Below, in pieces: positions 1-64,000 of a stretch of 64,000 nucleotides of DNA (its first letter is position 1; every line of letters starts with the position of its first letter). The notes under the pieces were generated by a model that made no database searches, was not told the origin of the DNA, and saw nothing but the letters and a program-made list of their open reading frames with translations. A program made the position numbers and the translations under genes. Location: contig JBEKKK010000003.1 of the NCBI GenBank assembly GCA_050010755.1, forward strand, positions 64,001 to 128,000, written 5' to 3'. This DNA comes from Candidatus Bathyarchaeia archaeon. Lineage in GTDB: Archaea; Thermoproteota; Bathyarchaeia; Bathyarchaeales; Bathycorpusculaceae.

Positions 1-288
1 TTGCTTCTTATCTTTCCCCTCGAAATGGAACAGGATTGAATGAGTTTTCCTCTCCTCTTCTTCCAGAGTGGCCTCTGCACCTGCTTCTTCCATCTTCTTA
101 TCCTGCCACTCTTCGGTCATCTTTGTCAGGTTTGAGACATCGGCTAAAGTCTGATCATAATCTTGTTTCTGCATCACCGAGAGGTAAGCATTGGTGGAGA
201 GAAAATCCATATCAGCCTGTTGAATTTGCGTCGAAACTGATTTTGCAGCTATTTGAGACAAAAATGTTCTTACGTCATTGCATTCCAT
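1..288 (-). CDS. Hypothetical protein, 3'-truncated by window edge (MECNDVRTFLSQIAAKSVSTQIQQADMDFLS...)
   Basis: Translated manually; open from ATG at 288 to the window edge; starts 5 nt after the stop of the upstream gene; absent from ORF track. Confidence 0.7.
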   Translation of the reverse strand, partial: MECNDVRTFLSQIAAKSVSTQIQQADMDFLSTNAYLSVMQKQDYDQTLADVSNLTKMTEEWQDKKMEEAGAEATLEEEERKTHSILFHFEGKDKKQ

Positions 289-293
289 TTCGG

Positions 294-1463
294 TCACCAG
301 TCAATAATCGGGAATTTCTTAATTAAACGTTGCTCTCCCAGATTGTTACCCACGATTAGTTCAAGACTTTGTCCCTCATGTGCAAGGTCAATGACTTCAT
401 CGTCCTTGAGGGCTTCTCTGAGGAGATATTCGAACTGCAATTTCCTGTCCGTTATGATTCCGAACCTTGCGATTCGTTCTCGTTCTATCTGTTCATAAGC
501 GTACATGAATTCGTAGAGTGATCTGTATATCTGATCGTCTATCTTCTCATGGATTTTCTTTTCCCCGACGGTTATCCATTCCAGGCCTTCGAGATCTACG
601 AAGTAAATGGTGCCGTCTGGAGCGAGAACTGCGTCCTTGTCTAGCCAAACATCGTAGAAATCTAGTCCACTGAAGGTTCCATCCTCGTTGCTTTTTATTG
701 ACCTAGTGAACAAAGTCAGGAAGGCGATTCCACTCTTGACGAAATTCTTCAGAAACTCTAACGCTTTGTCATTCTCGTCTATTCCGAAGAGGTCAAAGAT
801 TGAGCGTATGTTTCCGCCGATTGTGCTGCCAGAATGAAAATAAATCCTCACGTTGGAAGGAACCAGTCTTGTTTCCTGAACCATCCTTCCCCCGAATCTC
901 CGATACCAATATACTTTCTTAATTTCATTCTCAAGGTCTTCAGGAAGAAAAGCTATTTTCACGAGGGGCGCGACTCGAAATCCGTGAATGGAGGTAAGAT
1001 CAGCCATTTCTGACACTCTCATCGAAGTAGTTGCGTGCTCTAGCCCCTGCCCGCCATACGGGGAACCTCTTAACCATAATTCCCCCGTAATGTATCGCGG
1101 AGCTTCTCCCTCGGAATTTACGATTCTGTCTTTGAGTTTGGAATCTTTCAACAGGTTGCATATTTCAGCTTTTCCGAGAACCTGATGAGAAAACGGATTG
1201 GTTATTGAACCTATGCCTTTAATCGAAAGATAAAAGTCAGTGCCGTCCATTTCCAAATAAGGCAAAGTGGAAACAGCTCCTCTGTTATCGTCTATAATAA
1301 ACTCTTTCGCACCCAAAGGGCTGAGACCCGTAAAAGGCCTCATACTATCCGGAAGGTAAATCCTTTCAAATTCAGGCATTTTGAATTCTTGAAAATGCTT
1401 GTTTGTCAGTATTTCAGAAGCTTCATAGATGTTCAGACTAAGCGGCAGACCTTTCAACTTCAT
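294..1463 (-). CDS. Divergent SelO/YdiU-like protein-kinase-fold protein
   Basis: Ordered motifs DNRG, LSIKGIG..NPFS, RLVPSNVR, VDLE parallel SelO DGRG, LKGAG.TPYS, RVAPSHLR, LDYG. Confidence 0.55.
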   Translation of the reverse strand: MKLKGLPLSLNIYEASEILTNKHFQEFKMPEFERIYLPDSMRPFTGLSPLGAKEFIIDDNRGAVSTLPYLEMDGTDFYLSIKGIGSITNPFSHQVLGKAEICNLLKDSKLKDRIVNSEGEAPRYITGELWLRGSPYGGQGLEHATTSMRVSEMADLTSIHGFRVAPLVKIAFLPEDLENEIKKVYWYRRFGGRMVQETRLVPSNVRIYFHSGSTIGGNIRSIFDLFGIDENDKALEFLKNFVKSGIAFLTLFTRSIKSNEDGTFSGLDFYDVWLDKDAVLAPDGTIYFVDLEGLEWITVGEKKIHEKIDDQIYRSLYEFMYAYEQIERERIARFGIITDRKLQFEYLLREALKDDEVIDLAHEGQSLELIVGNNLGEQRLIKKFPIIDW

Positions 1464-1784
1464 GAGAATTCGACACTTCGTAAGGATGGTTCAACTCTTA
1501 AATGTTCTCGTTCGTCGTCGCTAAAGGAAGAGATTCCCCCTAGCTAACGCAAAATCTAGCATCAGGCATCACGGCGGACATTTTCTATCGTACCTGCGGG
1601 CGCAGTTAGGCATGAAACGATGGGCCTTGCCCCCCCAAGTTTATAGAGAGTCTTGCCTGACCCTTGAAACTATACCTAGTGCGCGTTCTCTTCTAAAGGT
1701 TGCAACCAGCTCAAACAAGTCTTGCCTTGCGATTCTTGAAAAGAGAAAAAACGGGGAGAGTTCTTTAGCTCCGGTATTCAACCG

Positions 1785-4460
1785 TTACGAGGCGTAGATT
1801 CCTGCCCACTCCGAGGTTGCTACTGCCGTGTTCGACATGCCCGCTGTTATACGTGCGGTTGCGATGCTGCCTGTGAACGTATCGGTGACGACGCAGTATA
1901 CGTAGGAGGATCCAGCAGGTATGCCGCTCCACGTGAAAGTGGATATTGCCGAGTTTGTCGTTGATGGACCTGCCGTCGGTGCACTGTTCTGGCCGTTTGC
2001 CAGTGTGCCATAATACCATTGTATGAGACGGTCTTTGACGTTTCCGTAGCCTGAGGCGCAAGTTGCTGTGAAGGTTATGTTGTCGCCCGCGCTAATTGTA
2101 GATGTGATTGGGTTTATTGTTACTAAAGGTCCGAAAGTTCCGATTGGGCTTGTTACACCGAACTGTCTGACTGCATATGCGAGGGATTTCATGTTGACTG
2201 TTCTGATGTTCACAAGGTCATCCGTGAACACCCAGTTCGATGGAATAGGCTGCGCGTAGCTAGAGCCGAACGCACGGGCTATTGAGGCGATGTCTTTCAT
2301 GTTGACTGTTCCGTCACGGTTAACGTCTGCTGGCAGATACTCACTTTGCGGTTGCGTTGCGACAGCCTGGTTTGCTTCTGGGACGTAGTAGAACTTGTAT
2401 TCGTTGAAGAAGTTGTGGCCTGGATAGATTGGGTTGTAGTACCAGCCCTGAACCCAGTCGTACTCAAAGTGGCGGCCCCAGTATTGAATTAATGTAATGC
2501 TCGGGCAGTCAGCTATGGCTAACTGTTGAATTTGGCTGCAAAGCGCCAGTCTCTGCGGACCGTTTGGAAGAGCGATAACCTGGTCAATAAGCCCATCCAT
2601 CGTCGCGTCAGAGTACAGTTGCCATGATGCGAAAGCGCCTCCAGTGTGGTAGAAAGGCAGCGCAAAGTCGTACGGGTCTGGGAAGTCAACGAGCCAGCCG
2701 ATAACATACGTAGACAGTTCCTGCGATTCTGCTGCTGTCAGGTAGGTGCCCCAGTCGAGGTTTATGATGTTGACGTGGAAGGTCGGACTTATGCTCTGCA
2801 CTGCTGTCTGAATCAGAGTGCCCAACTCTTCCGGCATTGCGTTGCCAACCCAATAGGCCAACGTTATCGTGAAACCCGTGCTCATCAGTCCCGGCCACAT
2901 GTTGAAGTACTGAGTGGCCATGGTCAGGTTGTAGTTGTAGCCAGTGATGCTTGCATTGTATCCGTATAAGCCTGGGATGATGGCTGTTGCTGGTATGAAG
3001 CCCTCACCCAACGCCGTAACTGCGAGCTCCCGCGCGTAGTCGATGCTGTACGCGAAGGCCTTCCTCATGTCGATACCGTATGGGTTACCAAATTGTGCGT
3101 CACCGAAGAAGTTGCTCGGAATTCCAGCAGGGTTAAAGCTTGCGGGACCTCCGCCAACCGGTGCGTCGATTACTCCGTAAGGAGTCGCGCTCGATATGTT
3201 CATTGTGAAGAACAGCGCGTCGACTTCCAGCTCAGCTAGGTTTGCGTAGCAACGGATGCCAGCATCTGGAAGGTTTGTCGATGATGTGGGCAATGGGTAG
3301 TAGCTTCCTGTGTAGCCGGCCGAGTAGATGTCACCGATGCTCTCAAATGACGGAACAGCCGCGAAGTCGCAGTCGCCAGATTTGAAGTATCCCTGTGCTA
3401 CTGACCATGCGTAATTCCATGAGACTTCAATAGTGTTCGCGTAGCCTGCAACCTGCGCACCAGCCTCATTTGGGTAGAAGCACGGAGCTCCGCCCCACCA
3501 GTTGGGGTTTCTCGTTGCCGCCCAGTAGTTGCTATAGTAGTTCGGTGTGCTCGCATTCAGCACGAACGGGCCAGAACCGTACTCCATTGGAGTCGGATAG
3601 TCCAGAGGCGAGTACGCCGGCTCCCAGTAAGGCAGCCAGCCTGTCAGGTTCATATTGCCCAAACCATAAAGGGAATCATAGAATCCCGGCCAGTCTGGTC
3701 GCCCTGCTCCTGTGATGACTTGGTTGTTGACCCACTGCTTGCTCTCGATGGCTGACCATGTCTGGCACAGAATCTGCAGGAACGGTGCGTAAGCGCCTGG
3801 GAACATGATGTTGAACCAAACATCCGTAGCGTTATACTCAACACAGTCTCTGACCAGCGCGCCAACCTCTGCAAGCTGCGTCATGTTCGTGAAATCGGCC
3901 AATCCTCCAGTTGTCGCATTGTTAAGGCCTCCAGCTTGGTCAAGCAAGGGTTCATCCAGCATCCATTGTGGACCGGATAATCTGTCCTGGAACAACGTGC
4001 GTTGGAAGCTGTAAGCAACGTCTGCAGTTGTTAGACTGTAGTTGTATGGAGGCTGGAACTCGACGCCCTGTCGGAGCTTGAAGTCATACTGCCAAAAGTA
4101 CTGGGCGGTAGACAGGTTTTGAGCGGAGTTTTCAAAGTGCAATCTGGATATGGAGTCAGAGGTCACTGTGTGCACCGGACCATCCGACTCGCTCGTAGCG
4201 AGTGCGAATATGTACGGCGTGCTTGAGCTCTCTGTGTTCCACATGAGGAGTGTGTCCATCGTGTTCTGTATGATTTCGCCGCTTGCAGTGTCGTAGATCC
4301 ATGAGTAGTCAACCGACTGTGGGTTTCCACCCTGAATGGTGATGTCGTACAAGTCCATCGGTCTCTTTATAGTCGGCGATGCCATTACGGTTGGCAGCAG
4401 AATCGCCGAAATTCCAAGCAGAACACCTAAAATCAATGCTATCGGCAATAATCTGTTCAT
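1785..4460 (-). CDS. ABC transporter peptide/nickel-type (family 5) substrate-binding protein with C-terminal dockerin-like and Ig-like domains
   Basis: Signal peptide; FKLRQGVEF, DVAYSFQR, GSGPF, GWLVDFPDP SBP5 motifs; ADVNRDGTVNMKDIASIARAFG dockerin-like repeat. Confidence 0.88.
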   Translation of the reverse strand: MNRLLPIALILGVLLGISAILLPTVMASPTIKRPMDLYDITIQGGNPQSVDYSWIYDTASGEIIQNTMDTLLMWNTESSSTPYIFALATSESDGPVHTVTSDSISRLHFENSAQNLSTAQYFWQYDFKLRQGVEFQPPYNYSLTTADVAYSFQRTLFQDRLSGPQWMLDEPLLDQAGGLNNATTGGLADFTNMTQLAEVGALVRDCVEYNATDVWFNIMFPGAYAPFLQILCQTWSAIESKQWVNNQVITGAGRPDWPGFYDSLYGLGNMNLTGWLPYWEPAYSPLDYPTPMEYGSGPFVLNASTPNYYSNYWAATRNPNWWGGAPCFYPNEAGAQVAGYANTIEVSWNYAWSVAQGYFKSGDCDFAAVPSFESIGDIYSAGYTGSYYPLPTSSTNLPDAGIRCYANLAELEVDALFFTMNISSATPYGVIDAPVGGGPASFNPAGIPSNFFGDAQFGNPYGIDMRKAFAYSIDYARELAVTALGEGFIPATAIIPGLYGYNASITGYNYNLTMATQYFNMWPGLMSTGFTITLAYWVGNAMPEELGTLIQTAVQSISPTFHVNIINLDWGTYLTAAESQELSTYVIGWLVDFPDPYDFALPFYHTGGAFASWQLYSDATMDGLIDQVIALPNGPQRLALCSQIQQLAIADCPSITLIQYWGRHFEYDWVQGWYYNPIYPGHNFFNEYKFYYVPEANQAVATQPQSEYLPADVNRDGTVNMKDIASIARAFGSSYAQPIPSNWVFTDDLVNIRTVNMKSLAYAVRQFGVTSPIGTFGPLVTINPITSTISAGDNITFTATCASGYGNVKDRLIQWYYGTLANGQNSAPTAGPSTTNSAISTFTWSGIPAGSSYVYCVVTDTFTGSIATARITAGMSNTAVATSEWAGIYAS

Positions 4461-4773
4461 TATTGTTCATCCCGCTCAAGTTAAGAAGTTTGCCTATCCC
4501 CCAATCAACTCTTAGCGTTCAATCTATTTAAGATTAGGATATTGCCAGGGCATAACGTGCACCAAATGAACCGTCGGATCTTTGGCAATCCGGAATAGTT
4601 GCTTAGCACGCGGAACGTATTATTTTCCCCCTCCGCCCCTGAATCATATGAGACGGTTCCACATTTTTAAGGAAAACAAAACCTGATAAACCTGAAATGA
4701 ATCTGGAATTCGTATTCCACCTTCATAATCCAATTAAATAATCAGCCTGTATCTGACTCACAATGGAGGAAGG

Positions 4774-5025
4774 TTGTTGAGGCAGAATATCTCATCTAGG
4801 CACAGGAAAGAACTTGCCAGCAAGATTGGCAGAGTAATTAAACAGGATACTAAGGTGCTCCCAGAAGACATGCAGAAAATCCTCGCAGACGACTTGGTTA
4901 CAGCTTTCTTCAACAGACTAAAAGTATTAACCCAAGAGAAGACTGACCAAGCTAACCTTGACCTAACAATGCAGCTCTCGAACGAAACAGTCGAAATCAT
5001 TCACGGGCATCCCAGACAAAGCTAA
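4774..5025 (+). CDS. Small hypothetical protein
   Basis: ORF with GGAGGAAGG SD-like sequence just upstream; natural-looking composition. Confidence 0.6.
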   Translation: MLRQNISSRHRKELASKIGRVIKQDTKVLPEDMQKILADDLVTAFFNRLKVLTQEKTDQANLDLTMQLSNETVEIIHGHPRQS

Positions 5026-5438
5026 GTCTTCAAAAGAGAAGACCGATCTGCTTTGCCGGAAGACAACGCAACGCACATGTTGCGATCAAGTGGGCGCCTC
5101 TGAACAAGCGGACGTTTCGAAAAGTATTGGTAGCCGCATTCGCACTTGAACCCAGAAAACTCGTCCGAACGCGGATCTATAATTGGCTTAACCCTGGACA
5201 ACGGCGCTCTGCACTTTGCCTCTTGCTTATGCTTTTTCCAGAGGATGACGAGTTCATCCAGAGTCAAAGGCGCAGATCTCTTAGCGTGGGCTACGAACCA
5301 GAAACTGTACCCACCAAGTGCAGACCAAAGAATACACATAAGCACGTCTAACATCTTGCCTGATGCACCGCCATGGCACCTGAAAACTAACCAAACACAG
5401 ATATTTAACGCGTGTGAAGCAAGAAAATAGATGACCAC
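5022..5438 (-). CDS. Hypothetical membrane-anchored protein with putative Zn-binding residues
   Basis: One TM segment followed by H...C...CxC pattern; true start probably at MLDVL. Confidence 0.55.
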   Translation of the reverse strand: MVIYFLASHALNICVWLVFRCHGGASGKMLDVLMCILWSALGGYSFWFVAHAKRSAPLTLDELVILWKKHKQEAKCRAPLSRVKPIIDPRSDEFSGFKCECGYQYFSKRPLVQRRPLDRNMCVALSSGKADRSSLLKT

Positions 5439-6010
5439 TAACTGAAGCTATAAGCCTTAAACCCAGCGAAGAGGTTGTCGTGAACATAACAGCACGTTAG
5501 GTTGTTTTGTGCAGCCGAAAGCATTTTGACATCACAGATGCGCAGAAAGTGCAAAATCTGATTGCTTAAAGTCACAAGGGGCGTGCCGGGGGACACTGAA
5601 GGGACAATTATTCCCAGAATAGCGCCAACCACCAGACCGAACAGCAAAAACACTAGTATTGCCACGATGGCAATTGCAAGCCCTCCTAACCATCCTGTCC
5701 TGAACGTGTGTTTGTACACCCATACCCAAGCCACGAACGCCAGTATGTACCCCAATGCGTAAGCCGCTCCGCCAATGATTCCCTTGAGAAAGAAACTCAC
5801 GCCAACCACAACTATGAAATAGATTATCGGCCCCAGCAGCGTTGCAGCCATGGCCTCCCCCAACGTGGATCTCCCACCTGTCACAATTTTTCCAGCAAGA
5901 TAAGCAGGAATCGACACGATTATCCACAGTATAACAAGCCCTATTATTATCGCAATCAGGGTGAGCACAGTGAATCCATTCGGGAATATACTTGCCGAAA
6001 GCGACATCAT
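5438..6010 (-). CDS. Hypothetical integral membrane protein
   Basis: About 4 hydrophobic helices. Confidence 0.7.
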   Translation of the reverse strand: MMSLSASIFPNGFTVLTLIAIIIGLVILWIIVSIPAYLAGKIVTGGRSTLGEAMAATLLGPIIYFIVVVGVSFFLKGIIGGAAYALGYILAFVAWVWVYKHTFRTGWLGGLAIAIVAILVFLLFGLVVGAILGIIVPSVSPGTPLVTLSNQILHFLRICDVKMLSAAQNNLTCCYVHDNLFAGFKAYSFS

Positions 6011-6144
6011 TTCACCCTACTATTTGCGTCTTCATTTTATAACCTTTAAGCACAGAACACTCTCGCCATAGAAACACGCGCGCTCATCTGGCATTCCGCC
6101 GAGCGATACGCGCCCTCACTCTTGCTAAGCTCTAGACCATTTTG

Positions 6145-7245
6145 TCATCGCAGATAAGATCCCAAGATTTCAAAGTCAAACTTCTTGGCCTTCAATACTT
6201 TCAGGGCAAACTCAAGAAGCTGCACCCGCACTTTCATCGGCAGCTGAGGATAAGACATTGGCGAAGCCAAGACGAGGCTGCGCCAAGCATAGAAGGGCTG
6301 AATAACACTTAGGACTTCTTCGTCGCCAGTCTTGTCCAGATAGTTCCGCCAGAAAAGCAGGAAAAGCCGTTCGAATGGCCCCGACATATCCCCGGACATC
6401 GCGGACATCTGGAGAGAATGGAAGATGTAGCTCATGGTCATGGCGCTCACGTCGTCCGCAGGCTCACCCAACTCGCCTCCGAGACGGTTCAACACTGTGA
6501 AGTCTAGGGCCTGCCTGAACATCACGTTCCAAGGGTAAAAGTTTCCATGCACCTGAGACAGCCTGTGAGCCTTGTGTTTGAGGTTCCAACGCCACTCTAC
6601 ACACATTTTCTCAAAATTGACGAAGAACTTTTCATCGACGTGCCCTGAACCGACTGTGTAACCGTCCGTCAACCCGAAAATTCCCTCTCCGCGCCCCAGC
6701 ATATCACGGACACGTCTAACGTATAGACCAGGAGAGTCTTTCTTCTTTACCGAATGAACACCGGCCAGGTAGTCGGACAAGGCCACGCAGCGCTCCTCGT
6801 CCAGACTGCAAAATTCGCTAGTCTGTCTTATCCTGTTCAAGTCAGACTGGTACAGTTCACCGTCGACATAGTCGGTCAGGATGAAGAACTCGCAACAATC
6901 ACCCAACGACTTGAGTCTTCCATTGTCACCGGTGAACGAACCGATGTCAACGGAACGCACGTGGCGGGGCAGCGCGTTAAACGTCGAATGTTGCATCAGC
7001 AAGACCGATGCGCGGTCAGCAAAATAGTCATGTCCGAAGTCTGCATGTCGCAAGGTTGCTAGAACCACGCGCCTCGTTTCTCCTCCGACTCGGAACTCGA
7101 CAAAGTACTGCTCGCCGTAACCGAAGCCCTTCAATTCTGCCAAGTCTTTCGCCTGGCGAAGAGGAACGACGCGAGAAACTTCTACGGACCGCTTGCAAAC
7201 GCCTGAAAGATACTCCTGCACTCGCTCAACCCTCAACTCAGACAA
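6145..7245 (-). CDS. Aminoglycoside phosphotransferase (APH)-like kinase-fold protein, catalytic Asp residues substituted
   Basis: QVHGNFYPWNVMF (Brenner motif HGD is HGN here) and downstream VLNR..GEPADDV. Confidence 0.8.
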   Translation of the reverse strand: MSELRVERVQEYLSGVCKRSVEVSRVVPLRQAKDLAELKGFGYGEQYFVEFRVGGETRRVVLATLRHADFGHDYFADRASVLLMQHSTFNALPRHVRSVDIGSFTGDNGRLKSLGDCCEFFILTDYVDGELYQSDLNRIRQTSEFCSLDEERCVALSDYLAGVHSVKKKDSPGLYVRRVRDMLGRGEGIFGLTDGYTVGSGHVDEKFFVNFEKMCVEWRWNLKHKAHRLSQVHGNFYPWNVMFRQALDFTVLNRLGGELGEPADDVSAMTMSYIFHSLQMSAMSGDMSGPFERLFLLFWRNYLDKTGDEEVLSVIQPFYAWRSLVLASPMSYPQLPMKVRVQLLEFALKVLKAKKFDFEILGSYLR

Positions 7246-7412
7246 GAAACCTCACCAGAACAAACAGGGTGTCAAAGAACGGTAAAAACATAACGATACC
7301 GCACCAGCGCACTCTTAGCAGGTCGACTGCTTGTCCAAAACGTTAGTGTCAATTTGGAATTTCGTACGGCGTCACGTGAGTTCTAACCGAAGAGCAAGAT
7401 TGTAAGTGGCGA

Positions 7413-7784
7413 CTATAAAGAAATACGTTGCCTGGTCAACGTTAGCTTCGTTGCCTTCTGCTCGAAATGACGAGTCAAAAAGGCACAAACCGTTGCTATC
7501 AATGCCCCAGGAATGAACATAATGACAATCTTGGTCAACAAACTCGCAACTATGAGCAGGACTCCGATGCCTGCCGTTGCCCATAACAGTTTCAGATGAT
7601 GCTTCGTCCGTGCTATTCGACTGTCAAGGTGGCCTAATACTTTGGCTTCTTCCGTGCGACTGATAGTGTCGAGATACTTGCGTTCACACTCGTATGAGCA
7701 TATGGGAATTCGCAGCGTGCCGTCGTTGAAGAGAGTTTTGCGGGTTGGTTTTTTGCACACTGTGCAGAGGCTTTGCGATTTCAT
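7413..7784 (-). CDS. Zn-finger (CxxC...CSxxC) protein with two TM helices
   Basis: CTVC...ICSYEC and two C-terminal hydrophobic segments; ATG at 7784 avoids overlap with the upstream gene. Confidence 0.65.
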   Translation of the reverse strand: MKSQSLCTVCKKPTRKTLFNDGTLRIPICSYECERKYLDTISRTEEAKVLGHLDSRIARTKHHLKLLWATAGIGVLLIVASLLTKIVIMFIPGALIATVCAFLTRHFEQKATKLTLTRQRISL

Positions 7785-7788
7785 CGCG

Positions 7789-10179
7789 CTAGTGGCCACC
7801 CATTTTGCTGGCTTCAAACATCATGTGGGCGCGAGCGCTCAGATAGTTGAAGTCGGAAGCCGTTTTTCGAGCGTGCGTCATGGCCTCGGAAAAGTCTGCC
7901 ATGGGCTCTTCGTCTTCCGTGAGCGTTTCCGATGTTAAATCGTAGTGCACTCCGTTCGTCAGAGTGGCTATCATCTTGGTCGTAAAGTGACCCGTCGCGG
8001 TAAGAGGCGTCGGCGAGACCGGCTGAGTGTTAATGACGACCGTGTAGATGTTTTCTTTCTTTATCAGTTGACAGACGGAGACGACGTCCTTGATTGCCTG
8101 ATCCTCAAACCTCAGGAAAGCCGAGTCCATCAGACCAAACTCGCGAACATCACCGTTCTGCAGGTCACGCCTGAGAGGAACGTTGGCATCGCCGTCGGTA
8201 ACGATAACCATCGCTGGGATGGTGGAAATGTCCATGCGCTTAGACTCCTTCAACACTGCCAGAGCCCTTGACATTCCGGCAGCCAAGGGTGTGTATCCGC
8301 TCAACCGCAGACTCATGAGCTTGCTGGCGACCATCTTCAAGTTTGTCGTCGGATACTGGATCACGATCGCTCCCATCTCCTTAAACGTCACGATTCCCAC
8401 CTTGTCCCTGTAGCGGTAAGCATCGTTGTGCAGCTTCAGCATGACCTCTCTTATCGTGTCAACGTTCTGGAACATCGATTCGCTCAGATCCAAAGTGAAA
8501 ATTATCGTTAAAGGAGCGCGATAAATCATCTGCTTCTCCTTAACATCCTGAGGAAGTATAGCGAGAGCCACATCATCGGATTTCTCCCTAGACCACTGGG
8601 CCTTGGCCGCGGTCCTGATGGTCGCGGGCAGATGAATGCTTCGCGGCTTGCCCCGAGGAAAATCCCACCCTTGAACTCTGCCCCGCTGAGTAGAAGTCAC
8701 CGCGACAGCTCTTTTGCCCACGTTGCTCGCTGCATGCTTGGAAACTCTTTTCTTTCTGAGCATAAAATTAAGGTTCAAAATCTTGCTGTCCCTGTACCTG
8801 TCGATGAATGGTTTGCCGCCGTCTAATTGAGGTGTGACCCACTCTGGCTTTCCAGCCAACCCCATGTTTCCGCCGCTCTTCACCGAGTCGGATTTGAAGG
8901 ATGACCTCGCAGGATTAGTCATGAGGTTTGCTTGAAGAAATTTACTAGGAGGCGAGGTTCTCAGTCTGTCGCTATTGTTGCCAACGTCTTTCTCCACGTT
9001 AGACGGTTTTTTTCTCAGGCCGAAAGGAAGCAGGGTCTTCCGTTTTTCGTCCTGTGCTTCCTCCGCGTTGGCGCCTTTCTTTTGGTTCGCGTTTCCCTCG
9101 CCAGGCTTCTCCTCTTCCTCTTTGCGCCTTTTTTCGAGGACAGCCTGAAACGCCTCTTTTATCTCTTGGTTCGTGGCCGGTTCTACGAAGCCGCCTTCGC
9201 GCGTGCGATGGCCCAGGGTGAGCTCCGCCGCCTTGAGTAAATCGTCTTGCTCGACGTCCGTTCGACCATCAAAAGCCGTGAGAGTCTTAGCGGTCTTCGT
9301 TATCACTATGTCAGGCCGCATTCCGTCTACCTTGAGCTCCAGACAAAGCTCACAGACGATATCGATGAGCTCGTCGCTTATCCTGACGTCTGCAAGCATC
9401 TTCCTAGCGCGATCTATCCTCTGCTTCATATTTTCCTGATCAGAATCGTATTTCTTGACAAACCGTTCTGGATCAGCCTCAAACTCCAAGTTTCTCTTAA
9501 CAACCTCGATGCGATCTTCCGCCAAGGGGATACGGTTAACTTCAACCGACAGCGCAAGCCTATCCAACAGCTGAGGCCTAATCTGGCCCTCCTCAGGATT
9601 CATCGTTCCAATCAGGATAAAACGGGAAGGATGCTTCACAGATATTCCCTCACGCTCCACGATGTTCCAGCCCGTAGCCGCGGCATCCAGCAAATCATCC
9701 GCTATGTGATCAGGCAACAGGTTGATTTCATCAACGTACAAAATGTTCTGGTTCGCCTCCGCCAAAATCCCGTGTTCAAGAGCCTCGACACCCATCTTTA
9801 TGGCCTTTTCCACGTCAAGGCTTCCTACAACATTGTCCTCCGTCGCACCCAAAGGAAGCTCAACAACCCGCATCCTGCTCTCTTCAACCTCAACCTTCCC
9901 ATCTTGAGCCATCTTGCTCCTGCAAACGTCACACATGTTTGAAACATCATCGGGACTGCAGTTAAACTGACAACCCTTCACCTTTCTAATATTCGAAAGA
10001 ATGTGTGGCAAAGACCGAACAGCCGTCGTCTTGCCCGAACCCTTCGAACCTCGAATGAGCAACCCACCGATTCTCGGGTTGATAACGTTCAGAATCAAGC
10101 CCAGCTTCAAATCATCCATGTCAACTATCGCAGTGAAAGGATAACTCAACCTGTCCTGCATGTCCACCAAACTAAACAT
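7789..10179 (-). CDS. Mg/Co-chelatase ChlI/ChlD-type AAA+ and VWA fusion protein, paralog 1
   Basis: YPFTAIV, Walker [43 protein letters not shown]...T...TDG. Confidence 0.9.
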
Positions 10180-10271
10180 AAAACGATGCGCCTTATGAAC
10201 TTGCCGAAGCCGCCCTCAACAAGGAAGGAACAAACACATTTTCAGAAACGCCTTGACCCCAAACAAAGAGA

Positions 10272-10333
10272 CTTACAATGCAACATTACAAAGCAACGTT
10301 ACATCTGATGTAAAGAAAAAAAAGGGAGGGGCC
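10272..10333 (+). repeat. 62-bp dispersed repeat (TTACA direct repeats, palindrome TTACATCTGATGTAA, A8, GGGAGGGG)
   Basis: 61/62 identical to 62435-62496. Confidence 0.9.
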
Positions 10334-10367
10334 GACGTCTCACAGGTCACAGCTTGTTCTCAAACTT

Positions 10368-12665
10368 TCAATGCCTAGAGGACGTTTCTTGACCTATGAA
10401 GCGTTCATCCTGTGTTATTGCCTCATATATTTCGTCGACTAGTTGCGCCCGCTCAGTTATCCAACCGACCTCGTGAACGGTGCCCCCTGTGATTTCTGCT
10501 ATCGATTCGGTCAGCAGGACGCCTGCGTATTGCCAGTCCACCGTGACCGGGTTCGTGTTAACCACGACCGTGTGAATCCCATCTCTTCTGGCAATCTCTG
10601 ACACAGAAAGCACATCGTTCACAGCCATGTCCTCATACTTGAAAAACGAAGCGTCCAACGGGTCAAACGTCCGCACCTCACCGGTCTGCAAACTCTTCAA
10701 CAACGGGATGTTAGCGTTTCCATCCGTCACGATGACCATCACCGGAATCGTCGACCTGTCCCTGCGCTGCTCCTCCTTCAGAACCTCAACGGCCTTGAGC
10801 ATTCCCGCAGCCAGCGGAGTGAAGCCGCTCACACGCAGCCTCAGAAGCTTGTTTGCCACGACACGAAGGTTAGTTATCGGATGCTGAGCGACAACAGCCG
10901 TCATCCCCTTCATCGCCACCACGCCCACCTTGTCCCGGTGACGATAAGCGTCCCCGTGCAGCTTCAGAACAGCCTCCTTCACGCTCCTGATATTATCCAT
11001 CATAGACTTACTCAAATCAATGACCAAAACGATGGTCATAGGCGCCTTGTAAATCCTAGACTTCTCCCGAATGTCCATAGAAGTTATCCGAAGCGCGGTG
11101 TCCGCGGGCTTCTCCCTGAAACCCTGGTTCAGAGCAGCAGCCCTGATAGTCGCTGGAAAATGAATGTCCCTAGGCTTTCCCTTCGGAAACCTCCAGCCGC
11201 TGGGCCTCCCCCTGTGAAGTGCGGTCACCGTTTCAGCTCGCTTTCCCGCGTTGACAGTCATGCTTCGCGCCGAACCCTTAGCCCGAAAGTTAAGGGCGAA
11301 AGGGGCGCGGAGCCTCCCCTCCATCCTAGTCAGAAGCGGTTCACCCTCCGTCAACGACGAATCTCTCTTAACCGGACTGAAATCATCGCGAACGGCCCTC
11401 GCCTCGTCCGGCAAATCCCAGTCCTTCTTGGTAACAGAGGGTTTTCCGCTACCGGTCTCGTCCAAAGTGTAGAGTATGTTCCTGAAACGCTTCGGAACAT
11501 AGTTGCTCTTCTTTTTTTCCGGATCCTCGTCCTTCTTCTCGTTTGTCTTGAACGGCCAAATGTAGCCCTTGAACTTCTTGGCCTTCTTGTCTGAAGGTTC
11601 GAGCTGCGGACCCGGCTTCGCCTCCGCCTGCGACTCCAGAGCCTTGGACGAAAAAGTCTGTCTGATTTCATCCAGCGTAGCAGCTTCCAAGAAACCTCCC
11701 TCTCTGGTTCTGTGACTCAGGGCCAGCTCCGCCGCGACGAGAACATGATCCAGTGTGACAGCCGTCTTGTCTTCGAAGGCCGCAATCGTACAGGCGGCTT
11801 TGCTTATGACGATGTCTGGTCTCATCCCGTCCACTTTCAGTTCCACGCAGGCCTTACAGATGGCCTCGAGAAGTTTCGGCGGCATCTCGACGTTGGGAAG
11901 AACCTCTCTCGCGTGAACTATCTTACTTCTGAGCTCCTCTTGAGCCCTCCTGAATTCTTCATGAAACGCCGCAGGATCCTTTTCAAAACGGACGTTTCGA
12001 TTAACAATCTCCATCCTGTCCGTAAAAGACGTGACCCGTTCAACACCGACAGACAGCGGAAAACGATCCAAGAGTTGTGGACGAAGTTCACCCTCCTCCG
12101 GGTTCATAGTTCCAACAAACACAAATCGCGAAGGATGACTCACCGAGATGCCCTCCCTCTCAACAACGTTCCAGCCCGTCGCCGCAGCATCCAGAAGATC
12201 ATCCGCTATGTGATCGGGCAGGAGATTGACCTCGTCAACATAAAGAATGTTCTGATTCGCCTCGGCGAGCACACCCGGTTCGAGGGCCTCAACGCCAAGC
12301 TTGATGGCCTTTTCAACGTCCAAACTGCCCACGACCCTGTCCTCAGTCGCGCCGAGAGGAAGATCGATTACCCTCATCTCCTTCTCTTCAACAGGCAGCT
12401 TCTCACCATTTCGGTAGCGTTCGCCGTGCAGAGGGCACATGTTAGACGGATCATCAGGATTACAGTTGAATTGACAGTCCTTCACCGTTCTTATGTTCGG
12501 CAAAACGTCAGCCAAGGCCCTAACCACGGTTGTCTTGCCAGAGCCCTTAGGCCCTTGAATGAGCAGCCCACCCACCTTTGGGTTCACTGCGTTGATGACA
12601 ATCCCAAGCTTCAACTTATCCATGCCAACTATAGCCGAAAACGGAAACACCACTCTTTTCTGCAC
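10368..12665 (-). CDS. Mg/Co-chelatase ChlI/ChlD-type AAA+ and VWA fusion protein, paralog 2
   Basis: [37 protein letters not shown]...TDG; tandem paralog of 7789-10179. Confidence 0.9.
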
Positions 12666-12767
12666 GAACTCAACCCCGAACGCAAACGCAACGAAGCACT
12701 CTATATAACCTACTGAAACATGAATATAAGAGCGTGACGCTAACTCTCTTCTCCGCTGGAGACAGCT

Positions 12768-14465
12768 TTGAAAACTGAAAAAATCCTCGTAACCTCAGCC
12801 TGGCCCTACGTGAACTATCTTCCCCACTTGGGCACCGTTATGCAGTGTTTGGCTGCCGATGTTGTCGCAAGATATTACAGGCTGAAAGGAGCAGACGTGC
12901 TGATGGTGAGCGGATCGGACGAGCATGGAACTCCAACTGAAGTTGAAGCCGTGAGACTGGGCATATCACCAAAACAGTTGACCGACGAGAACCACGCAAA
13001 GATTGTCGAATTGTTCGGCAAGTGGGGTCTGTCGTTTGACAATTACACTCGCACCGAAAACCCAGTGCATAAAGAGTTCGTGCAGCAGCACTTGATGAAA
13101 ATTTACAACAGGGGTTACATTTTCACTCACGAAGCAGAAATGCTCTATTGCGAAAACTGTGACCGCTACCTTCCGGACAGGTACGTTGAAGGAAAGTGTC
13201 CCTACTGCGGCCATGAAGGCGCGCGCGGAGACCAGTGTGAAGCCTGCGGACGGCTGCTCGAGACAACTCTCTTAATCGAACCTTATTGTGCAATCTGCAA
13301 GAGCAAACCCGTCAGAAGACAGACCACTCACTGGTACTTTGACCTCCCAAAATTTTCAAATGAGATCAGCAAGTACCTCAACGATAACAAACGCTTGCCA
13401 GACAACGCCAGAAACTTCAGCCTGAACATCGTGAAAGAAGGATTGAAACCCAGGGCGGTAACCAGAGACGTCAGTTGGGGCATTCCAGCGCCTTTTCCTG
13501 GAGCCGAAAACAAGAGCATTTATGTCTGGGTTGAAGCCGTTTTAGGGTACGTCTCGGCGACGATTGAGTACTTCAAGAACAGCAACGAAACAGAAAAATG
13601 GAAAGAATACTGGTTTGAAAAGAAATCCAAGACGTTTTACTTCATCGGGAAAGACAATACAATATTCCACACAGTAATCCTGCCAGCTTTGCTCCTAGCA
13701 TCGGGTGAAGATTACAACCTCCCCTGGAACGTTTCCACGACGGAGTTTCTCCAGTTCAAGGGCGAAAAGCTCTCCAAGAGCCACAGAATCGGCATATGGA
13801 GCGACGAGGCGCTGGAGCTTTTCCCAGCTGATTACTGGCGCTTCTACCTCATGGCAACGAGGCCGGAGGCCAAGGACTCGAACTTTTCATGGGAGCTGTT
13901 CATCGAAAAAGTCAACGGAGATCTGAACGACACCTTCGGCAATTTCGTGCACAGAACACTCACGTTCATCAGCACGCAGTTCAACGGAGAAATTCCCAAA
14001 CTCGAAACGCCCGATGAAGATGCTGAACAGGCTCTAGGCGCTCTGAAGAAAAGAGTGCAGACAGTGGCCGACGAGATTGAGAATTGCAGACTGCAGTCTG
14101 CCGCGAACATCGTTATGAGCATAAGCCGCAGCGGAAATCAGTACCTGAATGAGAAGGAACCGTGGAAGCTAATGAAGGAGAACCGAAACAAGGCAGCGAA
14201 CATATTCAACGCGGCGGCACAGATTGTCAAAGCGCTGGCAATAGTTTCGGCTCCGTTCATCCCGTCCTCTGCTGAGGAAATCTGGAAAACCCTCAACCTG
14301 CCAGGAACCGTCCACGAGCAGAATTGGGACGAAGCCTTAAAGCCCTTGCCTCCTGGTCACAGAATACTCAAGCCTAAGCCTCTGTTCAAGAAGATAGATG
14401 TTGACGAAGCGGAGCTCGCAAAGAGGTTGGAGAAGATCAGAGCGGACCTCACGAGGGCTGCTTGA
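12768..14465 (+). CDS. metG: Methionine--tRNA ligase (short form, no C-terminal OB domain)
   Basis: [18 protein letters not shown], Zn knuckle ARGDQC, KLSKS. Confidence 0.96.
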
Positions 14466-14486
14466 TGCAGTTTTGGGCGTGAACCT

Positions 14487-15128
14487 TTGCAGTTAAAGAT
14501 TGACATGCACGTACACTCTTGCTATTCGACGGACTCGGTAATCACGCCAGAAGAGCTTGTCTTCTACGCCAAGAAACGCGGTTTAGACGGAGTCGCAGTG
14601 ACAGATCATGACAACCTAGAAGGGCCGTTAAAAATAGCCGCCGAAACTGACTTCCTGATCATCCCAGGAATTGAGGTTTGCAGTTCAGACGGCCACGTGC
14701 TCGGACTCAATGTCAAGGAACCAATATCCGCGGGGTTGAGTGCAACTGAGACTGTAAACCGGATTCATGACGCCGGCGGCATTGCAGTGGCTTGCCACCC
14801 AGTCGGCTTTTTCAAAGGAGGCTTGGGGAAACGCACCAACTCGAGCTTCGATGCTGTTGAGGTGATAAATTCTTCAGCAGTTCCCTTCCGTTATTCCGTG
14901 ACCCAAAGCGCAAAAATCGCCTCCCGTCTGGGAAAGCCACGATTGGCTGGGAGCGACGCCCACTACGGTCCCGAAATCGGATGCGCCTATACAGTCGTAG
15001 ACGCCGAGCCTAACGTGAGTGACGTGATAAATGCGATATGCAGGGGTTTTTGTCAACCTTTCGGCAGTGCAATACCTTGGACAGTTAGGTTGAAAAGAAT
15101 GGTCGAAGCCAATAGAAGAAAGCCTTAG
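14487..15128 (+). CDS. PHP-domain metal-dependent phosphoesterase
   Basis: DMHVHS, AVTDHD, PGIE, HP, AGSDAH. Confidence 0.9.
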   Translation: MQLKIDMHVHSCYSTDSVITPEELVFYAKKRGLDGVAVTDHDNLEGPLKIAAETDFLIIPGIEVCSSDGHVLGLNVKEPISAGLSATETVNRIHDAGGIAVACHPVGFFKGGLGKRTNSSFDAVEVINSSAVPFRYSVTQSAKIASRLGKPRLAGSDAHYGPEIGCAYTVVDAEPNVSDVINAICRGFCQPFGSAIPWTVRLKRMVEANRRKP

Positions 15129-15148
15129 ATGTTCCGGTTGAGAGGCTG

Positions 15149-16264
15149 TTAACATTTTTCCATTTGGTAAAGGCCCAGATCTAGATTGGATGGTTTTTCG
15201 GGTTCTGCGTAGGGTTCAAGGTTGAAGAGATGAGGCGCTATTGTACGAAAGCCGCTTAACATATGTGGAGAATTCAGGCCAGTCATGACCAGCGTTACCT
15301 TTAGCTTGCCGTTCTGTTCTGGATTGACTCTTGCCCCCCAGATCACCATGGCGCTGCAGTCCATCATCTCGGTCACTATTTCACCAACGCGGTTTGCCTC
15401 TTCGATTGTCATTTGATCGTCACCGGTGACGTGGACAAGAGCTCCCGTGGCTCCTGCGTAGTCTACATCTGACAGCGGCGTTCTCAAGGCGTTGCGCACT
15501 GCCTCTTCGGCCCTGTTCGGGGCATCAGATTCGCCGACTCCGACGACGGCCACTCCTCCGCGGCTGACTATGGTCTTGAAGTCCGCAAAATCCAGGTTAA
15601 TCAAGCTTGGAGTTGAAATCGTTTCAACGATACCCTTGATCATGTTCGCCAAAACTTGGTCTGCGACCATGAACGCTTCGCTAATCGGTAGCTGGGGCAC
15701 TAGATGCATCAACTTGTTGTTGTCGATAACCACGACTGTATCGCACTTTCTTCGCATCTCGCTCAGAGCCGCTGCCGCGCATTCCTTTCTGCCTTTCTCG
15801 ATTCGAAACGGTGTTGTCACGACGCCGACGGTGATTGCTCCCTTTCGCCTGGCCATGTCAGCGATGACCGGAGCCGCACCCGTCCCTGTTCCGCCGCCCA
15901 GACCGGCTGTTATGAACGCTATGTCGATGTGTGAGAGCAAGCCTTCGACGGTTTCCTTGGACTCCTCGATTGCAGCCTTGCCGAGCTTCGGGTCGCCGCC
16001 CACTCCTAGTCCCTTGGTGAGTCTCTCGCCTATCAACACCTTTTGGTTTGCCTTCGAAACGTTCAGGTGAAGAGCGTCAGTGTTTATTGCGATGGTCTCT
16101 GCACACGCTATGCCAGCCTCCATCAGGCGTGTCACGGTGTTGTTTCCCGCACCCCCGACACCGATGACCACGATTCGGCAGCAACTAGGTTGTCTGATTC
16201 CTTCGTTTCCTGTGAAATGCCAGCTGTATTCGAGACCGTTTTCACCCGCGTGCACTTTAGCCAA
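15149..16264 (-). CDS. ftsZ: Cell division protein FtsZ
   Basis: GVGGAGNN, INTD, GLGGGTGTG, INLDFAD; likely TTG start at 16264 overlapping the RHH stop (ORF track extends to 16303). Confidence 0.95.
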   Translation of the reverse strand: MAKVHAGENGLEYSWHFTGNEGIRQPSCCRIVVIGVGGAGNNTVTRLMEAGIACAETIAINTDALHLNVSKANQKVLIGERLTKGLGVGGDPKLGKAAIEESKETVEGLLSHIDIAFITAGLGGGTGTGAAPVIADMARRKGAITVGVVTTPFRIEKGRKECAAAALSEMRRKCDTVVVIDNNKLMHLVPQLPISEAFMVADQVLANMIKGIVETISTPSLINLDFADFKTIVSRGGVAVVGVGESDAPNRAEEAVRNALRTPLSDVDYAGATGALVHVTGDDQMTIEEANRVGEIVTEMMDCSAMVIWGARVNPEQNGKLKVTLVMTGLNSPHMLSGFRTIAPHLFNLEPYAEPEKPSNLDLGLYQMEKC

Positions 16265-16412
16265 CTTGGTTCCTCCTCCAAAGCTCATCGTTGACCAAGT
16301 CACGGATGGCTACCCGAATGGCCTCCGCCCTGTTTGGGTAAAACCTTTCATCTACTAGCTGATCTAACGCCCTGAGGTATGTCTCAGGCACGTAGAGAGT
16401 TATCAGTTTCAA
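16257..16412 (-). CDS. Ribbon-helix-helix regulator coupled to ftsZ (CdrS-like)
   Basis: KLITLYVPETYLRALDQLV..FYPNRAEAIRVAIRDL; TTG start after GGAGGGAG; same arrangement as haloarchaeal cdrS-ftsZ2. Confidence 0.85.
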   Translation of the reverse strand: MKLITLYVPETYLRALDQLVDERFYPNRAEAIRVAIRDLVNDELWRRNQVG

Positions 16413-16616
16413 CTCATCTCCCTCCGAGGCAAAGCTGAAGAAGCTATGTTCCAACTTATGCGTCTGTATAATATGACATAAATATGTGGCAAATATGTAA
16501 AGCCCTCGCCTTTTAAAGCTTGCACAATCTCCAGTTCAGATTCTTGTAAATTCCTCCAGAGCCTGACCTTTATCTTTTTATTTCTTGTATGTGCAATTAA
16601 CGTATTGTGATGAGAC

Positions 16617-17906
16617 ACGCAACGGGTTCTCGTAAAGAGTTTCGGTTGCTCAACAAACATGTCTGACGGCGCAGTGCTTCAAGGTTGCTTAGCACGAGCA
16701 GGATACGAGCTAGCAGATTCAATTGCGTCCGCGGACGTGGTTATTTTGAACACTTGTGCAGTTAAAGGCCCCACTGAGAATCGAATGATCGAAATTTCGA
16801 AGCGAGTTCCCAGAGTAAAAAAACTGATAATCACCGGGTGCCTGCCCCTGGTCAATTATGAGAGGCTTCAAAAAGAGGTGCCGTTCAACGGGATTGTGGG
16901 TCCAGCCGCAGGTGAAAAAATCGTCCAAATCGTGAAGCGTGTTTCAAACGGAGAAACGGTCATTGCCCTTCAAAAGGCCGCCGATGATTTACCCTCTCTC
17001 AGTCTTCCCCGAGTGCAATCAAATCCTGTGACAAGCATTGTTCCCATAAATTACGGCTGCTTAGGCTCGTGCGCCTATTGCTGTGTCGTTTTTGCCAGAG
17101 GCCCTCTGAGAAGCTACGAAGTCCAAGACATCGTGAAAAGAGTTAAAGAGGACCTAGACTCAGGGCTACGGGAGTTCTGGATCACCTCACAGGACACCGC
17201 ATGCTATGGCAGGGACAACGGGACGAACCTGGCCAATCTGCTTCGAGCCTTATGCGGCATTAAAGAAGATTTCAGGGTTCGCGTAGGCATGATGACTCCA
17301 AACAATGTCCTAGACATGCTAGATGAGCTGGTCCAAGCGTTTCATGACGACAGAATTTTCAAGTTCATTCACCTGCCTGTGCAAAGCGGCGACGACGAAG
17401 TTCTGAAGCGTATGCGACGATTCTACCGTGTTGAAGACTTTAAAAGGGCGGTAGAGGCCTTCAGAAGAAGCTTTCCAGATATAACCTTGGCAACGGATGT
17501 GATTTGCGGTTTTCCAGGCGAAACCCAGGAGGATTTCGGCAGGACTCTGGAGTTGATTGAAGAGGTTAAACCTGACGTGGTGAATGTCTCCAAGTTCTTT
17601 GCAAGACCGAAAACTGCTGCTGCTGCGATGAAGGATTCGGTTCCGTTGTCAGAAATCAAGGCTAGAAGCGTCATGGCAAGCGCGTTGGCAAAGAAGCTCT
17701 CGTTTGAGAAAAATCAACGCTGGATAGGCTGGACTGGTAAAGTGCTTGTGGACGAGGTTGGCAAGGTCCCAGGTTCTTGGGTTGGTCGAAACCTCGCTTA
17801 CAAACCAGTCGCGGTTAAGAGCACTTCCAAACTCGCCGGCAAGTTCATACATACAAGAATCACCGAAGCATTTCCGACATATCTCAAAGGCGCCATCGTT
17901 CAATAA
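16617..17906 (+). CDS. tRNA t6A37 methylthiotransferase (archaeal MtaB/CDKAL1 type radical SAM)
   Basis: KSFGCSTN, NTCAVK, TGC, CLGSCAYC, HLPVQSG, ICGFPGE, TRAM domain; the first Cys motif lies upstream of the ORF-track ATG (16659) so the start is placed at ACG 16617. Confidence 0.88.
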   Translation, partial: TQRVLVKSFGCSTNMSDGAVLQGCLARAGYELADSIASADVVILNTCAVKGPTENRMIEISKRVPRVKKLIITGCLPLVNYERLQKEVPFNGIVGPAAGEKIVQIVKRVSNGETVIALQKAADDLPSLSLPRVQSNPVTSIVPINYGCLGSCAYCCVVFARGPLRSYEVQDIVKRVKEDLDSGLREFWITSQDTACYGRDNGTNLANLLRALCGIKEDFRVRVGMMTPNNVLDMLDELVQAFHDDRIFKFIHLPVQSGDDEVLKRMRRFYRVEDFKRAVEAFRRSFPDITLATDVICGFPGETQEDFGRTLELIEEVKPDVVNVSKFFARPKTAAAAMKDSVPLSEIKARSVMASALAKKLSFEKNQRWIGWTGKVLVDEVGKVPGSWVGRNLAYKPVAVKSTSKLAGKFIHTRITEAFPTYLKGAIVQ

Positions 17907-17943
17907 GTTATTTATGACAAAATGCTCATAGCACTCCTAGAGG

Positions 17944-18213
17944 TTGAAGGGTTTGAGCGACGAAGAACTTGTGGAAGTTGGGCGAATAACTCATTATTTT
18001 TCGAAAATCGACGTGGCGGTGATTGAGCTCAAAGCCGCACTGAGCGTGGGCGACACAATAGCGGTCAAGGGTCCAACGACGGATTTTGAACAGAACGTTG
18101 ATTCTATGCAGATTGAGCATAAGAACGTTCAGAGGGCCGAAGCGGGACAAAGTATTGGCATGAAAGTGATGCAACGCGTCAGAGAAACAGATGTTGTATA
18201 CAAGAAAAAATAA
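17944..18213 (+). CDS. Translation elongation factor domain-II-like small beta-barrel protein
   Basis: VGRITHYFSKIDVAVI..LSVGDTI..SMQIEH..V..A..GQSIG. Confidence 0.8.
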   Translation: MKGLSDEELVEVGRITHYFSKIDVAVIELKAALSVGDTIAVKGPTTDFEQNVDSMQIEHKNVQRAEAGQSIGMKVMQRVRETDVVYKKK

Positions 18214-18331
18214 CCTCCTTTCCTTTTTCCCATTTTGTGTGAAAAAGCCCAGGAACATGTGTCCGCATGAACCATTTCCACTGCAATGCGTGACTGCAAA
18301 CATTTTCTGAAGCAAGAGGCCGAGCATTTTC

Positions 18332-18658
18332 TTATTGTACGAACCTGAGTATGTAGTCGTTTACGGTTTGAAGAAACGAGTCTTCCAGTTCTATGCCGTA
18401 GTGTTCTGCTAAGACAAAGATTATGTAGAGCAGATCTGAGAGTTCCGTGGCCAGCGCCTCCTTTGTTTTTGTTTTCTCAGGCGGCTTGTATCCCTCTAGC
18501 CCCTTGATCTCTGCAGCGACTTCTCCCGCCTCTTCCAGTAAGTCAGTGACCATGACGAAGGGTGTCCATGTCTTGCCGCGTTCTGGGTCAAGCTTTTCAT
18601 TGATTTTCTTGAAATTTTTCCAACAGAGATGTTGGGCATCGCGTAAAGTCACAGACAT
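18332..18658 (-). CDS. MazG-like NTP pyrophosphohydrolase
   Basis: LLEEAGEVA...ELSDLL. Confidence 0.85.
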   Translation of the reverse strand: MSVTLRDAQHLCWKNFKKINEKLDPERGKTWTPFVMVTDLLEEAGEVAAEIKGLEGYKPPEKTKTKEALATELSDLLYIIFVLAEHYGIELEDSFLQTVNDYILRFVQ

Positions 18659-18849
18659 GATGGTCAGCCCAAGCCGATTTGTGAAGCTCGCCTAATAATG
18701 CTTTTCTTAGCCCCACTTTTCAAAGGAATTATTTGCAGTTGATTGTATAGCGCGCGCCATGTGCAGCATCAGCTACAAGTCCTCGCGTCTAATTAAGCGC
18801 CCATACTAAACTCTATATCGCTGTACGCGTGCGTATAAGGAAATGAAGA

Positions 18850-19638
18850 GTGAAATTAATGCCAGTGAGCAAGTCAGAACTTGTTACGAAACAGGGCTTT
18901 CAAGAGGCGAGAGACGCGGTTCTTAAGGCATTGGCAAGTAAGGGCTACCGGATAGAGCAGGATCTGCAAAACCAGATAGTCGCTAAACATCCACTTTCCG
19001 CTACTTATTACCCGCACGCCGTCGAAGTGTACATCAATGCTGAACCCGGCAAGACTACGATTCAAGCATCCATAGACCATCGCAGAAGCCAAGCCTACAC
19101 TGAAGAGTTAAGAGAAGAGATTGCCAAAAACCTGCAACCTCTACCACGAGTGGTTTTCACTTCTACGCAGCCTCCTACAAGCCAAGAACAACTCAACCGC
19201 CAAGCGGCGTTAGTTAATCCAAACTTCAACCGCGATGAACAGGTACTCTGGTCTCACAGAGTTACAAAGGGAGTATTCCACAAAGAAATCGTGGAGGAAT
19301 GGATAATCACTGGGCTGAGAGCCATTAAAAAGTACCCCGTAACAAAAGAGAACCCTCAGGAAAGATTCATATCCATCAGCTTGTCAGACGCTGACGTCGT
19401 GGTTATGAGGCAGCATCGTGAAACGAATGGACACCGCGTGGGCACTTTTGCAGGAACCACAGGAGGCGGCTTCTTCACGGGAACCACCACGGGCGTAACT
19501 CACAGCACGGGCATAACATACGGAGATCTCGTATTCCTGCAAGACAAAAAAGAAATAATCCGCTTCAGCGGCATAAGCGACCCACAAGACATCAACCGCA
19601 TGATACAAACAATCAAAAAAGAAAAAACGAGCGTGTAG
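18850..19638 (+). CDS. Hypothetical protein (C-terminal part resembles a bacterial PH-like domain)
   Basis: Long ORF with host codon usage; GDLVF...IRFSGISDP. Confidence 0.65.
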   Translation: MKLMPVSKSELVTKQGFQEARDAVLKALASKGYRIEQDLQNQIVAKHPLSATYYPHAVEVYINAEPGKTTIQASIDHRRSQAYTEELREEIAKNLQPLPRVVFTSTQPPTSQEQLNRQAALVNPNFNRDEQVLWSHRVTKGVFHKEIVEEWIITGLRAIKKYPVTKENPQERFISISLSDADVVVMRQHRETNGHRVGTFAGTTGGGFFTGTTTGVTHSTGITYGDLVFLQDKKEIIRFSGISDPQDINRMIQTIKKEKTSV

Positions 19639-19717
19639 ACGAAGGGAATGTGGGCGTCTTTTTTGCCGTTCAAGCACGAAGGATGTTGCGCTCTCTGATC
19701 TAATGGATGCAATGAAA

Positions 19718-20842
19718 TCAGGGGATAATTTCGCAACCGTTGTATTTCATGTATTCGAAATCTGCGGGTTTGACTTTGCCCATTTCAACAAGTTTTCTTA
19801 TTCTTGGCATTTCGCCACGGATTGCTTGTATCAGGTTGCGCACCGTGTTACATACGTGCGTGTACGCTTCTCGGCTCCAGCGTTTGGTCACTATTGCGTA
19901 GAGGCATCGGCCCCCACAAAGTTTGAAGGCGTCACATTCTAGGCATGGTTTGCCCATGTGAACTTTCCGCAGTCTTAGCGGATCTGCCCTACGAATGTGG
20001 CCGAGATAGTAATATTTTATTCCCCACATGGTTGGACATGGCACTATATAGCCGTCGGTTTGTATGGCGTAGTTAATCCATCCTCCTCCGCAACGCAAGA
20101 AACTGGACTTTTCGTCGAAGAGAAGCTGTTGAGCGATGCCGAGGAGTGGATAGAGCTTAAGAACCTGACCGTTTTCTTCCATGTTATCAACCCAGAATCT
20201 TGCAAGTTTTTGAACGCCAGGATTGTAGCTGATCTCACTCCAGTTTTTGAAGTCCCTTCTTTCGAAATCGTTTTTCCAGAAACCGGCGTTCAGTTGCCAA
20301 TGCACAGAAGAAAATGAGAATTCATCGTTGGCCACTAGCCACTTGGCTTGCTTGTATATGTCGGTCTGCTCCATCACTGTCATTCTGGCAATGAGTTCGC
20401 CTTCGAACCCGTTCTTCACTATCAGCTTCAGGTTGTCGATGACTTTTCTGAAAGTTCCTTTTCCCCGGTAAAAGTCAGTGAGCGCCTCATCGCCGTCTAT
20501 AGAAACGAGAATTGTGTGGAAGCGGTTGACGTATTCGGCTTCCAAGCGGTCGAGGAGCATGCCGTTGGTTTGAATCATGAAAAGTTTTGCTTGGACGTTG
20601 TCCATGATTTGTTTTATTTCCTCAGCACAGAGCAGTGGTTCTCCGCCGTAGAAGGTTAAGACACAGTCTGGGTCTTTGGTGCAGAACTTGTTCAGTGACT
20701 CGAGGTTATAGCTGATTTTTCTGGGCAGTGAATAGTCGACTTCGAAATTGGAGAAATCCTCGTCTACGTCCTCGCAGGCTTCGCCATAGCAGTATCTGCA
20801 CTCCAAGTTGCATTCAGTGGTAAGTATCACGTGAAAGAACAT
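19718..20842 (-). CDS. Radical SAM/SPASM enzyme, AF0577/TIGR04084-like putative peptide-modifying family
   Basis: CNLECRYC, FYGGEP, QTNG, VSIDG, SPASM RCGGG...G.I.PCP...C..C...CGGRC, C-terminal GCEIIP. Confidence 0.85.
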   Translation of the reverse strand: MFFHVILTTECNLECRYCYGEACEDVDEDFSNFEVDYSLPRKISYNLESLNKFCTKDPDCVLTFYGGEPLLCAEEIKQIMDNVQAKLFMIQTNGMLLDRLEAEYVNRFHTILVSIDGDEALTDFYRGKGTFRKVIDNLKLIVKNGFEGELIARMTVMEQTDIYKQAKWLVANDEFSFSSVHWQLNAGFWKNDFERRDFKNWSEISYNPGVQKLARFWVDNMEENGQVLKLYPLLGIAQQLLFDEKSSFLRCGGGWINYAIQTDGYIVPCPTMWGIKYYYLGHIRRADPLRLRKVHMGKPCLECDAFKLCGGRCLYAIVTKRWSREAYTHVCNTVRNLIQAIRGEMPRIRKLVEMGKVKPADFEYMKYNGCEIIP

Positions 20843-20874
20843 GTCCTTCGAGGCAAGAGGATGGACAGCCGCTC

Positions 20875-22152
20875 TTAAGCGTATTTCTCTTTCACTTTCT
20901 TCGCTTTTTCAAGATAGGTTTTCAGTTCCATTTCTTTGATCCTTTTTTCTGAAAGAGTTTCAGGAGCGTAGATGAGCGGCAGCATTGCCAAGAACAGGAA
21001 GAAGCTCGCTAATGAAAATGCGGCTGAGGTTTGAAAATTTGCTCCTATGAAGGGTTTCACTAGAGCGGAGAGAAAACTTGCTAGTAGGTAGGGAAGACCT
21101 CCCAGAAGATAGTATCTCTCCTTTTGATTGTCCTGTGCAAGATCTCCCCACATGGTCATGAAAAAAACTGCGGCGAACATTCCCCAGGCAACTCCATCAA
21201 ACAACGTGTATACGTACAACGTGGCTTGTGTTGTTGAGAAAAGGCTGAGAAAAGCGTACTCGAGACCTAGCAAGATGAATCCCATTATTGCGACGCGTTT
21301 TCTGCCCACTGTGTCCGCTAGAAAGCCCCCGACTAGGGCGAAAGCACCGGATATGGCGACTTCAACGATTGAAGAAAGGTTCGCTGCGTTGCCGAAGGAT
21401 TTCTGGAGAATTGGGGCTTCTGCGAAGTTCACGAGTGAGAACAGAACCCAGGGCAACAGGTATAGTATCATGTCTCTGCGTTCCAGGATGGATTTGTACG
21501 ACTGGGTGTGTGGAGTTGAGTCGGTCTGAAGTTCTTTTCTTGAAGCTAGATAGAACGCCATGAACCCGAAGAGTCTCCATATGGCGAGTACTCCTAGTGA
21601 CTGTGCGTTAGTTAGATTGCTAGTTAATGCGAGAAGGGCCAGGACGAAGAGCCCGATTGTGCCCCAGGTGAAGCCGCCGTAAGTCCCGCGGTTTTCGACA
21701 CTCGTCGCATCTCCAAAGTACGCAAGACACGAGGGAAGGCCGACACCAGTTGAAATCCCAAAAACAAGCGAAACCGAAAGATCTATGGAAAAGTTGCTGC
21801 CAAGCGAGACTGACAGAAGGGCTGTCATGGCTACTCCGAATAGCATCCATAAAGACAGCCACTTTACTCTTGAACGCCGGAATACCATGGTTCCCACAAA
21901 CGCTGCGACCGCGATTCCGGCATAGTAAGCTCCAAGAACCAGAAGGTACTCGTTTTGCGCTAACGGAAGAGACTTCGTGAGAAAGTAATTGGTCAGCACG
22001 TACCATACGATACTACTGGAAACTAGAAAGAGGGCAGGCGCAAACTTTCGTAAAGGTATCCTCTTCTCGAAGACCCTCGAATGGAGCATTTGCGTCGCGA
22101 CCCTTAAGAAATCAGTTGATCTCCGTACATAAAACGTTTCTTTACTCTGCAA
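20875..22152 (-). CDS. MFS-type membrane transporter
   Basis: About 12 TM helices; GGFLADTVGRKR motif A; C-terminal PETL. Confidence 0.85.
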   Translation of the reverse strand: MQSKETFYVRRSTDFLRVATQMLHSRVFEKRIPLRKFAPALFLVSSSIVWYVLTNYFLTKSLPLAQNEYLLVLGAYYAGIAVAAFVGTMVFRRSRVKWLSLWMLFGVAMTALLSVSLGSNFSIDLSVSLVFGISTGVGLPSCLAYFGDATSVENRGTYGGFTWGTIGLFVLALLALTSNLTNAQSLGVLAIWRLFGFMAFYLASRKELQTDSTPHTQSYKSILERRDMILYLLPWVLFSLVNFAEAPILQKSFGNAANLSSIVEVAISGAFALVGGFLADTVGRKRVAIMGFILLGLEYAFLSLFSTTQATLYVYTLFDGVAWGMFAAVFFMTMWGDLAQDNQKERYYLLGGLPYLLASFLSALVKPFIGANFQTSAAFSLASFFLFLAMLPLIYAPETLSEKRIKEMELKTYLEKAKKVKEKYA

Positions 22153-22169
22153 CAGTATTTATGTTCAAC

Positions 22170-22217
22170 AAAAACGCTTAATTAGTAGATGTGTTCTACA
22201 CATATTCTAGTGAGGGA
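22170..22217 (+). promoter_or_regulatory. BRE/TATA (AAAAACG-CTTAATTA), inverted repeat ATGTGT-TCT-ACACAT and SD GTGAGGGA upstream of a micropeptide ORF
   Basis: TATA-like 22177-22184, inverted repeat 22189-22203, SD 22210-22217, ATG 22223. Confidence 0.55.
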
Positions 22218-22222
22218 TTGAG

Positions 22223-22267
22223 ATGAAGGCAAAACGAGAAGTTCCAGTTAGATTCTTCCCACCGTAA
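22223..22267 (+). CDS. Candidate 14-aa peptide MKAKREVPVRFFPP
   Basis: ATG with well-spaced SD and promoter; fills the gap between the MFS and prenyltransferase genes; below ORF-track cutoff. Confidence 0.5.
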   Translation: MKAKREVPVRFFPP

Positions 22268-22270
22268 TTT

Positions 22271-23278
22271 CTACAAATCTTCGAGAGTAGCTTTTACCAT
22301 GTTTGCAAGTAGTTTCTTTGTTTCTTGATTTCTTATTGATGAAAGTGTCCTCTGCGCTTGACCTATGAGATTCAACATGTGGTTTCTGAGGTTAGCAACG
22401 GATTTTGATTCCATCACGATGTCGAGCAACTCTTCAATTTCTTTGTTGGTGAGTTCTTTTTTGCTGAGAAGTCTCTTGACGTCCGTGCTTGAGTCTTTGT
22501 CTTGGAAAGCGTAAAGCACGGGAATGGGGTAGGCTTCGGTCTTTATCCGTTGATTGAGTTCTTCGGCCTCGAAGATATCTATGAATTCCTCCCTAAGTGT
22601 GGCAAGTGTTCCCATTATTCTTCCGTACCGTGCCAATGCCTTGCACTCTTCAGCAGTTCCTCCACTGAGGATAGCTGCAATATTCATGTCCGCCTCAATG
22701 CTCGCTGCTTTATTCTCTATGATCTTGATGTATTCATCTGGAGAAGCATCTAATCTTCGCCTGAGACCCAGCTCGGAGGCGTGGGCATTTCCAACATCGA
22801 AAAGCGAGACCCTCAGGGTGGCGAAGATTCTGTCTATTTTCTCGGAAGCCAGCTTGTTAGTAGCTTTTCCCATCAAGGTGAAACCGTATATCATGAACGC
22901 GTTTCCCAGCAGAAGTGCGACATTCTCTCCGTATTTGCCGAAGACGGTTGGATAATTGTGCTTGGTTTGCGAACCGTCAATTATGTCGTCATGGATGTCG
23001 AAGGATGCACCCAACATCGCTATGGCAACCTGGGCTTCTAAATGGTTTGCAGGATCTCCTCCGACTGCTTCGCAGGCTAGTGAGAAGATTCCGGGGTGCG
23101 TAAAATCGTTCCAATATGAGAAGTAGTGCTGCAGAGCTTGACTTAGTTCTTGATACTCGATTTTCTGAGAGAGCATGGACTTCCTTACAAACATTTGGCA
23201 ATCTTTGCTGCGTTTGATTAGATCCTCGATAATCAATTGCGATTGTTTCTGATTCTTCTTGGCGCCCATGGGATCCAA
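22271..23278 (-). CDS. Polyprenyl synthetase-fold protein with degenerate motifs (ComQ-like)
   Basis: First DDIID retained; GGKRxRP and the RRG after DDxxD absent (DFTHP; KHN); second motif REEFID. Confidence 0.8.
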   Translation of the reverse strand: MDPMGAKKNQKQSQLIIEDLIKRSKDCQMFVRKSMLSQKIEYQELSQALQHYFSYWNDFTHPGIFSLACEAVGGDPANHLEAQVAIAMLGASFDIHDDIIDGSQTKHNYPTVFGKYGENVALLLGNAFMIYGFTLMGKATNKLASEKIDRIFATLRVSLFDVGNAHASELGLRRRLDASPDEYIKIIENKAASIEADMNIAAILSGGTAEECKALARYGRIMGTLATLREEFIDIFEAEELNQRIKTEAYPIPVLYAFQDKDSSTDVKRLLSKKELTNKEIEELLDIVMESKSVANLRNHMLNLIGQAQRTLSSIRNQETKKLLANMVKATLEDL

Positions 23279-23535
23279 CTTTACTGATTGTTCTATTTAA
23301 GACCTAACGGCTAAAAGGACGGGGCACGGCCTAGTTTATACTGCATTTTCTCCTGACTATCAGGTACGCCTCTCCAGGAACGTTACCAGGCGCAGAAATC
23401 ATGAATTGTTTGTTCTACCCTTTCACTTTGCTTTTGCCGATCATTAAACTCATTTTAGGCTGCTAAATAACAATCAGAGCTGATTATGCTATTTTAGCCT
23501 TGAATCTTTGGACGCGAATGTTTCCATAACTTCTG

Positions 23536-23862
23536 CTATTCAATGTCTTTTCCGCTAAGCTGTTCCTTCAAAATGTCCATGTATGTTTCAATGTATTGTT
23601 GACCCTTCCTAGTCAGCGTGTACACCTTTCTCGTTCTTCCACCCTGTCTTTGGTTTTCGCTGGTGACAAAGCTTTCACGTTCCAGCGCGTTCAGTAGCGG
23701 ATATAAGGCTCCATGTCTGAGGTTAACGCTGAACCTTTTTTCCGCTTGTTTCTTTATCATGTAACCCCACATTGGCTGCGTTTGAAGGAGTCTCAGTATT
23801 TGGATGTCAAGAAGGTTTCTGGTGATGCGTTGTACAAGTCCCTCTTTATAGACTTCTGCCAA
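23536..23862 (-). CDS. PadR family transcriptional regulator
   Basis: IL.LL..QPMWGY...GALYPLL..LE...RKVYTLT..G. Confidence 0.9.
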   Translation of the reverse strand: MAEVYKEGLVQRITRNLLDIQILRLLQTQPMWGYMIKKQAEKRFSVNLRHGALYPLLNALERESFVTSENQRQGGRTRKVYTLTRKGQQYIETYMDILKEQLSGKDIE

Positions 23863-24105
23863 TTAGTTCACGGTCTATTTATGTCCAATTCTGTACTGGT
23901 CCATGCTTCAGCTTATTAGATTTACGTTGAAACGGTACGATTGAATATGCCTGGTTATGCTTCTTTATGTCTGGCATAAGCATGAACCTTTATATCGTCG
24001 TCTAGGCCGTATAAAGACTCAAGATATGTCATAAGAAAGACGTATCGTATCAACGTCCAACAACAAAACTGTTGGACAAACAAACACAACAGAAGGAAAC
24101 ACAAC

Positions 24106-24519
24106 ATGAACAACACAAAAGAAGTACAAGCCAAACTGATGAAAGGCTTGTTGGACCTGATAATACTACAATTCCTGAACGGCCAGCCCATGCACGGTTA
24201 TCAGATAATCACAAAAATCCGAAAAACCTTCGGAGTCTACTTCGGCCCAAGCACCATATATCCGCTTCTTGGAACGCTGGAAAAAAAGAGATACGTGAAA
24301 AGCGAATGGGACATGAGCACCGAAAGACCGAGAAAAGTTTACAAACTGACCACAGATGGCCAGAATCTGCTGAACTTCACAGAAGACTCGCTCAATTTCA
24401 TTTGCAGAAAAATAGGCAACCCTGGAGTATCCAAAAACGACATGCCGGAAGCCACCGTTCAACACTCAGCACTGCGCCCCTTCCTGAGAAAACTCGAAGA
24501 ACCAAAACCAATGATGTAG
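24106..24519 (+). CDS. PadR family transcriptional regulator
   Basis: QPMHGYQII...PSTIYPLL..LE...RPRKVYKLT..G. Confidence 0.9.
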   Translation: MNNTKEVQAKLMKGLLDLIILQFLNGQPMHGYQIITKIRKTFGVYFGPSTIYPLLGTLEKKRYVKSEWDMSTERPRKVYKLTTDGQNLLNFTEDSLNFICRKIGNPGVSKNDMPEATVQHSALRPFLRKLEEPKPMM

Positions 24520-24690
24520 AGCCACAATTCCCCCACTTCTTTAATCGCCCCCAGATGAAGGCCCAACAAGCTCCAAGTCGTTCAAGAGGAGACCATGCAA
24601 GCTTGACAGCAATCCAATCTGGGGGCATGAGTCATCTTCTGAACATTGCATAGCAGTAATGTGACTTAGCCTAGATGATGATACATCAAA

Positions 24691-26076
24691 TTAAGTTTTC
24701 AGTCTTTCTGACACTTGATTTCTCCTGCTTGCCAACCTGCTGCTTAGCTCAACTGAGTAACGAGAGGGGTTTCTCAGTCTCTTGTACTTCTCTGGAAGCT
24801 CTGAAAGATTCTTCAACGTTGTCTTCCTTATCAGTTCAAGCGTTGGCATTTCGCAGGTTACCTGGCCATCTTTCATGACTTCTTTCAAGAGACACTCTCC
24901 CTCGATCCTTTCATTTTCCAAACCGATTACGTCTTTGGCATAACTCCCGTTCCTGTCTCGCTTCCGAAAGATCTGTTTCTTTCCTGGCAAAGTCGCTTTG
25001 CCCTTGCTCAATTTCATCGTAGGAACGAAATCCCCATCTTCAACTTTCCCCGATAATTTGTACACAACGTCCACATAGGGCCTGTCCAAGGAAGTGCCCA
25101 TACGCGTTCCAACCCCGAAAGCATCAATCTTTGCTCCTTTTTTCAGCAGCTGCTCGATAGCGTATTCATCCAGGTCTCCGCTTGCAAATATCTTCACATA
25201 ATCCAAACCGCGATCGTCCAGAATCCTTCTCACCTTCTGGCTAATGCTCAGCAGGTTCCCACTATCCAATCGAACGGCGTTCAGTTTGTAACCTTTCTTC
25301 TCCAATTCTTCGGCAACGATGGCCGCGTTTTCTGCGCCTTTCAAATCGTCGTAGGTGTCTATTAGGAAAGTGGAGCTTTCGGGAAAGGTTTTGGCGAAGG
25401 CTCTGAAGGAGTCTAGTTCTTTGTCGAAGAACATGATATAGGAGTGCGCCATGGTTCCGAACAGTGGGATGCCGTATTTCATGCCGGCCAGCACGTTTGA
25501 AGTTCCTTCGGCCCCCGCTAGGTAACTGCATCTCGCGGCTTTCATACCGGCGTCTGTTCCCTGTGTTCTTCTCAAGCCGAACTCTATGACTGGTCTGCCC
25601 TTTGCCGCATGGACAACTCGTGAAGCCTTGGTAGCGATCATGGTTTGAAGGTTCACAGTGTTCAGGATGAATGTTTCAACAAGTTGAGCCTCTATTATCG
25701 GCGCGGTCACCCTGATTAAGGGCTCTTCAGGGAAAACTAGTGTTCCTTCGGGAACCGACCACACTTCCCCAGTGAACTTGAAACCTTTTAGGTACTCCAG
25801 GAATGGCTCGTTTAGCTTCTTTCCTTTCAGGTAGTTGATGTGTTCCTCGCTGAATTTCATGTTTTCGAGGAAAAGCAATACTTGTTCTAACCCAGCGAAG
25901 ACAAAGTAGGATCTGTTCGGCGGCAACTTTCTTATGAAAAGATCGAACGTTGCAGTTTCATTTCTTCCGTTTTCAAAATAGCTGGCACACATTGTCAGCT
26001 CGTAAAAATCAGTTAAAAGGCTCATGTTTGCCTTGTCGACAAAGTCAAACTGCGGTTTTTTCATCCGACGAACCAA
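24691..26076 (-). CDS. pncB: Nicotinate phosphoribosyltransferase
   Basis: LLTDFYELTM, EFGLRR, GTMAHS, LIDTYD, VRLDSG, FGVGT. Confidence 0.93.
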   Translation of the reverse strand: MVRRMKKPQFDFVDKANMSLLTDFYELTMCASYFENGRNETATFDLFIRKLPPNRSYFVFAGLEQVLLFLENMKFSEEHINYLKGKKLNEPFLEYLKGFKFTGEVWSVPEGTLVFPEEPLIRVTAPIIEAQLVETFILNTVNLQTMIATKASRVVHAAKGRPVIEFGLRRTQGTDAGMKAARCSYLAGAEGTSNVLAGMKYGIPLFGTMAHSYIMFFDKELDSFRAFAKTFPESSTFLIDTYDDLKGAENAAIVAEELEKKGYKLNAVRLDSGNLLSISQKVRRILDDRGLDYVKIFASGDLDEYAIEQLLKKGAKIDAFGVGTRMGTSLDRPYVDVVYKLSGKVEDGDFVPTMKLSKGKATLPGKKQIFRKRDRNGSYAKDVIGLENERIEGECLLKEVMKDGQVTCEMPTLELIRKTTLKNLSELPEKYKRLRNPSRYSVELSSRLASRRNQVSERLKT

Positions 26077-26183
26077 AAGACATTATGCTTTTGGTTTTAA
26101 GAATGTTTACGTTACCTTCTTGCTGTTTTGTGCTGTTGATTGTCGAAGAAATTTCAACGCACGTGCTCGGAATGAATGGGTGT

Positions 26184-26918
26184 TCAGTATTCCAGTTCTC
26201 CATTTATGAATTTCCGAGTTATTTCGCTGTGCGGATTTGTGAAGAACGCTTCGGGACCCGCAATTTCCACTATCTTGCCTTCGTAAATGTGCACGACTTC
26301 GTTTGCCAGTCGCTTTGCCTGACCTAGATTATGCGTTGCCAGTATGATTATGCCATTCTCTTTTGTTCTGTTAATAATTGACCTCTCGATTATTGTTGCA
26401 CTGTTCGGGTCCAAGTTGGCGGTGGGTTCGTCCAGAAGCAGGATTTGAGGGTTAAGCAAGAAGGCTCGCGCCAGAGAGATTCTCTGTTGTTCTCCCCCCG
26501 ACGTTTTCTTTGCTTTTCTTCTCTCGAAATTCCTTAGTCCAACATCCTGCAACGCCCGGGTTATGTCCTTTTTGATTTCTGCATCTTTTTTTCCTCTAAT
26601 CTTGAGAGCGTACGCCAAGTTGTCGTAAACTGACCTGCTGAACATAGCTGTCTTTTGGAAAACTAGTGAAGCTATCTGACGCAATTCTCTTTCGTTCATC
26701 CTCTTGCCGTTGAAAAAAACGCTGCCTTTGTCCTGTTTTTCCAACCCAGCTATGATCCTAAGCAGACTTGTTTTCCCTGCTCCGTTAATTCCCAGCAGTA
26801 CAATCGTCTTGCCCCCTACGATTTCCAAACTAATATCTTCCAAGGCTTTAACTGAGCCGTAGCTTTTTTTAATATTCTTAAGTTGGAGTTCCACTTTCAT
26901 CGCCCAGATATTCTCCAA
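26184..26918 (-). CDS. tupC: Tungstate/molybdate ABC transporter ATP-binding subunit
   Basis: GINGAGKT, SGGEQQR, LLLDEPT; in operon with tupAB. Confidence 0.8.
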   Translation of the reverse strand: MENIWAMKVELQLKNIKKSYGSVKALEDISLEIVGGKTIVLLGINGAGKTSLLRIIAGLEKQDKGSVFFNGKRMNERELRQIASLVFQKTAMFSRSVYDNLAYALKIRGKKDAEIKKDITRALQDVGLRNFERRKAKKTSGGEQQRISLARAFLLNPQILLLDEPTANLDPNSATIIERSIINRTKENGIIILATHNLGQAKRLANEVVHIYEGKIVEIAGPEAFFTNPHSEITRKFINGELEY

Positions 26919-26941
26919 AAACCCAATCCTGAAAAAATGCT

Positions 26942-27784
26942 TTAAGATTTGTCCTGGTCGGGTTTTTTTCCGAATTTGCCAACGGTTAACTTCCTAGGCG
27001 TTTCTCTTTGCCTCACTCTTTCTACAAGATTAATTGCCAAGGTTATCACCACGACTATTGCCATGAGGATTATCGCGTAAGCCATCGCGACATCAAATTC
27101 CCCTAAAGTTGTTTCCAATGCAATCGAAGTTGTCAACACCCTCGTTTCCCCTAACAAATTGCCGCCCACTATCATGGCAACCCCTAGCTCTCCGAAACCT
27201 CTGTTGAAAGCGGCTGACACCGCCAGTACCATTGACCAGACGGTTTCCCTCATTATGGCCAAATCTGTTCTGAAGCCAGAGGCGCCAAGCGTTAGGGCGA
27301 GGTCTTTTACCTGGGTGTCTGCGGTTCCGAGCGCATTGGCCGTGAAGCTGACTATAATCGGTGTCACAAGGATGGATTGGCCGATAGCTATTCCATTGAG
27401 CGTGTAGAGAAGGTGGAGAGAGCCGAATTCTCCCTCGTGCGACATGAGGAGGTATAGGAGCAATCCGAGGGCAACTGTGGGAACTCCTATGAGCGAGCTG
27501 AAGATTCCTTTGACGACCCATTTTCCTCTGAATGAGTAAAGACCTAAAACGGCTGCGATTGGAATGCTCCACGTGCAAGATAGCAACGTTCCGAGGCCCG
27601 TGACATAAAACGACCTGTAGACCGTCGCGTATACCTCGTGGTCGCCGCTGAAGATCAGTTCGAGGGCTTTCCTGAACGCCTGACCTGTGATGTCTTGAAG
27701 TTGAGGGTTGAGATAAAAAAGGGGAGTTAGATTCCCGAACTGCGTCACTGGCATTGGACTCATCTGTTTGCCTCTGTCGCTCAC
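26942..27784 (-). CDS. tupB: Tungstate ABC transporter permease
   Basis: GVPTVALGL, LLYT..GIAIGQ..LVTPI, ELGVAMIVGGN...TRVLTT. Confidence 0.85.
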   Translation of the reverse strand: MSDRGKQMSPMPVTQFGNLTPLFYLNPQLQDITGQAFRKALELIFSGDHEVYATVYRSFYVTGLGTLLSCTWSIPIAAVLGLYSFRGKWVVKGIFSSLIGVPTVALGLLLYLLMSHEGEFGSLHLLYTLNGIAIGQSILVTPIIVSFTANALGTADTQVKDLALTLGASGFRTDLAIMRETVWSMVLAVSAAFNRGFGELGVAMIVGGNLLGETRVLTTSIALETTLGEFDVAMAYAIILMAIVVVITLAINLVERVRQRETPRKLTVGKFGKKPDQDKS

Positions 27785-27830
27785 CTAGCGCGCGCTGGCG
27801 ATATAAAGAGCGAGATGTTGCTTATTCAAT

Positions 27831-29048
27831 TCAATCCCAAGAGTAGTCGTACAGAAGGCTTGCGTCGTACCGGTAGGCCGTTGGGCATTCTGTTCCGTTG
27901 AAGTAGGCGTAGGCTTTGATCCAGCTCAACAATGTGGAGTTGGCGTTGTTAGCAACCAAGGGAAGGAACGGGGTGAAGAGCGGCGATCCGAATGTTGAAG
28001 TTCCGTAGTTGGCAATTATGTTTTCGCCGGGGCTGGACACGAGCCAGTGCTCGAACAGCATTGCAGCGTCGAAGTTCGTGTTCGTTTCGGTGGGGTACAG
28101 CGGGTTGTCCACGATTACGCTGTAGACGTTTAGCAGGTCTTTCGTGGCTTGAACCACAATTGTCATCTGGATGTTTCCGTTATGGGTGTTGGTCAGGTAG
28201 GAAGCCGTGTCTGATAGTGTGTACCCACCTAGTTCGTTGGCCACGAGCAGCGTGGCTGTCATGCCCTGTCCTGTCGACTTAAACCATGAGGTTTCTGTGG
28301 ATATCTGGGTGTAATTTATGCCTGCTTCTTTCCATAGCGCTATTTCTTTTGTGTTGGTTCCTGAGCCGTCTGCCCTTGATACCCATATGGCTTTGCCTTC
28401 TTCTCCCAATGTTTTGATTTTTTGCAGAGCGGCAACGGGTGTCGAGCCATTTACGTTCGCTGGATCGTTTTGAGGTCCCACCATGATGAAGAAGTTGGAT
28501 GCTATGATTTTGCGGTTCACGCCGTATCCGCCCGTTAAGAATGGCAGTTCTGACGATGGTGCGTGGACCATCACCATGTCTGCATCACCTCTCTCGGCCG
28601 TCGCTATGGCTGCGCCTGTTCCCTGTGAGAGGAAATTGATGGTTATCCAGGGGTATTGTGCTTGAAACGCGGTTTTGAGTGTGTCCTCTACCCCTGTCTC
28701 GTAGAGGCTCGTCGTTGACGAAACCGTTAGGGTAGTGGATGGTGGCATCTTGCCTTTCCATCCGAAGTTGCGGGCGACAAGAGCTATGTCCCTTAAGTTT
28801 ACGACTCCGTCATTGTTGATGTCGGCATCGGGGTTCCATGTCTGACTGACTGGCGTGGTTCCGAACGCCCTCGCGACGATTGCCAGGTCTTTTAGATTCA
28901 CTGTGAAGTCGATGTTGATGTCTTCTGGTATGGTGATGGCATTTCTCCAGTTGTCCGCGCGTACGATAGGTATCCCATAGTAGGCGCTTAGCAGTAAGGG
29001 CAACATGCAAACGATTAGAATCAATGGTTTCTTCAATTTACTACTCAA
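27831..29048 (-). CDS. tupA: Tungstate-binding protein with N-terminal dockerin-like domain
   Basis: STTSLYETG, GTGAAI, VHAP, SRADGSGT..KE; N-terminal EDINIDFTVNLKDLA / ADINNDGVVNLRDIA repeats. Confidence 0.85.
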   Translation of the reverse strand: MSSKLKKPLILIVCMLPLLLSAYYGIPIVRADNWRNAITIPEDINIDFTVNLKDLAIVARAFGTTPVSQTWNPDADINNDGVVNLRDIALVARNFGWKGKMPPSTTLTVSSTTSLYETGVEDTLKTAFQAQYPWITINFLSQGTGAAIATAERGDADMVMVHAPSSELPFLTGGYGVNRKIIASNFFIMVGPQNDPANVNGSTPVAALQKIKTLGEEGKAIWVSRADGSGTNTKEIALWKEAGINYTQISTETSWFKSTGQGMTATLLVANELGGYTLSDTASYLTNTHNGNIQMTIVVQATKDLLNVYSVIVDNPLYPTETNTNFDAAMLFEHWLVSSPGENIIANYGTSTFGSPLFTPFLPLVANNANSTLLSWIKAYAYFNGTECPTAYRYDASLLYDYSWD

Positions 29049-29127
29049 TTTTATTCGTCTCCTTTCTCTGTTTCCATTTGAGTTTCAAATCACTTTTGGA
29101 TTTGTGCGATAGAGTTAACCGATATGC

Positions 29128-29150
29128 ATATAAAAACATTTCGAGCACGC
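29128..29150 (-). promoter_or_regulatory. tupA promoter block (BRE-TATA), shared with 31256-31278
   Basis: 21/23 identity between the two sites; contains TTTTTATAT on the minus strand. Confidence 0.65.
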
Positions 29151-29205
29151 GCTGCTGGGTAGGACGTTTATCGCGAGAAGAATGCCGGTCATTTCCACTC
29201 GATGC

Positions 29206-29763
29206 TTACTTTGCTATCATGACTTCCGTCGCCTTTACGATGGCTTCGACCTGGTCGCCTATCTTTAGGCCCAAGTCTTCAGCTGCTTCCTTTGAAATCA
29301 ATGCTGTCACAACGGCTGGAACTGTTATCTCAACTCTGACTTTTGCCATCAAACCATTCTTGTCGATGTTGGTGACTTTTCCTTTCAACTGGTTTCTTGC
29401 GCTGATCTTCAATTTTTTCACCTCCTTAATGCTTTCTTCGCCCACGACCTCGTTTACGTAGGTTTCTAGCCGCTTGTACTCAGCCAGGAGACCCTTTCCT
29501 ACGTCTGTTAATTCAGCCCCTCCTCCTCCTGACCTTCCTCCTCTGAAGGTTTCGACGACTGGTTCACCGATCGCCTTTTCAATCTTCTGCAAGTAGTTCC
29601 AAACGTAGCGGTAGGACATTTTCAGTTTTCTGGCAGCGAGCGAAATTGACCTCTCCTTTTCTACTTGCTCCAGAATCTCTGCCCCGCCCTTGCCCACTAC
29701 GGGTCTTCCATCGTCTTCTATCCATACCTTGTACGAGAACTTGTGCTCTTTTTTGGCAGGCAT
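29206..29763 (-). CDS. modE: ModE-like regulator (HTH plus TOBE/Mop)
   Basis: SIS.AARKLKMSYR..W, RGG..GGGA.LT, ISARNQLKG. Confidence 0.85.
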   Translation of the reverse strand: MPAKKEHKFSYKVWIEDDGRPVVGKGGAEILEQVEKERSISLAARKLKMSYRYVWNYLQKIEKAIGEPVVETFRGGRSGGGGAELTDVGKGLLAEYKRLETYVNEVVGEESIKEVKKLKISARNQLKGKVTNIDKNGLMAKVRVEITVPAVVTALISKEAAEDLGLKIGDQVEAIVKATEVMIAK

Positions 29764-29976
29764 TCTGGTTTTGTATTACTACCCTATGTTTATAAGTCCT
29801 ACCTCGCAGTGGCCTCTAGCAAGCCAGTCGGAAGCATTCCCCTTCGAGCTTGTGTTGGGTCATTTTCACATCATTACCCAAGGTTTCGATAGACAAAGAT
29901 TTCTTGACTTAGTGTGGTAAAGAGTCATTTCTGTTGTTAGGGATGGCCGAGTCTTGATCTGTGATTATTTCTTAGT

Positions 29977-31224
29977 CTAGTTTTTCGGTCGCTGAGTCAG
30001 CTTGTTGTCCACTTTCGATCGCAAGACTTTGCGTGTCCCGAGTTTTTTTCTGAAGGTGAGTGCAGCAATCATTGTGGCAATCATGAAAACAAGAATCAAG
30101 GATAGTGCTGGAAACTCTGGCACGGTCGCATTTTGAATTTCGATACTTACGACAAAATGAACCCAGTACTTGCCCTGCGTGAGTAGCCCTTCAGGTCCTA
30201 CAATGGCAAGTTGGAGGGGAGCCATATCTGAGGTAAGATTTGCATCGTTGTAGTAGTACGCGATAATCGGCGTGAGAGGCTGCGTTTGATTTACTAGTTG
30301 CCCAGTAGAATTGTCGAATGTCGTCCAATTGCCACTCAGCTGTAAATAGTTAAGTCTTATGGTGTAGTTGTCTGAGGCGGTGATAAGGAGACTAGTTTCG
30401 TTGTTCAATCCGCCCACAAGATTGCACAGGGTTGTTACCAAGATTCCTGTGTAATTGCCAGCATCTTGGGGGATGCCTAACGAATTTAGTATCCCTCCGT
30501 AGGCTCTGATAGCTGGCAGATTGCTCAGCCTCGTTTCGTTGATGGTTAATGGCGTGCCGTTTAGAGCCACTAGCGTCAAGTTCAAAGGCGGCAGGTTCGG
30601 GTGCACTTCAAGGCTCGTAACGTTCGTCACCCAGAGCTTTCCGTCTGTTAACAAGCCTTCAGGTCCAACGATTGCCAGTTCAAGTGGTCCAGCCGCTGAG
30701 GATAGGTTCTGGTCGTTGTAATAGTACGCGAGGATAGGCGTCAAAGTTTGGTTAGCTTGCACTTGGTTGCCTGTCACATTGTCATAGGTGTTTAGTCCTG
30801 TCCCGTTCAATGCGTCGTAGCTTAGGGTTTGCAAATAATCCGGTGCTGATATGGTAACGCTGTAACCGTTGCCTATCGTGTTAGGGTCATCGTTTACCAT
30901 GTTAAGGAACGTCGTAAGTGGCACACCGGTGTAAGTGCCATTGCTCTCTATAGTACCGCCCCCTGTCCTTAGCCCACCGTAACCCTCGTAGGACGCCAGG
31001 CTGCCAATTTCGTTCTCATGGAGCACGATTTGGGTGCCGTTAAGAGCCTCAACCGTCAAGGTAATTGGAGGAAGACTGCTCGCAGCATACACGTGCGGCT
31101 GCCAAGCAACTGCTCCAATTATGATTATTGAAATTGCAAGAACCATTGCGAACAGACATTTTCCGAAGGATCGGTTTCGGCTCGAAATAATCATGCTCAA
31201 GTTTAGACTTCTCCCTTCTACCAC
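29977..31224 (-). CDS. Surface protein with two molybdopterin-oxidoreductase-like (sulfite oxidase fold) domains and PEFP sorting signal
   Basis: Twice YTG..L...A.D.Y...PI.AYYYND..PL.LAIVGP...WV..V.S.E; C-terminal VPEFP, TM, basic tail. Confidence 0.7.
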   Translation of the reverse strand: MVEGRSLNLSMIISSRNRSFGKCLFAMVLAISIIIIGAVAWQPHVYAASSLPPITLTVEALNGTQIVLHENEIGSLASYEGYGGLRTGGGTIESNGTYTGVPLTTFLNMVNDDPNTIGNGYSVTISAPDYLQTLSYDALNGTGLNTYDNVTGNQVQANQTLTPILAYYYNDQNLSSAAGPLELAIVGPEGLLTDGKLWVTNVTSLEVHPNLPPLNLTLVALNGTPLTINETRLSNLPAIRAYGGILNSLGIPQDAGNYTGILVTTLCNLVGGLNNETSLLITASDNYTIRLNYLQLSGNWTTFDNSTGQLVNQTQPLTPIIAYYYNDANLTSDMAPLQLAIVGPEGLLTQGKYWVHFVVSIEIQNATVPEFPALSLILVFMIATMIAALTFRKKLGTRKVLRSKVDNKLTQRPKN

Positions 31225-31255
31225 TCACTGAATTTGTTCGTTAAGTCTCTGGACG

Positions 31256-31278
31256 ATATAAAAACATTCCGAGCTCGC
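31256..31278 (-). promoter_or_regulatory. Promoter block shared with tupA
   Basis: ATATAAAAACATTCCGAGCTCGC versus ATATAAAAACATTTCGAGCACGC. Confidence 0.65.
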
Positions 31279-31351
31279 TCGAAAATCGCCAAAAGAATTA
31301 ACATCTGATGTTAGAACCACTGATGGGATCAGGTTTAAAATGAGCCTCCTT

Positions 31352-31585
31352 CTAGGAGGCTGTTTTTCTCTCTTCATTCAGTTCGTGCAGTATTACCAGG
31401 GCTTCACCTAATGAGATCTTCAACCTGGCGGCCAAATCCGCAGGCGTTGTCTCAGGCTTTTCGGAGAGAATAACTAATCTCGTGTAGCCTTTGTGGCTCG
31501 GATACATCACCAGCGAGTGGACCGCCTCGATTAATATCGGCCACAATTCGTTCTTCGAATAATCCTCCAAGTTCATACGCACCAC
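31352..31585 (-). CDS. Small hypothetical protein, possible HTH
   Basis: TPADLAARLKISLGEALVIL. Confidence 0.6.
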   Translation of the reverse strand: MVRMNLEDYSKNELWPILIEAVHSLVMYPSHKGYTRLVILSEKPETTPADLAARLKISLGEALVILHELNEERKTAS

Positions 31586-31850
31586 GTCGAAAAGAACTTA
31601 CTTGCAAACAAGAATATTCAGTTTGTTCTTTAAGCTTGCACTACGACGTGACGATCATGGAGGAAAGAACCGCGAACCAAACCGCTTTTCGGTTCTTAAT
31701 TTAAGGAGCAAAGATTTCAATCAGTGGTTCAAAAATAGGAAAACGAGAAAGAATTCAAGCTGTGCTGTAATACGCAATAGAAACGCGTTCCACAAACGTT
31801 AATTCCTCAAATTGCCTATTCTTTCCTCCTGAAAGGAGAGAGGAGTCGGT

Positions 31851-33798
31851 TTGTCTAGGAAGACTGTTTCTATAATGATTCTGTTTTTGTTGGTGATTAG
31901 CACACTCACATTGGCTTTTAAGATTCAATCAGTCAAGGCAGACAGCGGAACCGGTACCATCAACAGCGCGCCCGAAACATTTTATTTCCATTCGACACAT
32001 GCGTCCACTCCAGCTAATCCAATTGATTCTTGGGTTATGGATTTCAGTCCGCCAGCCGGAACATTGTATTCGTATACAACTGGTCCAGGCACTGGCGGAG
32101 CAGACGTAGTGTTTTCTTTTGGCCCCGTGGCTCCGCTTTTGACGATAGATTCAGGCAATTGGTCTTGCTACGTATACGTTTCAAACACCACAACTAGTTC
32201 TATGATTTTGGATATAGGCGAAAGTACTGGTCAATTCGGTGAATTGTTTACAAGTCTCTGGACAGCCATTTTTTGGGCACCAAAAGCGGGCTGGAACACC
32301 ATAACTTGGTCTGACTCTTCTTCACGAGTGGTTCATCCTGGGAATTACTTGGCAATTGATACTCGTCTAGCTAGTAATGGGTCAGTAACCTTCCCGCCCC
32401 CGCCCCCTGGGTCAATAACATTGCTTTGGGATACTGATACTTACGATAGTCGTCTTGTTAGTCCGCCCGCGCAATCCGGTTCAACGTCTGTCATATGTTC
32501 ACCAAACTCTGTTTCCCCCGGTTCGTCAGTCACCTGCACTGCTACCGTGTTAGGGTCTAACCCAACGGGAACGGTTACTTGGAGCACAAACAGCAGTACT
32601 GGCTCCTTCTATTCTTCCATTTCCACTTTGTCCAGTGGAAGCTGTTCGACCAATTACGCTGACACCAGCGCCGGCAACGTAACGATAACGGCGAGCTACA
32701 GTGGAGATCCAGATAATACCCCTAGCAGCGGCACGTGCGTGCTCCAAGTTATACAACATTACAATGTTACTTTTGGTCAGACAGGTGTTGGTTTGGACTT
32801 CACTGGCCCAGTGTTGACGGTAGATGGAACGAACTACACTGCGAACGATCTTCCAACGTCGTTCTCATGGGACAACGGCTCAACCCACACCTTCACCTTC
32901 CAGTCACCCCTAATCGCCGAGGCGAACGCTGAACAGTATGTTTGGGCAGGCACAAGCGGTTTGTCGGCTACGCAAAGCGGCTCCATAAACGTGACAACAG
33001 ACGGAAGCATTGTGGGAAGCTACGAGACTCAGTACAACGTAACGTTTGATAGTACAGGTGTTGGTTCTGACTTCACCGGGCCAATTGTAGTCATAGACGG
33101 ATCTAACTATAACGTCAGCGCCCTTCCAACTTCATTCTGGTATGACAGCGGCTCAACCCACAGCTTCGCATACCAGTCGCCACTAGTTGGCTCGTTAGCG
33201 TACTACGAGTGGAACTCTACAACAGGCCTGTCAACGCTGCAATCGGGTTCAATCACCATCACAGGCGCAGGAAACGTGACAGGCAACTACTTGATGCACG
33301 AACGAAATCACAGTTACGAACGTAACAGCCATCACTACGTGGGTCTACCAAGGATGGACACCCACGATCAACGTCACAGTCGAGAACGTCGGGGATTTCA
33401 ACGAATCCGCCGTGTCAGTCACCCTGTACTACGACGTAACAGCCGGCAAGAGCGTAAACACATACCCATTAACCTTGGGCCTCGGACAAAGCCTGACGCT
33501 AACATTCACATGGAACACTAATGGCGTACCCTGCCAAAACTACACACTGGCAGCAGTCGCAACAATACCCACAGGCTCGAACACACTCTCAGACGGAAAC
33601 ATATTTATCAGACTTCTGGGCGACGTAAATGGCGACGGAAGAGTCGACCTGAAAGATCTGGCGTTGGTGGCTCGCGCTTTGGGCTCCACTCCTGGCAGGC
33701 CAAACTGGAACCCAGCATGCGACTTTTACGGTGACGGCACAGTCAGCATGAAAGACTTGGCACTCGTAGCCAGAAACTTCGGACAACACTACCCCTAA
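31851..33798 (+). pseudogene. Cell-surface Ig-like/CARDB/dockerin protein interrupted by a 4-bp duplication
   Basis: ACGAACGA at 33298-33305; removing 4 bp joins ORFs 31851-33521 and 33412-33798 through HEITVTNVT...INVTVEN.G into a CARDB-like domain and GDVNGDGRVDLKD dockerin. Confidence 0.8.
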
Positions 33799-33870
33799 CC
33801 ACTTTTCCTAATTAACAGAAATCTTAAATCTGCACGCCAATAGAATAGGCTAAACAGGGTAAGTGTAAGA

Positions 33871-34110
33871 ATGAATAAGAAAACCTTACCATTAATTGGA
33901 TATGCGTTACTAATAATAGGAATTGTAATGCTTGTTCTAGGTTATTTTGAAACAGTATATGTTTTTGCTAGTGGTCTTGTGCTGTTTGTGATTGGTATAC
34001 TTTTGCTTCTTATTCCTCATGCTCTCAAGAATAGAGCTGACAACATTAGACGTGATGAGGACAAATTGGAACAAAAAGAAAAGCCTAACCATGCCGTACA
34101 AAGGCTCTAG
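33871..34110 (+). CDS. Small two-TM membrane protein (AT-rich, cassette-like)
   Basis: Two hydrophobic helices; flanks shared with the 53097-53684 gene. Confidence 0.7.
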   Translation: MNKKTLPLIGYALLIIGIVMLVLGYFETVYVFASGLVLFVIGILLLLIPHALKNRADNIRRDEDKLEQKEKPNHAVQRL

Positions 34111-34378
34111 TTAAGCTGAAAGAGGGTTCATCGCTCCATCAGTCATTGATGAGTCACTTTTCTTTGTTCTCTTACCATCCAAATCACCAAGTGTCTAAGT
34201 CTGTTCACGATTCTTTTACCGTCTGTTGATACTAAATAATGACAATCTGACCCGAATTAGCGCACGTAACGAATGTTGGAAAATGACGTTTCACCCTTGG
34301 AGTGCGACTCACCGCAAAGTATATCTCGGCAGCAAAGTGAATACAGCCTCCAAATCCATCGGACTTGAGTGAAACTCT

Positions 34379-35101
34379 ATGACCATAAAGGCCGTAATTT
34401 TCGATTTGGACGGAACTATTGCAGCCTTTAACCTCGATTACATGACAGTAAGGTCCGAAGTGAGAGGTTTGCTCCTAAGAGCTGGTGTACCGGCATCGGT
34501 TCTGTTCGTGAACGAAAGCATTTTTGACATGTTGAACAAAACTGAGATTTTCATGAGGAACACGGGTAAATCGGCGAGAGCCCTGAATAAGGTGCGCAGC
34601 GAAGCATTGGCGATAGCTGAGAGACACGAGTTGGAAGCAGCAAAGGTGACGAGCTTACTTCCAAACGTGGTTGAAACACTGAAAACTCTCAGAGAAATGC
34701 ACTTGAAAATCGGCCTCTGCACCGTCAACAGTGAAAAATCCGCAAACTTCATCCTGAAACGGTTCGGAATCGCCGATTTCTTTGACGCCGTAGTCCCACG
34801 CAACAAGGTTAAGCATGTCAAACCCAGCGGCGAACATCTACAGGCAGTTCTGAAAGCTTTGAAAGTGACTCCAAAAGAAGCGTTACTTGTGGGGGATGCA
34901 ACCCGCGACGTGGAATGCGCCAGAGAGTTGAAAGTGATGGCCGTCGGCCTGCCAACCGGAGTTTCAACCCAAAAACAACTGATGGATGCTGGAGCAAACT
35001 ATCTCATAACTTCAATCGCTGACCTGCCGAAGCTGGTCGAAACCATCAAACTATTGCCGAGACGAAAACTGAGAGAACACGCAGACTTACTATCAGGTTA
35101 A
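34379..35101 (+). CDS. HAD-superfamily hydrolase (phosphoglycolate phosphatase-like)
   Basis: IFDLDGT, KP, VGD. Confidence 0.9.
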   Translation: MTIKAVIFDLDGTIAAFNLDYMTVRSEVRGLLLRAGVPASVLFVNESIFDMLNKTEIFMRNTGKSARALNKVRSEALAIAERHELEAAKVTSLLPNVVETLKTLREMHLKIGLCTVNSEKSANFILKRFGIADFFDAVVPRNKVKHVKPSGEHLQAVLKALKVTPKEALLVGDATRDVECARELKVMAVGLPTGVSTQKQLMDAGANYLITSIADLPKLVETIKLLPRRKLREHADLLSG

Positions 35102-35272
35102 GCGGGTTTGAAGCAAAGCCAGTGTCACCAAACGGTAACGATAATTGTCTCCCGCACAATCGCCTTTTTTTCTCTTTTGCTTTCTCATAGTCACGATTTC
35201 AATTGAACAGTCTTCCACAAGTCATAAGAACTGATTCAATTACTCGTAAACTATGCATAGAAGTGAAAATGG

Positions 35273-37378
35273 ATGAACAGAGTTGTTTTTGCTTCGCTCA
35301 TAATTCTGTGTTTGCTTTCCATATCCTCAATAACGGGGCTGGTACATTTAGCAAAGGCTGACGTTGGAACCATTTACATTTACGCTGACGGGAGCATAGG
35401 CCCGTCAACTGCTCCTATTTATTCGGCAGATAAAGTCACGTACACCTTAACGGGCAACATCAACGTCACCAGCGATACGGACGGAATTGACATCGAAAGA
35501 AGCAACATTGTTTTGGACGGGGCAGGTTACACCGTGAACGGAAGCGGATTGGCAGGAGGAATAAGGCTCACGGGCACGAACAACGTGACAGTAAGAAACA
35601 TGACGATAACAAACTTTGACATTGGAATCTCGCTTGACTCCGCTCCAGGCTTTGCCACAGTCTCAACAGGCAATTCTTCTGATAACAATGTTTTGTCTGG
35701 CAACAACATCACAAACAACGGACTGGGCATTGGGCTCGGTTCTGCTGATGATAACACTTTATCTGGCAACAACATCACGGCAAACTGGATCGTCGGCATC
35801 GAGCTCTTACAATCTGATAACAACACCTTGTCTGGCAACGTGATGGGTAACGAGCACAACCTTTGGGTCTCTGGCACTGTTCTTAGCGACTTTCTACAGT
35901 CTATTGACACTTCAAACCTCGTGAACGGCAAGCCAGTTTACTACTTCGTGAACCAGTCGAACATTATTGTAAACCCTGAGGCGTATCCAGAGGTCGGATA
36001 CTTGGGATTCGCCAACTGTGTCAACGTGACCGTGCAAGGAATGAACCTGACAAACAACGGTCAGGGACTCTTGCTCGCCTACACAAACGGCTCAGAAATC
36101 ACCGGCAACGACGCCACAAACAACTTTGAGAATGGCATCGACCTCGAATATTCTTCTAACAACACTTTGTCTGGCAACAATGTCACGGCAAACACCTTTG
36201 ATGGCATTGACGTCGAATATTCTTCTGGTAACGTTTTGTCTGGCAACAACGTTACAGCAAACAACTTTGGTGGTGGCATTTATCTCTACTCTTCTTCTAA
36301 AAGCACTTTGTCTGGCAACAACGTCACAAACAACTTTGATGGCATTGGGCTCGACTCTTCTTCTGATAACACTCTGTCCGGCAACAACGTCACGGCAAAC
36401 ACCTTTGAGGGCATTTATCTCCAATCTTCTTCTGAGAACACTTTGTCTGGCGACAACGTCACGGCAAACATCGAGTTTGGCATTTATCTTCAGTCTTCTC
36501 CTGGCAACACTTTATCGGGCAACGTGATGGTAGATAATAAATACAACTTTTACGTTGAGGGTTCTGCTTCTTTGGGTGACTGGTTCGAGTCGGTTGACAC
36601 TTCAAACCTCGTGGACGGTAAGCCAGTCTACTACTTCATGAACCAGTCGAACATTGCGGTAAACCCTGATGCGTATCCAGAGGTCGGGTACTTGGGCTTT
36701 GTCAACTGTGCCAACGTGACGGTGCAAGGAATGAACCTGACAAACAGCGGTCAGGGGGTTCAACTTGCGTTCACAAACGACTCAACAGTCACTAACAACA
36801 ACATTGCAAACAACTGGTACGGCATCTGGCTCTTTTCTTCTTCCAATAATAGCGTAAGCGGAAACAACATAACAGCAAGTGGAAACGTGGATATCTATCT
36901 GCAATATTATTCTTCTAACAACAGCATAAGCGGAAACAACATAACAGGCACGAAGGAGGGCATCGAACTCGATGACCTCTGCAACTATAATAGTGTTTTA
37001 GGCAACAACATAACCAACCATCAATTAGGCCTTGACATCTGGCTATCTTCAAACAACAATATCTATCAAAACGACCTTGTCAATAACAGCGGACAAGTCA
37101 TTTCTTACAACTCAACTAACGTTTGGGATAATGGGAGCGCGGGTAACTACTGGAGCGACTATCTCCCAAAGTATCCAAATGCCACTGAAACAGACGGCGT
37201 CTGGAACACGCCTTATGTAATCGACTCGAACAACACTGACTACTATCCGCTTACGGTTCCATATGCAACAGTTCCAGAGTTTCCGACGATTCAAGCCACG
37301 ATGCTTTTCATGCTGGCAACACTGCTGGCAGTAATAATCTACAAAAAGAAAGGCGTGAAAGCAAGAGCCCGTTCTTGA
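35273..37378 (+). CDS. Secreted right-handed beta-helix (NosD-like) surface protein with PEFP sorting signal
   Basis: Repeated S.NTLSGNNVT.N..GI; GNYWSDY; VPEFP, TM, KKK. Confidence 0.88.
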   Translation: MNRVVFASLIILCLLSISSITGLVHLAKADVGTIYIYADGSIGPSTAPIYSADKVTYTLTGNINVTSDTDGIDIERSNIVLDGAGYTVNGSGLAGGIRLTGTNNVTVRNMTITNFDIGISLDSAPGFATVSTGNSSDNNVLSGNNITNNGLGIGLGSADDNTLSGNNITANWIVGIELLQSDNNTLSGNVMGNEHNLWVSGTVLSDFLQSIDTSNLVNGKPVYYFVNQSNIIVNPEAYPEVGYLGFANCVNVTVQGMNLTNNGQGLLLAYTNGSEITGNDATNNFENGIDLEYSSNNTLSGNNVTANTFDGIDVEYSSGNVLSGNNVTANNFGGGIYLYSSSKSTLSGNNVTNNFDGIGLDSSSDNTLSGNNVTANTFEGIYLQSSSENTLSGDNVTANIEFGIYLQSSPGNTLSGNVMVDNKYNFYVEGSASLGDWFESVDTSNLVDGKPVYYFMNQSNIAVNPDAYPEVGYLGFVNCANVTVQGMNLTNSGQGVQLAFTNDSTVTNNNIANNWYGIWLFSSSNNSVSGNNITASGNVDIYLQYYSSNNSISGNNITGTKEGIELDDLCNYNSVLGNNITNHQLGLDIWLSSNNNIYQNDLVNNSGQVISYNSTNVWDNGSAGNYWSDYLPKYPNATETDGVWNTPYVIDSNNTDYYPLTVPYATVPEFPTIQATMLFMLATLLAVIIYKKKGVKARARS
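35904..36756 (+). repeat. Intragenic duplication (35904-36066 matches 36594-36756) plus 66-72-bp beta-helix repeats
   Basis: Near-identical DTSNLV.GKPVYYF.NQSNI.VNP.AYPEVGYLGF blocks 690 bp apart. Confidence 0.85.
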
Positions 37379-37485
37379 CCGCGAGTAGCGCACGCTAGCA
37401 GGCTTTGAATATGTATACACAACCACAGAAAACATTATGTTGTCCTGAAAGAGGAAATAGAAAAATGCCAAGGTTTAAAGAAAAT

Positions 37486-37893
37486 TCACACGGGCTTGAA
37501 GCAGTATCTGGGCCACTGTGGCCATGGTTGGGCCGCGGCGCATGTTCCGAAATCCATCTTCAGTTCGACTCCTATCTTGATACTTTCTGGAGCCATGCCC
37601 TTGATTATTCCAGGGAGCCTCAACCCGTTTGCGAGTTGAACTATGCCCACAGGGTACGGGGCCATCGACTGGAACTGCGCCGGGGCAATGTGAATGATTG
37701 TGTAAGTTACTAGTTTTCCCGTGCAGGGGATTTCAGTCCATTCAAAGTCTTTTGAATAACAGTTGTCGCACAGGGGCCTTGGTGGAAGATGCACTTTTCC
37801 GCACTTCGTGCACTTGCCTGCTAACAGTTTTCCTTGGTTGATGTGTTTATAGAACTCTTCAATCGTGAAGCGTGCCTGTTCAGTCATTCTCAT
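37486..37893 (-). CDS. DUF35 Zn-ribbon/OB-fold acyl-CoA-binding protein
   Basis: KCTKCG...PPR..C..C; overlaps the thiolase stop. Confidence 0.9.
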   Translation of the reverse strand: MRMTEQARFTIEEFYKHINQGKLLAGKCTKCGKVHLPPRPLCDNCYSKDFEWTEIPCTGKLVTYTIIHIAPAQFQSMAPYPVGIVQLANGLRLPGIIKGMAPESIKIGVELKMDFGTCAAAQPWPQWPRYCFKPV

Positions 37894-39062
37894 CCTCTCC
37901 TGTAAACGTGAACTGTTGCTGTCGCCCCTGAGCCTCCCACGTTATGAGTCAAACCAATCGTTGCGTCTTTGACCTGCCTCTTCTCCGCTTGCCCAGTCAA
38001 CTGCAAGTAGATCTCATAAGCTTGGGCCGTGCCCGTAGCGCCCACGGGGTGACCTTTCGCTTTCAACCCTCCACTGGTGTTGACTGGTAATCTTCCTCCC
38101 AGCTTTGTTTCTACGTTCTCAACCAATGTCTTTCCTTGACCCGGTTTGCAGAAGCCGAGGTCCTCATAGGCGATGAGTTCGGCTATCGTGAAGCAATCGT
38201 GCACTTCAGCAACGTCAAGCTCTCCTGGAGTAATTTGCGCCATTTCATAGGCTTTTCCCGCAGCCACCTTGGCGGCTTCAATCGATGTGAGACTTTTTCT
38301 TTCATAAAGTCCTATAGTGTCACTCGCTTGGCCGCTTCCCACGATATCGACCCATGTGTCAGTGAATTTTCTTGCCAGTTCCGGCTTTGTCAAAATAAGG
38401 CAACTGGCTCCGTCAGTGATGAGGGAACAGTCGTACAGTTTCAGAGGCCATGCTACCGGCCGTGAGGATAGTGCAGTCTCGAGCGTTATTTCCTTCTGCA
38501 TGTGAGCTTTCGGGTTGAGGCTTCCGTGATAATGATTTTTCACGGCTATCATGGCAAGATGACGCTCCGTCGTACCGTACTCGTGCATGTGTGCAGTAGC
38601 CATCAGCGCATACAAACCGGGAAAAGTCATGCCGTTCCATTGCTCGAACGGAAAGTCCGAGGCCATTGCAAGATACTCTGTAACCTCGGCTGTGGGCAGA
38701 TGGGTCATTTTCTCAACACCCCCAACCATCACAACATCGCTGAGACCCGAACGCACCGCACAAATTGCGGTCCTCAAGGCTACGCCCGAAGAGGCGCAAG
38801 CTGCTTCAGTTCTCGTTGCCGGAACGTGCCCCAACCCTATCCAGTCCGCCATTGTGGCCCCAGTGTGCCCCTGATGCTCATATGATTCCCCCATGTGGCC
38901 CACGAAGAGGGCTTCGATGTCCTTTTTTGGATCTAGTTTGGGGCATCGGTCAAAAGCTTCCTTTGCCGCTTCAGCAAATATCTCTCTTGCATACAGTCCT
39001 TCAAGCTTCCCGAACTTTGAAAGACCCACAGAGACTATCGAAACCAGTGGTTGTCCCTTCAA
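37890..39062 (-). CDS. Archaeal acetyl-CoA acetyltransferase (thiolase)
   Basis: EAACASSG catalytic Cys, GGVEKM, EVHDCF, KGHPVGATG. Confidence 0.92.
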   Translation of the reverse strand: MKGQPLVSIVSVGLSKFGKLEGLYAREIFAEAAKEAFDRCPKLDPKKDIEALFVGHMGESYEHQGHTGATMADWIGLGHVPATRTEAACASSGVALRTAICAVRSGLSDVVMVGGVEKMTHLPTAEVTEYLAMASDFPFEQWNGMTFPGLYALMATAHMHEYGTTERHLAMIAVKNHYHGSLNPKAHMQKEITLETALSSRPVAWPLKLYDCSLITDGASCLILTKPELARKFTDTWVDIVGSGQASDTIGLYERKSLTSIEAAKVAAGKAYEMAQITPGELDVAEVHDCFTIAELIAYEDLGFCKPGQGKTLVENVETKLGGRLPVNTSGGLKAKGHPVGATGTAQAYEIYLQLTGQAEKRQVKDATIGLTHNVGGSGATATVHVYRRG

Positions 39063-39222
39063 GAGTCATCCCCCATGTATTGGCAGCATTAAGCTGGAAA
39101 TCTGAGTAAAAGCTGAAACGTATATTTAAGCTTCTGCCGTCACCTTTCGCCTTTTGTTTTTTGGAAAAAGAATGTGAAGAATGCAACAAATATAGATCAG
39201 AAGATGGAAAATTGGTTGTTGA

Positions 39223-39912
39223 TTACTTCTTTTCTCCGAAGTTCTTTTTGACCCATACTCGTGTTTTGTCCATGTCTTCTCTGAAGCGTTTCAGTTCTTC
39301 TGGCGTTCTCTTGGGGGCTACTGGTTCTTCCGCTGGCGTGGCGAACACGTCTAGAAGGTCTCCTTTGGGTTGTTTGGATATGTTTATGTTGACTTTTAGG
39401 CCGATGTTGACTTTTTCAGGGTCTATTTCTCGCATGGTCATCGGCAAACAGGTGTTCGTGCCGTCGACTCTTACCATCGCTCCTACGAGTGGTTGCAGGT
39501 GTGCCATTGAGGGCCATGCAATCGTCATGATAGTGTAGGAGTGAACTTCTCCCTTCTTCGGAAGCTCGATCCATTTCGTCTCTTCAAGTCTACATTTGGG
39601 GTTGAAGCAATGAGCCCTTGGAGGGCAGTACACGAGCCCGCATTTTGGACACTTCGTTCCGTAGAGCTTTCCATCCAAGATTCCCATGAAGAACTGCGAT
39701 ACTTTGCCGTAGCTGTGGTGAAACAGGCTTCCATGCGGTCTGTGGACGATTAGAAACTTGTCAGGTTTCAGGCTGTTCAGCGTCGGTCCATCGTTCATCT
39801 CGATTATCTTCCAGCCTTCAGGTGTCCAGCCGCCCCTGCGTTCCCAGTCTGCCCAGTTCTTTTCGTCGATTTTCTTTTCTTTCAGAATCTTTTCGGGTCC
39901 AGGTTGCTTCAT
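39223..39912 (-). CDS. DUF35 Zn-ribbon/OB-fold protein (extended)
   Basis: GTKCPKCG..YCPPRAHC...C. Confidence 0.88.
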   Translation of the reverse strand: MKQPGPEKILKEKKIDEKNWADWERRGGWTPEGWKIIEMNDGPTLNSLKPDKFLIVHRPHGSLFHHSYGKVSQFFMGILDGKLYGTKCPKCGLVYCPPRAHCFNPKCRLEETKWIELPKKGEVHSYTIMTIAWPSMAHLQPLVGAMVRVDGTNTCLPMTMREIDPEKVNIGLKVNINISKQPKGDLLDVFATPAEEPVAPKRTPEELKRFREDMDKTRVWVKKNFGEKK

Positions 39913-39915
39913 CTC

Positions 39916-41217
39916 TCACACCTCCAAGACCACGGCGCCTGCTTGGCATCCTGTGCCGCCGTGCCCGTGAATGAAGGCCTTCTTCGGGTTGTTTAGCTGC
40001 CTGTTCGGCGCACCCCACTTCTTCCCTATTTGGTTGCTGAGTTGCCAGTAGCTGTCGACGACTTGGGCAATAGACGTTGAGCCTACTGCATGCCCTTGAG
40101 CAGTGAGGGCTCCGCTGAGTTGGCAGGGAAGCTCCCCGCTAGGTTTGATCATGCCTTCGCGAACCATTTTCTTGCCCTCGCCTCTCTTGCAGAAATCGAA
40201 ATCCTCCAAGCCGGCTAGTATCACGCCTGCGTATGGGTCGAATATTTCCACGAAGCTTATTTCTTTAAGCGGGTTCTTGATGCCAGCGTCTTTGTAAGCC
40301 ATTCTTGCCGACACTTTCAGAGAGCCAAAGTTGAGCAGATCTGGATATGGTGACAATGGCTTTGGAACCGTTTTCGGCCATATCTTTTCGTCTTCTGGAT
40401 ACAAGCCTTTCCAGGCGGGGTTATCCGGTCGGTCTCCGGCTCTCATCGTGTCGCTGCCGAAACCCACACCTGTAATCCATATGGGGTTATCGGTGAGTTT
40501 TTTCGTCATCTCCTCATTAGCCAACAAAAGCGCAGATGCCCCTTCGCTCGTCATCGCACATTCATAATTTCGATACGGCCATGAAATCAACCGCGACTTG
40601 TACACGTCATCTACGGTGATTTTGGCGGAACCGTGCTGGGCGGGCCACTGGGCGTAAGGGTTTTCAAGAGAGTTGTTGTGGTTCATTGCAGAAACTTCTG
40701 CAAGGTCCTCTTCCCTATCCCCGTAAACGTGCATCCGCCTTGCTTCCATGGTTGCGTAGAAGGCGTTGTACGTGAAGCCAGAAACGAAGTCCCAGTCCGT
40801 GTCCCCGGCGATGGCAATCGCTTCGTTCACTTTCTGGATTGGCAGTTCATTCATTTTTTCCCAGCCAACCACGAGAACAACGGGAAACATTCCTGAACGT
40901 ACCCACAAAGCCGCGTTCACTATAGCATCTATCGGAGTTGCTCCTCCGCCCTCGACCCTGTACGAAGCAACGCCGCTCAAGCCCAAGTAGTCGTTGATTA
41001 TCCATTGCATGCACTGCTGCTGCTCAAGAATATCGCTGAAATACGAGTAGCAACACGCGTAACCTTTCTTGAGGAAATCACCGAGTTCCAACTCTGGAAC
41101 GTCGTCAAGTATCATCTTCACGGCCTCTGCACACATCTCCTCTTGCAGCGTGTGCCTAGGAAGGTCAAACCGAGAAATACCGCCCGCAACTATCCCGACT
41201 TTCTTCAAGATCTCCAC
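39916..41217 (-). CDS. Thiolase-fold protein lacking the N-terminal catalytic Cys
   Basis: VEGGGATP in place of EAACAS; GWEKM, EIFDPY, GHAVG. Confidence 0.85.
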   Translation of the reverse strand: MEILKKVGIVAGGISRFDLPRHTLQEEMCAEAVKMILDDVPELELGDFLKKGYACCYSYFSDILEQQQCMQWIINDYLGLSGVASYRVEGGGATPIDAIVNAALWVRSGMFPVVLVVGWEKMNELPIQKVNEAIAIAGDTDWDFVSGFTYNAFYATMEARRMHVYGDREEDLAEVSAMNHNNSLENPYAQWPAQHGSAKITVDDVYKSRLISWPYRNYECAMTSEGASALLLANEEMTKKLTDNPIWITGVGFGSDTMRAGDRPDNPAWKGLYPEDEKIWPKTVPKPLSPYPDLLNFGSLKVSARMAYKDAGIKNPLKEISFVEIFDPYAGVILAGLEDFDFCKRGEGKKMVREGMIKPSGELPCQLSGALTAQGHAVGSTSIAQVVDSYWQLSNQIGKKWGAPNRQLNNPKKAFIHGHGGTGCQAGAVVLEV

Positions 41218-41396
41218 CCCAAATTTAAGACGATGTTAGTGCGATTCAAGAACTATAATACATTTACTATCGACGAACCCTTTTCCTGTACATGTTCGGC
41301 GCGCTCATCAACGTCTTTTCGCGCACATGATCAACACGCATAAAGATTAAATTCTGCCAGCAGTTCAATACGAGTTGCAAGTTGCCCGGAAATTGA

Positions 41397-42014
41397 TTGG
41401 AAATGAGCTTTTTCAAATGGTTGTCGAACAAACTCAATCCCCCTCGAGCAAGGATTGCCCTCGGAACTCAGAAGAATGAATATGCGCTTGGAGAAGAAGT
41501 GAAAGGAGACTTTCAAATCGTTTCTGAAGAAGAGTTCGAGGTAGAACAAATAGCCGTGAATTTGTCGTGCTGGGAGAATCTGAAGAAAACGCGCACAGTT
41601 TCCACTCAGGTCGGCAACACTCAAAAGCATAGACAAGAGGAATACTGGGATCAAGCTAAATTGTATTCAGACCAGTTTGTCGTCTGCAATGTTGCACGAA
41701 TACCTCAGGGTTTCAGCGCCAAGTACCCATTCACTCTGAAAATACCAACAGTTGCGAGAGAAACATACTACAGCGTTGACAACAACGTGAAATGGTGGAT
41801 GCAGGCAACCGTGAGAGTCAGAGGACGACCAAGCGTAGAAACAGAAAAACGCGAAATCCTAGTTGCAAAACAACAGACCCCTCCTCCGCCTCCACAGATG
41901 ATTTCAAAAGAGACCATCCGAGAAGTGGTTCTGATACCATGCGCATACTGCGGCGGACTCATGCCCCAGACTTCGCTCTTCTGTCCGAACTGTGGAGCAA
42001 GAAGAAGAGTCTGA
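41397..42014 (+). CDS. Arrestin-N/Spo0M-like protein with C-terminal Zn ribbon
   Basis: Y..GE.VKG...YPFTLKIP..TY..V.W...A.V; poly-Pro linker; CAYC...CPNC. Confidence 0.6.
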   Translation: MEMSFFKWLSNKLNPPRARIALGTQKNEYALGEEVKGDFQIVSEEEFEVEQIAVNLSCWENLKKTRTVSTQVGNTQKHRQEEYWDQAKLYSDQFVVCNVARIPQGFSAKYPFTLKIPTVARETYYSVDNNVKWWMQATVRVRGRPSVETEKREILVAKQQTPPPPPQMISKETIREVVLIPCAYCGGLMPQTSLFCPNCGARRRV

Positions 42015-42376
42015 CGAAGCGCATCAACTCCAAGAACACTTTAAAAACCCCATACACAATCCGCTGCCTGGACCTGCGCCTGAACGGGTTTAAGCTTCTA
42101 GGGACTCATACCCAAATGGGTTCAAGTCCCTTTGTTTCCTTTGCAAAAAGTGGGGCTACCCGTCCCCATACCTAAACGGGTTCAAAACCTTGGTTTTTTG
42201 ATCAATCGTTAGTTCATGCACGCAGCCGACCGGACACTGTTAACTAAAGGGAACACCGAAAAAACTCTCTAAGATCCAAGAATTTTTCAGTTGGAAGGCC
42301 AGTTCAACATGATAATAACGGGTTTAACAAGTTTTAATAGCAACGCACTGACATTTTCAACCGTTGCATTCAAGTC

Positions 42377-43237
42377 GTGGTAAAGATGCACTCAGGAAAG
42401 CCAAGCGGAACGGCTCTGGCAGCTGCCCGACACCGTGCTGCCCATCAGGTCATAGAGCAAAGCTGCGTTTTCTCGGATCCACTGGCACTGCGAATTCTCG
42501 GCGAAGACTCAGAGACTGTTATCCGCGAAGCTGAGAAGCACCCATCTGGACGAAGGATCCGGATGTTCGTCGTTGCGAGAACGCGGTTTGCAGAAGATGC
42601 TCTTGCCAAAGCTGTTGGACATGGGGTCCGTCAGCTTGTGATTCTGGGCGCAGGCTTAGATACCTATGCTTATCGCAGCCCGTTTGGTGACCGTCTTCAC
42701 ATTTTTGAAGTAGATCACCCAGCTACGCAATCTTGGAAACGTCAACGTCTCGACGAAGCAGCAATTCCGTTGCCAAATTGGCTGACCTTTGTTCCCCTTG
42801 ATTTCGAACATGAAAATCTTGCTGACTGCCTATTAACCGCGGGCTTTTATCCCGAGCAGCAAACGTTCTTCACTTGGCTCGGAGTTGTGCCGTATCTCAC
42901 TGAGCCAGCAATATGGTCCACACTTAGCTACATTGCCAGCTTGTCCAAAGGATCACACGTAGTGTTTGACTATAGCAATCCGCCATCTTCATACTCGCCA
43001 AGAAGGCTCATCGCTTACAACAAGCGAGCCGGCCGAGTAGCCAAACTTGGCGAAACTTTCGTTTCTCACTTTGAAACTGAAAAACTCCATAACAAATTGA
43101 GAGCCCTAGGTTATGTTCAAATTGAAGACCTCGGACCGCCACAAATAGCGAAACGTTTCTATTCAAACTCAACAAGCCCTGTTGCCAAGAATGGAGGTCA
43201 CGTCCTCCACGCATCGACCATCAAAGTAACGTTTTAA
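42377..43237 (+). CDS. SAM-dependent methyltransferase, LCM/TIGR00027 family
   Basis: ARTRFAED, QLVILGAGLDT, FEVDHPATQ, WLGVVPYL. Confidence 0.9.
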   Translation: MVKMHSGKPSGTALAAARHRAAHQVIEQSCVFSDPLALRILGEDSETVIREAEKHPSGRRIRMFVVARTRFAEDALAKAVGHGVRQLVILGAGLDTYAYRSPFGDRLHIFEVDHPATQSWKRQRLDEAAIPLPNWLTFVPLDFEHENLADCLLTAGFYPEQQTFFTWLGVVPYLTEPAIWSTLSYIASLSKGSHVVFDYSNPPSSYSPRRLIAYNKRAGRVAKLGETFVSHFETEKLHNKLRALGYVQIEDLGPPQIAKRFYSNSTSPVAKNGGHVLHASTIKVTF

Positions 43238-43458
43238 GAAAAACATGTCCCTTAAGTTGACAGTATCAGCCGACCGCATAACTTTAAGGTTCAAGTCCGA
43301 CGGGAATTGCTGTCCCAGAGGAAGCGCGCGTTGTTGCGGATCTGCCCTTCCCGCCATCGATATATCTGTATGCTTTTGCTAACATATTGTGATTACTTAT
43401 TGTGAATATTCGATGTGAACTGACTATTTATGTTCGGGTTGAGCGTGGTCTCTTAGGA

Positions 43459-44466
43459 ATGGGATCTCACATGAATAATGAAATCATCGAGGCACAAGGC
43501 CTGACGAAAATCTATGGGAATACGGTCATGGCGGTGAATCAAATCTCCTTTTCTGTAAAAGAGGGAGAGCTGTTTGGTTTTCTTGGACCCAACGGCGCCG
43601 GAAAAACCACGACCATCAAGATGCTCACGACGCTTGCTTCCATCACGGCTGGTAGGGCGACCGTAGCAGGCTACGACGTAAGGAAAAAACCTGCGGAAGT
43701 CCGCGCTATCGTCGGTATCGTCCCTCAAGAATTTACAGCAGACGACGAGTTAAAAGGAACAGAAAACCTGCTACTGGCTGCGAAGCTTCATCACGTTCCC
43801 AACGCTACAGCCCACGAAAGATCGAAGAACTTACTCAAACTCGTAGATCTGGAGGGGGCCGCAGAGCGACGGGTTAAAACTTACTCTGGTGGAATGAGAC
43901 GACGCCTCCAACTTGCCATGGGTCTCATCCACTCTCCAAAGATTCTTTTTCTCGACGAGCCTACTCTGGGACTCGACGTCCAGACAAGGAGAAACATATG
44001 GAACTATATTGAACAGCTCAACCGAGAAAACGGAGTCACAGTCTTCATGACAACCCACTATCTTGAAGAGGCAGACTCGCTCTGCCACAGAATCGCCATA
44101 ATCGACGGCGGTATCATCAAAGCATCAGGGTCTCCTGCCGAACTGAAGGAAAAACTGGGCGGCGACGTTCTCACGATAGAACTCTCGGACGGCCCAGACA
44201 TGACAAGCTTCTTCAAAACCATCAGAGACGTTTCCGAAGTAACTAAGATAGGCTCAGCCTACAAAATACGACTTTCAAGAATAGAGCAGGATTTGCCGAT
44301 TATAGTCGAGGGCGCTACCAAGAAAGGTCTCAACATTACAGGAATCGCGTTGGCCAGACCCTCACTGGATCAGGTGTTCCTAGAAATCACTGGCAACTCC
44401 ATGCGTGACAACGAGAGAAACGGCGATTCATATGCGCAGCGGGTCATGATAGAGAGGCTGAAATAA
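43459..44466 (+). CDS. ABC-2 exporter ATP-binding subunit (DrrA-like)
   Basis: GPNGAGKTT, YSGGMRRR, FLDEPT, TTHYLEEAD; start at 43459 or 43471. Confidence 0.9.
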   Translation: MGSHMNNEIIEAQGLTKIYGNTVMAVNQISFSVKEGELFGFLGPNGAGKTTTIKMLTTLASITAGRATVAGYDVRKKPAEVRAIVGIVPQEFTADDELKGTENLLLAAKLHHVPNATAHERSKNLLKLVDLEGAAERRVKTYSGGMRRRLQLAMGLIHSPKILFLDEPTLGLDVQTRRNIWNYIEQLNRENGVTVFMTTHYLEEADSLCHRIAIIDGGIIKASGSPAELKEKLGGDVLTIELSDGPDMTSFFKTIRDVSEVTKIGSAYKIRLSRIEQDLPIIVEGATKKGLNITGIALARPSLDQVFLEITGNSMRDNERNGDSYAQRVMIERLK

Positions 44467-44468
44467 TA

Positions 44469-45332
44469 ATGATCGCCGACACCATAGCATTGACCGTTCG
44501 GGCCCTCAAGAAATGGATAAGAAATCCAGCCGCCATCATGCCGGGCTTATTCATGGCCATCTTCTGGTTGGCACTGTTTGGGAACTCGTTCAACCCAGCC
44601 AACTTGATGCCAACGCAGATAGGCAGCACCACGTTGCCGCCGACACTTCTTCAGCAAATCCGCTCTGCGATAGTGGGACAGACTTTCGGCGGTGCCCCGA
44701 CCTATATAACCTTCCTCACTGCAGGCGTCATCTGCCTCATAATCGTAGTCAACATGGCTTATGGAGGAATCGACATCGTGCTCGACAGACAACTCGGCTA
44801 CCTAAGCACATTGCTCTCATCGCCAATATCCAGGGCCTCAATATACTTCTCTGGCGTACTCCAAAACTTCGCAAAGGCCATGGTGATAGCCTTCTTGACC
44901 TTCATAGTGGCCTTGGTTCTTCCCAACGGCTTGGAGTTATCAGCAGGGTTCAACGTTCTGGATTTTCTCGGCGTTTTCGCCGCCTTCGCTCTACTGGCCT
45001 TCGGCTTCTGCTGTCTCTTCACCACTGTAGCCTTCTCAGTCAAGGCTGTCGATTCACTCGTCGCCATAGCCAACTTCGTAGCTTTTCCAGTTGTCTTCAT
45101 CAGCAACGCCATGTTCCCCACAGCCTCGTTTCCGAACTGGATGAAGAACATCGCTCAGGTCAACCCTGTCAGCAAGGCCGACGAAGCCGCAAGACTACTC
45201 ATCGTGAACGGAAGCCTCACCACCAACCAACTTTGGCTTTTCATCGCAGACATCGGGTACCTTTTGGTCTTCACACTGGTTCTAGCAGCGCTAGGATATG
45301 CAGCAGCAAGGAGAGTTCTGAGAGCCGAATGA
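44469..45332 (+). CDS. ABC-2 type permease (DrrB-like)
   Basis: About 6 TM; FISNAMFP...P.WM..IA.VNP. Confidence 0.88.
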   Translation: MIADTIALTVRALKKWIRNPAAIMPGLFMAIFWLALFGNSFNPANLMPTQIGSTTLPPTLLQQIRSAIVGQTFGGAPTYITFLTAGVICLIIVVNMAYGGIDIVLDRQLGYLSTLLSSPISRASIYFSGVLQNFAKAMVIAFLTFIVALVLPNGLELSAGFNVLDFLGVFAAFALLAFGFCCLFTTVAFSVKAVDSLVAIANFVAFPVVFISNAMFPTASFPNWMKNIAQVNPVSKADEAARLLIVNGSLTTNQLWLFIADIGYLLVFTLVLAALGYAAARRVLRAE

Positions 45333-45412
45333 CTAAAACCCAGAATGAACGAGTTTTCCGAGACCGCCAGAAATATTAGCCAGAATCTAACCGATCCAAA
45401 GAGGAGCTAAGA

Positions 45413-46663
45413 ATGTCATCCCTGCAAATCAAATCCGGAGAAACTGCGCAGCTAGATCACGTCAACGGCGATCTCCATGTAGGCCGCAATGCCAAAATCA
45501 AGCCCCGTGATGGCAAGCGGGTCACTGTGAATAAGGCCGCCGTTTTTGAGGGCAACGCATCCGTGGAAGGCGATTTCGAATGTGACTCTCTGACAGTGAA
45601 CGGCAAAGGAACTCTGAGAGTAAACGGCAACCTGAAGATCCACAATAAGCTTGACGTAATGGATTCGTTATTCGCCATGGCCAGGATCACGGCCCTAGAA
45701 ATAGATGTGGGCGGGAAAGTGACTGCAGGATCCGTCGTTTGCAGCAGGCTAAGGGCTGGCGGTGTCGTGGAAGTAGAGGACACCCTGGAGGCCGAAACTG
45801 TTGACGTGGGCAGAAGAGTGACCGCCTCTGGTCAGGTGGCACTGAAAAGCCTTCAAGTTGGGGGTAAGACCGAAATCGGCGGAGGAACCATCACGGAGCT
45901 CGCTAAGATGAGCGGAACATTCAGCAGCAGTTCCAAGTTGAACTTCAGTGAGTTACAGGTTTATGGCAAGGCATCGTTGCCAACTGGCTGCAAGGGTCAA
46001 AGAATCAGGTCCTTTGGTCGCCTTTGCGTGGACGGTAGCATTACCTGTGAAGAGATAATGGTTGAGGGAGCCGCCGACATTCGAGGAGACTGCCACACTG
46101 CAAAGATGGAGGTTGACGGCAGACTTGACGTGTCCGGATCGCTAATGGCCTCTAATATGCTTGAGAGTTTTGGCCAAACAGAGATTGTAGGTCAGTTGCA
46201 AGGCAAGAGCCTTCGAGTAGGCGGCAAATTCAAGGCAAGAGAAGTCGTCCTCACTGAAACGGCGGATCTCATGGGCGACGTCAAGACAGAGGATGGACTG
46301 AGAGCGAAGTCTCTGATCATCCGAACAGGCACAAGGTGCGAGGGCATAATAGTCGGCGAACGTGTAGAAGTGGGCAAGAGCAGCCTAGTCGTTGCCAACT
46401 GGGCGACAAAATGGGCCCACCAATCAATCTCCATAAGGCTAGTAGGCAAAATGACGCAGGTTAACGATGTTTACGGCACGAAAGTGACCCTGGGCAAGGC
46501 ATCCAAAGCCCGAAGGATATTTGCTCAAGATGTCGAGCTAGAGAACGGATCAATCGCTGAACAAGTGACATACACTGGCGAGCTGAAGAGGAGCGACCAC
46601 GTTTTCATTAGGCTTCCACCAGAGAAGGCCATCAAGCTTCCTGACCCTCCCCTGAAAGGTTAG
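45413..46663 (+). CDS. Bactofilin/polymer-forming-like long beta-helix protein
   Basis: Repeating V.G.L.V.G / A..V.VGG motifs across the whole length. Confidence 0.65.
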   Translation: MSSLQIKSGETAQLDHVNGDLHVGRNAKIKPRDGKRVTVNKAAVFEGNASVEGDFECDSLTVNGKGTLRVNGNLKIHNKLDVMDSLFAMARITALEIDVGGKVTAGSVVCSRLRAGGVVEVEDTLEAETVDVGRRVTASGQVALKSLQVGGKTEIGGGTITELAKMSGTFSSSSKLNFSELQVYGKASLPTGCKGQRIRSFGRLCVDGSITCEEIMVEGAADIRGDCHTAKMEVDGRLDVSGSLMASNMLESFGQTEIVGQLQGKSLRVGGKFKAREVVLTETADLMGDVKTEDGLRAKSLIIRTGTRCEGIIVGERVEVGKSSLVVANWATKWAHQSISIRLVGKMTQVNDVYGTKVTLGKASKARRIFAQDVELENGSIAEQVTYTGELKRSDHVFIRLPPEKAIKLPDPPLKG

Positions 46664-46700
46664 AGGAGCAAGTCTCGAAAGCGGGAGGCAAAAAAGGTCC

Positions 46701-46985
46701 ATGAGCGGCAACAACTCCAAGAGGTCAAGAACGGACCTGTACGCGAAGATCCTGGAAGTGCTAATCCGTTATCCCGAAGGAGGAAGAATAACCAGAATGT
46801 CCTACGGCGTTGGTGTTCCCGTGGACAGGCTTAGAGCCATGGCCGAAAACCTCTGCTCCTTTGGCCTGGTCAGGAAACTGACTGATGAGGATGAGATATA
46901 CTACTTTGTTACGCCCCGAGGCTTAGAGTTCCTTGAAACCTACAGGAAAATGAATGGCTTCTTGGCGGCGTTCGACGAAAAATAA
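46701..46985 (+). CDS. Winged-helix DNA-binding protein
   Basis: RSRTDLYAKILE...T..SY...L...GLV...YFVTPRG.EFL. Confidence 0.8.
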   Translation: MSGNNSKRSRTDLYAKILEVLIRYPEGGRITRMSYGVGVPVDRLRAMAENLCSFGLVRKLTDEDEIYYFVTPRGLEFLETYRKMNGFLAAFDEK

Positions 46986-47081
46986 GCGCGCAGCATCTCG
47001 GTTACTACGTTGTCATCAGAAAATCCATTATGTGCTTTTCCTATCTTCGGAGATGTTATTTGTGTATCGATTCAACTATTA

Positions 47082-47102
47082 GTTTTTCTGTTCTGCACTT
47101 TC
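47082..47102 (+). repeat. 21-bp exact direct repeat GTTTTTCTGTTCTGCACTTTC, copy 1
   Basis: Identical to 61662-61682. Confidence 0.85.
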
Positions 47103-47350
47103 ACTCTCTTTTTTAAATCAACTAATTAATTGACACTTAGATTATTGGTTGTTCTAGCGGTTCATATTTGGATCATATCGTAGACCGAGTGGAGGGGCCG
47201 TCAGCGCACACTAGAAGCCCAATTCTGCCCATGCGCAAAACTCAAAACAAACATCTGGGCCACATTAGGACAAGAAACCGAATTTGGGAACACGCACAGC
47301 GCTACCATGAACGGACAGGTTTTATATTTTCATCAGTCTTCCTATCTGAT

Positions 47351-48469
47351 ATGCAAATCATACAATTATCAACCGCTCTGCCCCCGAATGAATACTCAAC
47401 AGAAAAGCTGATAGAATTGTTCCCATGCGAACTTCCGCAGCCCGTAATTCAAAACGTGCTCAACCTCGGAGTCTCAAAACGCCATCTGATTAAGCAGTCA
47501 ACCCTCACAGACGAGTCAGAAACACCGATGGATGAAACACCTCTCATAGACCTGTGCTCCGAGGCGTGCCAGAAAACCCTTAGGGGAGCCCACCTTCGTC
47601 CCACCGACATAGACTGTCTCATCGCTGCTTATGATACAAATCCCTTCCTGAGCCCGGGCCTCAGCCAACTGCTAGTGCCAAGTCTGGGTTTGGATCCTTT
47701 CATCAAACATGTCAACGCGCAGGGAATCGCCAGCACGGCATTCACGAAGACTTTACAGCTAGCAGGAGATCACCTTGTTGCCCATCCAAAAGACAACGTG
47801 CTGATTTGCGTATCAGGAGTCAGTTCCTACTGGTTCCAAAATCAAGTACAAGGCCTAAATGGCGTGATGGAAATCGGCAAGATCAGCTCGATAAAGAACA
47901 ACAGAAGAAAGCAAACGGAGCTAAGAAAGTGGGTGGCCACGATGCAATCCTTTCTTTTCGGGGACGGCGTGGCTGCAGCCCTGGTATCGGAAAAAAGAGA
48001 GGGTATGAAGGTCGACGAGATAGCCGAACTGACAAACATCGATTCAAAAGACTACCTTGCGGGTTATGCTAGACTCTCCTTCCTGAACGAGCCCTTCAAG
48101 TTCGGCTTCGATTCACACTTAGGCAAAGAAATCCCAGACTTAGGCGTCAAGTACACAAGTCTGGTTCTTGACAGGTTGTTCGGAAAGAATCTAGAGAAGA
48201 GAACAAGAAGTGCGAAGAAGTGGGCCGTTCACACAGGCAGCGAAAAGATACTCGACGCTCTTGCTGAACACCACGATGTTGAAAAGGAGAAGCTGAGAGA
48301 ATCCCACGAAGTGCTAAATGAGTACGGCAACCTTGCAGGTGCAAGCCTGCCCTTCATAGTCAACCGAATAGACTCGAAGAACAAGTTCTCAAGCGGAGAC
48401 ACCATATTAATGCTAGGCTACGGCTGGGGATTCTCCGCGTCGGCAGGTCTACTCGAATATTGCAGTTAA
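47351..48469 (+). CDS. Type III PKS/KAS III-like condensing enzyme with Ser at the catalytic Cys position
   Basis: QGIAST, FLFGDG, WAVHTGS, YGNLAGAS, GYGWGFS; likely ATG at 47351. Confidence 0.8.
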   Translation: MQIIQLSTALPPNEYSTEKLIELFPCELPQPVIQNVLNLGVSKRHLIKQSTLTDESETPMDETPLIDLCSEACQKTLRGAHLRPTDIDCLIAAYDTNPFLSPGLSQLLVPSLGLDPFIKHVNAQGIASTAFTKTLQLAGDHLVAHPKDNVLICVSGVSSYWFQNQVQGLNGVMEIGKISSIKNNRRKQTELRKWVATMQSFLFGDGVAAALVSEKREGMKVDEIAELTNIDSKDYLAGYARLSFLNEPFKFGFDSHLGKEIPDLGVKYTSLVLDRLFGKNLEKRTRSAKKWAVHTGSEKILDALAEHHDVEKEKLRESHEVLNEYGNLAGASLPFIVNRIDSKNKFSSGDTILMLGYGWGFSASAGLLEYCS

Positions 48470-48611
48470 AGACTTGAACCTCGATTCGGTTGAGAGCTCA
48501 CGGAGCTGATTGCTCTCACGATTTTTGAACCGATAATAAAATATCTTCCTACATCAATTGGGATAGTAACTCAAGCTAGCTCATGGCATTTATTGGAGGC
48601 AGAACGCTGGA

Positions 48612-50294
48612 ATGTTTGACAAGAGAAAAATCGAAGAAGTAAGCAAAGAACGTATACGCTGGGAACAGACGACTTTGCCGAGCTGGATTAAGCAATCCAG
48701 TGAAAGGAAAAAAGAATTTCGGAATACTTCTAACATGCTGATCAACAGGTTGTACACGCCTGAAGATGTCAAAGGGCTTGATTATCTGAAGGATATTGGT
48801 TTTCCAGGAGAATTTCCGTTCCTGCGCGGCGTGCATGCCACTATGTACCGTGGTCGATTCTGGACCATGCGCCAGTTTGCAGGGTTCGGGACAGCAGCAC
48901 AGACAAACAAACGCTTCAAGTACCTCCTAAAGGAAGGAGAAACGGGACTCAGCATAGCCTTCGACTATCCGACAATAATGGGCTACGACTCCGATCACCC
49001 CATGGGAAAGGGCGAGGTCGGCATATGCGGCGTAGCCATTTCCTCGCTGAGAGACATGGAAGCTCTGCTCGACGGAATTCCCTTGGACAAAGTCACAACG
49101 TCTATGACGATAAACGGCCCTGCAACCATGCTGCTCGCCATGTACGTTGCCGTAGGCGATGAGCAACATGTGCCAAGAGAGAAACTTGGAGGAACGACCC
49201 AGAACGACAACCTGAAAGAGTACTTCGCTCAGAAGCTCTGCATATACCCACCGAAACCGTCCCTCAAACTGACAACCGACATCATAGAGTACTGCACGCG
49301 GCACCTGCCAAGGTGGAACCCCATAAGCATAAGCGGATACCACATCAGGGAGGCCGGCGCAAACGCCGTGCAGGAACTAGCATTCACCATCTACGATGGA
49401 ATATCCTACGTAGAATCCACACAGCAGAGAGGCCTGAAAGTCGACGACTTCGCTCAACGATTGTCATTCTTCTTCGCCTCACACAACGATTTCTTCGAAG
49501 AACTCGCCAAGTTCAGAGCAGCTCGAAGAATATGGGCAAAACTGATGAAAGAACGCTTCCACGCCAAGAACCCACGATCGATGTGGATGCGCATGCACGT
49601 TCAGACTTCAGGATGCACACTCACGGCTCAGCAACCACTGAACAACATTACCCGCACCACGATCCAGGCCTTTGCAGCGGTTCTGGGAGGAACACAATCA
49701 CTGCACACAAACTCCTTCGACGAAGCACTAGCCCTGCCCAGCGAGAATGCCGTCAGAGTCGCTCTCAGAACCCAGCAGATAATAGCCCACGAAAGCGGCG
49801 CAACCAACACAATCGACCCCATGGCCGGTTCATACTACGTTGAAGCCCTCACGAACGAGATGGAAGAAAAAGCGATGGAGTACATCCAAAAAGTCGACGA
49901 CATGGGAGGAGCCATAGTCGCAATAGAAAAGGGATTCTTCCAGAAAGAAATAGCCGACAGCTCCTACAAATACCAGAGAGAAATAGACGAGAAGAAACGG
50001 ACCATAGTCGGCGTGAACGACTACAGAATCGAGAAAGACAAGTACCCAATAGAACTGCTCAGGGTAGACCCAAAAGTCGAAAAAGAACAACTAGCCGACC
50101 TCAACCGCCTCAGAAAAACGCGAAACAACAAGAAAGTCGAAGCAACCCTTAACAAGCTAGAGCGCTCGGCAGAGAAGGATGAAAACCTCATGCCCGCGAT
50201 AATCGAAGCAGTAAAAACCTACGCGACTCTGGGCGAAATTTGCGAGGTACTGCGGAAAGTTTATGGAGAATACAAGGAGTTAATCGTGATTTAA
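48612..50294 (+). CDS. icmA: B12-dependent acyl-CoA mutase large subunit with isobutyryl-CoA mutase signature
   Basis: WTMRQFAGF (Phe), KEYFAQ (Gln), [16 protein letters not shown]. Confidence 0.8.
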
Positions 50295-50307
50295 AGAGGC
50301 GAAAGCA

Positions 50308-50715
50308 ATGGAAGATACAAGAAAAATCAGAGTTCTAATCGCGAAACCCGGCCTTGACAGTCACGACAGAGGCGCCAAAGTCGTGGCCAGAGCCCTAAGA
50401 GACGCCGGCATGGAAGTCATCTACACGGGACTCAGACAAACCCCGGAACAAATCGCAGAAACAGCCCTGCAAGAAGACGTGGACGTCATAGGCCTAAGCA
50501 TTCTCTCAGGCGCCCACAAAACCCTCTTCCCCAGAATAATGAACCTCCTCAAAAAACAAGGGCTAACAGACGTGATGGTCTTCGCCGGAGGAATAATCCC
50601 CGAAGAAGACGTTACCGAAATGAAAAAACTGGGCATAAAAGAAATCTTCGGACCAGGAACAACGACCGAACAGATAATACATTACGTGACGGACAACCTC
50701 CCAAAAAGAGACTAA
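50308..50715 (+). CDS. icmB: Acyl-CoA mutase cobalamin-binding small subunit
   Basis: [22 protein letters not shown]. Confidence 0.85.
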
Positions 50716-50737
50716 GCACTCACGATGTGCAAAAGTT

Positions 50738-51697
50738 TTGACCAGAACTCAAGAAATCGCACAGGGTGTTCTGAAAGGCGATCGCAGAAGCATAGCAAAA
50801 GCCATAACAATCATCGAGAACAGCACGCCTGAAGCCCAAGAACTCATTGCAACCGTTTTTCCCCACACGGGAAGAGCCCACATCATAGGCTTAACCGGAG
50901 CCGGCGGAGCTGGAAAAAGCACGCTCATCGAGAAAATCATCCGCGAATACAGACAAAAAGGCAAAACAGTGGGCATTATCGCCGTAGACCCCACGAGTCC
51001 CTTCACAGGAGGGGCATTCCTAGGCGACAGAATCCGTATGCAAGAATTGAGCACCGACGAGGGCGTCTACATAAGAAGCATGGCAACCCGCAACTACGCG
51101 GGCGGAGTATCAAAAGCAACAAAGGACGCAGCAAAAATACTGGACGCCGCAGGAAAAGACATAGTCATCGTCGAAACCGCCGGTGCCGGCCAGTCTGAAG
51201 TCGAGATCGTCAACGTAGCCCAAACAATCGTTGTCATGCACGCTCCAGGGCTCGGAGACGAGATACAAGCGATAAAAGCGGGAATAATGGAAATAGCAGA
51301 CATATTCGTGATAAACAAAGCCGACCGAGAAAACGCAGACAAGACCGCCACAGACATACAAGCGATGCTCCAGATGAGCAACAAGAAAGACGGATGGAAA
51401 CCGCCCGTGCTCAAAACAGTGGCGCTCACCGGCGAAGGCGTCCCAGAACTCATCGAAAAAATCGAAGAACACAGATGCTTCCTCGAAACAGACACGAAGC
51501 ACAGAGAAAACCTGTTGAAAACCAAGGCCGAAGCAGAGCTGATAGAAGCCATAAAAGAAAGGATATCCAAGGTACTCGTAAACCAGCTTAAGAGAGAAGG
51601 AAAACTCGACAAACTCCTCAGCGAAATCGTCGAAAAAAAGACAGACCCAGCTTCCGCGGCTGAAAAACTCGTCAGGAAAACGATTAACCATGTCTAA
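50738..51697 (+). CDS. meaB: Mutase-associated GTPase MeaB
   Basis: GAGGAGKST, AVDPTSPFTGGAFLGDRIRM, NKAD. Confidence 0.93.
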   Translation: MTRTQEIAQGVLKGDRRSIAKAITIIENSTPEAQELIATVFPHTGRAHIIGLTGAGGAGKSTLIEKIIREYRQKGKTVGIIAVDPTSPFTGGAFLGDRIRMQELSTDEGVYIRSMATRNYAGGVSKATKDAAKILDAAGKDIVIVETAGAGQSEVEIVNVAQTIVVMHAPGLGDEIQAIKAGIMEIADIFVINKADRENADKTATDIQAMLQMSNKKDGWKPPVLKTVALTGEGVPELIEKIEEHRCFLETDTKHRENLLKTKAEAELIEAIKERISKVLVNQLKREGKLDKLLSEIVEKKTDPASAAEKLVRKTINHV

Positions 51698-52220
51698 ACT
51701 CGAGAAAGGACTCATCCAAGTTTACACCGGAAACGGAAAAGGAAAAACATCCGCAGCCTTCGGCCTAGCGCTGAGAGCAACAGGCAGAGGGCTCAGCGTA
51801 TACGTGATCCAGTTCATCAAGGGCGGGTTCGACTACGGCGAACTCCACATTCTGGACAAACTTCCCAACATCACCCTCAAAGCCTTCGGAAGAGGCAAGT
51901 TCATAACGGCAAAGCCACCTGAAAAAGAAGACATCAAACTCGCCGAAGAAGCCCTCAAACTGGCAAAAGAAATCACAGAAGCCGGAGAACACGACATCGT
52001 CATACTCGACGAAATCAACGTCGCCATAGACCTAAAACTCATAAAACTCCAAGAAGTCATCGAAATCATAAAAAAGAAACCCGACAACGTTGAAATCATC
52101 CTAACCGGCCGCAACGCACCAGAAGAAATAATCAACCTCGCAGACCTCGTCACGGAGCTCAAGGACATCAAGCACCCATTCCATAAAGGCTTCAAAGCCC
52201 GAAAAGGAATCGAATACTAA
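51690..52220 (+). CDS. cobA: Cob(I)alamin adenosyltransferase (CobA/BtuR type)
   Basis: YTGNGKGKT, QFIKG, ILDE, LTGR, KHPF..G..ARKGIEY. Confidence 0.92.
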   Translation: MSKLEKGLIQVYTGNGKGKTSAAFGLALRATGRGLSVYVIQFIKGGFDYGELHILDKLPNITLKAFGRGKFITAKPPEKEDIKLAEEALKLAKEITEAGEHDIVILDEINVAIDLKLIKLQEVIEIIKKKPDNVEIILTGRNAPEEIINLADLVTELKDIKHPFHKGFKARKGIEY

Positions 52221-52300
52221 ATTTTCACACGACGCGGCGCGCGCGCAATAGCAACATTTCTTCTAACCATTTTCTTTGGTGGTTGTATTGTTTCGCTCAA
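52217..52300 (-). pseudogene. 5' fragment of a paralog of 53097-53684, marking the left junction
   Basis: MSETIQPPKKMVRRNVAIA matches MSQTKPSETKPKKMVSRSLAIT; similarity ends near 52243. Confidence 0.7.
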
Positions 52301-52477
52301 TTTTGAACCTCTAGTTTGTCTTCTGTTGCTGTGCCGACAAGATTTCTGTCTTTGAGGTTTTGCGGAAAAGTTATAGCTAACTCGGTCTTTCTAGTTCCGA
52401 TTTCTAACTCAGATAGTGGTCAAACTAGCTTAAAAGGACTGATAGAAGAATCCTCTAGCCTCAGTTAATCAGAGAAG

Positions 52478-52993
52478 CTAACCAATTGTGATTTTTGGTT
52501 GGCTCTTAGATTTTGTCTCCTCAACTTCTTTCTTGAGGTCTTCAAATTCCTTCTTCATTGTTTGACCAATATCTTTAATGGCTAAAAGACCCATCAAAAG
52601 AAATAGAATAGTCGAACCGACAAAGGAAAGGGGCAACCAACCATCTAAGTTTTGTTTTTCCCAATTCACTAGCCATCCGTAACTCATCAAAGTAGAAACC
52701 ACATAGCCGAAAAAGGTAATTCCCATTCCCCAGCTTAGATAAACAGGGAATCCACCCTGTTCTTCAATAGTTGTCAGTTTGGTTTTCAGTTCGCTCAACT
52801 TTTCTGGTGATATGCGAGTGTCAGCTTTACGAGCACCTTCTTTGAACTTTTGAAGTGTTTCATAAACATCTTCCGCCCTATGACTGAAAATTCTCTTGTA
52901 CAAAGGAATAATCAATGCAAATACAGCAAGAACAAGACCCGCACCTGTTATGCTGGCTTGAAGTAGGGTCAAAACTAGGTTTTCATCAAGCAT
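52478..52993 (-). CDS. Hypothetical membrane protein
   Basis: Three TM segments plus coiled regions. Confidence 0.7.
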   Translation of the reverse strand: MLDENLVLTLLQASITGAGLVLAVFALIIPLYKRIFSHRAEDVYETLQKFKEGARKADTRISPEKLSELKTKLTTIEEQGGFPVYLSWGMGITFFGYVVSTLMSYGWLVNWEKQNLDGWLPLSFVGSTILFLLMGLLAIKDIGQTMKKEFEDLKKEVEETKSKSQPKITIG

Positions 52994-53096
52994 AGAGTAT
53001 TATATTCAACTGCTAGAACATAGGTTTTTCTAATTTGCATCCTTTCACAAATCTTTAAATCGCTATAGCAATACAAGACAAGCTAGGGGTTCAAAA

Positions 53097-53684
53097 ATGA
53101 GTCAAACAAAACCGAGCGAAACGAAACCAAAGAAAATGGTTAGTAGAAGTCTCGCTATTACGCTAGGAATAGTCTGCATTCTATTGATAGCTGGCTTAGG
53201 TGGAGCAATCGCTTACTACACTAATACAATCAACAACAAAGATTCAACATACAATGACTATGTTTCAACGCATCATCACACCGATTCCGATTACGGTTCA
53301 TTGAATACACAGAACACAAACCTACAAAACCAAGTAAATGGTCTCAATACCGCTCTCAACTTGGGCAATTCCACGGTCTGGGTTAGTGACCAAACGGTAA
53401 GTCAACCTGCTGGGGGTCTCGGAATTTCTTACACAACTTGGGCAGAATCAGCAAGCTATGCAGGATATGTTTCAATTAGCGTCACATCGTCAACAACTGC
53501 CAGCACCGATGCGAATGTAGTCTACTCTGCGTATGGCGTTAGCTATAACAATCCAATAACTGTTGGAACAAGTGGAACAGCAAACTTTCCCGTCTTGCCC
53601 TCTTCAAGCATAACAGTCGAAGTCGGAAACGGAAACTTAGTTGGCGGAGCAACAGAAACCGTAACAATAACATATTACTACTAA
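53097..53684 (+). CDS. Membrane-anchored protein (TM, short coiled coil, Ser/Thr-rich beta domain)
   Basis: N-terminal TM; SD GGGGT upstream. Confidence 0.75.
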   Translation: MSQTKPSETKPKKMVSRSLAITLGIVCILLIAGLGGAIAYYTNTINNKDSTYNDYVSTHHHTDSDYGSLNTQNTNLQNQVNGLNTALNLGNSTVWVSDQTVSQPAGGLGISYTTWAESASYAGYVSISVTSSTTASTDANVVYSAYGVSYNNPITVGTSGTANFPVLPSSSITVEVGNGNLVGGATETVTITYYY

Positions 53685-54032
53685 ACCATCTCTCTTTTTC
53701 TAGCCTAAACCATACGATACAAAAGGTTCTAGTCAAGCTGATTGAGGAATAGAACTATTTTCGTTGTCTAGTTGGCTTGAGGCTCGGTCCGAGCGGGGTT
53801 AAAGTAAGGCTCTAGTTAGAAGTCTCAAACCCCTTCGTCTGTTTGGGTGAGTGAAAAAGTCGAGTCGTAGTTGACCCATATTTCCCAAACTTCATCGTCA
53901 TCTTTCATCGGACCTTCTCAGCCAAATCATCGATGATTGTGAATAGTGGACCGAGAGAAGGTAGGTGCTCGTCACTCGGTCCAAGAGTCTTGAAACCTAG
54001 CGAAACACAGTAAGGTGGACGAGTGCTAGACT

Positions 54033-54458
54033 TCACGACTGTTCAACCTCTTCTTTTTTCTGGACCCATTTCTCGAAAAACTTAGGAAATGTTTTTCTCC
54101 ACTCCCGCATTTTAGGTTCTGAACCGTCCAAGTATTCCAAAGCTTTTGAGACAGCTTCAACCCGCTCTGATTTTCGCTCAAACACCCATTCTTTTTGGTC
54201 GCATTGATAGTCTTGGAATTCTGGAAAGCTGGCGTTCGGATGGTCCCTTCGATAATCGGAAAAAGTTTTGTAGAATGTTAAGTCTGTATCGATTAGCAAC
54301 AGCCCGTTTACATCTGAGGGAAAGAGCTTGGAAATAGTTTCGTTTACTGTTCTCAACATCTCGATTCTAGCCGATTCTCTTACTTCTTTTTGTTGCTCTC
54401 GGTAGTGCTGATTATACAGACGCTTTTGCTCTGCATCTTTAAACGGAAACTTTGTCAC
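54033..54458 (-). CDS. Hypothetical protein (element)
   Basis: ORF with AGGGGT SD; P.KD.E.KR.YN..Y N-terminus. Confidence 0.65.
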   Translation of the reverse strand: MTKFPFKDAEQKRLYNQHYREQQKEVRESARIEMLRTVNETISKLFPSDVNGLLLIDTDLTFYKTFSDYRRDHPNASFPEFQDYQCDQKEWVFERKSERVEAVSKALEYLDGSEPKMREWRKTFPKFFEKWVQKKEEVEQS

Positions 54459-54473
54459 ACCCCTTAGTGAATT

Positions 54474-54608
54474 GTGAAGGACTGCATTGAATCACCTAAA
54501 GTTGAGTTTTAGGTTACGGATTTTTCTATCTCCTAAGAGAATAGGGTCACGACACACACCATGGTAGGGAGTAATTCGTGCCATACCGTCCTTATGCAGT
54601 CCTGTCAC
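54474..54608 (-). ncRNA. Candidate multibranched structured intergenic RNA/ssDNA element
   Basis: Closing helix GTGA(C)AGGACTGCAT/ATGCAGTCCTTCAC enclosing hairpins ACCTAAA/TTTAGGT, CACGA/TCGTG and CTAT/ATAG. Confidence 0.5.
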
Positions 54609-54613
54609 TGTGC

Positions 54614-54811
54614 TCAATCGCTCCCTTCCCAGATTTGCACTAAGGTTGTTTGTTCTCTCTGAGTCTTAGCCTCTTTTTCTTGTCGTTTTCGAATTCGCTC
54701 TTGTTTTCTTTCATACTTGAGACTGTGGTCGATGGAGCAAAACGGAAAATCACCCACCCATGTAACAAGAGGACGGGGTATTTTTCGTTTACAATATTTA
54801 CATTTAGGCAA
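54614..54811 (-). CDS. Small Zn-finger (CxxC...FCS..H) protein
   Basis: CKYC...FCSIDH; overlaps the upstream ORF stop. Confidence 0.65.
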   Translation of the reverse strand: MPKCKYCKRKIPRPLVTWVGDFPFCSIDHSLKYERKQERIRKRQEKEAKTQREQTTLVQIWEGSD

Positions 54812-55325
54812 GAGCTTTCTTCTTCCTTTCTCGTTCGAGTTTCAAATCGGCGATTTCATTAAGTTTCTTCTGGAATTCAGCGTCTTCTTTGTCGTCCTTT
54901 TCGAGACCAGCCATAATCTTATCGTTGAAAGCTCGGTCCCGCTCTTCGATTCTCTCAAGCATTTCCAGAGTTTTTTGGTGAAGCTCATAATCTCGTGAAT
55001 CTATATCGTTGAGTCTTGCCAAAACATTATTGTGAAGCTCTTCGTTTTCCTTTTCTCGTTTCTGTAGAAAGTCAATCACGAGCTTACGCCAGTAGCCTTC
55101 GAAAGCCTCAGCATCTAGGAAAAGCTTGAATTCTTTTGCGGTAGCGTAGCGTTTTCTCACTTGATTAGCATACTCGATTCCGTGGGTTTTCTCTAAGGCT
55201 TTGCAGTAGTCGTCAACTTGCTTCTCGAAAGATACTTCTTGGTTTTGCTGTTCTTGCTGGTCGATTTCGTCCTCTGAGTTTTCTTCCTGTTCTGAATCTT
55301 CTTGGTTTTCGTTTTCTTCGTCCAT
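54804..55325 (-). CDS. Acidic coiled-coil hypothetical protein
   Basis: SD AGGTGA; E/Q-rich N-terminus. Confidence 0.7.
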   Translation of the reverse strand: MDEENENQEDSEQEENSEDEIDQQEQQNQEVSFEKQVDDYCKALEKTHGIEYANQVRKRYATAKEFKLFLDAEAFEGYWRKLVIDFLQKREKENEELHNNVLARLNDIDSRDYELHQKTLEMLERIEERDRAFNDKIMAGLEKDDKEDAEFQKKLNEIADLKLERERKKKALA

Positions 55326-55352
55326 ACTATCACCTTTTTGTTACTATGAAAT

Positions 55353-55430
55353 GTGAAGGCACGGCAGACTGAAAATGTCCGAAAGAGGCGTGATTTGTGC
55401 AAATAGGAGTAAGACCACCGTGCCCGTCAC
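55353..55430 (-). ncRNA. Candidate structured intergenic element with the same closing helix as 54474-54608
   Basis: GTGA(C)GGGCACGG/CCGTGCCTTCAC starting 4 nt after a stop codon. Confidence 0.45.
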
Positions 55431-55434
55431 CGTT

Positions 55435-55758
55435 CTATTCGAAGGGTAGGGTTTTATGGGGCTGTTTTGGTTGAAGTCGTTTCTTGCCTTCTTTGATTGG
55501 GTAACTGTCGCCTTCGGTGTATTCCTCTTCGGGGTTCTGTTCCTGTTTGTTGCCATCATCTGATTTGATGTCTGTTTGAATTGTTGGGTGCTGTGACATA
55601 TCAGCGTCTTGAGTTACAGCGTTGTCTTGTGGTGTGTAAGCATCAGCCTTAACTTCGTTGAAGTAGCTGGGGTCGTTGTAGTGTTTGTCCCTCTGTTTCT
55701 TTTTTGTTTCGTCCACATTCAACGATTCTTTATTGCCCGTTTCTTGATTGTTGCTCAT
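55435..55758 (-). CDS. Low-complexity hypothetical protein
   Basis: SD GGTGGTGA upstream. Confidence 0.65.
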   Translation of the reverse strand: MSNNQETGNKESLNVDETKKKQRDKHYNDPSYFNEVKADAYTPQDNAVTQDADMSQHPTIQTDIKSDDGNKQEQNPEEEYTEGDSYPIKEGKKRLQPKQPHKTLPFE

Positions 55759-55777
55759 GATTTTTTCACCACCTTTG

Positions 55778-56203
55778 TCAATTTTCTATCCACGGAAGAG
55801 CAAAATCTTCTGTGAGAAACAAACAACTGGCACTTGATATTTTTTCGAATGCCTCTTTTGAGCTAATCACTTTTTCGTCTTCGGAAATTTTGATTGAGAG
55901 ACCGTCATATTTCGAGCCAATCGAAATTTGCTCGGTACAACCTTCGCCTTCTTTATCGATTCGGCATACATAGATTTTCAAGCATCTTTCTGGCGTTTGT
56001 GGTTTGTCTGGGGCAAGTTTTATCATGCGTCCCGTGTGACCTTTAAGCAGTTTCACGGTCCAATTGACATAATCGTCTTCATTCCAGCACTTGATGTTTA
56101 CAGAGGTTTCTAAGAAGATTCTGGTTCGCCTTCCGTGCGAATCGGCATTTTCACGGTAGAAAATTATCGGCACTGTGATGTTTCTTCCTTCTTTGACTAA
56201 CAT
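55778..56203 (-). CDS. Hypothetical protein (element)
   Basis: Directly follows the 56205-56933 stop. Confidence 0.65.
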   Translation of the reverse strand: MLVKEGRNITVPIIFYRENADSHGRRTRIFLETSVNIKCWNEDDYVNWTVKLLKGHTGRMIKLAPDKPQTPERCLKIYVCRIDKEGEGCTEQISIGSKYDGLSIKISEDEKVISSKEAFEKISSASCLFLTEDFALPWIEN

Positions 56204-56204
56204 T

Positions 56205-56933
56205 TTAGCTTACCTTCTTCTGGCGTTCTTTCTGTCTCTGAGCTTCTGCCTCAGTTTCGAGATAGTAATTTTGACTTCTTTCCCTAGCCTTTTGTCGTTC
56301 TCGTTCGTTGCATCTGGCTAAATATCTTTGAAGCTCACTGTTAGGGTCGTTCTTTTCCGAACCCGTTAATTCAACTTGAACGGCACTTTTGCCCTCTTCT
56401 GATTTAGGATTATCACCGTTCGAACCGTAGCTGATATTTTGCCCGTTTTTCATAGCTTCAACCGTCTTACGCCATAATGCGTCCAACACCTGTTTAGCCT
56501 CAGCCTTTTCCTCTTGTGTGCCGTTTTGCTCAAGCTCACGCAAATGACTAACCATCGCCTCATGGCTTTCGAACTTCATGCTTTTCAAATCGCTGTTTTG
56601 GTTGCGTCCGAGTTGAGCGTCATTCATAGGTGCTGTGCCACTCGGTGCACCACGAGCTTCATCACGGAGCTTAACCAAGTTCGCAATAGCTGAATCCAAG
56701 TCTGCCTTTGTTGAAACATCACCTAAAGTCAAACCCAATTTCGCATAATCTTGGGCAAGACGCTGTTTTGTTTCGTCAAAGAACTTCTGAGCCTCTTCTG
56801 CACCTTCGAGACCTTTCGTCAAAAATTCGTTTTCGACTTTCTTTTGAGCTATCTCTTGAGCCATCTCTTTCATTGCGGTATCGTCTATATGCACTTCGAG
56901 CTTGTGCTTTTTCTGATTGTCTTCGGTGCTCAT
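56205..56933 (-). CDS. Coiled-coil hypothetical protein (scaffold-like composition)
   Basis: Helical and charged; ATGA coupling with the upstream ORF. Confidence 0.7.
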   Translation of the reverse strand: MSTEDNQKKHKLEVHIDDTAMKEMAQEIAQKKVENEFLTKGLEGAEEAQKFFDETKQRLAQDYAKLGLTLGDVSTKADLDSAIANLVKLRDEARGAPSGTAPMNDAQLGRNQNSDLKSMKFESHEAMVSHLRELEQNGTQEEKAEAKQVLDALWRKTVEAMKNGQNISYGSNGDNPKSEEGKSAVQVELTGSEKNDPNSELQRYLARCNERERQKARERSQNYYLETEAEAQRQKERQKKVS

Positions 56934-57298
56934 GCTTTAACACCTTTCAATTCTTTTCTGAGTTTTTGAGCAAGCTCTTTGTTTCCAGCAAGCTCGGCAT
57001 CTTCGACTTTTTGAAGGTCGGAATAGTATTTTTGCGCCTCTGGCGGGAGTTGACTTAGGTTGCAAAGTCCGAGAAAACTGTTCGAGAATTTCAGATGAAT
57101 TTCTTTGTTTGGCAAATCATACTCGGTACAGAAAAGCAGTCTTTTGCCTTCGTACAGGTCGGCGAGAATCTGCTTCACATTCTTTCCGAAAATCTCGTGT
57201 AGGATTGCCGTTGAATCTATGCCCGTAGCTTGAGTCAAGATTCTGAGCGTTTCGGCGGTTTCGGTTGTAATCCACGCCGTAGTTCTGTTTTGCGTCAT
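56930..57298 (-). CDS. Hypothetical protein, possible N-terminal RHH
   Basis: TTAWITTETAETLRIL...G.....IL. Confidence 0.6.
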   Translation of the reverse strand: MTQNRTTAWITTETAETLRILTQATGIDSTAILHEIFGKNVKQILADLYEGKRLLFCTEYDLPNKEIHLKFSNSFLGLCNLSQLPPEAQKYYSDLQKVEDAELAGNKELAQKLRKELKGVKA

Positions 57299-57425
57299 GA
57301 TTATCAGTCCTTTTGTCTATAATATAGCGTGCTAAGGTCAACTATATAAACTTAACGGTTCAGTTAGTGGCTTACGCCCTATCTTAGCCACTACAGGTAG
57401 CGGTTAGAAGAAAAAGAAGCTCAAA

Positions 57426-57443
57426 AATTAAGCTATTGATTAA
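57426..57443. repeat. 18-bp perfect inverted repeat, left copy AATTAAGCTATTGATTAA
   Basis: Reverse complement of 58788-58805. Confidence 0.85.
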
Positions 57444-57683
57444 ACGGACCCCGAATCGAACCGTAAACCTTAAATATTTGGGTTGCTACTCTATATTGAG
57501 TAAGCACAAATCAATCTAGCACGGGGATTGTCAACTCTCTTCATGTCGTACACTTTTTTCCCGTGCTTAAAATCACTAGCCGTAGTGCCTCATTCTTTGT
57601 TCTGGACACTAGCGAACCCGTAAAGCTTATATATAAAGGTTTGCGTTTCTTCCATCATACGACATAGAAGAGAAAACGATAGA

Positions 57684-57851
57684 ATGCCAGCACCTAACAT
57701 TGAAAACAACATCTGTCCGATTTGCGAAGCACGAGAAAAGAAGAACGGAAAAACTAAGCTCGGCAAAATTCGGTTCAGATGTCCTCATTGCGGTTTCAAC
57801 GAGACAATAGGCTCGGTAGCTCACAACAGAAGCAAGAGGTCACAAACATGA
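57684..57851 (+). CDS. 55-aa Zn-ribbon protein (IS1 InsA-like CPxC...KNG...G..R..CxxC)
   Basis: MPAPNIENNICPICEAREKKNGKTKLGKIRFRCPHCG; TGA overlaps the HNH ATG (ATGA); not in ORF track. Confidence 0.7.
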   Translation: MPAPNIENNICPICEAREKKNGKTKLGKIRFRCPHCGFNETIGSVAHNRSKRSQT

Positions 57852-58231
57852 GCTTCGGCATTATGAGAGACATCAGAAGACAGCAACAAAAAGAATATGC
57901 TCAGTCACCGCTCTATCAACTGAAAGCTCGAACAAGAGCAAAAACAAAAGCGCACCACTTGAGAAAAGACTTTTGCGAAACATGTGGTTCAACCACGGAC
58001 CTAGACACACACCACTTCACATACGAATTCGAATGGAGCTACAAAGACTGTGTAACCGTGTGCTCAAAATGTCACGGAATAATAGAAACATGGATGCACA
58101 AATTCGGACCAGACGAAACACGAGCCTTCGTCATCGACATAACAATCAAACGAACAAACCCACAACTAACAATCGACACCGACAAACCAAGCATTCACGA
58201 ACCAACACTAACCCTAACTCAGAGGACTTAA
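57848..58231 (+). CDS. HNH endonuclease-like protein
   Basis: CETCG...LDTHH..Y...CVTVCSKCH (canonical Asn position is Asp); start at coupled ATG 57848. Confidence 0.75.
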   Translation: MSFGIMRDIRRQQQKEYAQSPLYQLKARTRAKTKAHHLRKDFCETCGSTTDLDTHHFTYEFEWSYKDCVTVCSKCHGIIETWMHKFGPDETRAFVIDITIKRTNPQLTIDTDKPSIHEPTLTLTQRT

Positions 58232-58787
58232 CGACTGTGCCAATACGGACCTAACAATCGTGCCAATGAACGAGCGGGAACAAGTGAAGGTTCAAAAGTA
58301 GAAGACACTATCGTACAACAACGACACTAACAGCAACTTTATCTTTTCAGTAAGAATGCTTGATTTTGCTATAGACACACCAACAGCACCACAACAGAAA
58401 GTGTTAGTCATCTACACAGCACTAAGAGGGACTTCGAGATAATACACATGGAGTCTAAGCGTTCTTGAATAGGTCGAAAATGTGGATGTTTTTCTACACT
58501 AGGTTGTTTTGGTACACTACCACCCTACCTCTAGCCCTCTATGGGGAATTTATCGGTAAAATCTGGAAATATTGGAATCGCCTAGCTGGAATGCTGGAAA
58601 AATGGCTTATGAATCTTTGATGGAATCCGAGCCAATAATGAGCCGAAAATCATTGAAAAACCGTGGAAAATGCCGTCTGGAAAAATCGGTCCGTAAAATC
58701 TAATCTGAATCGAAAGTGCGCTTATGTATTAGGTGAGGTAGGTTCTGGGGGTGGGTCTGTTTCTGGGCTGTTGACCTGTCGAACGAG

Positions 58788-58805
58788 TTAATCAATAGCT
58801 TAATT
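58788..58805. repeat. 18-bp perfect inverted repeat, right copy TTAATCAATAGCTTAATT
   Basis: Reverse complement of 57426-57443. Confidence 0.85.
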
Positions 58806-59281
58806 AACCCAGAATAGGCTCCGTATCCTATGAAAGCCGTGATTCTTGACCCGTTCGCCGTGTCCATGCCGTTTCATCGTCCGTTGCTGTTCTTCTATAT
58901 AAACCGTTCGGTCTGGGCTTAATATATGTTGCGGAAAAATTAACCAATTAGTTAAACTGCTTGGCTAATTCGTCCATCCTCAGAGCTACAATTCATATCG
59001 CAAAGTTTACGATACCAAACCACGAATTAAGCCCAAAGAATGCCGCAAAAAGCAATAAACCAGAACTATAAAGTCAAAGTTACATTAAACCCTAACCTCA
59101 AAACAAAAACAGTTAAACAGCTTCAAAGTCCATGATAACAAGCCAAAACAAACCCAAAACAGCCACAAAACCCCCCTACCACTTCAAAACTCGAAGAAAA
59201 GGACAGGATTATGGTCCGTACCTGTATGATGTAGTGGTGGGTTGGGAATCTTGGAAAATTGAGCTAAAAGAGGATTGGCTC

Positions 59282-59539
59282 TTATTCTTCTTCGTCCTCT
59301 TCTTTCTCTTCCTTCTCTTCTTTCTCTTGTATCTTAGGCTCTCGCCTATAGGTTTGAAATAAGTCGTCTGTGTAACCTAAACGAAACATAGCGTCTTTGA
59401 ATTGATGTTTCGCTCTTGAAATCTTCTTTTTTTCGCTCCAATCCTTTCGCTCTAAAATCTCGACCCCGTACCTCAATATTTGCAGAATAGTTTGGAAGTG
59501 AGGCGGTTTCATGTCTTCAATTTTTGTTTTTCTTCTCAC
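59282..59539 (-). CDS. Small hypothetical protein with acidic tail
   Basis: GTG start at 59539 behind the conserved leader/SD GAGGGT. Confidence 0.6.
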   Translation of the reverse strand: MRRKTKIEDMKPPHFQTILQILRYGVEILERKDWSEKKKISRAKHQFKDAMFRLGYTDDLFQTYRREPKIQEKEEKEEKEEDEEE

Positions 59540-59618
59540 ATTGAACCCTCTAGTTTGTTTTCTGTTGCTGTGGAGATTTAAGGTTTTTTGATGTTGACAA
59601 ACAGGGAGAAAAAAGGGT

Positions 59619-59696
59619 TTAAAGGTCGTCCTCTGGGTCTGGGTCCTCATCATCGAATCCTGTTTCGTCTGGGTCCTCTGGTTCTTCTTCGTTCAA
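59619..59696 (-). CDS. Candidate 25-aa acidic micropeptide MNEEEPEDPDETGFDDEDPDPEDDL
   Basis: TTG 4 nt after the upstream stop, GGTGA SD. Confidence 0.4.
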   Translation of the reverse strand: MNEEEPEDPDETGFDDEDPDPEDDL

Positions 59697-59700
59697 GTTT

Positions 59701-60051
59701 TCACCGTCCTAACAAAACTTGTATAGGCTCTTCGTGAGGTGCTGTGTATATTGGCATTTCAAAGCACAAGTCGTTGTTTTTGCTAACCGCTTGAACGCTC
59801 TGTTTAGTCGCCGTTTTGATTTGCTTCATAATGTCCATGAATTCTTCGGTGTTGAATCCTATGTTTTCCGTGTAGATTTCCCAGATTTCAACTTTGTCTT
59901 TCTCTTCTTTGCCTTTGTCGTTGACCCAATACCCTGTAGCTTTTGGAATAATGGTTAATCCGTGAAACATTTTCACCAAAGATTTCCGTAACCGTTCTAA
60001 CACTTGAGCGTTTGGCATTTCCGTCTTGACTACAAAGATTTGTATCTTCAT
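59701..60051 (-). CDS. DUF3574/PII-like small protein
   Basis: F.GLT.....GYW....G....D.V...EI...Q pattern; ATGA coupled to the integrase. Confidence 0.55.
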   Translation of the reverse strand: MKIQIFVVKTEMPNAQVLERLRKSLVKMFHGLTIIPKATGYWVNDKGKEEKDKVEIWEIYTENIGFNTEEFMDIMKQIKTATKQSVQAVSKNNDLCFEMPIYTAPHEEPIQVLLGR

Positions 60052-61058
60052 GCTCTCACCTCTACTCGTCTTCGTTCGTTGACATATTCCTCTATTACCT
60101 CTTTGTCGGTTCGTAGGTCTGGACCTGTCATTTTTGCGGATTCAAATTGGTGAGTTTCTTTCTCGATGAGCTTGCGTAATGCAGACATTACTAGGTCGAG
60201 AGCTTCTTCTATGTTGTTTACTCGACCATTTCCGTTCGTGTGTTCCAGAGGCATTGAATCGATAACCTTCTTCCACGAATCTTTGAGGTCGTTTCTGTCG
60301 AGCATGTAGGTTAGGAGAGATTTGTCAACACTCTTGAACGAGAGAATTTTCACAATCGGCTCGGACAAACCTAGATTGATTGCTTGAGAAATCCAGATTT
60401 TTCTGAAAAGATGTTGATTGAGCCGTTTCTGAAACCCAGCAACTCGGCAAGCGTTCGCAATCATTTTGTCGATTCCCCTCTGGCTAGTCGGTAGCTGAAT
60501 GTTCGCCTCTTTCAATTGTCGAAACAGAGCCTTAGTTTCTTCACTGATGTAGCATTTGCCGACTACATTCTCTTTTTGGCTGATTAAAACGAATTCTCCC
60601 GTTTCGATTTGTTCGGGCGTTATCTTCAACAAATCGCTCATTCTTGCGGGACAATCTCGACTGAGGCTCAACCACGCTTTAGCCGAAATATCGCCGAGTC
60701 TGAAAACTTTCTGAATATCGTCTAAGCTGGGTCGCCAATTCTCAACTTTAATGCCGATAGCTGGAAGCTTGTTCTTTAGGTTCAACGGTTCTTTGATGTA
60801 AGCGAAGAAGCTCTGAACGGACACAACTCTAGCCCTAGCTGAATTCTTGTTCAAGCCTTTCTCTTTCTGCAACCATTGGAAAAATTGAAGCACCTTCGTT
60901 TCGGCTTTGGGCAAGCCTCTAAGCTCTTCGGCTTTACTCATCCCTAGAAACTCTAGGAAATAGCCCATTCCCTTCTTATAATGAATCTTCGTGCTTGCCC
61001 CTAGAATCTGGCTCAACCACTCTTCTTCTAGTCCCATATCATAACTCATTTTTCCCAT
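60048..61058 (-). CDS. Tyrosine recombinase/integrase
   Basis: N-terminal SAM-like domain (NSARARVVSVQSFF), CPARMSDL (R), KEN (K), HLFRK (HxxR), LTY (Y). Confidence 0.85.
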   Translation of the reverse strand: MGKMSYDMGLEEEWLSQILGASTKIHYKKGMGYFLEFLGMSKAEELRGLPKAETKVLQFFQWLQKEKGLNKNSARARVVSVQSFFAYIKEPLNLKNKLPAIGIKVENWRPSLDDIQKVFRLGDISAKAWLSLSRDCPARMSDLLKITPEQIETGEFVLISQKENVVGKCYISEETKALFRQLKEANIQLPTSQRGIDKMIANACRVAGFQKRLNQHLFRKIWISQAINLGLSEPIVKILSFKSVDKSLLTYMLDRNDLKDSWKKVIDSMPLEHTNGNGRVNNIEEALDLVMSALRKLIEKETHQFESAKMTGPDLRTDKEVIEEYVNERRRVEVRA

Positions 61059-61157
61059 CTCCCTTAACTTTTATGAAGTAGAAATCAGAACTGGAGGGTA
61101 AGGTTCATAGCTGAACCGAGATAGACTACTTTGTGTGGCAATTGCTGGGTGTTATGA

Positions 61158-61601
61158 ATGGTTGACATTTCAGAGATGTCTACGATAGTGGCAGCAGTAG
61201 GCGTGTTGATAGGTGTGGTTCTTACTGTCGTGGAGCTGAGAAATCTAGTCAGGCAGAGACAGACAGACCTTATAATGAAACTTTACTCGGATTTCGACAA
61301 TATCGAATTCCAGAAGGTATGGCGGGAGGTTTTGAACAGAGAAGCCAAGTACGTTCATGATTATGAGAATAAATATGGCTTCGCTGAATTAACCGCAGTT
61401 GGCATGTTCTTTGAAGGAATCGGTATTCTTCTTAAAAGAAAACTCATAGACATAGACCTAGTTGACGACATGTTCACTTCGCCTATCAAATGGACATGGG
61501 AAAAAATAAAGGATATAACATTAGAAGCCAGAAAGGACAGAAATCAACCAGAGATATTGGAGTGGTTCGAATATCTTTACAATGAAATGAAGAAAAGATA
61601 A
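61158..61601 (+). CDS. DUF4760-like membrane-anchored protein
   Basis: N-terminal TM; FFEGIGILLKR..ID..LV...W....EWFEYL. Confidence 0.7.
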   Translation: MVDISEMSTIVAAVGVLIGVVLTVVELRNLVRQRQTDLIMKLYSDFDNIEFQKVWREVLNREAKYVHDYENKYGFAELTAVGMFFEGIGILLKRKLIDIDLVDDMFTSPIKWTWEKIKDITLEARKDRNQPEILEWFEYLYNEMKKR

Positions 61602-61661
61602 CAACGACAGTAGGGTTTTCTCTACGCTCTTTCTAAGCTTGTTTGACCCGTTGATTCCAGC

Positions 61662-61682
61662 GTTTTTCTGTTCTGCACTTTC
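61662..61682 (+). repeat. 21-bp exact direct repeat, copy 2
   Basis: Identical to 47082-47102. Confidence 0.85.
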
Positions 61683-62040
61683 GATATATTCTTTTCTTTA
61701 GTCTAGTCTCTCGGTCCTCAAGGTTTTAGTTTAGTCTAGGCTTTAGTGCCTCAGTGCCTCTTAATCACTGGTGGTAAACTTACACAAAGTAACCCCTTTC
61801 TTTTTCTAGTTAATCTCTGTCAAAGGATAGTACGTTTATGACTACTAAAGTAGAAGAACAGCTTTATAGAAAGGTAGTTAAATCTAAGACTGTTCCAGAG
61901 ACTAAGACTGATTAAGACTACCATAGAATAATCTTTTCAAACAGTTCTATAAAGTATGTCCTAGACAGTGATAACATCGTTTGTCACAAAACAACATCAC
62001 AACTAACCTCACAAACGCAGAGCCGGGGGGTCTCACCACT

Positions 62041-62496
62041 CAACATGGAAATTTACGCTTACACATTACAAAGCAACATTACAACAGACGTAAAGAAAAA
62101 AAGGGGAGGGGGACACAGTCAACATTTGAAATCGTCCACTCCGACGGAATGTCAAACCCAGACACGAACAGAGAGAGAAGACAGACACTAAAACCATGCA
62201 AACAACATTTTCTGCCATTTTCGGAAACACGCGTCACCGCCAACATGGACACACACGTGGATCCATTACGCGTATCCATTACATCTGATGTGTGTGAAAA
62301 AAAGGGAGGGGCACCGTTCACCATCGAAATCTAACACAACCTCAGACGCAAACACGAAGAAAAAGGGCGAACTCAACTACCGCCAGGATCAAGTTTCAGC
62401 CTCTTTTCGGAACGCAGACGCGCAACATTGAAACCTTACAATGCAACATTACAAAGCAACATTACATCTGATGTAAAGAAAAAAAAGGGAGGGGCC
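62041..62496 (+). repeat. Three degenerate tandem units (about 185-200 bp period) ending in A-tract plus GGGAGGGG
   Basis: G-strings at about 62103, 62303 and 62487, each preceded by TTAC repeats and CAACAT(G/T)GA. Confidence 0.85.
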
Positions 62497-62609
62497 AAAA
62501 CGGGCAAGTCTCTTGTAACTCGGTTGAAAGGAATAGAGAGGTTTTCTCCCAAATTGCTTTAATAAGAGATTTTAGCCTTTATAGGAGAGGCCTAGAGGCA
62601 AAAACATTA

Positions 62610-64000
62610 ATGCTGATCCAAGAGGTCATCCTCGAAAACTTCATGTCCTACGAGTACGCGAGAGTACCGTTCAGGCCCGGCGTGAACGTCATCTGCGGAC
62701 CCAACGGCTCAGGAAAGTCCTCGCTGTTACTCGCAATCTCCGTGGCCCTTGGACAGTCTTACACGGAACGTTCCAGGAAACTCAGCGACCTCATACGCTG
62801 GAACAAGGAACAAGCCCGTGTCACCCTGATTCTGGACAACAGCAGACAGGGCAAGAACAGACCCGTGCAGAAATTCAACAAAGACCAACTCTTCCTCACA
62901 AGAGTCCTCCGCCGAGACGGAAACTACTGGTTCGAACTCGAAAACCGAGCCGTCACAAAAAACGACGTTGAAAGACTCCTAGGTAAGCTGGGCGTCGACC
63001 CGGACAACATACTCATCATAATGCACCAGAACATGGTCGAACAGTTCACCGTGCTCTCACTTCAGGAGAAACTGCGCATAGTAGAAGCAGCCGTCGGGCT
63101 CGAACCCTACCGCGAAAACGTGCTCCAAGCCCAAAGAAAACTAACCCACATACTCAGCCAAGAAGACTCCATGAGCAAACTCCTAGAGACAGCAGAACAG
63201 ACCCTCAACTACTGGAGAGAACAATACGACAGATACCAAGAAAAGAAACAACTGCAAACAAAAAGAAGATTCCTCGAAAGAGAACTCGCCTGGGCAGAAG
63301 CCTCAAGAAGAGAAGAAACACTCAGACAAATAGAAACCAACAGGAAAAAGCTCCACGAAGCCCTAACACATATAGAAGAAGAACAAAAAACCGTCAAGGG
63401 CAACCTGCAAGACCAACAGGACGAAAGCGGAAAACTCAAAAACGGCTGGAAACTACTCATCGATGAACGACTGAGCCTGGAACGCGAAAGAGCCACAAAC
63501 GCCTCAACAATCTCGCTATGCGAACAACTACAAACCGAAACAGCCATGATACACTCCCTCGTCGAAACTCATTCCGCCAAAACAGATTCCAAAGCCAGAG
63601 AAAACTCACAATTCAAACTCCTAAGAAGCGGATACCTAAAAGATCTAATACAGAACTCCAACGAGAGACTGTCAAAACTAAACAACCAGATAACCGGAAA
63701 CGAAACAAAAACCCAAGAACTCGAAGAAACGGCCGAAAAAGTCAACGGCCAAGTCCTAGAAATCCGAATCAAACTAGCCCTATTACAGTATCGCAGGGAA
63801 ACAGCAGAGGCCAACCTGAAAGAACTGGAGAAATCACTCTCAGACGCTCGAGCACGAGCAGAAGAATCAACAAAGAAAGCAGAACAAGTCGGCGCCCGAA
63901 TCGCCGCGATAAAAGAAGTCGGAGAAATTCTGGACGAAATAAGAATGACCGAAGGACACCTAGCCGCATTATCCGACGTCTCGGAAGACGTAGAACGCAT
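62610..64000 (+). CDS. SMC-family ATPase, Smc5/6-related/coalescin-like, 3'-truncated by window edge
   Basis: Manual translation MLIQEVILENFMSYE...ICGPNGSGKSS...ERSRKLSDLIRW...VDPDNILIIMHQN followed by coiled coil, open to the end; missing from ORF track. Confidence 0.88.
   Translation, partial: MLIQEVILENFMSYEYARVPFRPGVNVICGPNGSGKSSLLLAISVALGQSYTERSRKLSDLIRWNKEQARVTLILDNSRQGKNRPVQKFNKDQLFLTRVLRRDGNYWFELENRAVTKNDVERLLGKLGVDPDNILIIMHQNMVEQFTVLSLQEKLRIVEAAVGLEPYRENVLQAQRKLTHILSQEDSMSKLLETAEQTLNYWREQYDRYQEKKQLQTKRRFLERELAWAEASRREETLRQIETNRKKLHEALTHIEEEQKTVKGNLQDQQDESGKLKNGWKLLIDERLSLERERATNASTISLCEQLQTETAMIHSLVETHSAKTDSKARENSQFKLLRSGYLKDLIQNSNERLSKLNNQITGNETKTQELEETAEKVNGQVLEIRIKLALLQYRRETAEANLKELEKSLSDARARAEESTKKAEQVGARIAAIKEVGEILDEIRMTEGHLAALSDVSEDVER

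Follow-up and report, generated by a model that had tools for sequence, protein, structure and literature searches.

A micro-peptide gene family linked to a degenerate polyprenyl-synthase-like gene in Bathyarchaeia, a candidate peptide prenylation module

A 64,000-nucleotide stretch of contig JBEKKK010000003.1 from a Candidatus Bathyarchaeia archaeon (the window) carries a small open reading frame (sORF) between an MFS transporter gene and a gene of the polyprenyl synthase type, termed PPS-like here (Table 1). The first-pass annotation proposed the sORF product as the precursor peptide of a ComQ/ComX-like system, with the PPS-like protein as prenyltransferase and a radical SAM/SPASM enzyme and two PadR regulators as further parts. 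This raises the question of whether so short a frame is a gene at all, which of the neighbors belong with it, and what the peptide might do. The sequence features that had been claimed for the locus (sORF, flanks, neighbors and motifs) all hold on re-check. The peptide consists of a methionine, a K/R-rich stretch, P-[VI]-R and a short hydrophobic or aromatic tail, and the stop codons of the sORF and the convergent PPS-like gene are 3 nt apart.

Table 1. Features of the micro-peptide locus, in window positions
Feature	Position	Strand	Remarks
Radical SAM/SPASM enzyme, TIGR04084	19718-20842	-	32 nt downstream of MFS; 319.5 bits vs cut-off 225
MFS transporter	20875-22152	-	divergent from sORF; true start probably ATG at 22089
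Second conserved element ATGTTCAACA, short palindrome TGTT-C-AACA	22162-22171	.	in shared sORF/MFS intergenic region
TATA-like box CTTAATTAGTA	22178-22188	+	A-rich stretch upstream (BRE-like)
Perfect palindrome ATGTGT-TCT-ACACAT	22189-22203	+	between TATA-like box and ORF; candidate operator
Shine-Dalgarno-like GTGAGGGA	22211-22218	+	ends 4 nt before sORF ATG
Micro-peptide gene (sORF)	22223-22267	+	14 codons, ATG..TAA, MKAKREVPVRFFPP; member of a conserved family
PPS-like enzyme (polyprenyl_synt)	22271-23278; 22271-23269 from Met4, 332 aa	-	Pfam 82.6 bits
PadR-family regulator 1	23536-23862	-	upstream of PPS-like, same strand
PadR-family regulator 2	24106-24519	+	divergent from PadR1

The sORF could be a chance open frame inside a conserved promoter region, as the remaining intergenic DNA is conserved too and spurious frames across it also look conserved. 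However, third codon positions are the most variable in the sORF. Over an 11-codon block in 23 sORFs the entropies at codon positions 1/2/3 are 0.90/0.66/1.51, and ten loci from a second class give 0.37/0.38/0.98. Among differing codons, 951 of 2177 (44%) are synonymous in the sORF frame, compared with 62–649 (3–33%) in the other five frames. Proline positions in the 23 sORFs use all four CCN codons and arginine positions switch between CGN and AGR. Length changes are in frame, with ATG, Shine-Dalgarno (SD) sequence and stop kept, and the ORF persists at 26–40% enzyme identity and in the second class, where flanking DNA is unalignable. The codon-position entropy and the comparison of frames refute the chance-frame reading, the probability of which is practically nil. 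The 14-codon ORF is a real coding gene under peptide-level selection, and its designation as a peptide gene is borne out by conserved homologs and codon signature.

A scan of the surroundings of homologs, as had been suggested, recovered short, conserved ORFs encoding peptides that are basic at the N-terminus and aromatic/Pro at the C-terminus. Homologous ORFs of 8–24 residues with the consensus M-(K/R-rich)-P-[VI]-R-x-W are found beside the PPS-like gene at 48 of the 64 loci examined (25/28, 13/20 and 10/16 in three sets), in Bathyarchaeia and in one or more further classes of the phylum. Matches to a loose form of the peptide pattern number 239 in the 2.19-Mb genome, or about 1.1 per 10 kb with both strands counted; the family nevertheless exceeds chance because the matches at these 48 loci lie within ~150 nt of the PPS-like gene and show the coding signature. 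Conversely, 13 metagenome stretches matched a degenerate DNA pattern that codes for the peptide. Six of these are bona fide sORFs and all six abut a PPS-like gene and an MFS gene; the other seven have no start codon, fall within larger ORFs, or are situated among bacterial secretion-domain genes.

The usual gene order is PPS-> <-sORF MFS->, and the MFS gene adjoins the PPS-like gene in 28/28, 18/20 and 9/16 loci of the three sets. The order in L037-L039 is MFS<- ->sORF->PPS, with the sORF still adjoining the PPS-like gene, and in L039 and L056 the sORF accompanies the PPS-like gene with no MFS gene detected nearby. Two or three tandem sORF copies are found in L048, L049, L050, L053 and L059 (copies in another class), an arrangement typical of precursor-peptide genes. 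A clear sORF was not found at 16 of the 64 PPS-like loci, among them L018 and L019, where enzyme and MFS both look intact. Within Bathyarchaeia, part of the linkage reflects phylogenetic inertia. The association of peptide gene and enzyme holds in two or more classes and survives rearrangements, and the tie to the degenerate enzyme and, in most loci, to the MFS stands as first described. The core module is the PPS-like gene plus the micro-peptide gene, usually with the MFS, and with the PadR pair in many Bathyarchaeia. The placement of the MFS start follows from its homologs, which align from about residue 17–28.

Upstream of the sORF the sequence CTTA..TAGTA is present in at least 80% of 23 aligned loci, and the TATA-like box is the presumed promoter by analogy with archaeal promoter architecture. 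The palindrome ATGTGT-TCT-ACACAT, a single exact copy in the window, has conserved arms and a variable spacer in the 23 loci. In the same alignment the SD is kept as GTGAGGGA, GGAGG or GAGGGG, and most homologous sORFs are preceded by SD-like words. L037 and L038, two of the rearranged loci, also have the ATGTTCAACA element ahead of the sORF. Of 27 loci, 18 have PadR1 upstream of the PPS-like gene, as do L028, L029, L031-L035 and L041. The earlier description of an operator-like repeat with PadR genes close by is thus upheld, and a PadR protein may bind the palindrome. One metatranscriptome contig, 100% identical, spans 24077-24510; that RNA run, the only one found, covers PadR2 and nothing else of the locus.

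Some arrest peptides, e.g. TnaC and SecM, carry conserved residues a few codons ahead of the stop, and P-[VI]-R-x-W is likewise conserved a few codons before the sORF stop. The sORF might then encode a cis-acting arrest or leader peptide, with its translation responding to a metabolite and governing transcription that enters the PPS-like gene or runs antisense to it. In keeping with this, the sORF is 31–126 nt upstream of the PPS-like gene on the same strand in L037-L039 and L056, and the common arrangement would put its transcript antisense into the PPS-like 3′ end. However, each tandem copy has its own SD, the distance from motif to stop ranges from 1 to 9 residues, and the convergent arrangement in most loci leaves no downstream gene to attenuate. 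A search of the gap found no Rfam family or terminator-like element. This role is considered very improbable.

The first-pass annotation described the PPS-like protein as degenerate, with the first DDxxD kept, GGKRxRP and RRG replaced, and the second motif reduced to REEFID, and this description is correct. The FARM is intact (FDIHDDIID) and invariant in the family. In the window's protein NDFTHPG replaces GGKRxRP, KHN replaces RRG, and ATLREEFID replaces FQxxDDxxD. Throughout the family GGKRxRP, RRG and the Q of FQxxDD are replaced, whereas the canonical synthases L063 and L064 from the same data keep all three. The best NCBIfam match is IdsA, at 114 bits against a cut-off of 468, and the protein scores far below every NCBIfam synthase cut-off. 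[quoted passage not shown] The family forms one branch, separate from four canonical synthases (SH-aLRT 100, quick tree). Two further polyprenyl synthases are found in the window's genome, thus the PPS-like enzyme is an extra paralog. Lineages whose peptides carry Trp have an intact SARM (RDDxxD) and one region I Arg, and residual synthase or terpene-synthase chemistry may therefore be possible there.

The Gln one turn upstream of the SARM, held to recognise indole in ComQ, PalQ and Ord1, is T, M, V, I or L in the PPS-like family. Judged by this one diagnostic residue, the family appears to lie outside the ComQ family. Trp is nevertheless a feature of the peptides. Outside the window's clade, all 23 clear homologs of the peptide have it near the C-terminus, 1–6 residues beyond the invariant Arg. 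In the window's clade it is lost (…VPVRFFPP), and the residue two positions after the Arg (R+2) is F, L, Y, I, V, T, A or G. With no conserved nucleophilic aromatic at R+2, Trp prenylation cannot be the mechanism in that clade. The caveat that the peptide has no Trp therefore holds for the window and is softened by its homologs elsewhere. The window's clade is, by the sequence comparison, a derived branch in which Trp was lost and enzyme motifs changed as well. There is no recognisable leader in the peptides of the family.

The preferred reading, to which roughly even chances are given, is that a ribosomal peptide is prenylated by an enzyme without an IPP site and then exported, by analogy with ComQ/ComX, PalQ/PalX and StheQ/StheX. 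Its three core parts would be the gene for a cationic 14-residue peptide, the trans-IPPS-fold enzyme and the MFS transporter. With the Mg/allylic-diphosphate motif (FARM) kept and the IPP-binding basic residues lost, the enzyme most likely does not carry out isoprenoid chain elongation. It would ionise a prenyl diphosphate (C10–C20) and transfer the prenyl group to the peptide, and the MFS would then export this lipidated cationic product or place it in the outer leaflet. Peptide production would be gated by a PadR dimer bound to the palindrome between TATA box and start. In most lineages the acceptor would be the conserved Trp at R+2; in the window's clade it may be the Arg guanidinium or a terminus, or there may be none. 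The product may serve as a signal, an antimicrobial lipopeptide or a membrane factor, and bacterial lipid-tagged signalling peptides may here have their first counterpart in archaea.

Alternatively, the enzyme may make or transform a small-molecule isoprenoid, as a terpene-synthase-like or unusual prenyl-diphosphate enzyme, with the MFS exporting or flipping the product. The micro-peptide would then be an unmodified accessory or regulatory subunit of enzyme or transporter, and its polybasic N-terminus and P-[VI]-R could, for example, bind the acidic REEFIDxFExEE helix or stand in for the basic residues that the enzyme lacks. The FARM and acidic second motif (EExxD; DDxxDxxxD in other lineages) match the kind of metal motifs found in class I terpene synthases. 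R+2 drifts between hydrophobic residues in the window's clade, which suits a binding contact more than a nucleophile; the Gln diagnostic of peptide Trp-prenyltransferases is absent, and L018 and L019 do without the peptide. On the other hand, tandem copies and the strictly conserved Trp near the C-terminus of the peptides outside the window's clade are typical of substrates, and a literature search found no 14-residue subunit of an IPPS-fold enzyme. This alternative is rather unlikely.

The proposal of the radical SAM/SPASM enzyme (rSAM) as part of the system is not supported. Where a genome has both genes, rSAM is adjacent in 18 of 20 cases in the window's family and in 0 of 12 outside it, where it is far off or on another contig in all 12. 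Of 163 sampled genomes that lack a PPS-like gene, 62 have rSAM, and in 6 of the 38 genomes with a PPS-like gene it was not found. It is at least 70% identical across the class, is also found in Sulfolobus acidocaldarius, and is a single copy in the window's genome; no conserved neighbors were seen in 14 other contexts. Since adjacency is restricted to one family, the spread is far wider than that of the PPS-like gene and conserved neighbors are lacking elsewhere, rSAM is probably a bystander and not part of the core module. Within the window's family it could still have been recruited to modify the Trp-less peptide, e.g. by a C-C or C-N cross-link or epimerisation, besides or instead of prenylation. 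It lies 22–75 nt behind the MFS in most loci of that family, as in an operon, and this is the same family that lost the peptide Trp and changed the enzyme motifs. TIGR04084 is also nearest to peptide-modifying SPASM maturases (PapB, 1.8e-30). Beyond the distribution given above, the peptide lacks Cys, and the rSAM domain starts at residue 5, which leaves no room for an N-terminal RRE. Recruitment is thus distinctly unlikely.

The closest parallels to the module are ComQ/ComX of Bacillus subtilis and StheQ/StheX of Sphaerobacter thermophilus (ComQ family, IPR033965). Shared with these are the trans-IPPS fold with FARM kept, the loss of normal IPP handling, a short peptide gene next door, the second acidic motif region as proposed acceptor-binding site and, in most of the archaeal family, a conserved Trp close to the C-terminus. 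The review PMC13290415 describes bacterial trans-IDS-like peptide prenyltransferases as keeping the FARM, repurposing the SARM and acting on a Trp near the C-terminus. According to the StheQ preprint, the StheX Trp is second from the C-terminus; ComX and PalX also have Trp near this end, like the archaeal peptides outside the window's clade. The archaeal enzyme differs from ComQ in branching with archaeal GGPP-synthase-like sequences and in lacking the Gln upstream of the SARM. The archaeal peptides are 8–24 residues with no long leader, as opposed to 55 or more for ComX, and the partners are an MFS and PadR rather than the ComP/ComA two-component system. Unlike ComX, the peptide of the window's clade has no Trp. 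The PalQ paper reports an IPPS-superfamily enzyme, encoded in a small gene cluster, that uses C5–C20 donors to prenylate a ribosomal peptide on a Trp at or near its terminus. PalQ/PalX/PalP of Paenibacillus alvei and the ChrPC P domain are trans-IDS-like RiPP prenyltransferase systems of the same superfamily as the PPS-like enzyme, and PalX is an NHLP-type precursor with a cleaved leader in a cluster with a histidine kinase. The archaeal module has an exporter but neither leader domain nor kinase, and its enzyme motif changes differ. Ord1, an all-alpha indole prenyltransferase (PDB 9v4g-9v4i), has the same fold (sequence profile E = 1e-17, Foldseek TM 0.72), farnesylates free tryptophan and has a catalytic Gln/Asn near the SARM. 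With the PPS-like query it ranks below GGPP and long-chain synthases, of which the canonical GGPP synthase of Pyrococcus horikoshii (PDB 1wy0) is the best match in sequence (E = 2.8e-26) and in structure (TM 0.82, 21% identity). The PPS-like enzyme shares with the latter the FARM and the KT-motif Lys, but GGKRxRP, RRG and FQxxDD are replaced. Radical SAM/SPASM RiPP clusters (PapB ranthipeptides, streptide StrABC, PqqA/PqqE, MftA/MftC) combine a short peptide gene, a SPASM enzyme and a transporter, as does the window's family; here, however, the association is limited to one family, and TIGR04084 is much more widely spread and has no conserved partner.

The 14-codon open reading frame (sORF) is found in the gap between a divergent gene of the polyprenyl-synthase fold (PPS-like, a name used here for its relatives as well) and an MFS transporter gene. 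The arrangement described in the first-pass annotation is borne out: the sORF converges on PPS-like, with 3 nt between the stop codons, and diverges from MFS, and the two PadR genes beyond PPS-like score 70 and 68 bits with PF03551 (cut-off 27). The MFS product scores 57.5 bits with PF07690 (cut-off 33.4), and its resemblance to DtpA, EntS and BcbE consists of weak, partial matches only. An MFS start at the ATG at 22089 is likelier, judged from sequence alignments, because homologs align from about residue 17–28.

Features of the peptide locus in window coordinates
Feature	Coordinates	Strand	Remarks
rSAM/SPASM (radical SAM gene)	19718–20842	-	32 nt after MFS
MFS transporter	20875–22152	-	Pfam PF07690
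PPS-like/MFS gap			118 nt; contains the sORF
sORF	22223–22267	+	14 codons, MKAKREVPVRFFPP; in the PPS-like/MFS gap
PPS-like	22271–23278 (ORF as listed)	-	homologs begin at Met4, giving 332 aa, 22271–23269
PadR1	23536–23862	-	Pfam PF03551
PadR2	24106–24519	+	divergent from PadR1

The spacer between PadR1 and PPS-like (23270–23535) is about 265 nt in the window versus 12–90 nt in most related loci and may represent an insertion or an extra promoter region. A 262-codon open reading frame at 18850–19638 (+), downstream of rSAM, matches nothing in Pfam or NCBIfam (E≤0.01) and, by tblastn at E≤1e-5, nothing in the 27 related loci. A 434-nt contig from a freshwater metatranscriptome, 100% identical, spans PadR2 at 24077–24510. 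It is the sole contig on this 4.9-kb stretch, and 8% of the sampled words of 19700–24600 are present in the run; no contig falls on the sORF, PPS-like, MFS or rSAM, which is uninformative for the sORF.

Twenty-seven loci encoding relatives of PPS-like were fetched and compared with the window. MFS lies directly downstream of PPS-like in all 27, rSAM follows MFS in 24 (two of the three exceptions are cut by contig ends) and PadR1 is upstream of PPS-like in 18. The PPS-like/MFS gap of the window and of 24 of the 27 loci carries an antisense open reading frame of 13–21 codons, which consists of Met, a K/R-rich stretch, the sequence [VITLMK]-P-[VIA]-R and then 2–7 residues, e.g. MKVKKRNVPVRIFPV, MKKVKKRKVPVRTLPL and MKATKKREIPVRVTG. 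Other frames across the gap DNA look conserved as well, and coding tests were therefore run on the sORF. An 11-codon block of 23 sORFs out of 25 (L011 and L025 were left out by a filter on basic residues and distance to the stop) gives mean entropies of 0.90, 0.66 and 1.51 at codon positions 1, 2 and 3. The invariant Pro is encoded by CCA, CCT, CCG and CCC, and the Arg by both CGN and AGR codons. Synonymous pairs make up 951 of 2177 pairwise differing codons in the sORF frame versus 155, 62, 263, 649 and 117 in the other five frames. In a second class, the codon-position entropies are 0.37, 0.38 and 0.98 (10 loci, one copy each). A chance open reading frame is ruled out by the codon-position entropy together with the synonymous-codon excess, and a known RNA element in the gap is ruled out as well, there being no Rfam match within 21800–22500 at E≤1. 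With third positions the most variable and synonymous changes at their peak in the sORF frame, the 14-codon open reading frame is a true peptide gene, as first proposed, and codes for a peptide under purifying selection.

The promoter-like box, inverted repeat and Shine-Dalgarno (SD) sequence read in front of the sORF all prove to be conserved among related loci. The order is TGTTCAACA, CTTA(AG/AT)TAGTA, the palindrome ATGTGT-NNN-ACACAT with a variable spacer, GTGAGGGA or GGAGG, and ATG. The palindrome alone is not statistically unusual (2 matches at ≤2 mismatches versus 2.3 expected), and its weight comes from conservation across loci. Two of the loci, L018 and L019, have unrelated tiny open reading frames in the gap and have lost the palindrome; L020 keeps the palindrome, and its sORF is reduced to a start-less remnant. 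All three are low-GC loci of Bathyarchaeia that have lost the canonical sORF and keep MFS and an apparently intact PPS-like. They are natural peptide-less variants and could tell if the enzyme works alone.

PPS-like is found in 38 of 201 sampled genomes of the class (profile E≤1e-40), chiefly in the window's family (21 of 27 genomes) and several more. Twenty loci around more distant class members, paralogs included (26–40% identity), show MFS adjoining PPS-like in 18. Ten have a convergent sORF at the PPS-like stop: MTTKRKKKEAKLKPPRLFSW, MQKKLPVRLYWR, MQKKLPIRAWWR, MEKKLPVRFWWA, MARKKKVHFPTRNLFGWGTT, MARKKKAPKVPARPISDWGLHI, MKKKKRPTRNLSWWG, MRPLRFWF, which has only 8 residues, MNKKKLKIPVRFWL and MKSRKIIRALGW, which carries no Pro. 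The order is rearranged in three genomes of another family, where the sORF is 115–126 nt upstream of PPS-like on the same strand and MFS is divergent (in one, L039, MFS was not detected and the upstream DNA is partly masked). These sORFs, MMSVSTLRGFLTRSPVQTW, MSISALARWLTKSPIRPWG and MSVKALRGSLKGSPVRSW, each have a GGAGGTG SD. The remaining class loci are doubtful (3) or show no sORF (4).

At the level of the phylum, PPS-like is present in 56 of 401 sampled genomes, among them 19 of the 32 genomes from a single family that lies outside the class; a public locus belonging to this branch carries the label Nitrososphaerota. Eighteen loci were fetched outside the class, of which two encode canonical synthases (KRLRP, RRG/RG, GQ, FQI[RK]DD) and serve as internal controls, leaving 16 PPS-like loci. 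Ten of these have convergent sORFs of the form MK[SNTK]YNPTP[VI]R[LIF]W..., or MKTYSPTMIRFWH, or MRKYNPVVVRTWLP. Five of the ten (L048, L049, L050, L053 and L059) have the sORF duplicated or triplicated in tandem, with an SD in front of every copy; within one genome the copies are almost identical, and between genomes they show synonymous differences. One further locus has a probable sORF, MKVKALKAKLGVTPIYFWFP, upstream of PPS-like, one is doubtful and four have none. MFS is adjacent in nine of the 16, and two more end at a contig edge. An AmoA search in five genomes of the other class or classes gave no match and carries no weight, its control being negative too. Short open reading frames had been expected beside homologs of the enzyme, and a clear sORF is recovered at 48 of the 64 PPS-like loci overall, with no clear one at the other 16. 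The sORF is thus physically coupled to PPS-like across rearrangements and in at least two classes.

The reciprocal search, a degenerate DNA pattern for YNPTP[VI]RxW against a metagenome collection, gave 13 stretches. Six are short open reading frames with a start codon, and all six abut a convergent PPS-like gene with MFS on the opposite side, the enzymes being 51–100% identical to that of L048. The other seven are not genes of this kind: three sequences found twice each, start-less or inside larger open reading frames in GC-rich DNA, and a 19-codon frame flanked by genes whose domains, CHU_C and Ig-like, are secretion-associated, a context taken to be bacterial. No orphan peptide gene is present among the 13.

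Some single loci contain PPS-like paralogs or fragments in tandem: L011 (7001–7990 and 8306–9256), L028 (6000–6818 and 7048–8034) and L001 (7001–7393). The sORF adjoins the second copy in both L011 and L028, where active-site motifs differ between copies. The 5-kb contig DBOM01000026.1 (L006), filed as 'Caldiserica bacterium UBA646', carries a PadR, PPS-like, sORF, MFS and rSAM cluster of the Bathyarchaeia type; its enzyme nests within the Bathyarchaeia clade, and the contig is probably mis-binned.

The PPS-like sequence scores 82.6 bits with Pfam PF00348, polyprenyl_synt (gathering score 27). The best NCBIfam synthase model is IdsA, at 114 bits versus a cut-off of 468, which is below equivalog level, as are four distant members (91–125 bits). 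No family named ComQ is among the NCBIfam matches at E≤0.01, from a library that may hold no ComQ model (IPR033965). The window's genome (2.19 Mb, 8 contigs) encodes two more polyprenyl synthases with 24% and 19% identity to PPS-like, which is therefore an extra paralog. A protein atlas search gave only clusters of its own kind, labelled polyprenyl synthetase and mostly from Bathyarchaeota. The AF2 model (pLDDT 91, pTM 0.89) predicts an ordinary all-alpha trans-IPPS fold, with a Foldseek TM of 0.82 to Pyrococcus horikoshii GGPP synthase 1wy0 and a lower one, 0.72, to Ord1, a tryptophan farnesyltransferase.

Unusual motifs, WNDFTHPGxF, FDIHDDIIDxSxxKH, GNAHAxE and LREEFIDxFExEELNQR, are conserved in an alignment of 22 homologs (48–100% identity). 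In the profile alignment to PDB entry 1wy0 (E 2.8e-26), NDFTHPG falls on GGKRVRP, KHG on RRG and ATLREEFID on FQIWDDVLD. [quoted passage not shown] The IPP-binding GGKRxRP and RRG are absent, as the first reading had it, the window having NDFTHPG and KHN in their place, and the canonical controls L063 and L064 keep K-R-LRP and RRG/RG in the same alignment. [quoted passage not shown] Throughout the family T, M, V, I or L replaces the Q of FQxxDD, so that the ComQ-type Gln is absent, and an invariant Arg directly precedes the second motif. The roles of the FARM and of the IPP-binding motifs are established in the trans-IPPS family, and on that ground we infer that PPS-like would bind an allylic diphosphate via the FARM and could not bind IPP normally.

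A quick maximum-likelihood tree of 66 rows (the broken or short L024_1, L024_2, L053_1 and L059_1 were left out) splits 62 PPS-like rows from four canonical synthases with an SH-aLRT of 100 and nests the window in a 25-row clade (support 100). All 23 clear peptides from outside this clade have a Trp 1–6 residues after the Arg, mostly at the second residue (R+2); in the L037 peptide the Trp follows Gln instead of Arg. The caveat that the peptide has no Trp thus holds for the window and not for the family at large. Trp is present in three of the 25 sORFs of the first set (L011, L017 and L025). L025 lies outside the window's clade, and in L011 the sORF adjoins the paralog L011_2; within the clade Trp is therefore found only in L017. 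At R+2 the clade has F, L, Y, I, V, T, A or G. The enzymes of the clade carry THPG, AHAxE and REEFID; elsewhere these are (S/T/A)RPA, AEAxE and RDDxxD. Since Trp and RDDxxD are found outside the nested clade, the window's Trp-less peptide and EExxD motif are, on this tree, the derived state. Peptide and enzyme both changed on one branch, which is suggestive of co-evolution, as a single event that does not lend itself to a statistical test.

The radical SAM product scores 319.5 bits with TIGR04084 (rSAM_AF0577; curated cut-off 225), has the CxxxCxxC cysteines C11, C15 and C18 in TECNLECRYC and is unusually conserved, its best 120 homologs being 71–99% identical. The first-pass annotation had listed it with the candidate locus; the distribution of the gene does not uphold a part in the system. 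It is found in 94 of 201 class genomes (32/38 genomes that carry PPS-like, 62/163 genomes that do not), and the TIGR04084 search is also positive in a Sulfolobus acidocaldarius control. Among genomes with both genes, it lies by coordinates ≤5 kb from PPS-like in 18 of 20 from the window's family and in 0 of 12 from other families; it was not found at any of the 20 distant class loci or the 16 loci outside the class. Fourteen other contexts (L066–L079) display no recurring neighbour family, save a syntenic pair of closely related genomes and a single family that occurs twice. A radical-SAM RiPP cluster, with maturase and peptide as a unit, is not supported, as co-localisation fails across lineages. 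The short MFS–rSAM spacers in the window's family leave room for a recruitment of rSAM to the module within that family, which we regard as unlikely. From its distribution, its adjacency in one family and the lack of a recurring neighbour, rSAM is treated here as a neighbour by descent, and it looks like a stand-alone housekeeping enzyme. The literature searched for a function of TIGR04084/AF0577 gave unrelated matches only. P0240, a TIGR04084 protein with 72% identity to rSAM of the window, is filed under Fervidobacterium pennivorans and represents either contamination or recent transfer.

A scheme for the module can be put forward in steps of decreasing confidence. The sequence comparisons suggest that enzyme and peptide act together; by analogy, PPS-like may transfer a prenyl group to the peptide; MFS would export the product; a PadR dimer on the palindrome, a candidate operator, might gate the sORF; and, least confidently, the role of the peptide could be signalling or antagonism. 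The palindrome lies after the TATA-like box and ahead of the start, where archaeal repressors typically bind, and its ATGT...ACAT half-sites seem to resemble the PadR operator consensus. The following count against ComQ-type membership and against functional certainty: the predicted enzymes of the family are missing the Gln upstream of the SARM, the SARM is intact in the Trp-type lineages, the predicted peptides of the window's clade show no aromatic nucleophile at a fixed position, and a quarter of the loci (16/64) have no clear sORF. In its full form the proposal is that ribosomal micro-peptides of 8–24 residues are made in two or more archaeal classes, lipidated by a hitherto unrecognised IPPS-fold branch and exported by MFS, and that in the window's clade, with its Trp lost and three active-site motifs remodelled, the enzyme would prenylate a non-indole acceptor, most plausibly the invariant Arg. 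Taken whole, this is tentative and rather unlikely, and no IPPS-fold enzyme is known for such chemistry. If true, it would be the first prenylated RiPP or pheromone system from archaea and would have arisen independently of ComQ.

The family offers a concrete and cheap test case, with a 332-residue soluble enzyme, a synthetic peptide of 14–15 residues and commercial prenyl diphosphates, and the test could ask if lipidated peptides serve in signalling or antagonism among uncultured Bathyarchaeia and their relatives. The Trp-type, Trp-less and peptide-lost lineages, each with matching enzyme motif changes, form a natural series for acceptor specificity in this fold. Genes of 8–24 codons, invisible to gene callers, are recoverable via synteny and codon statistics.

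No report of prenylated peptides, peptide pheromones or IPPS-fold peptide transferases from archaea, or of the PPS-like/micro-peptide family, was found in the open-access literature searched, and the same literature gave nothing relevant on Bathyarchaeia RiPPs with radical SAM or on Bathyarchaeota small proteins. The sources on trans-IDS-like peptide prenyltransferases describe a bacterial class with ComQ, the ChrPC P domain, PalQ and StheQ, in which the FARM is kept, the SARM region serves the acceptor and the Trp is at or near the C-terminus; the named examples ComQ, PalQ and StheQ are bacterial (PMC13290415; StheQ preprint; PMC10853753). According to a 2026 review, all characterised members target Trp (PMC13290415). 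A role in positioning indole and diphosphate is ascribed to a conserved Gln that lies one helical turn before the (pseudo-)SARM (PMC13290415; Q212 in StheQ, preprint). PPS-like resembles ComQ-type enzymes in its all-alpha trans-IPPS fold and its retained FARM, and differs in lacking this Gln. A short peptide gene adjoins it at 48 of 64 loci; the Trp expected of a ComQ-type acceptor is present in all 23 clear peptides outside the window's clade, in 3 of 25 in the first set and not in the window. From canonical GGPPS and FPPS it differs in having neither GGKRxRP nor RRG and in falling below the NCBIfam equivalog cut-off. An IPPS-fold transferase with an adjacent short peptide is known already as a type of system; new here are the archaeal host, the independent enzyme branch, the ultra-short precursors, the MFS and PadR context, and the Trp-less derived clade, in which new chemistry would be needed if the peptide is still modified.
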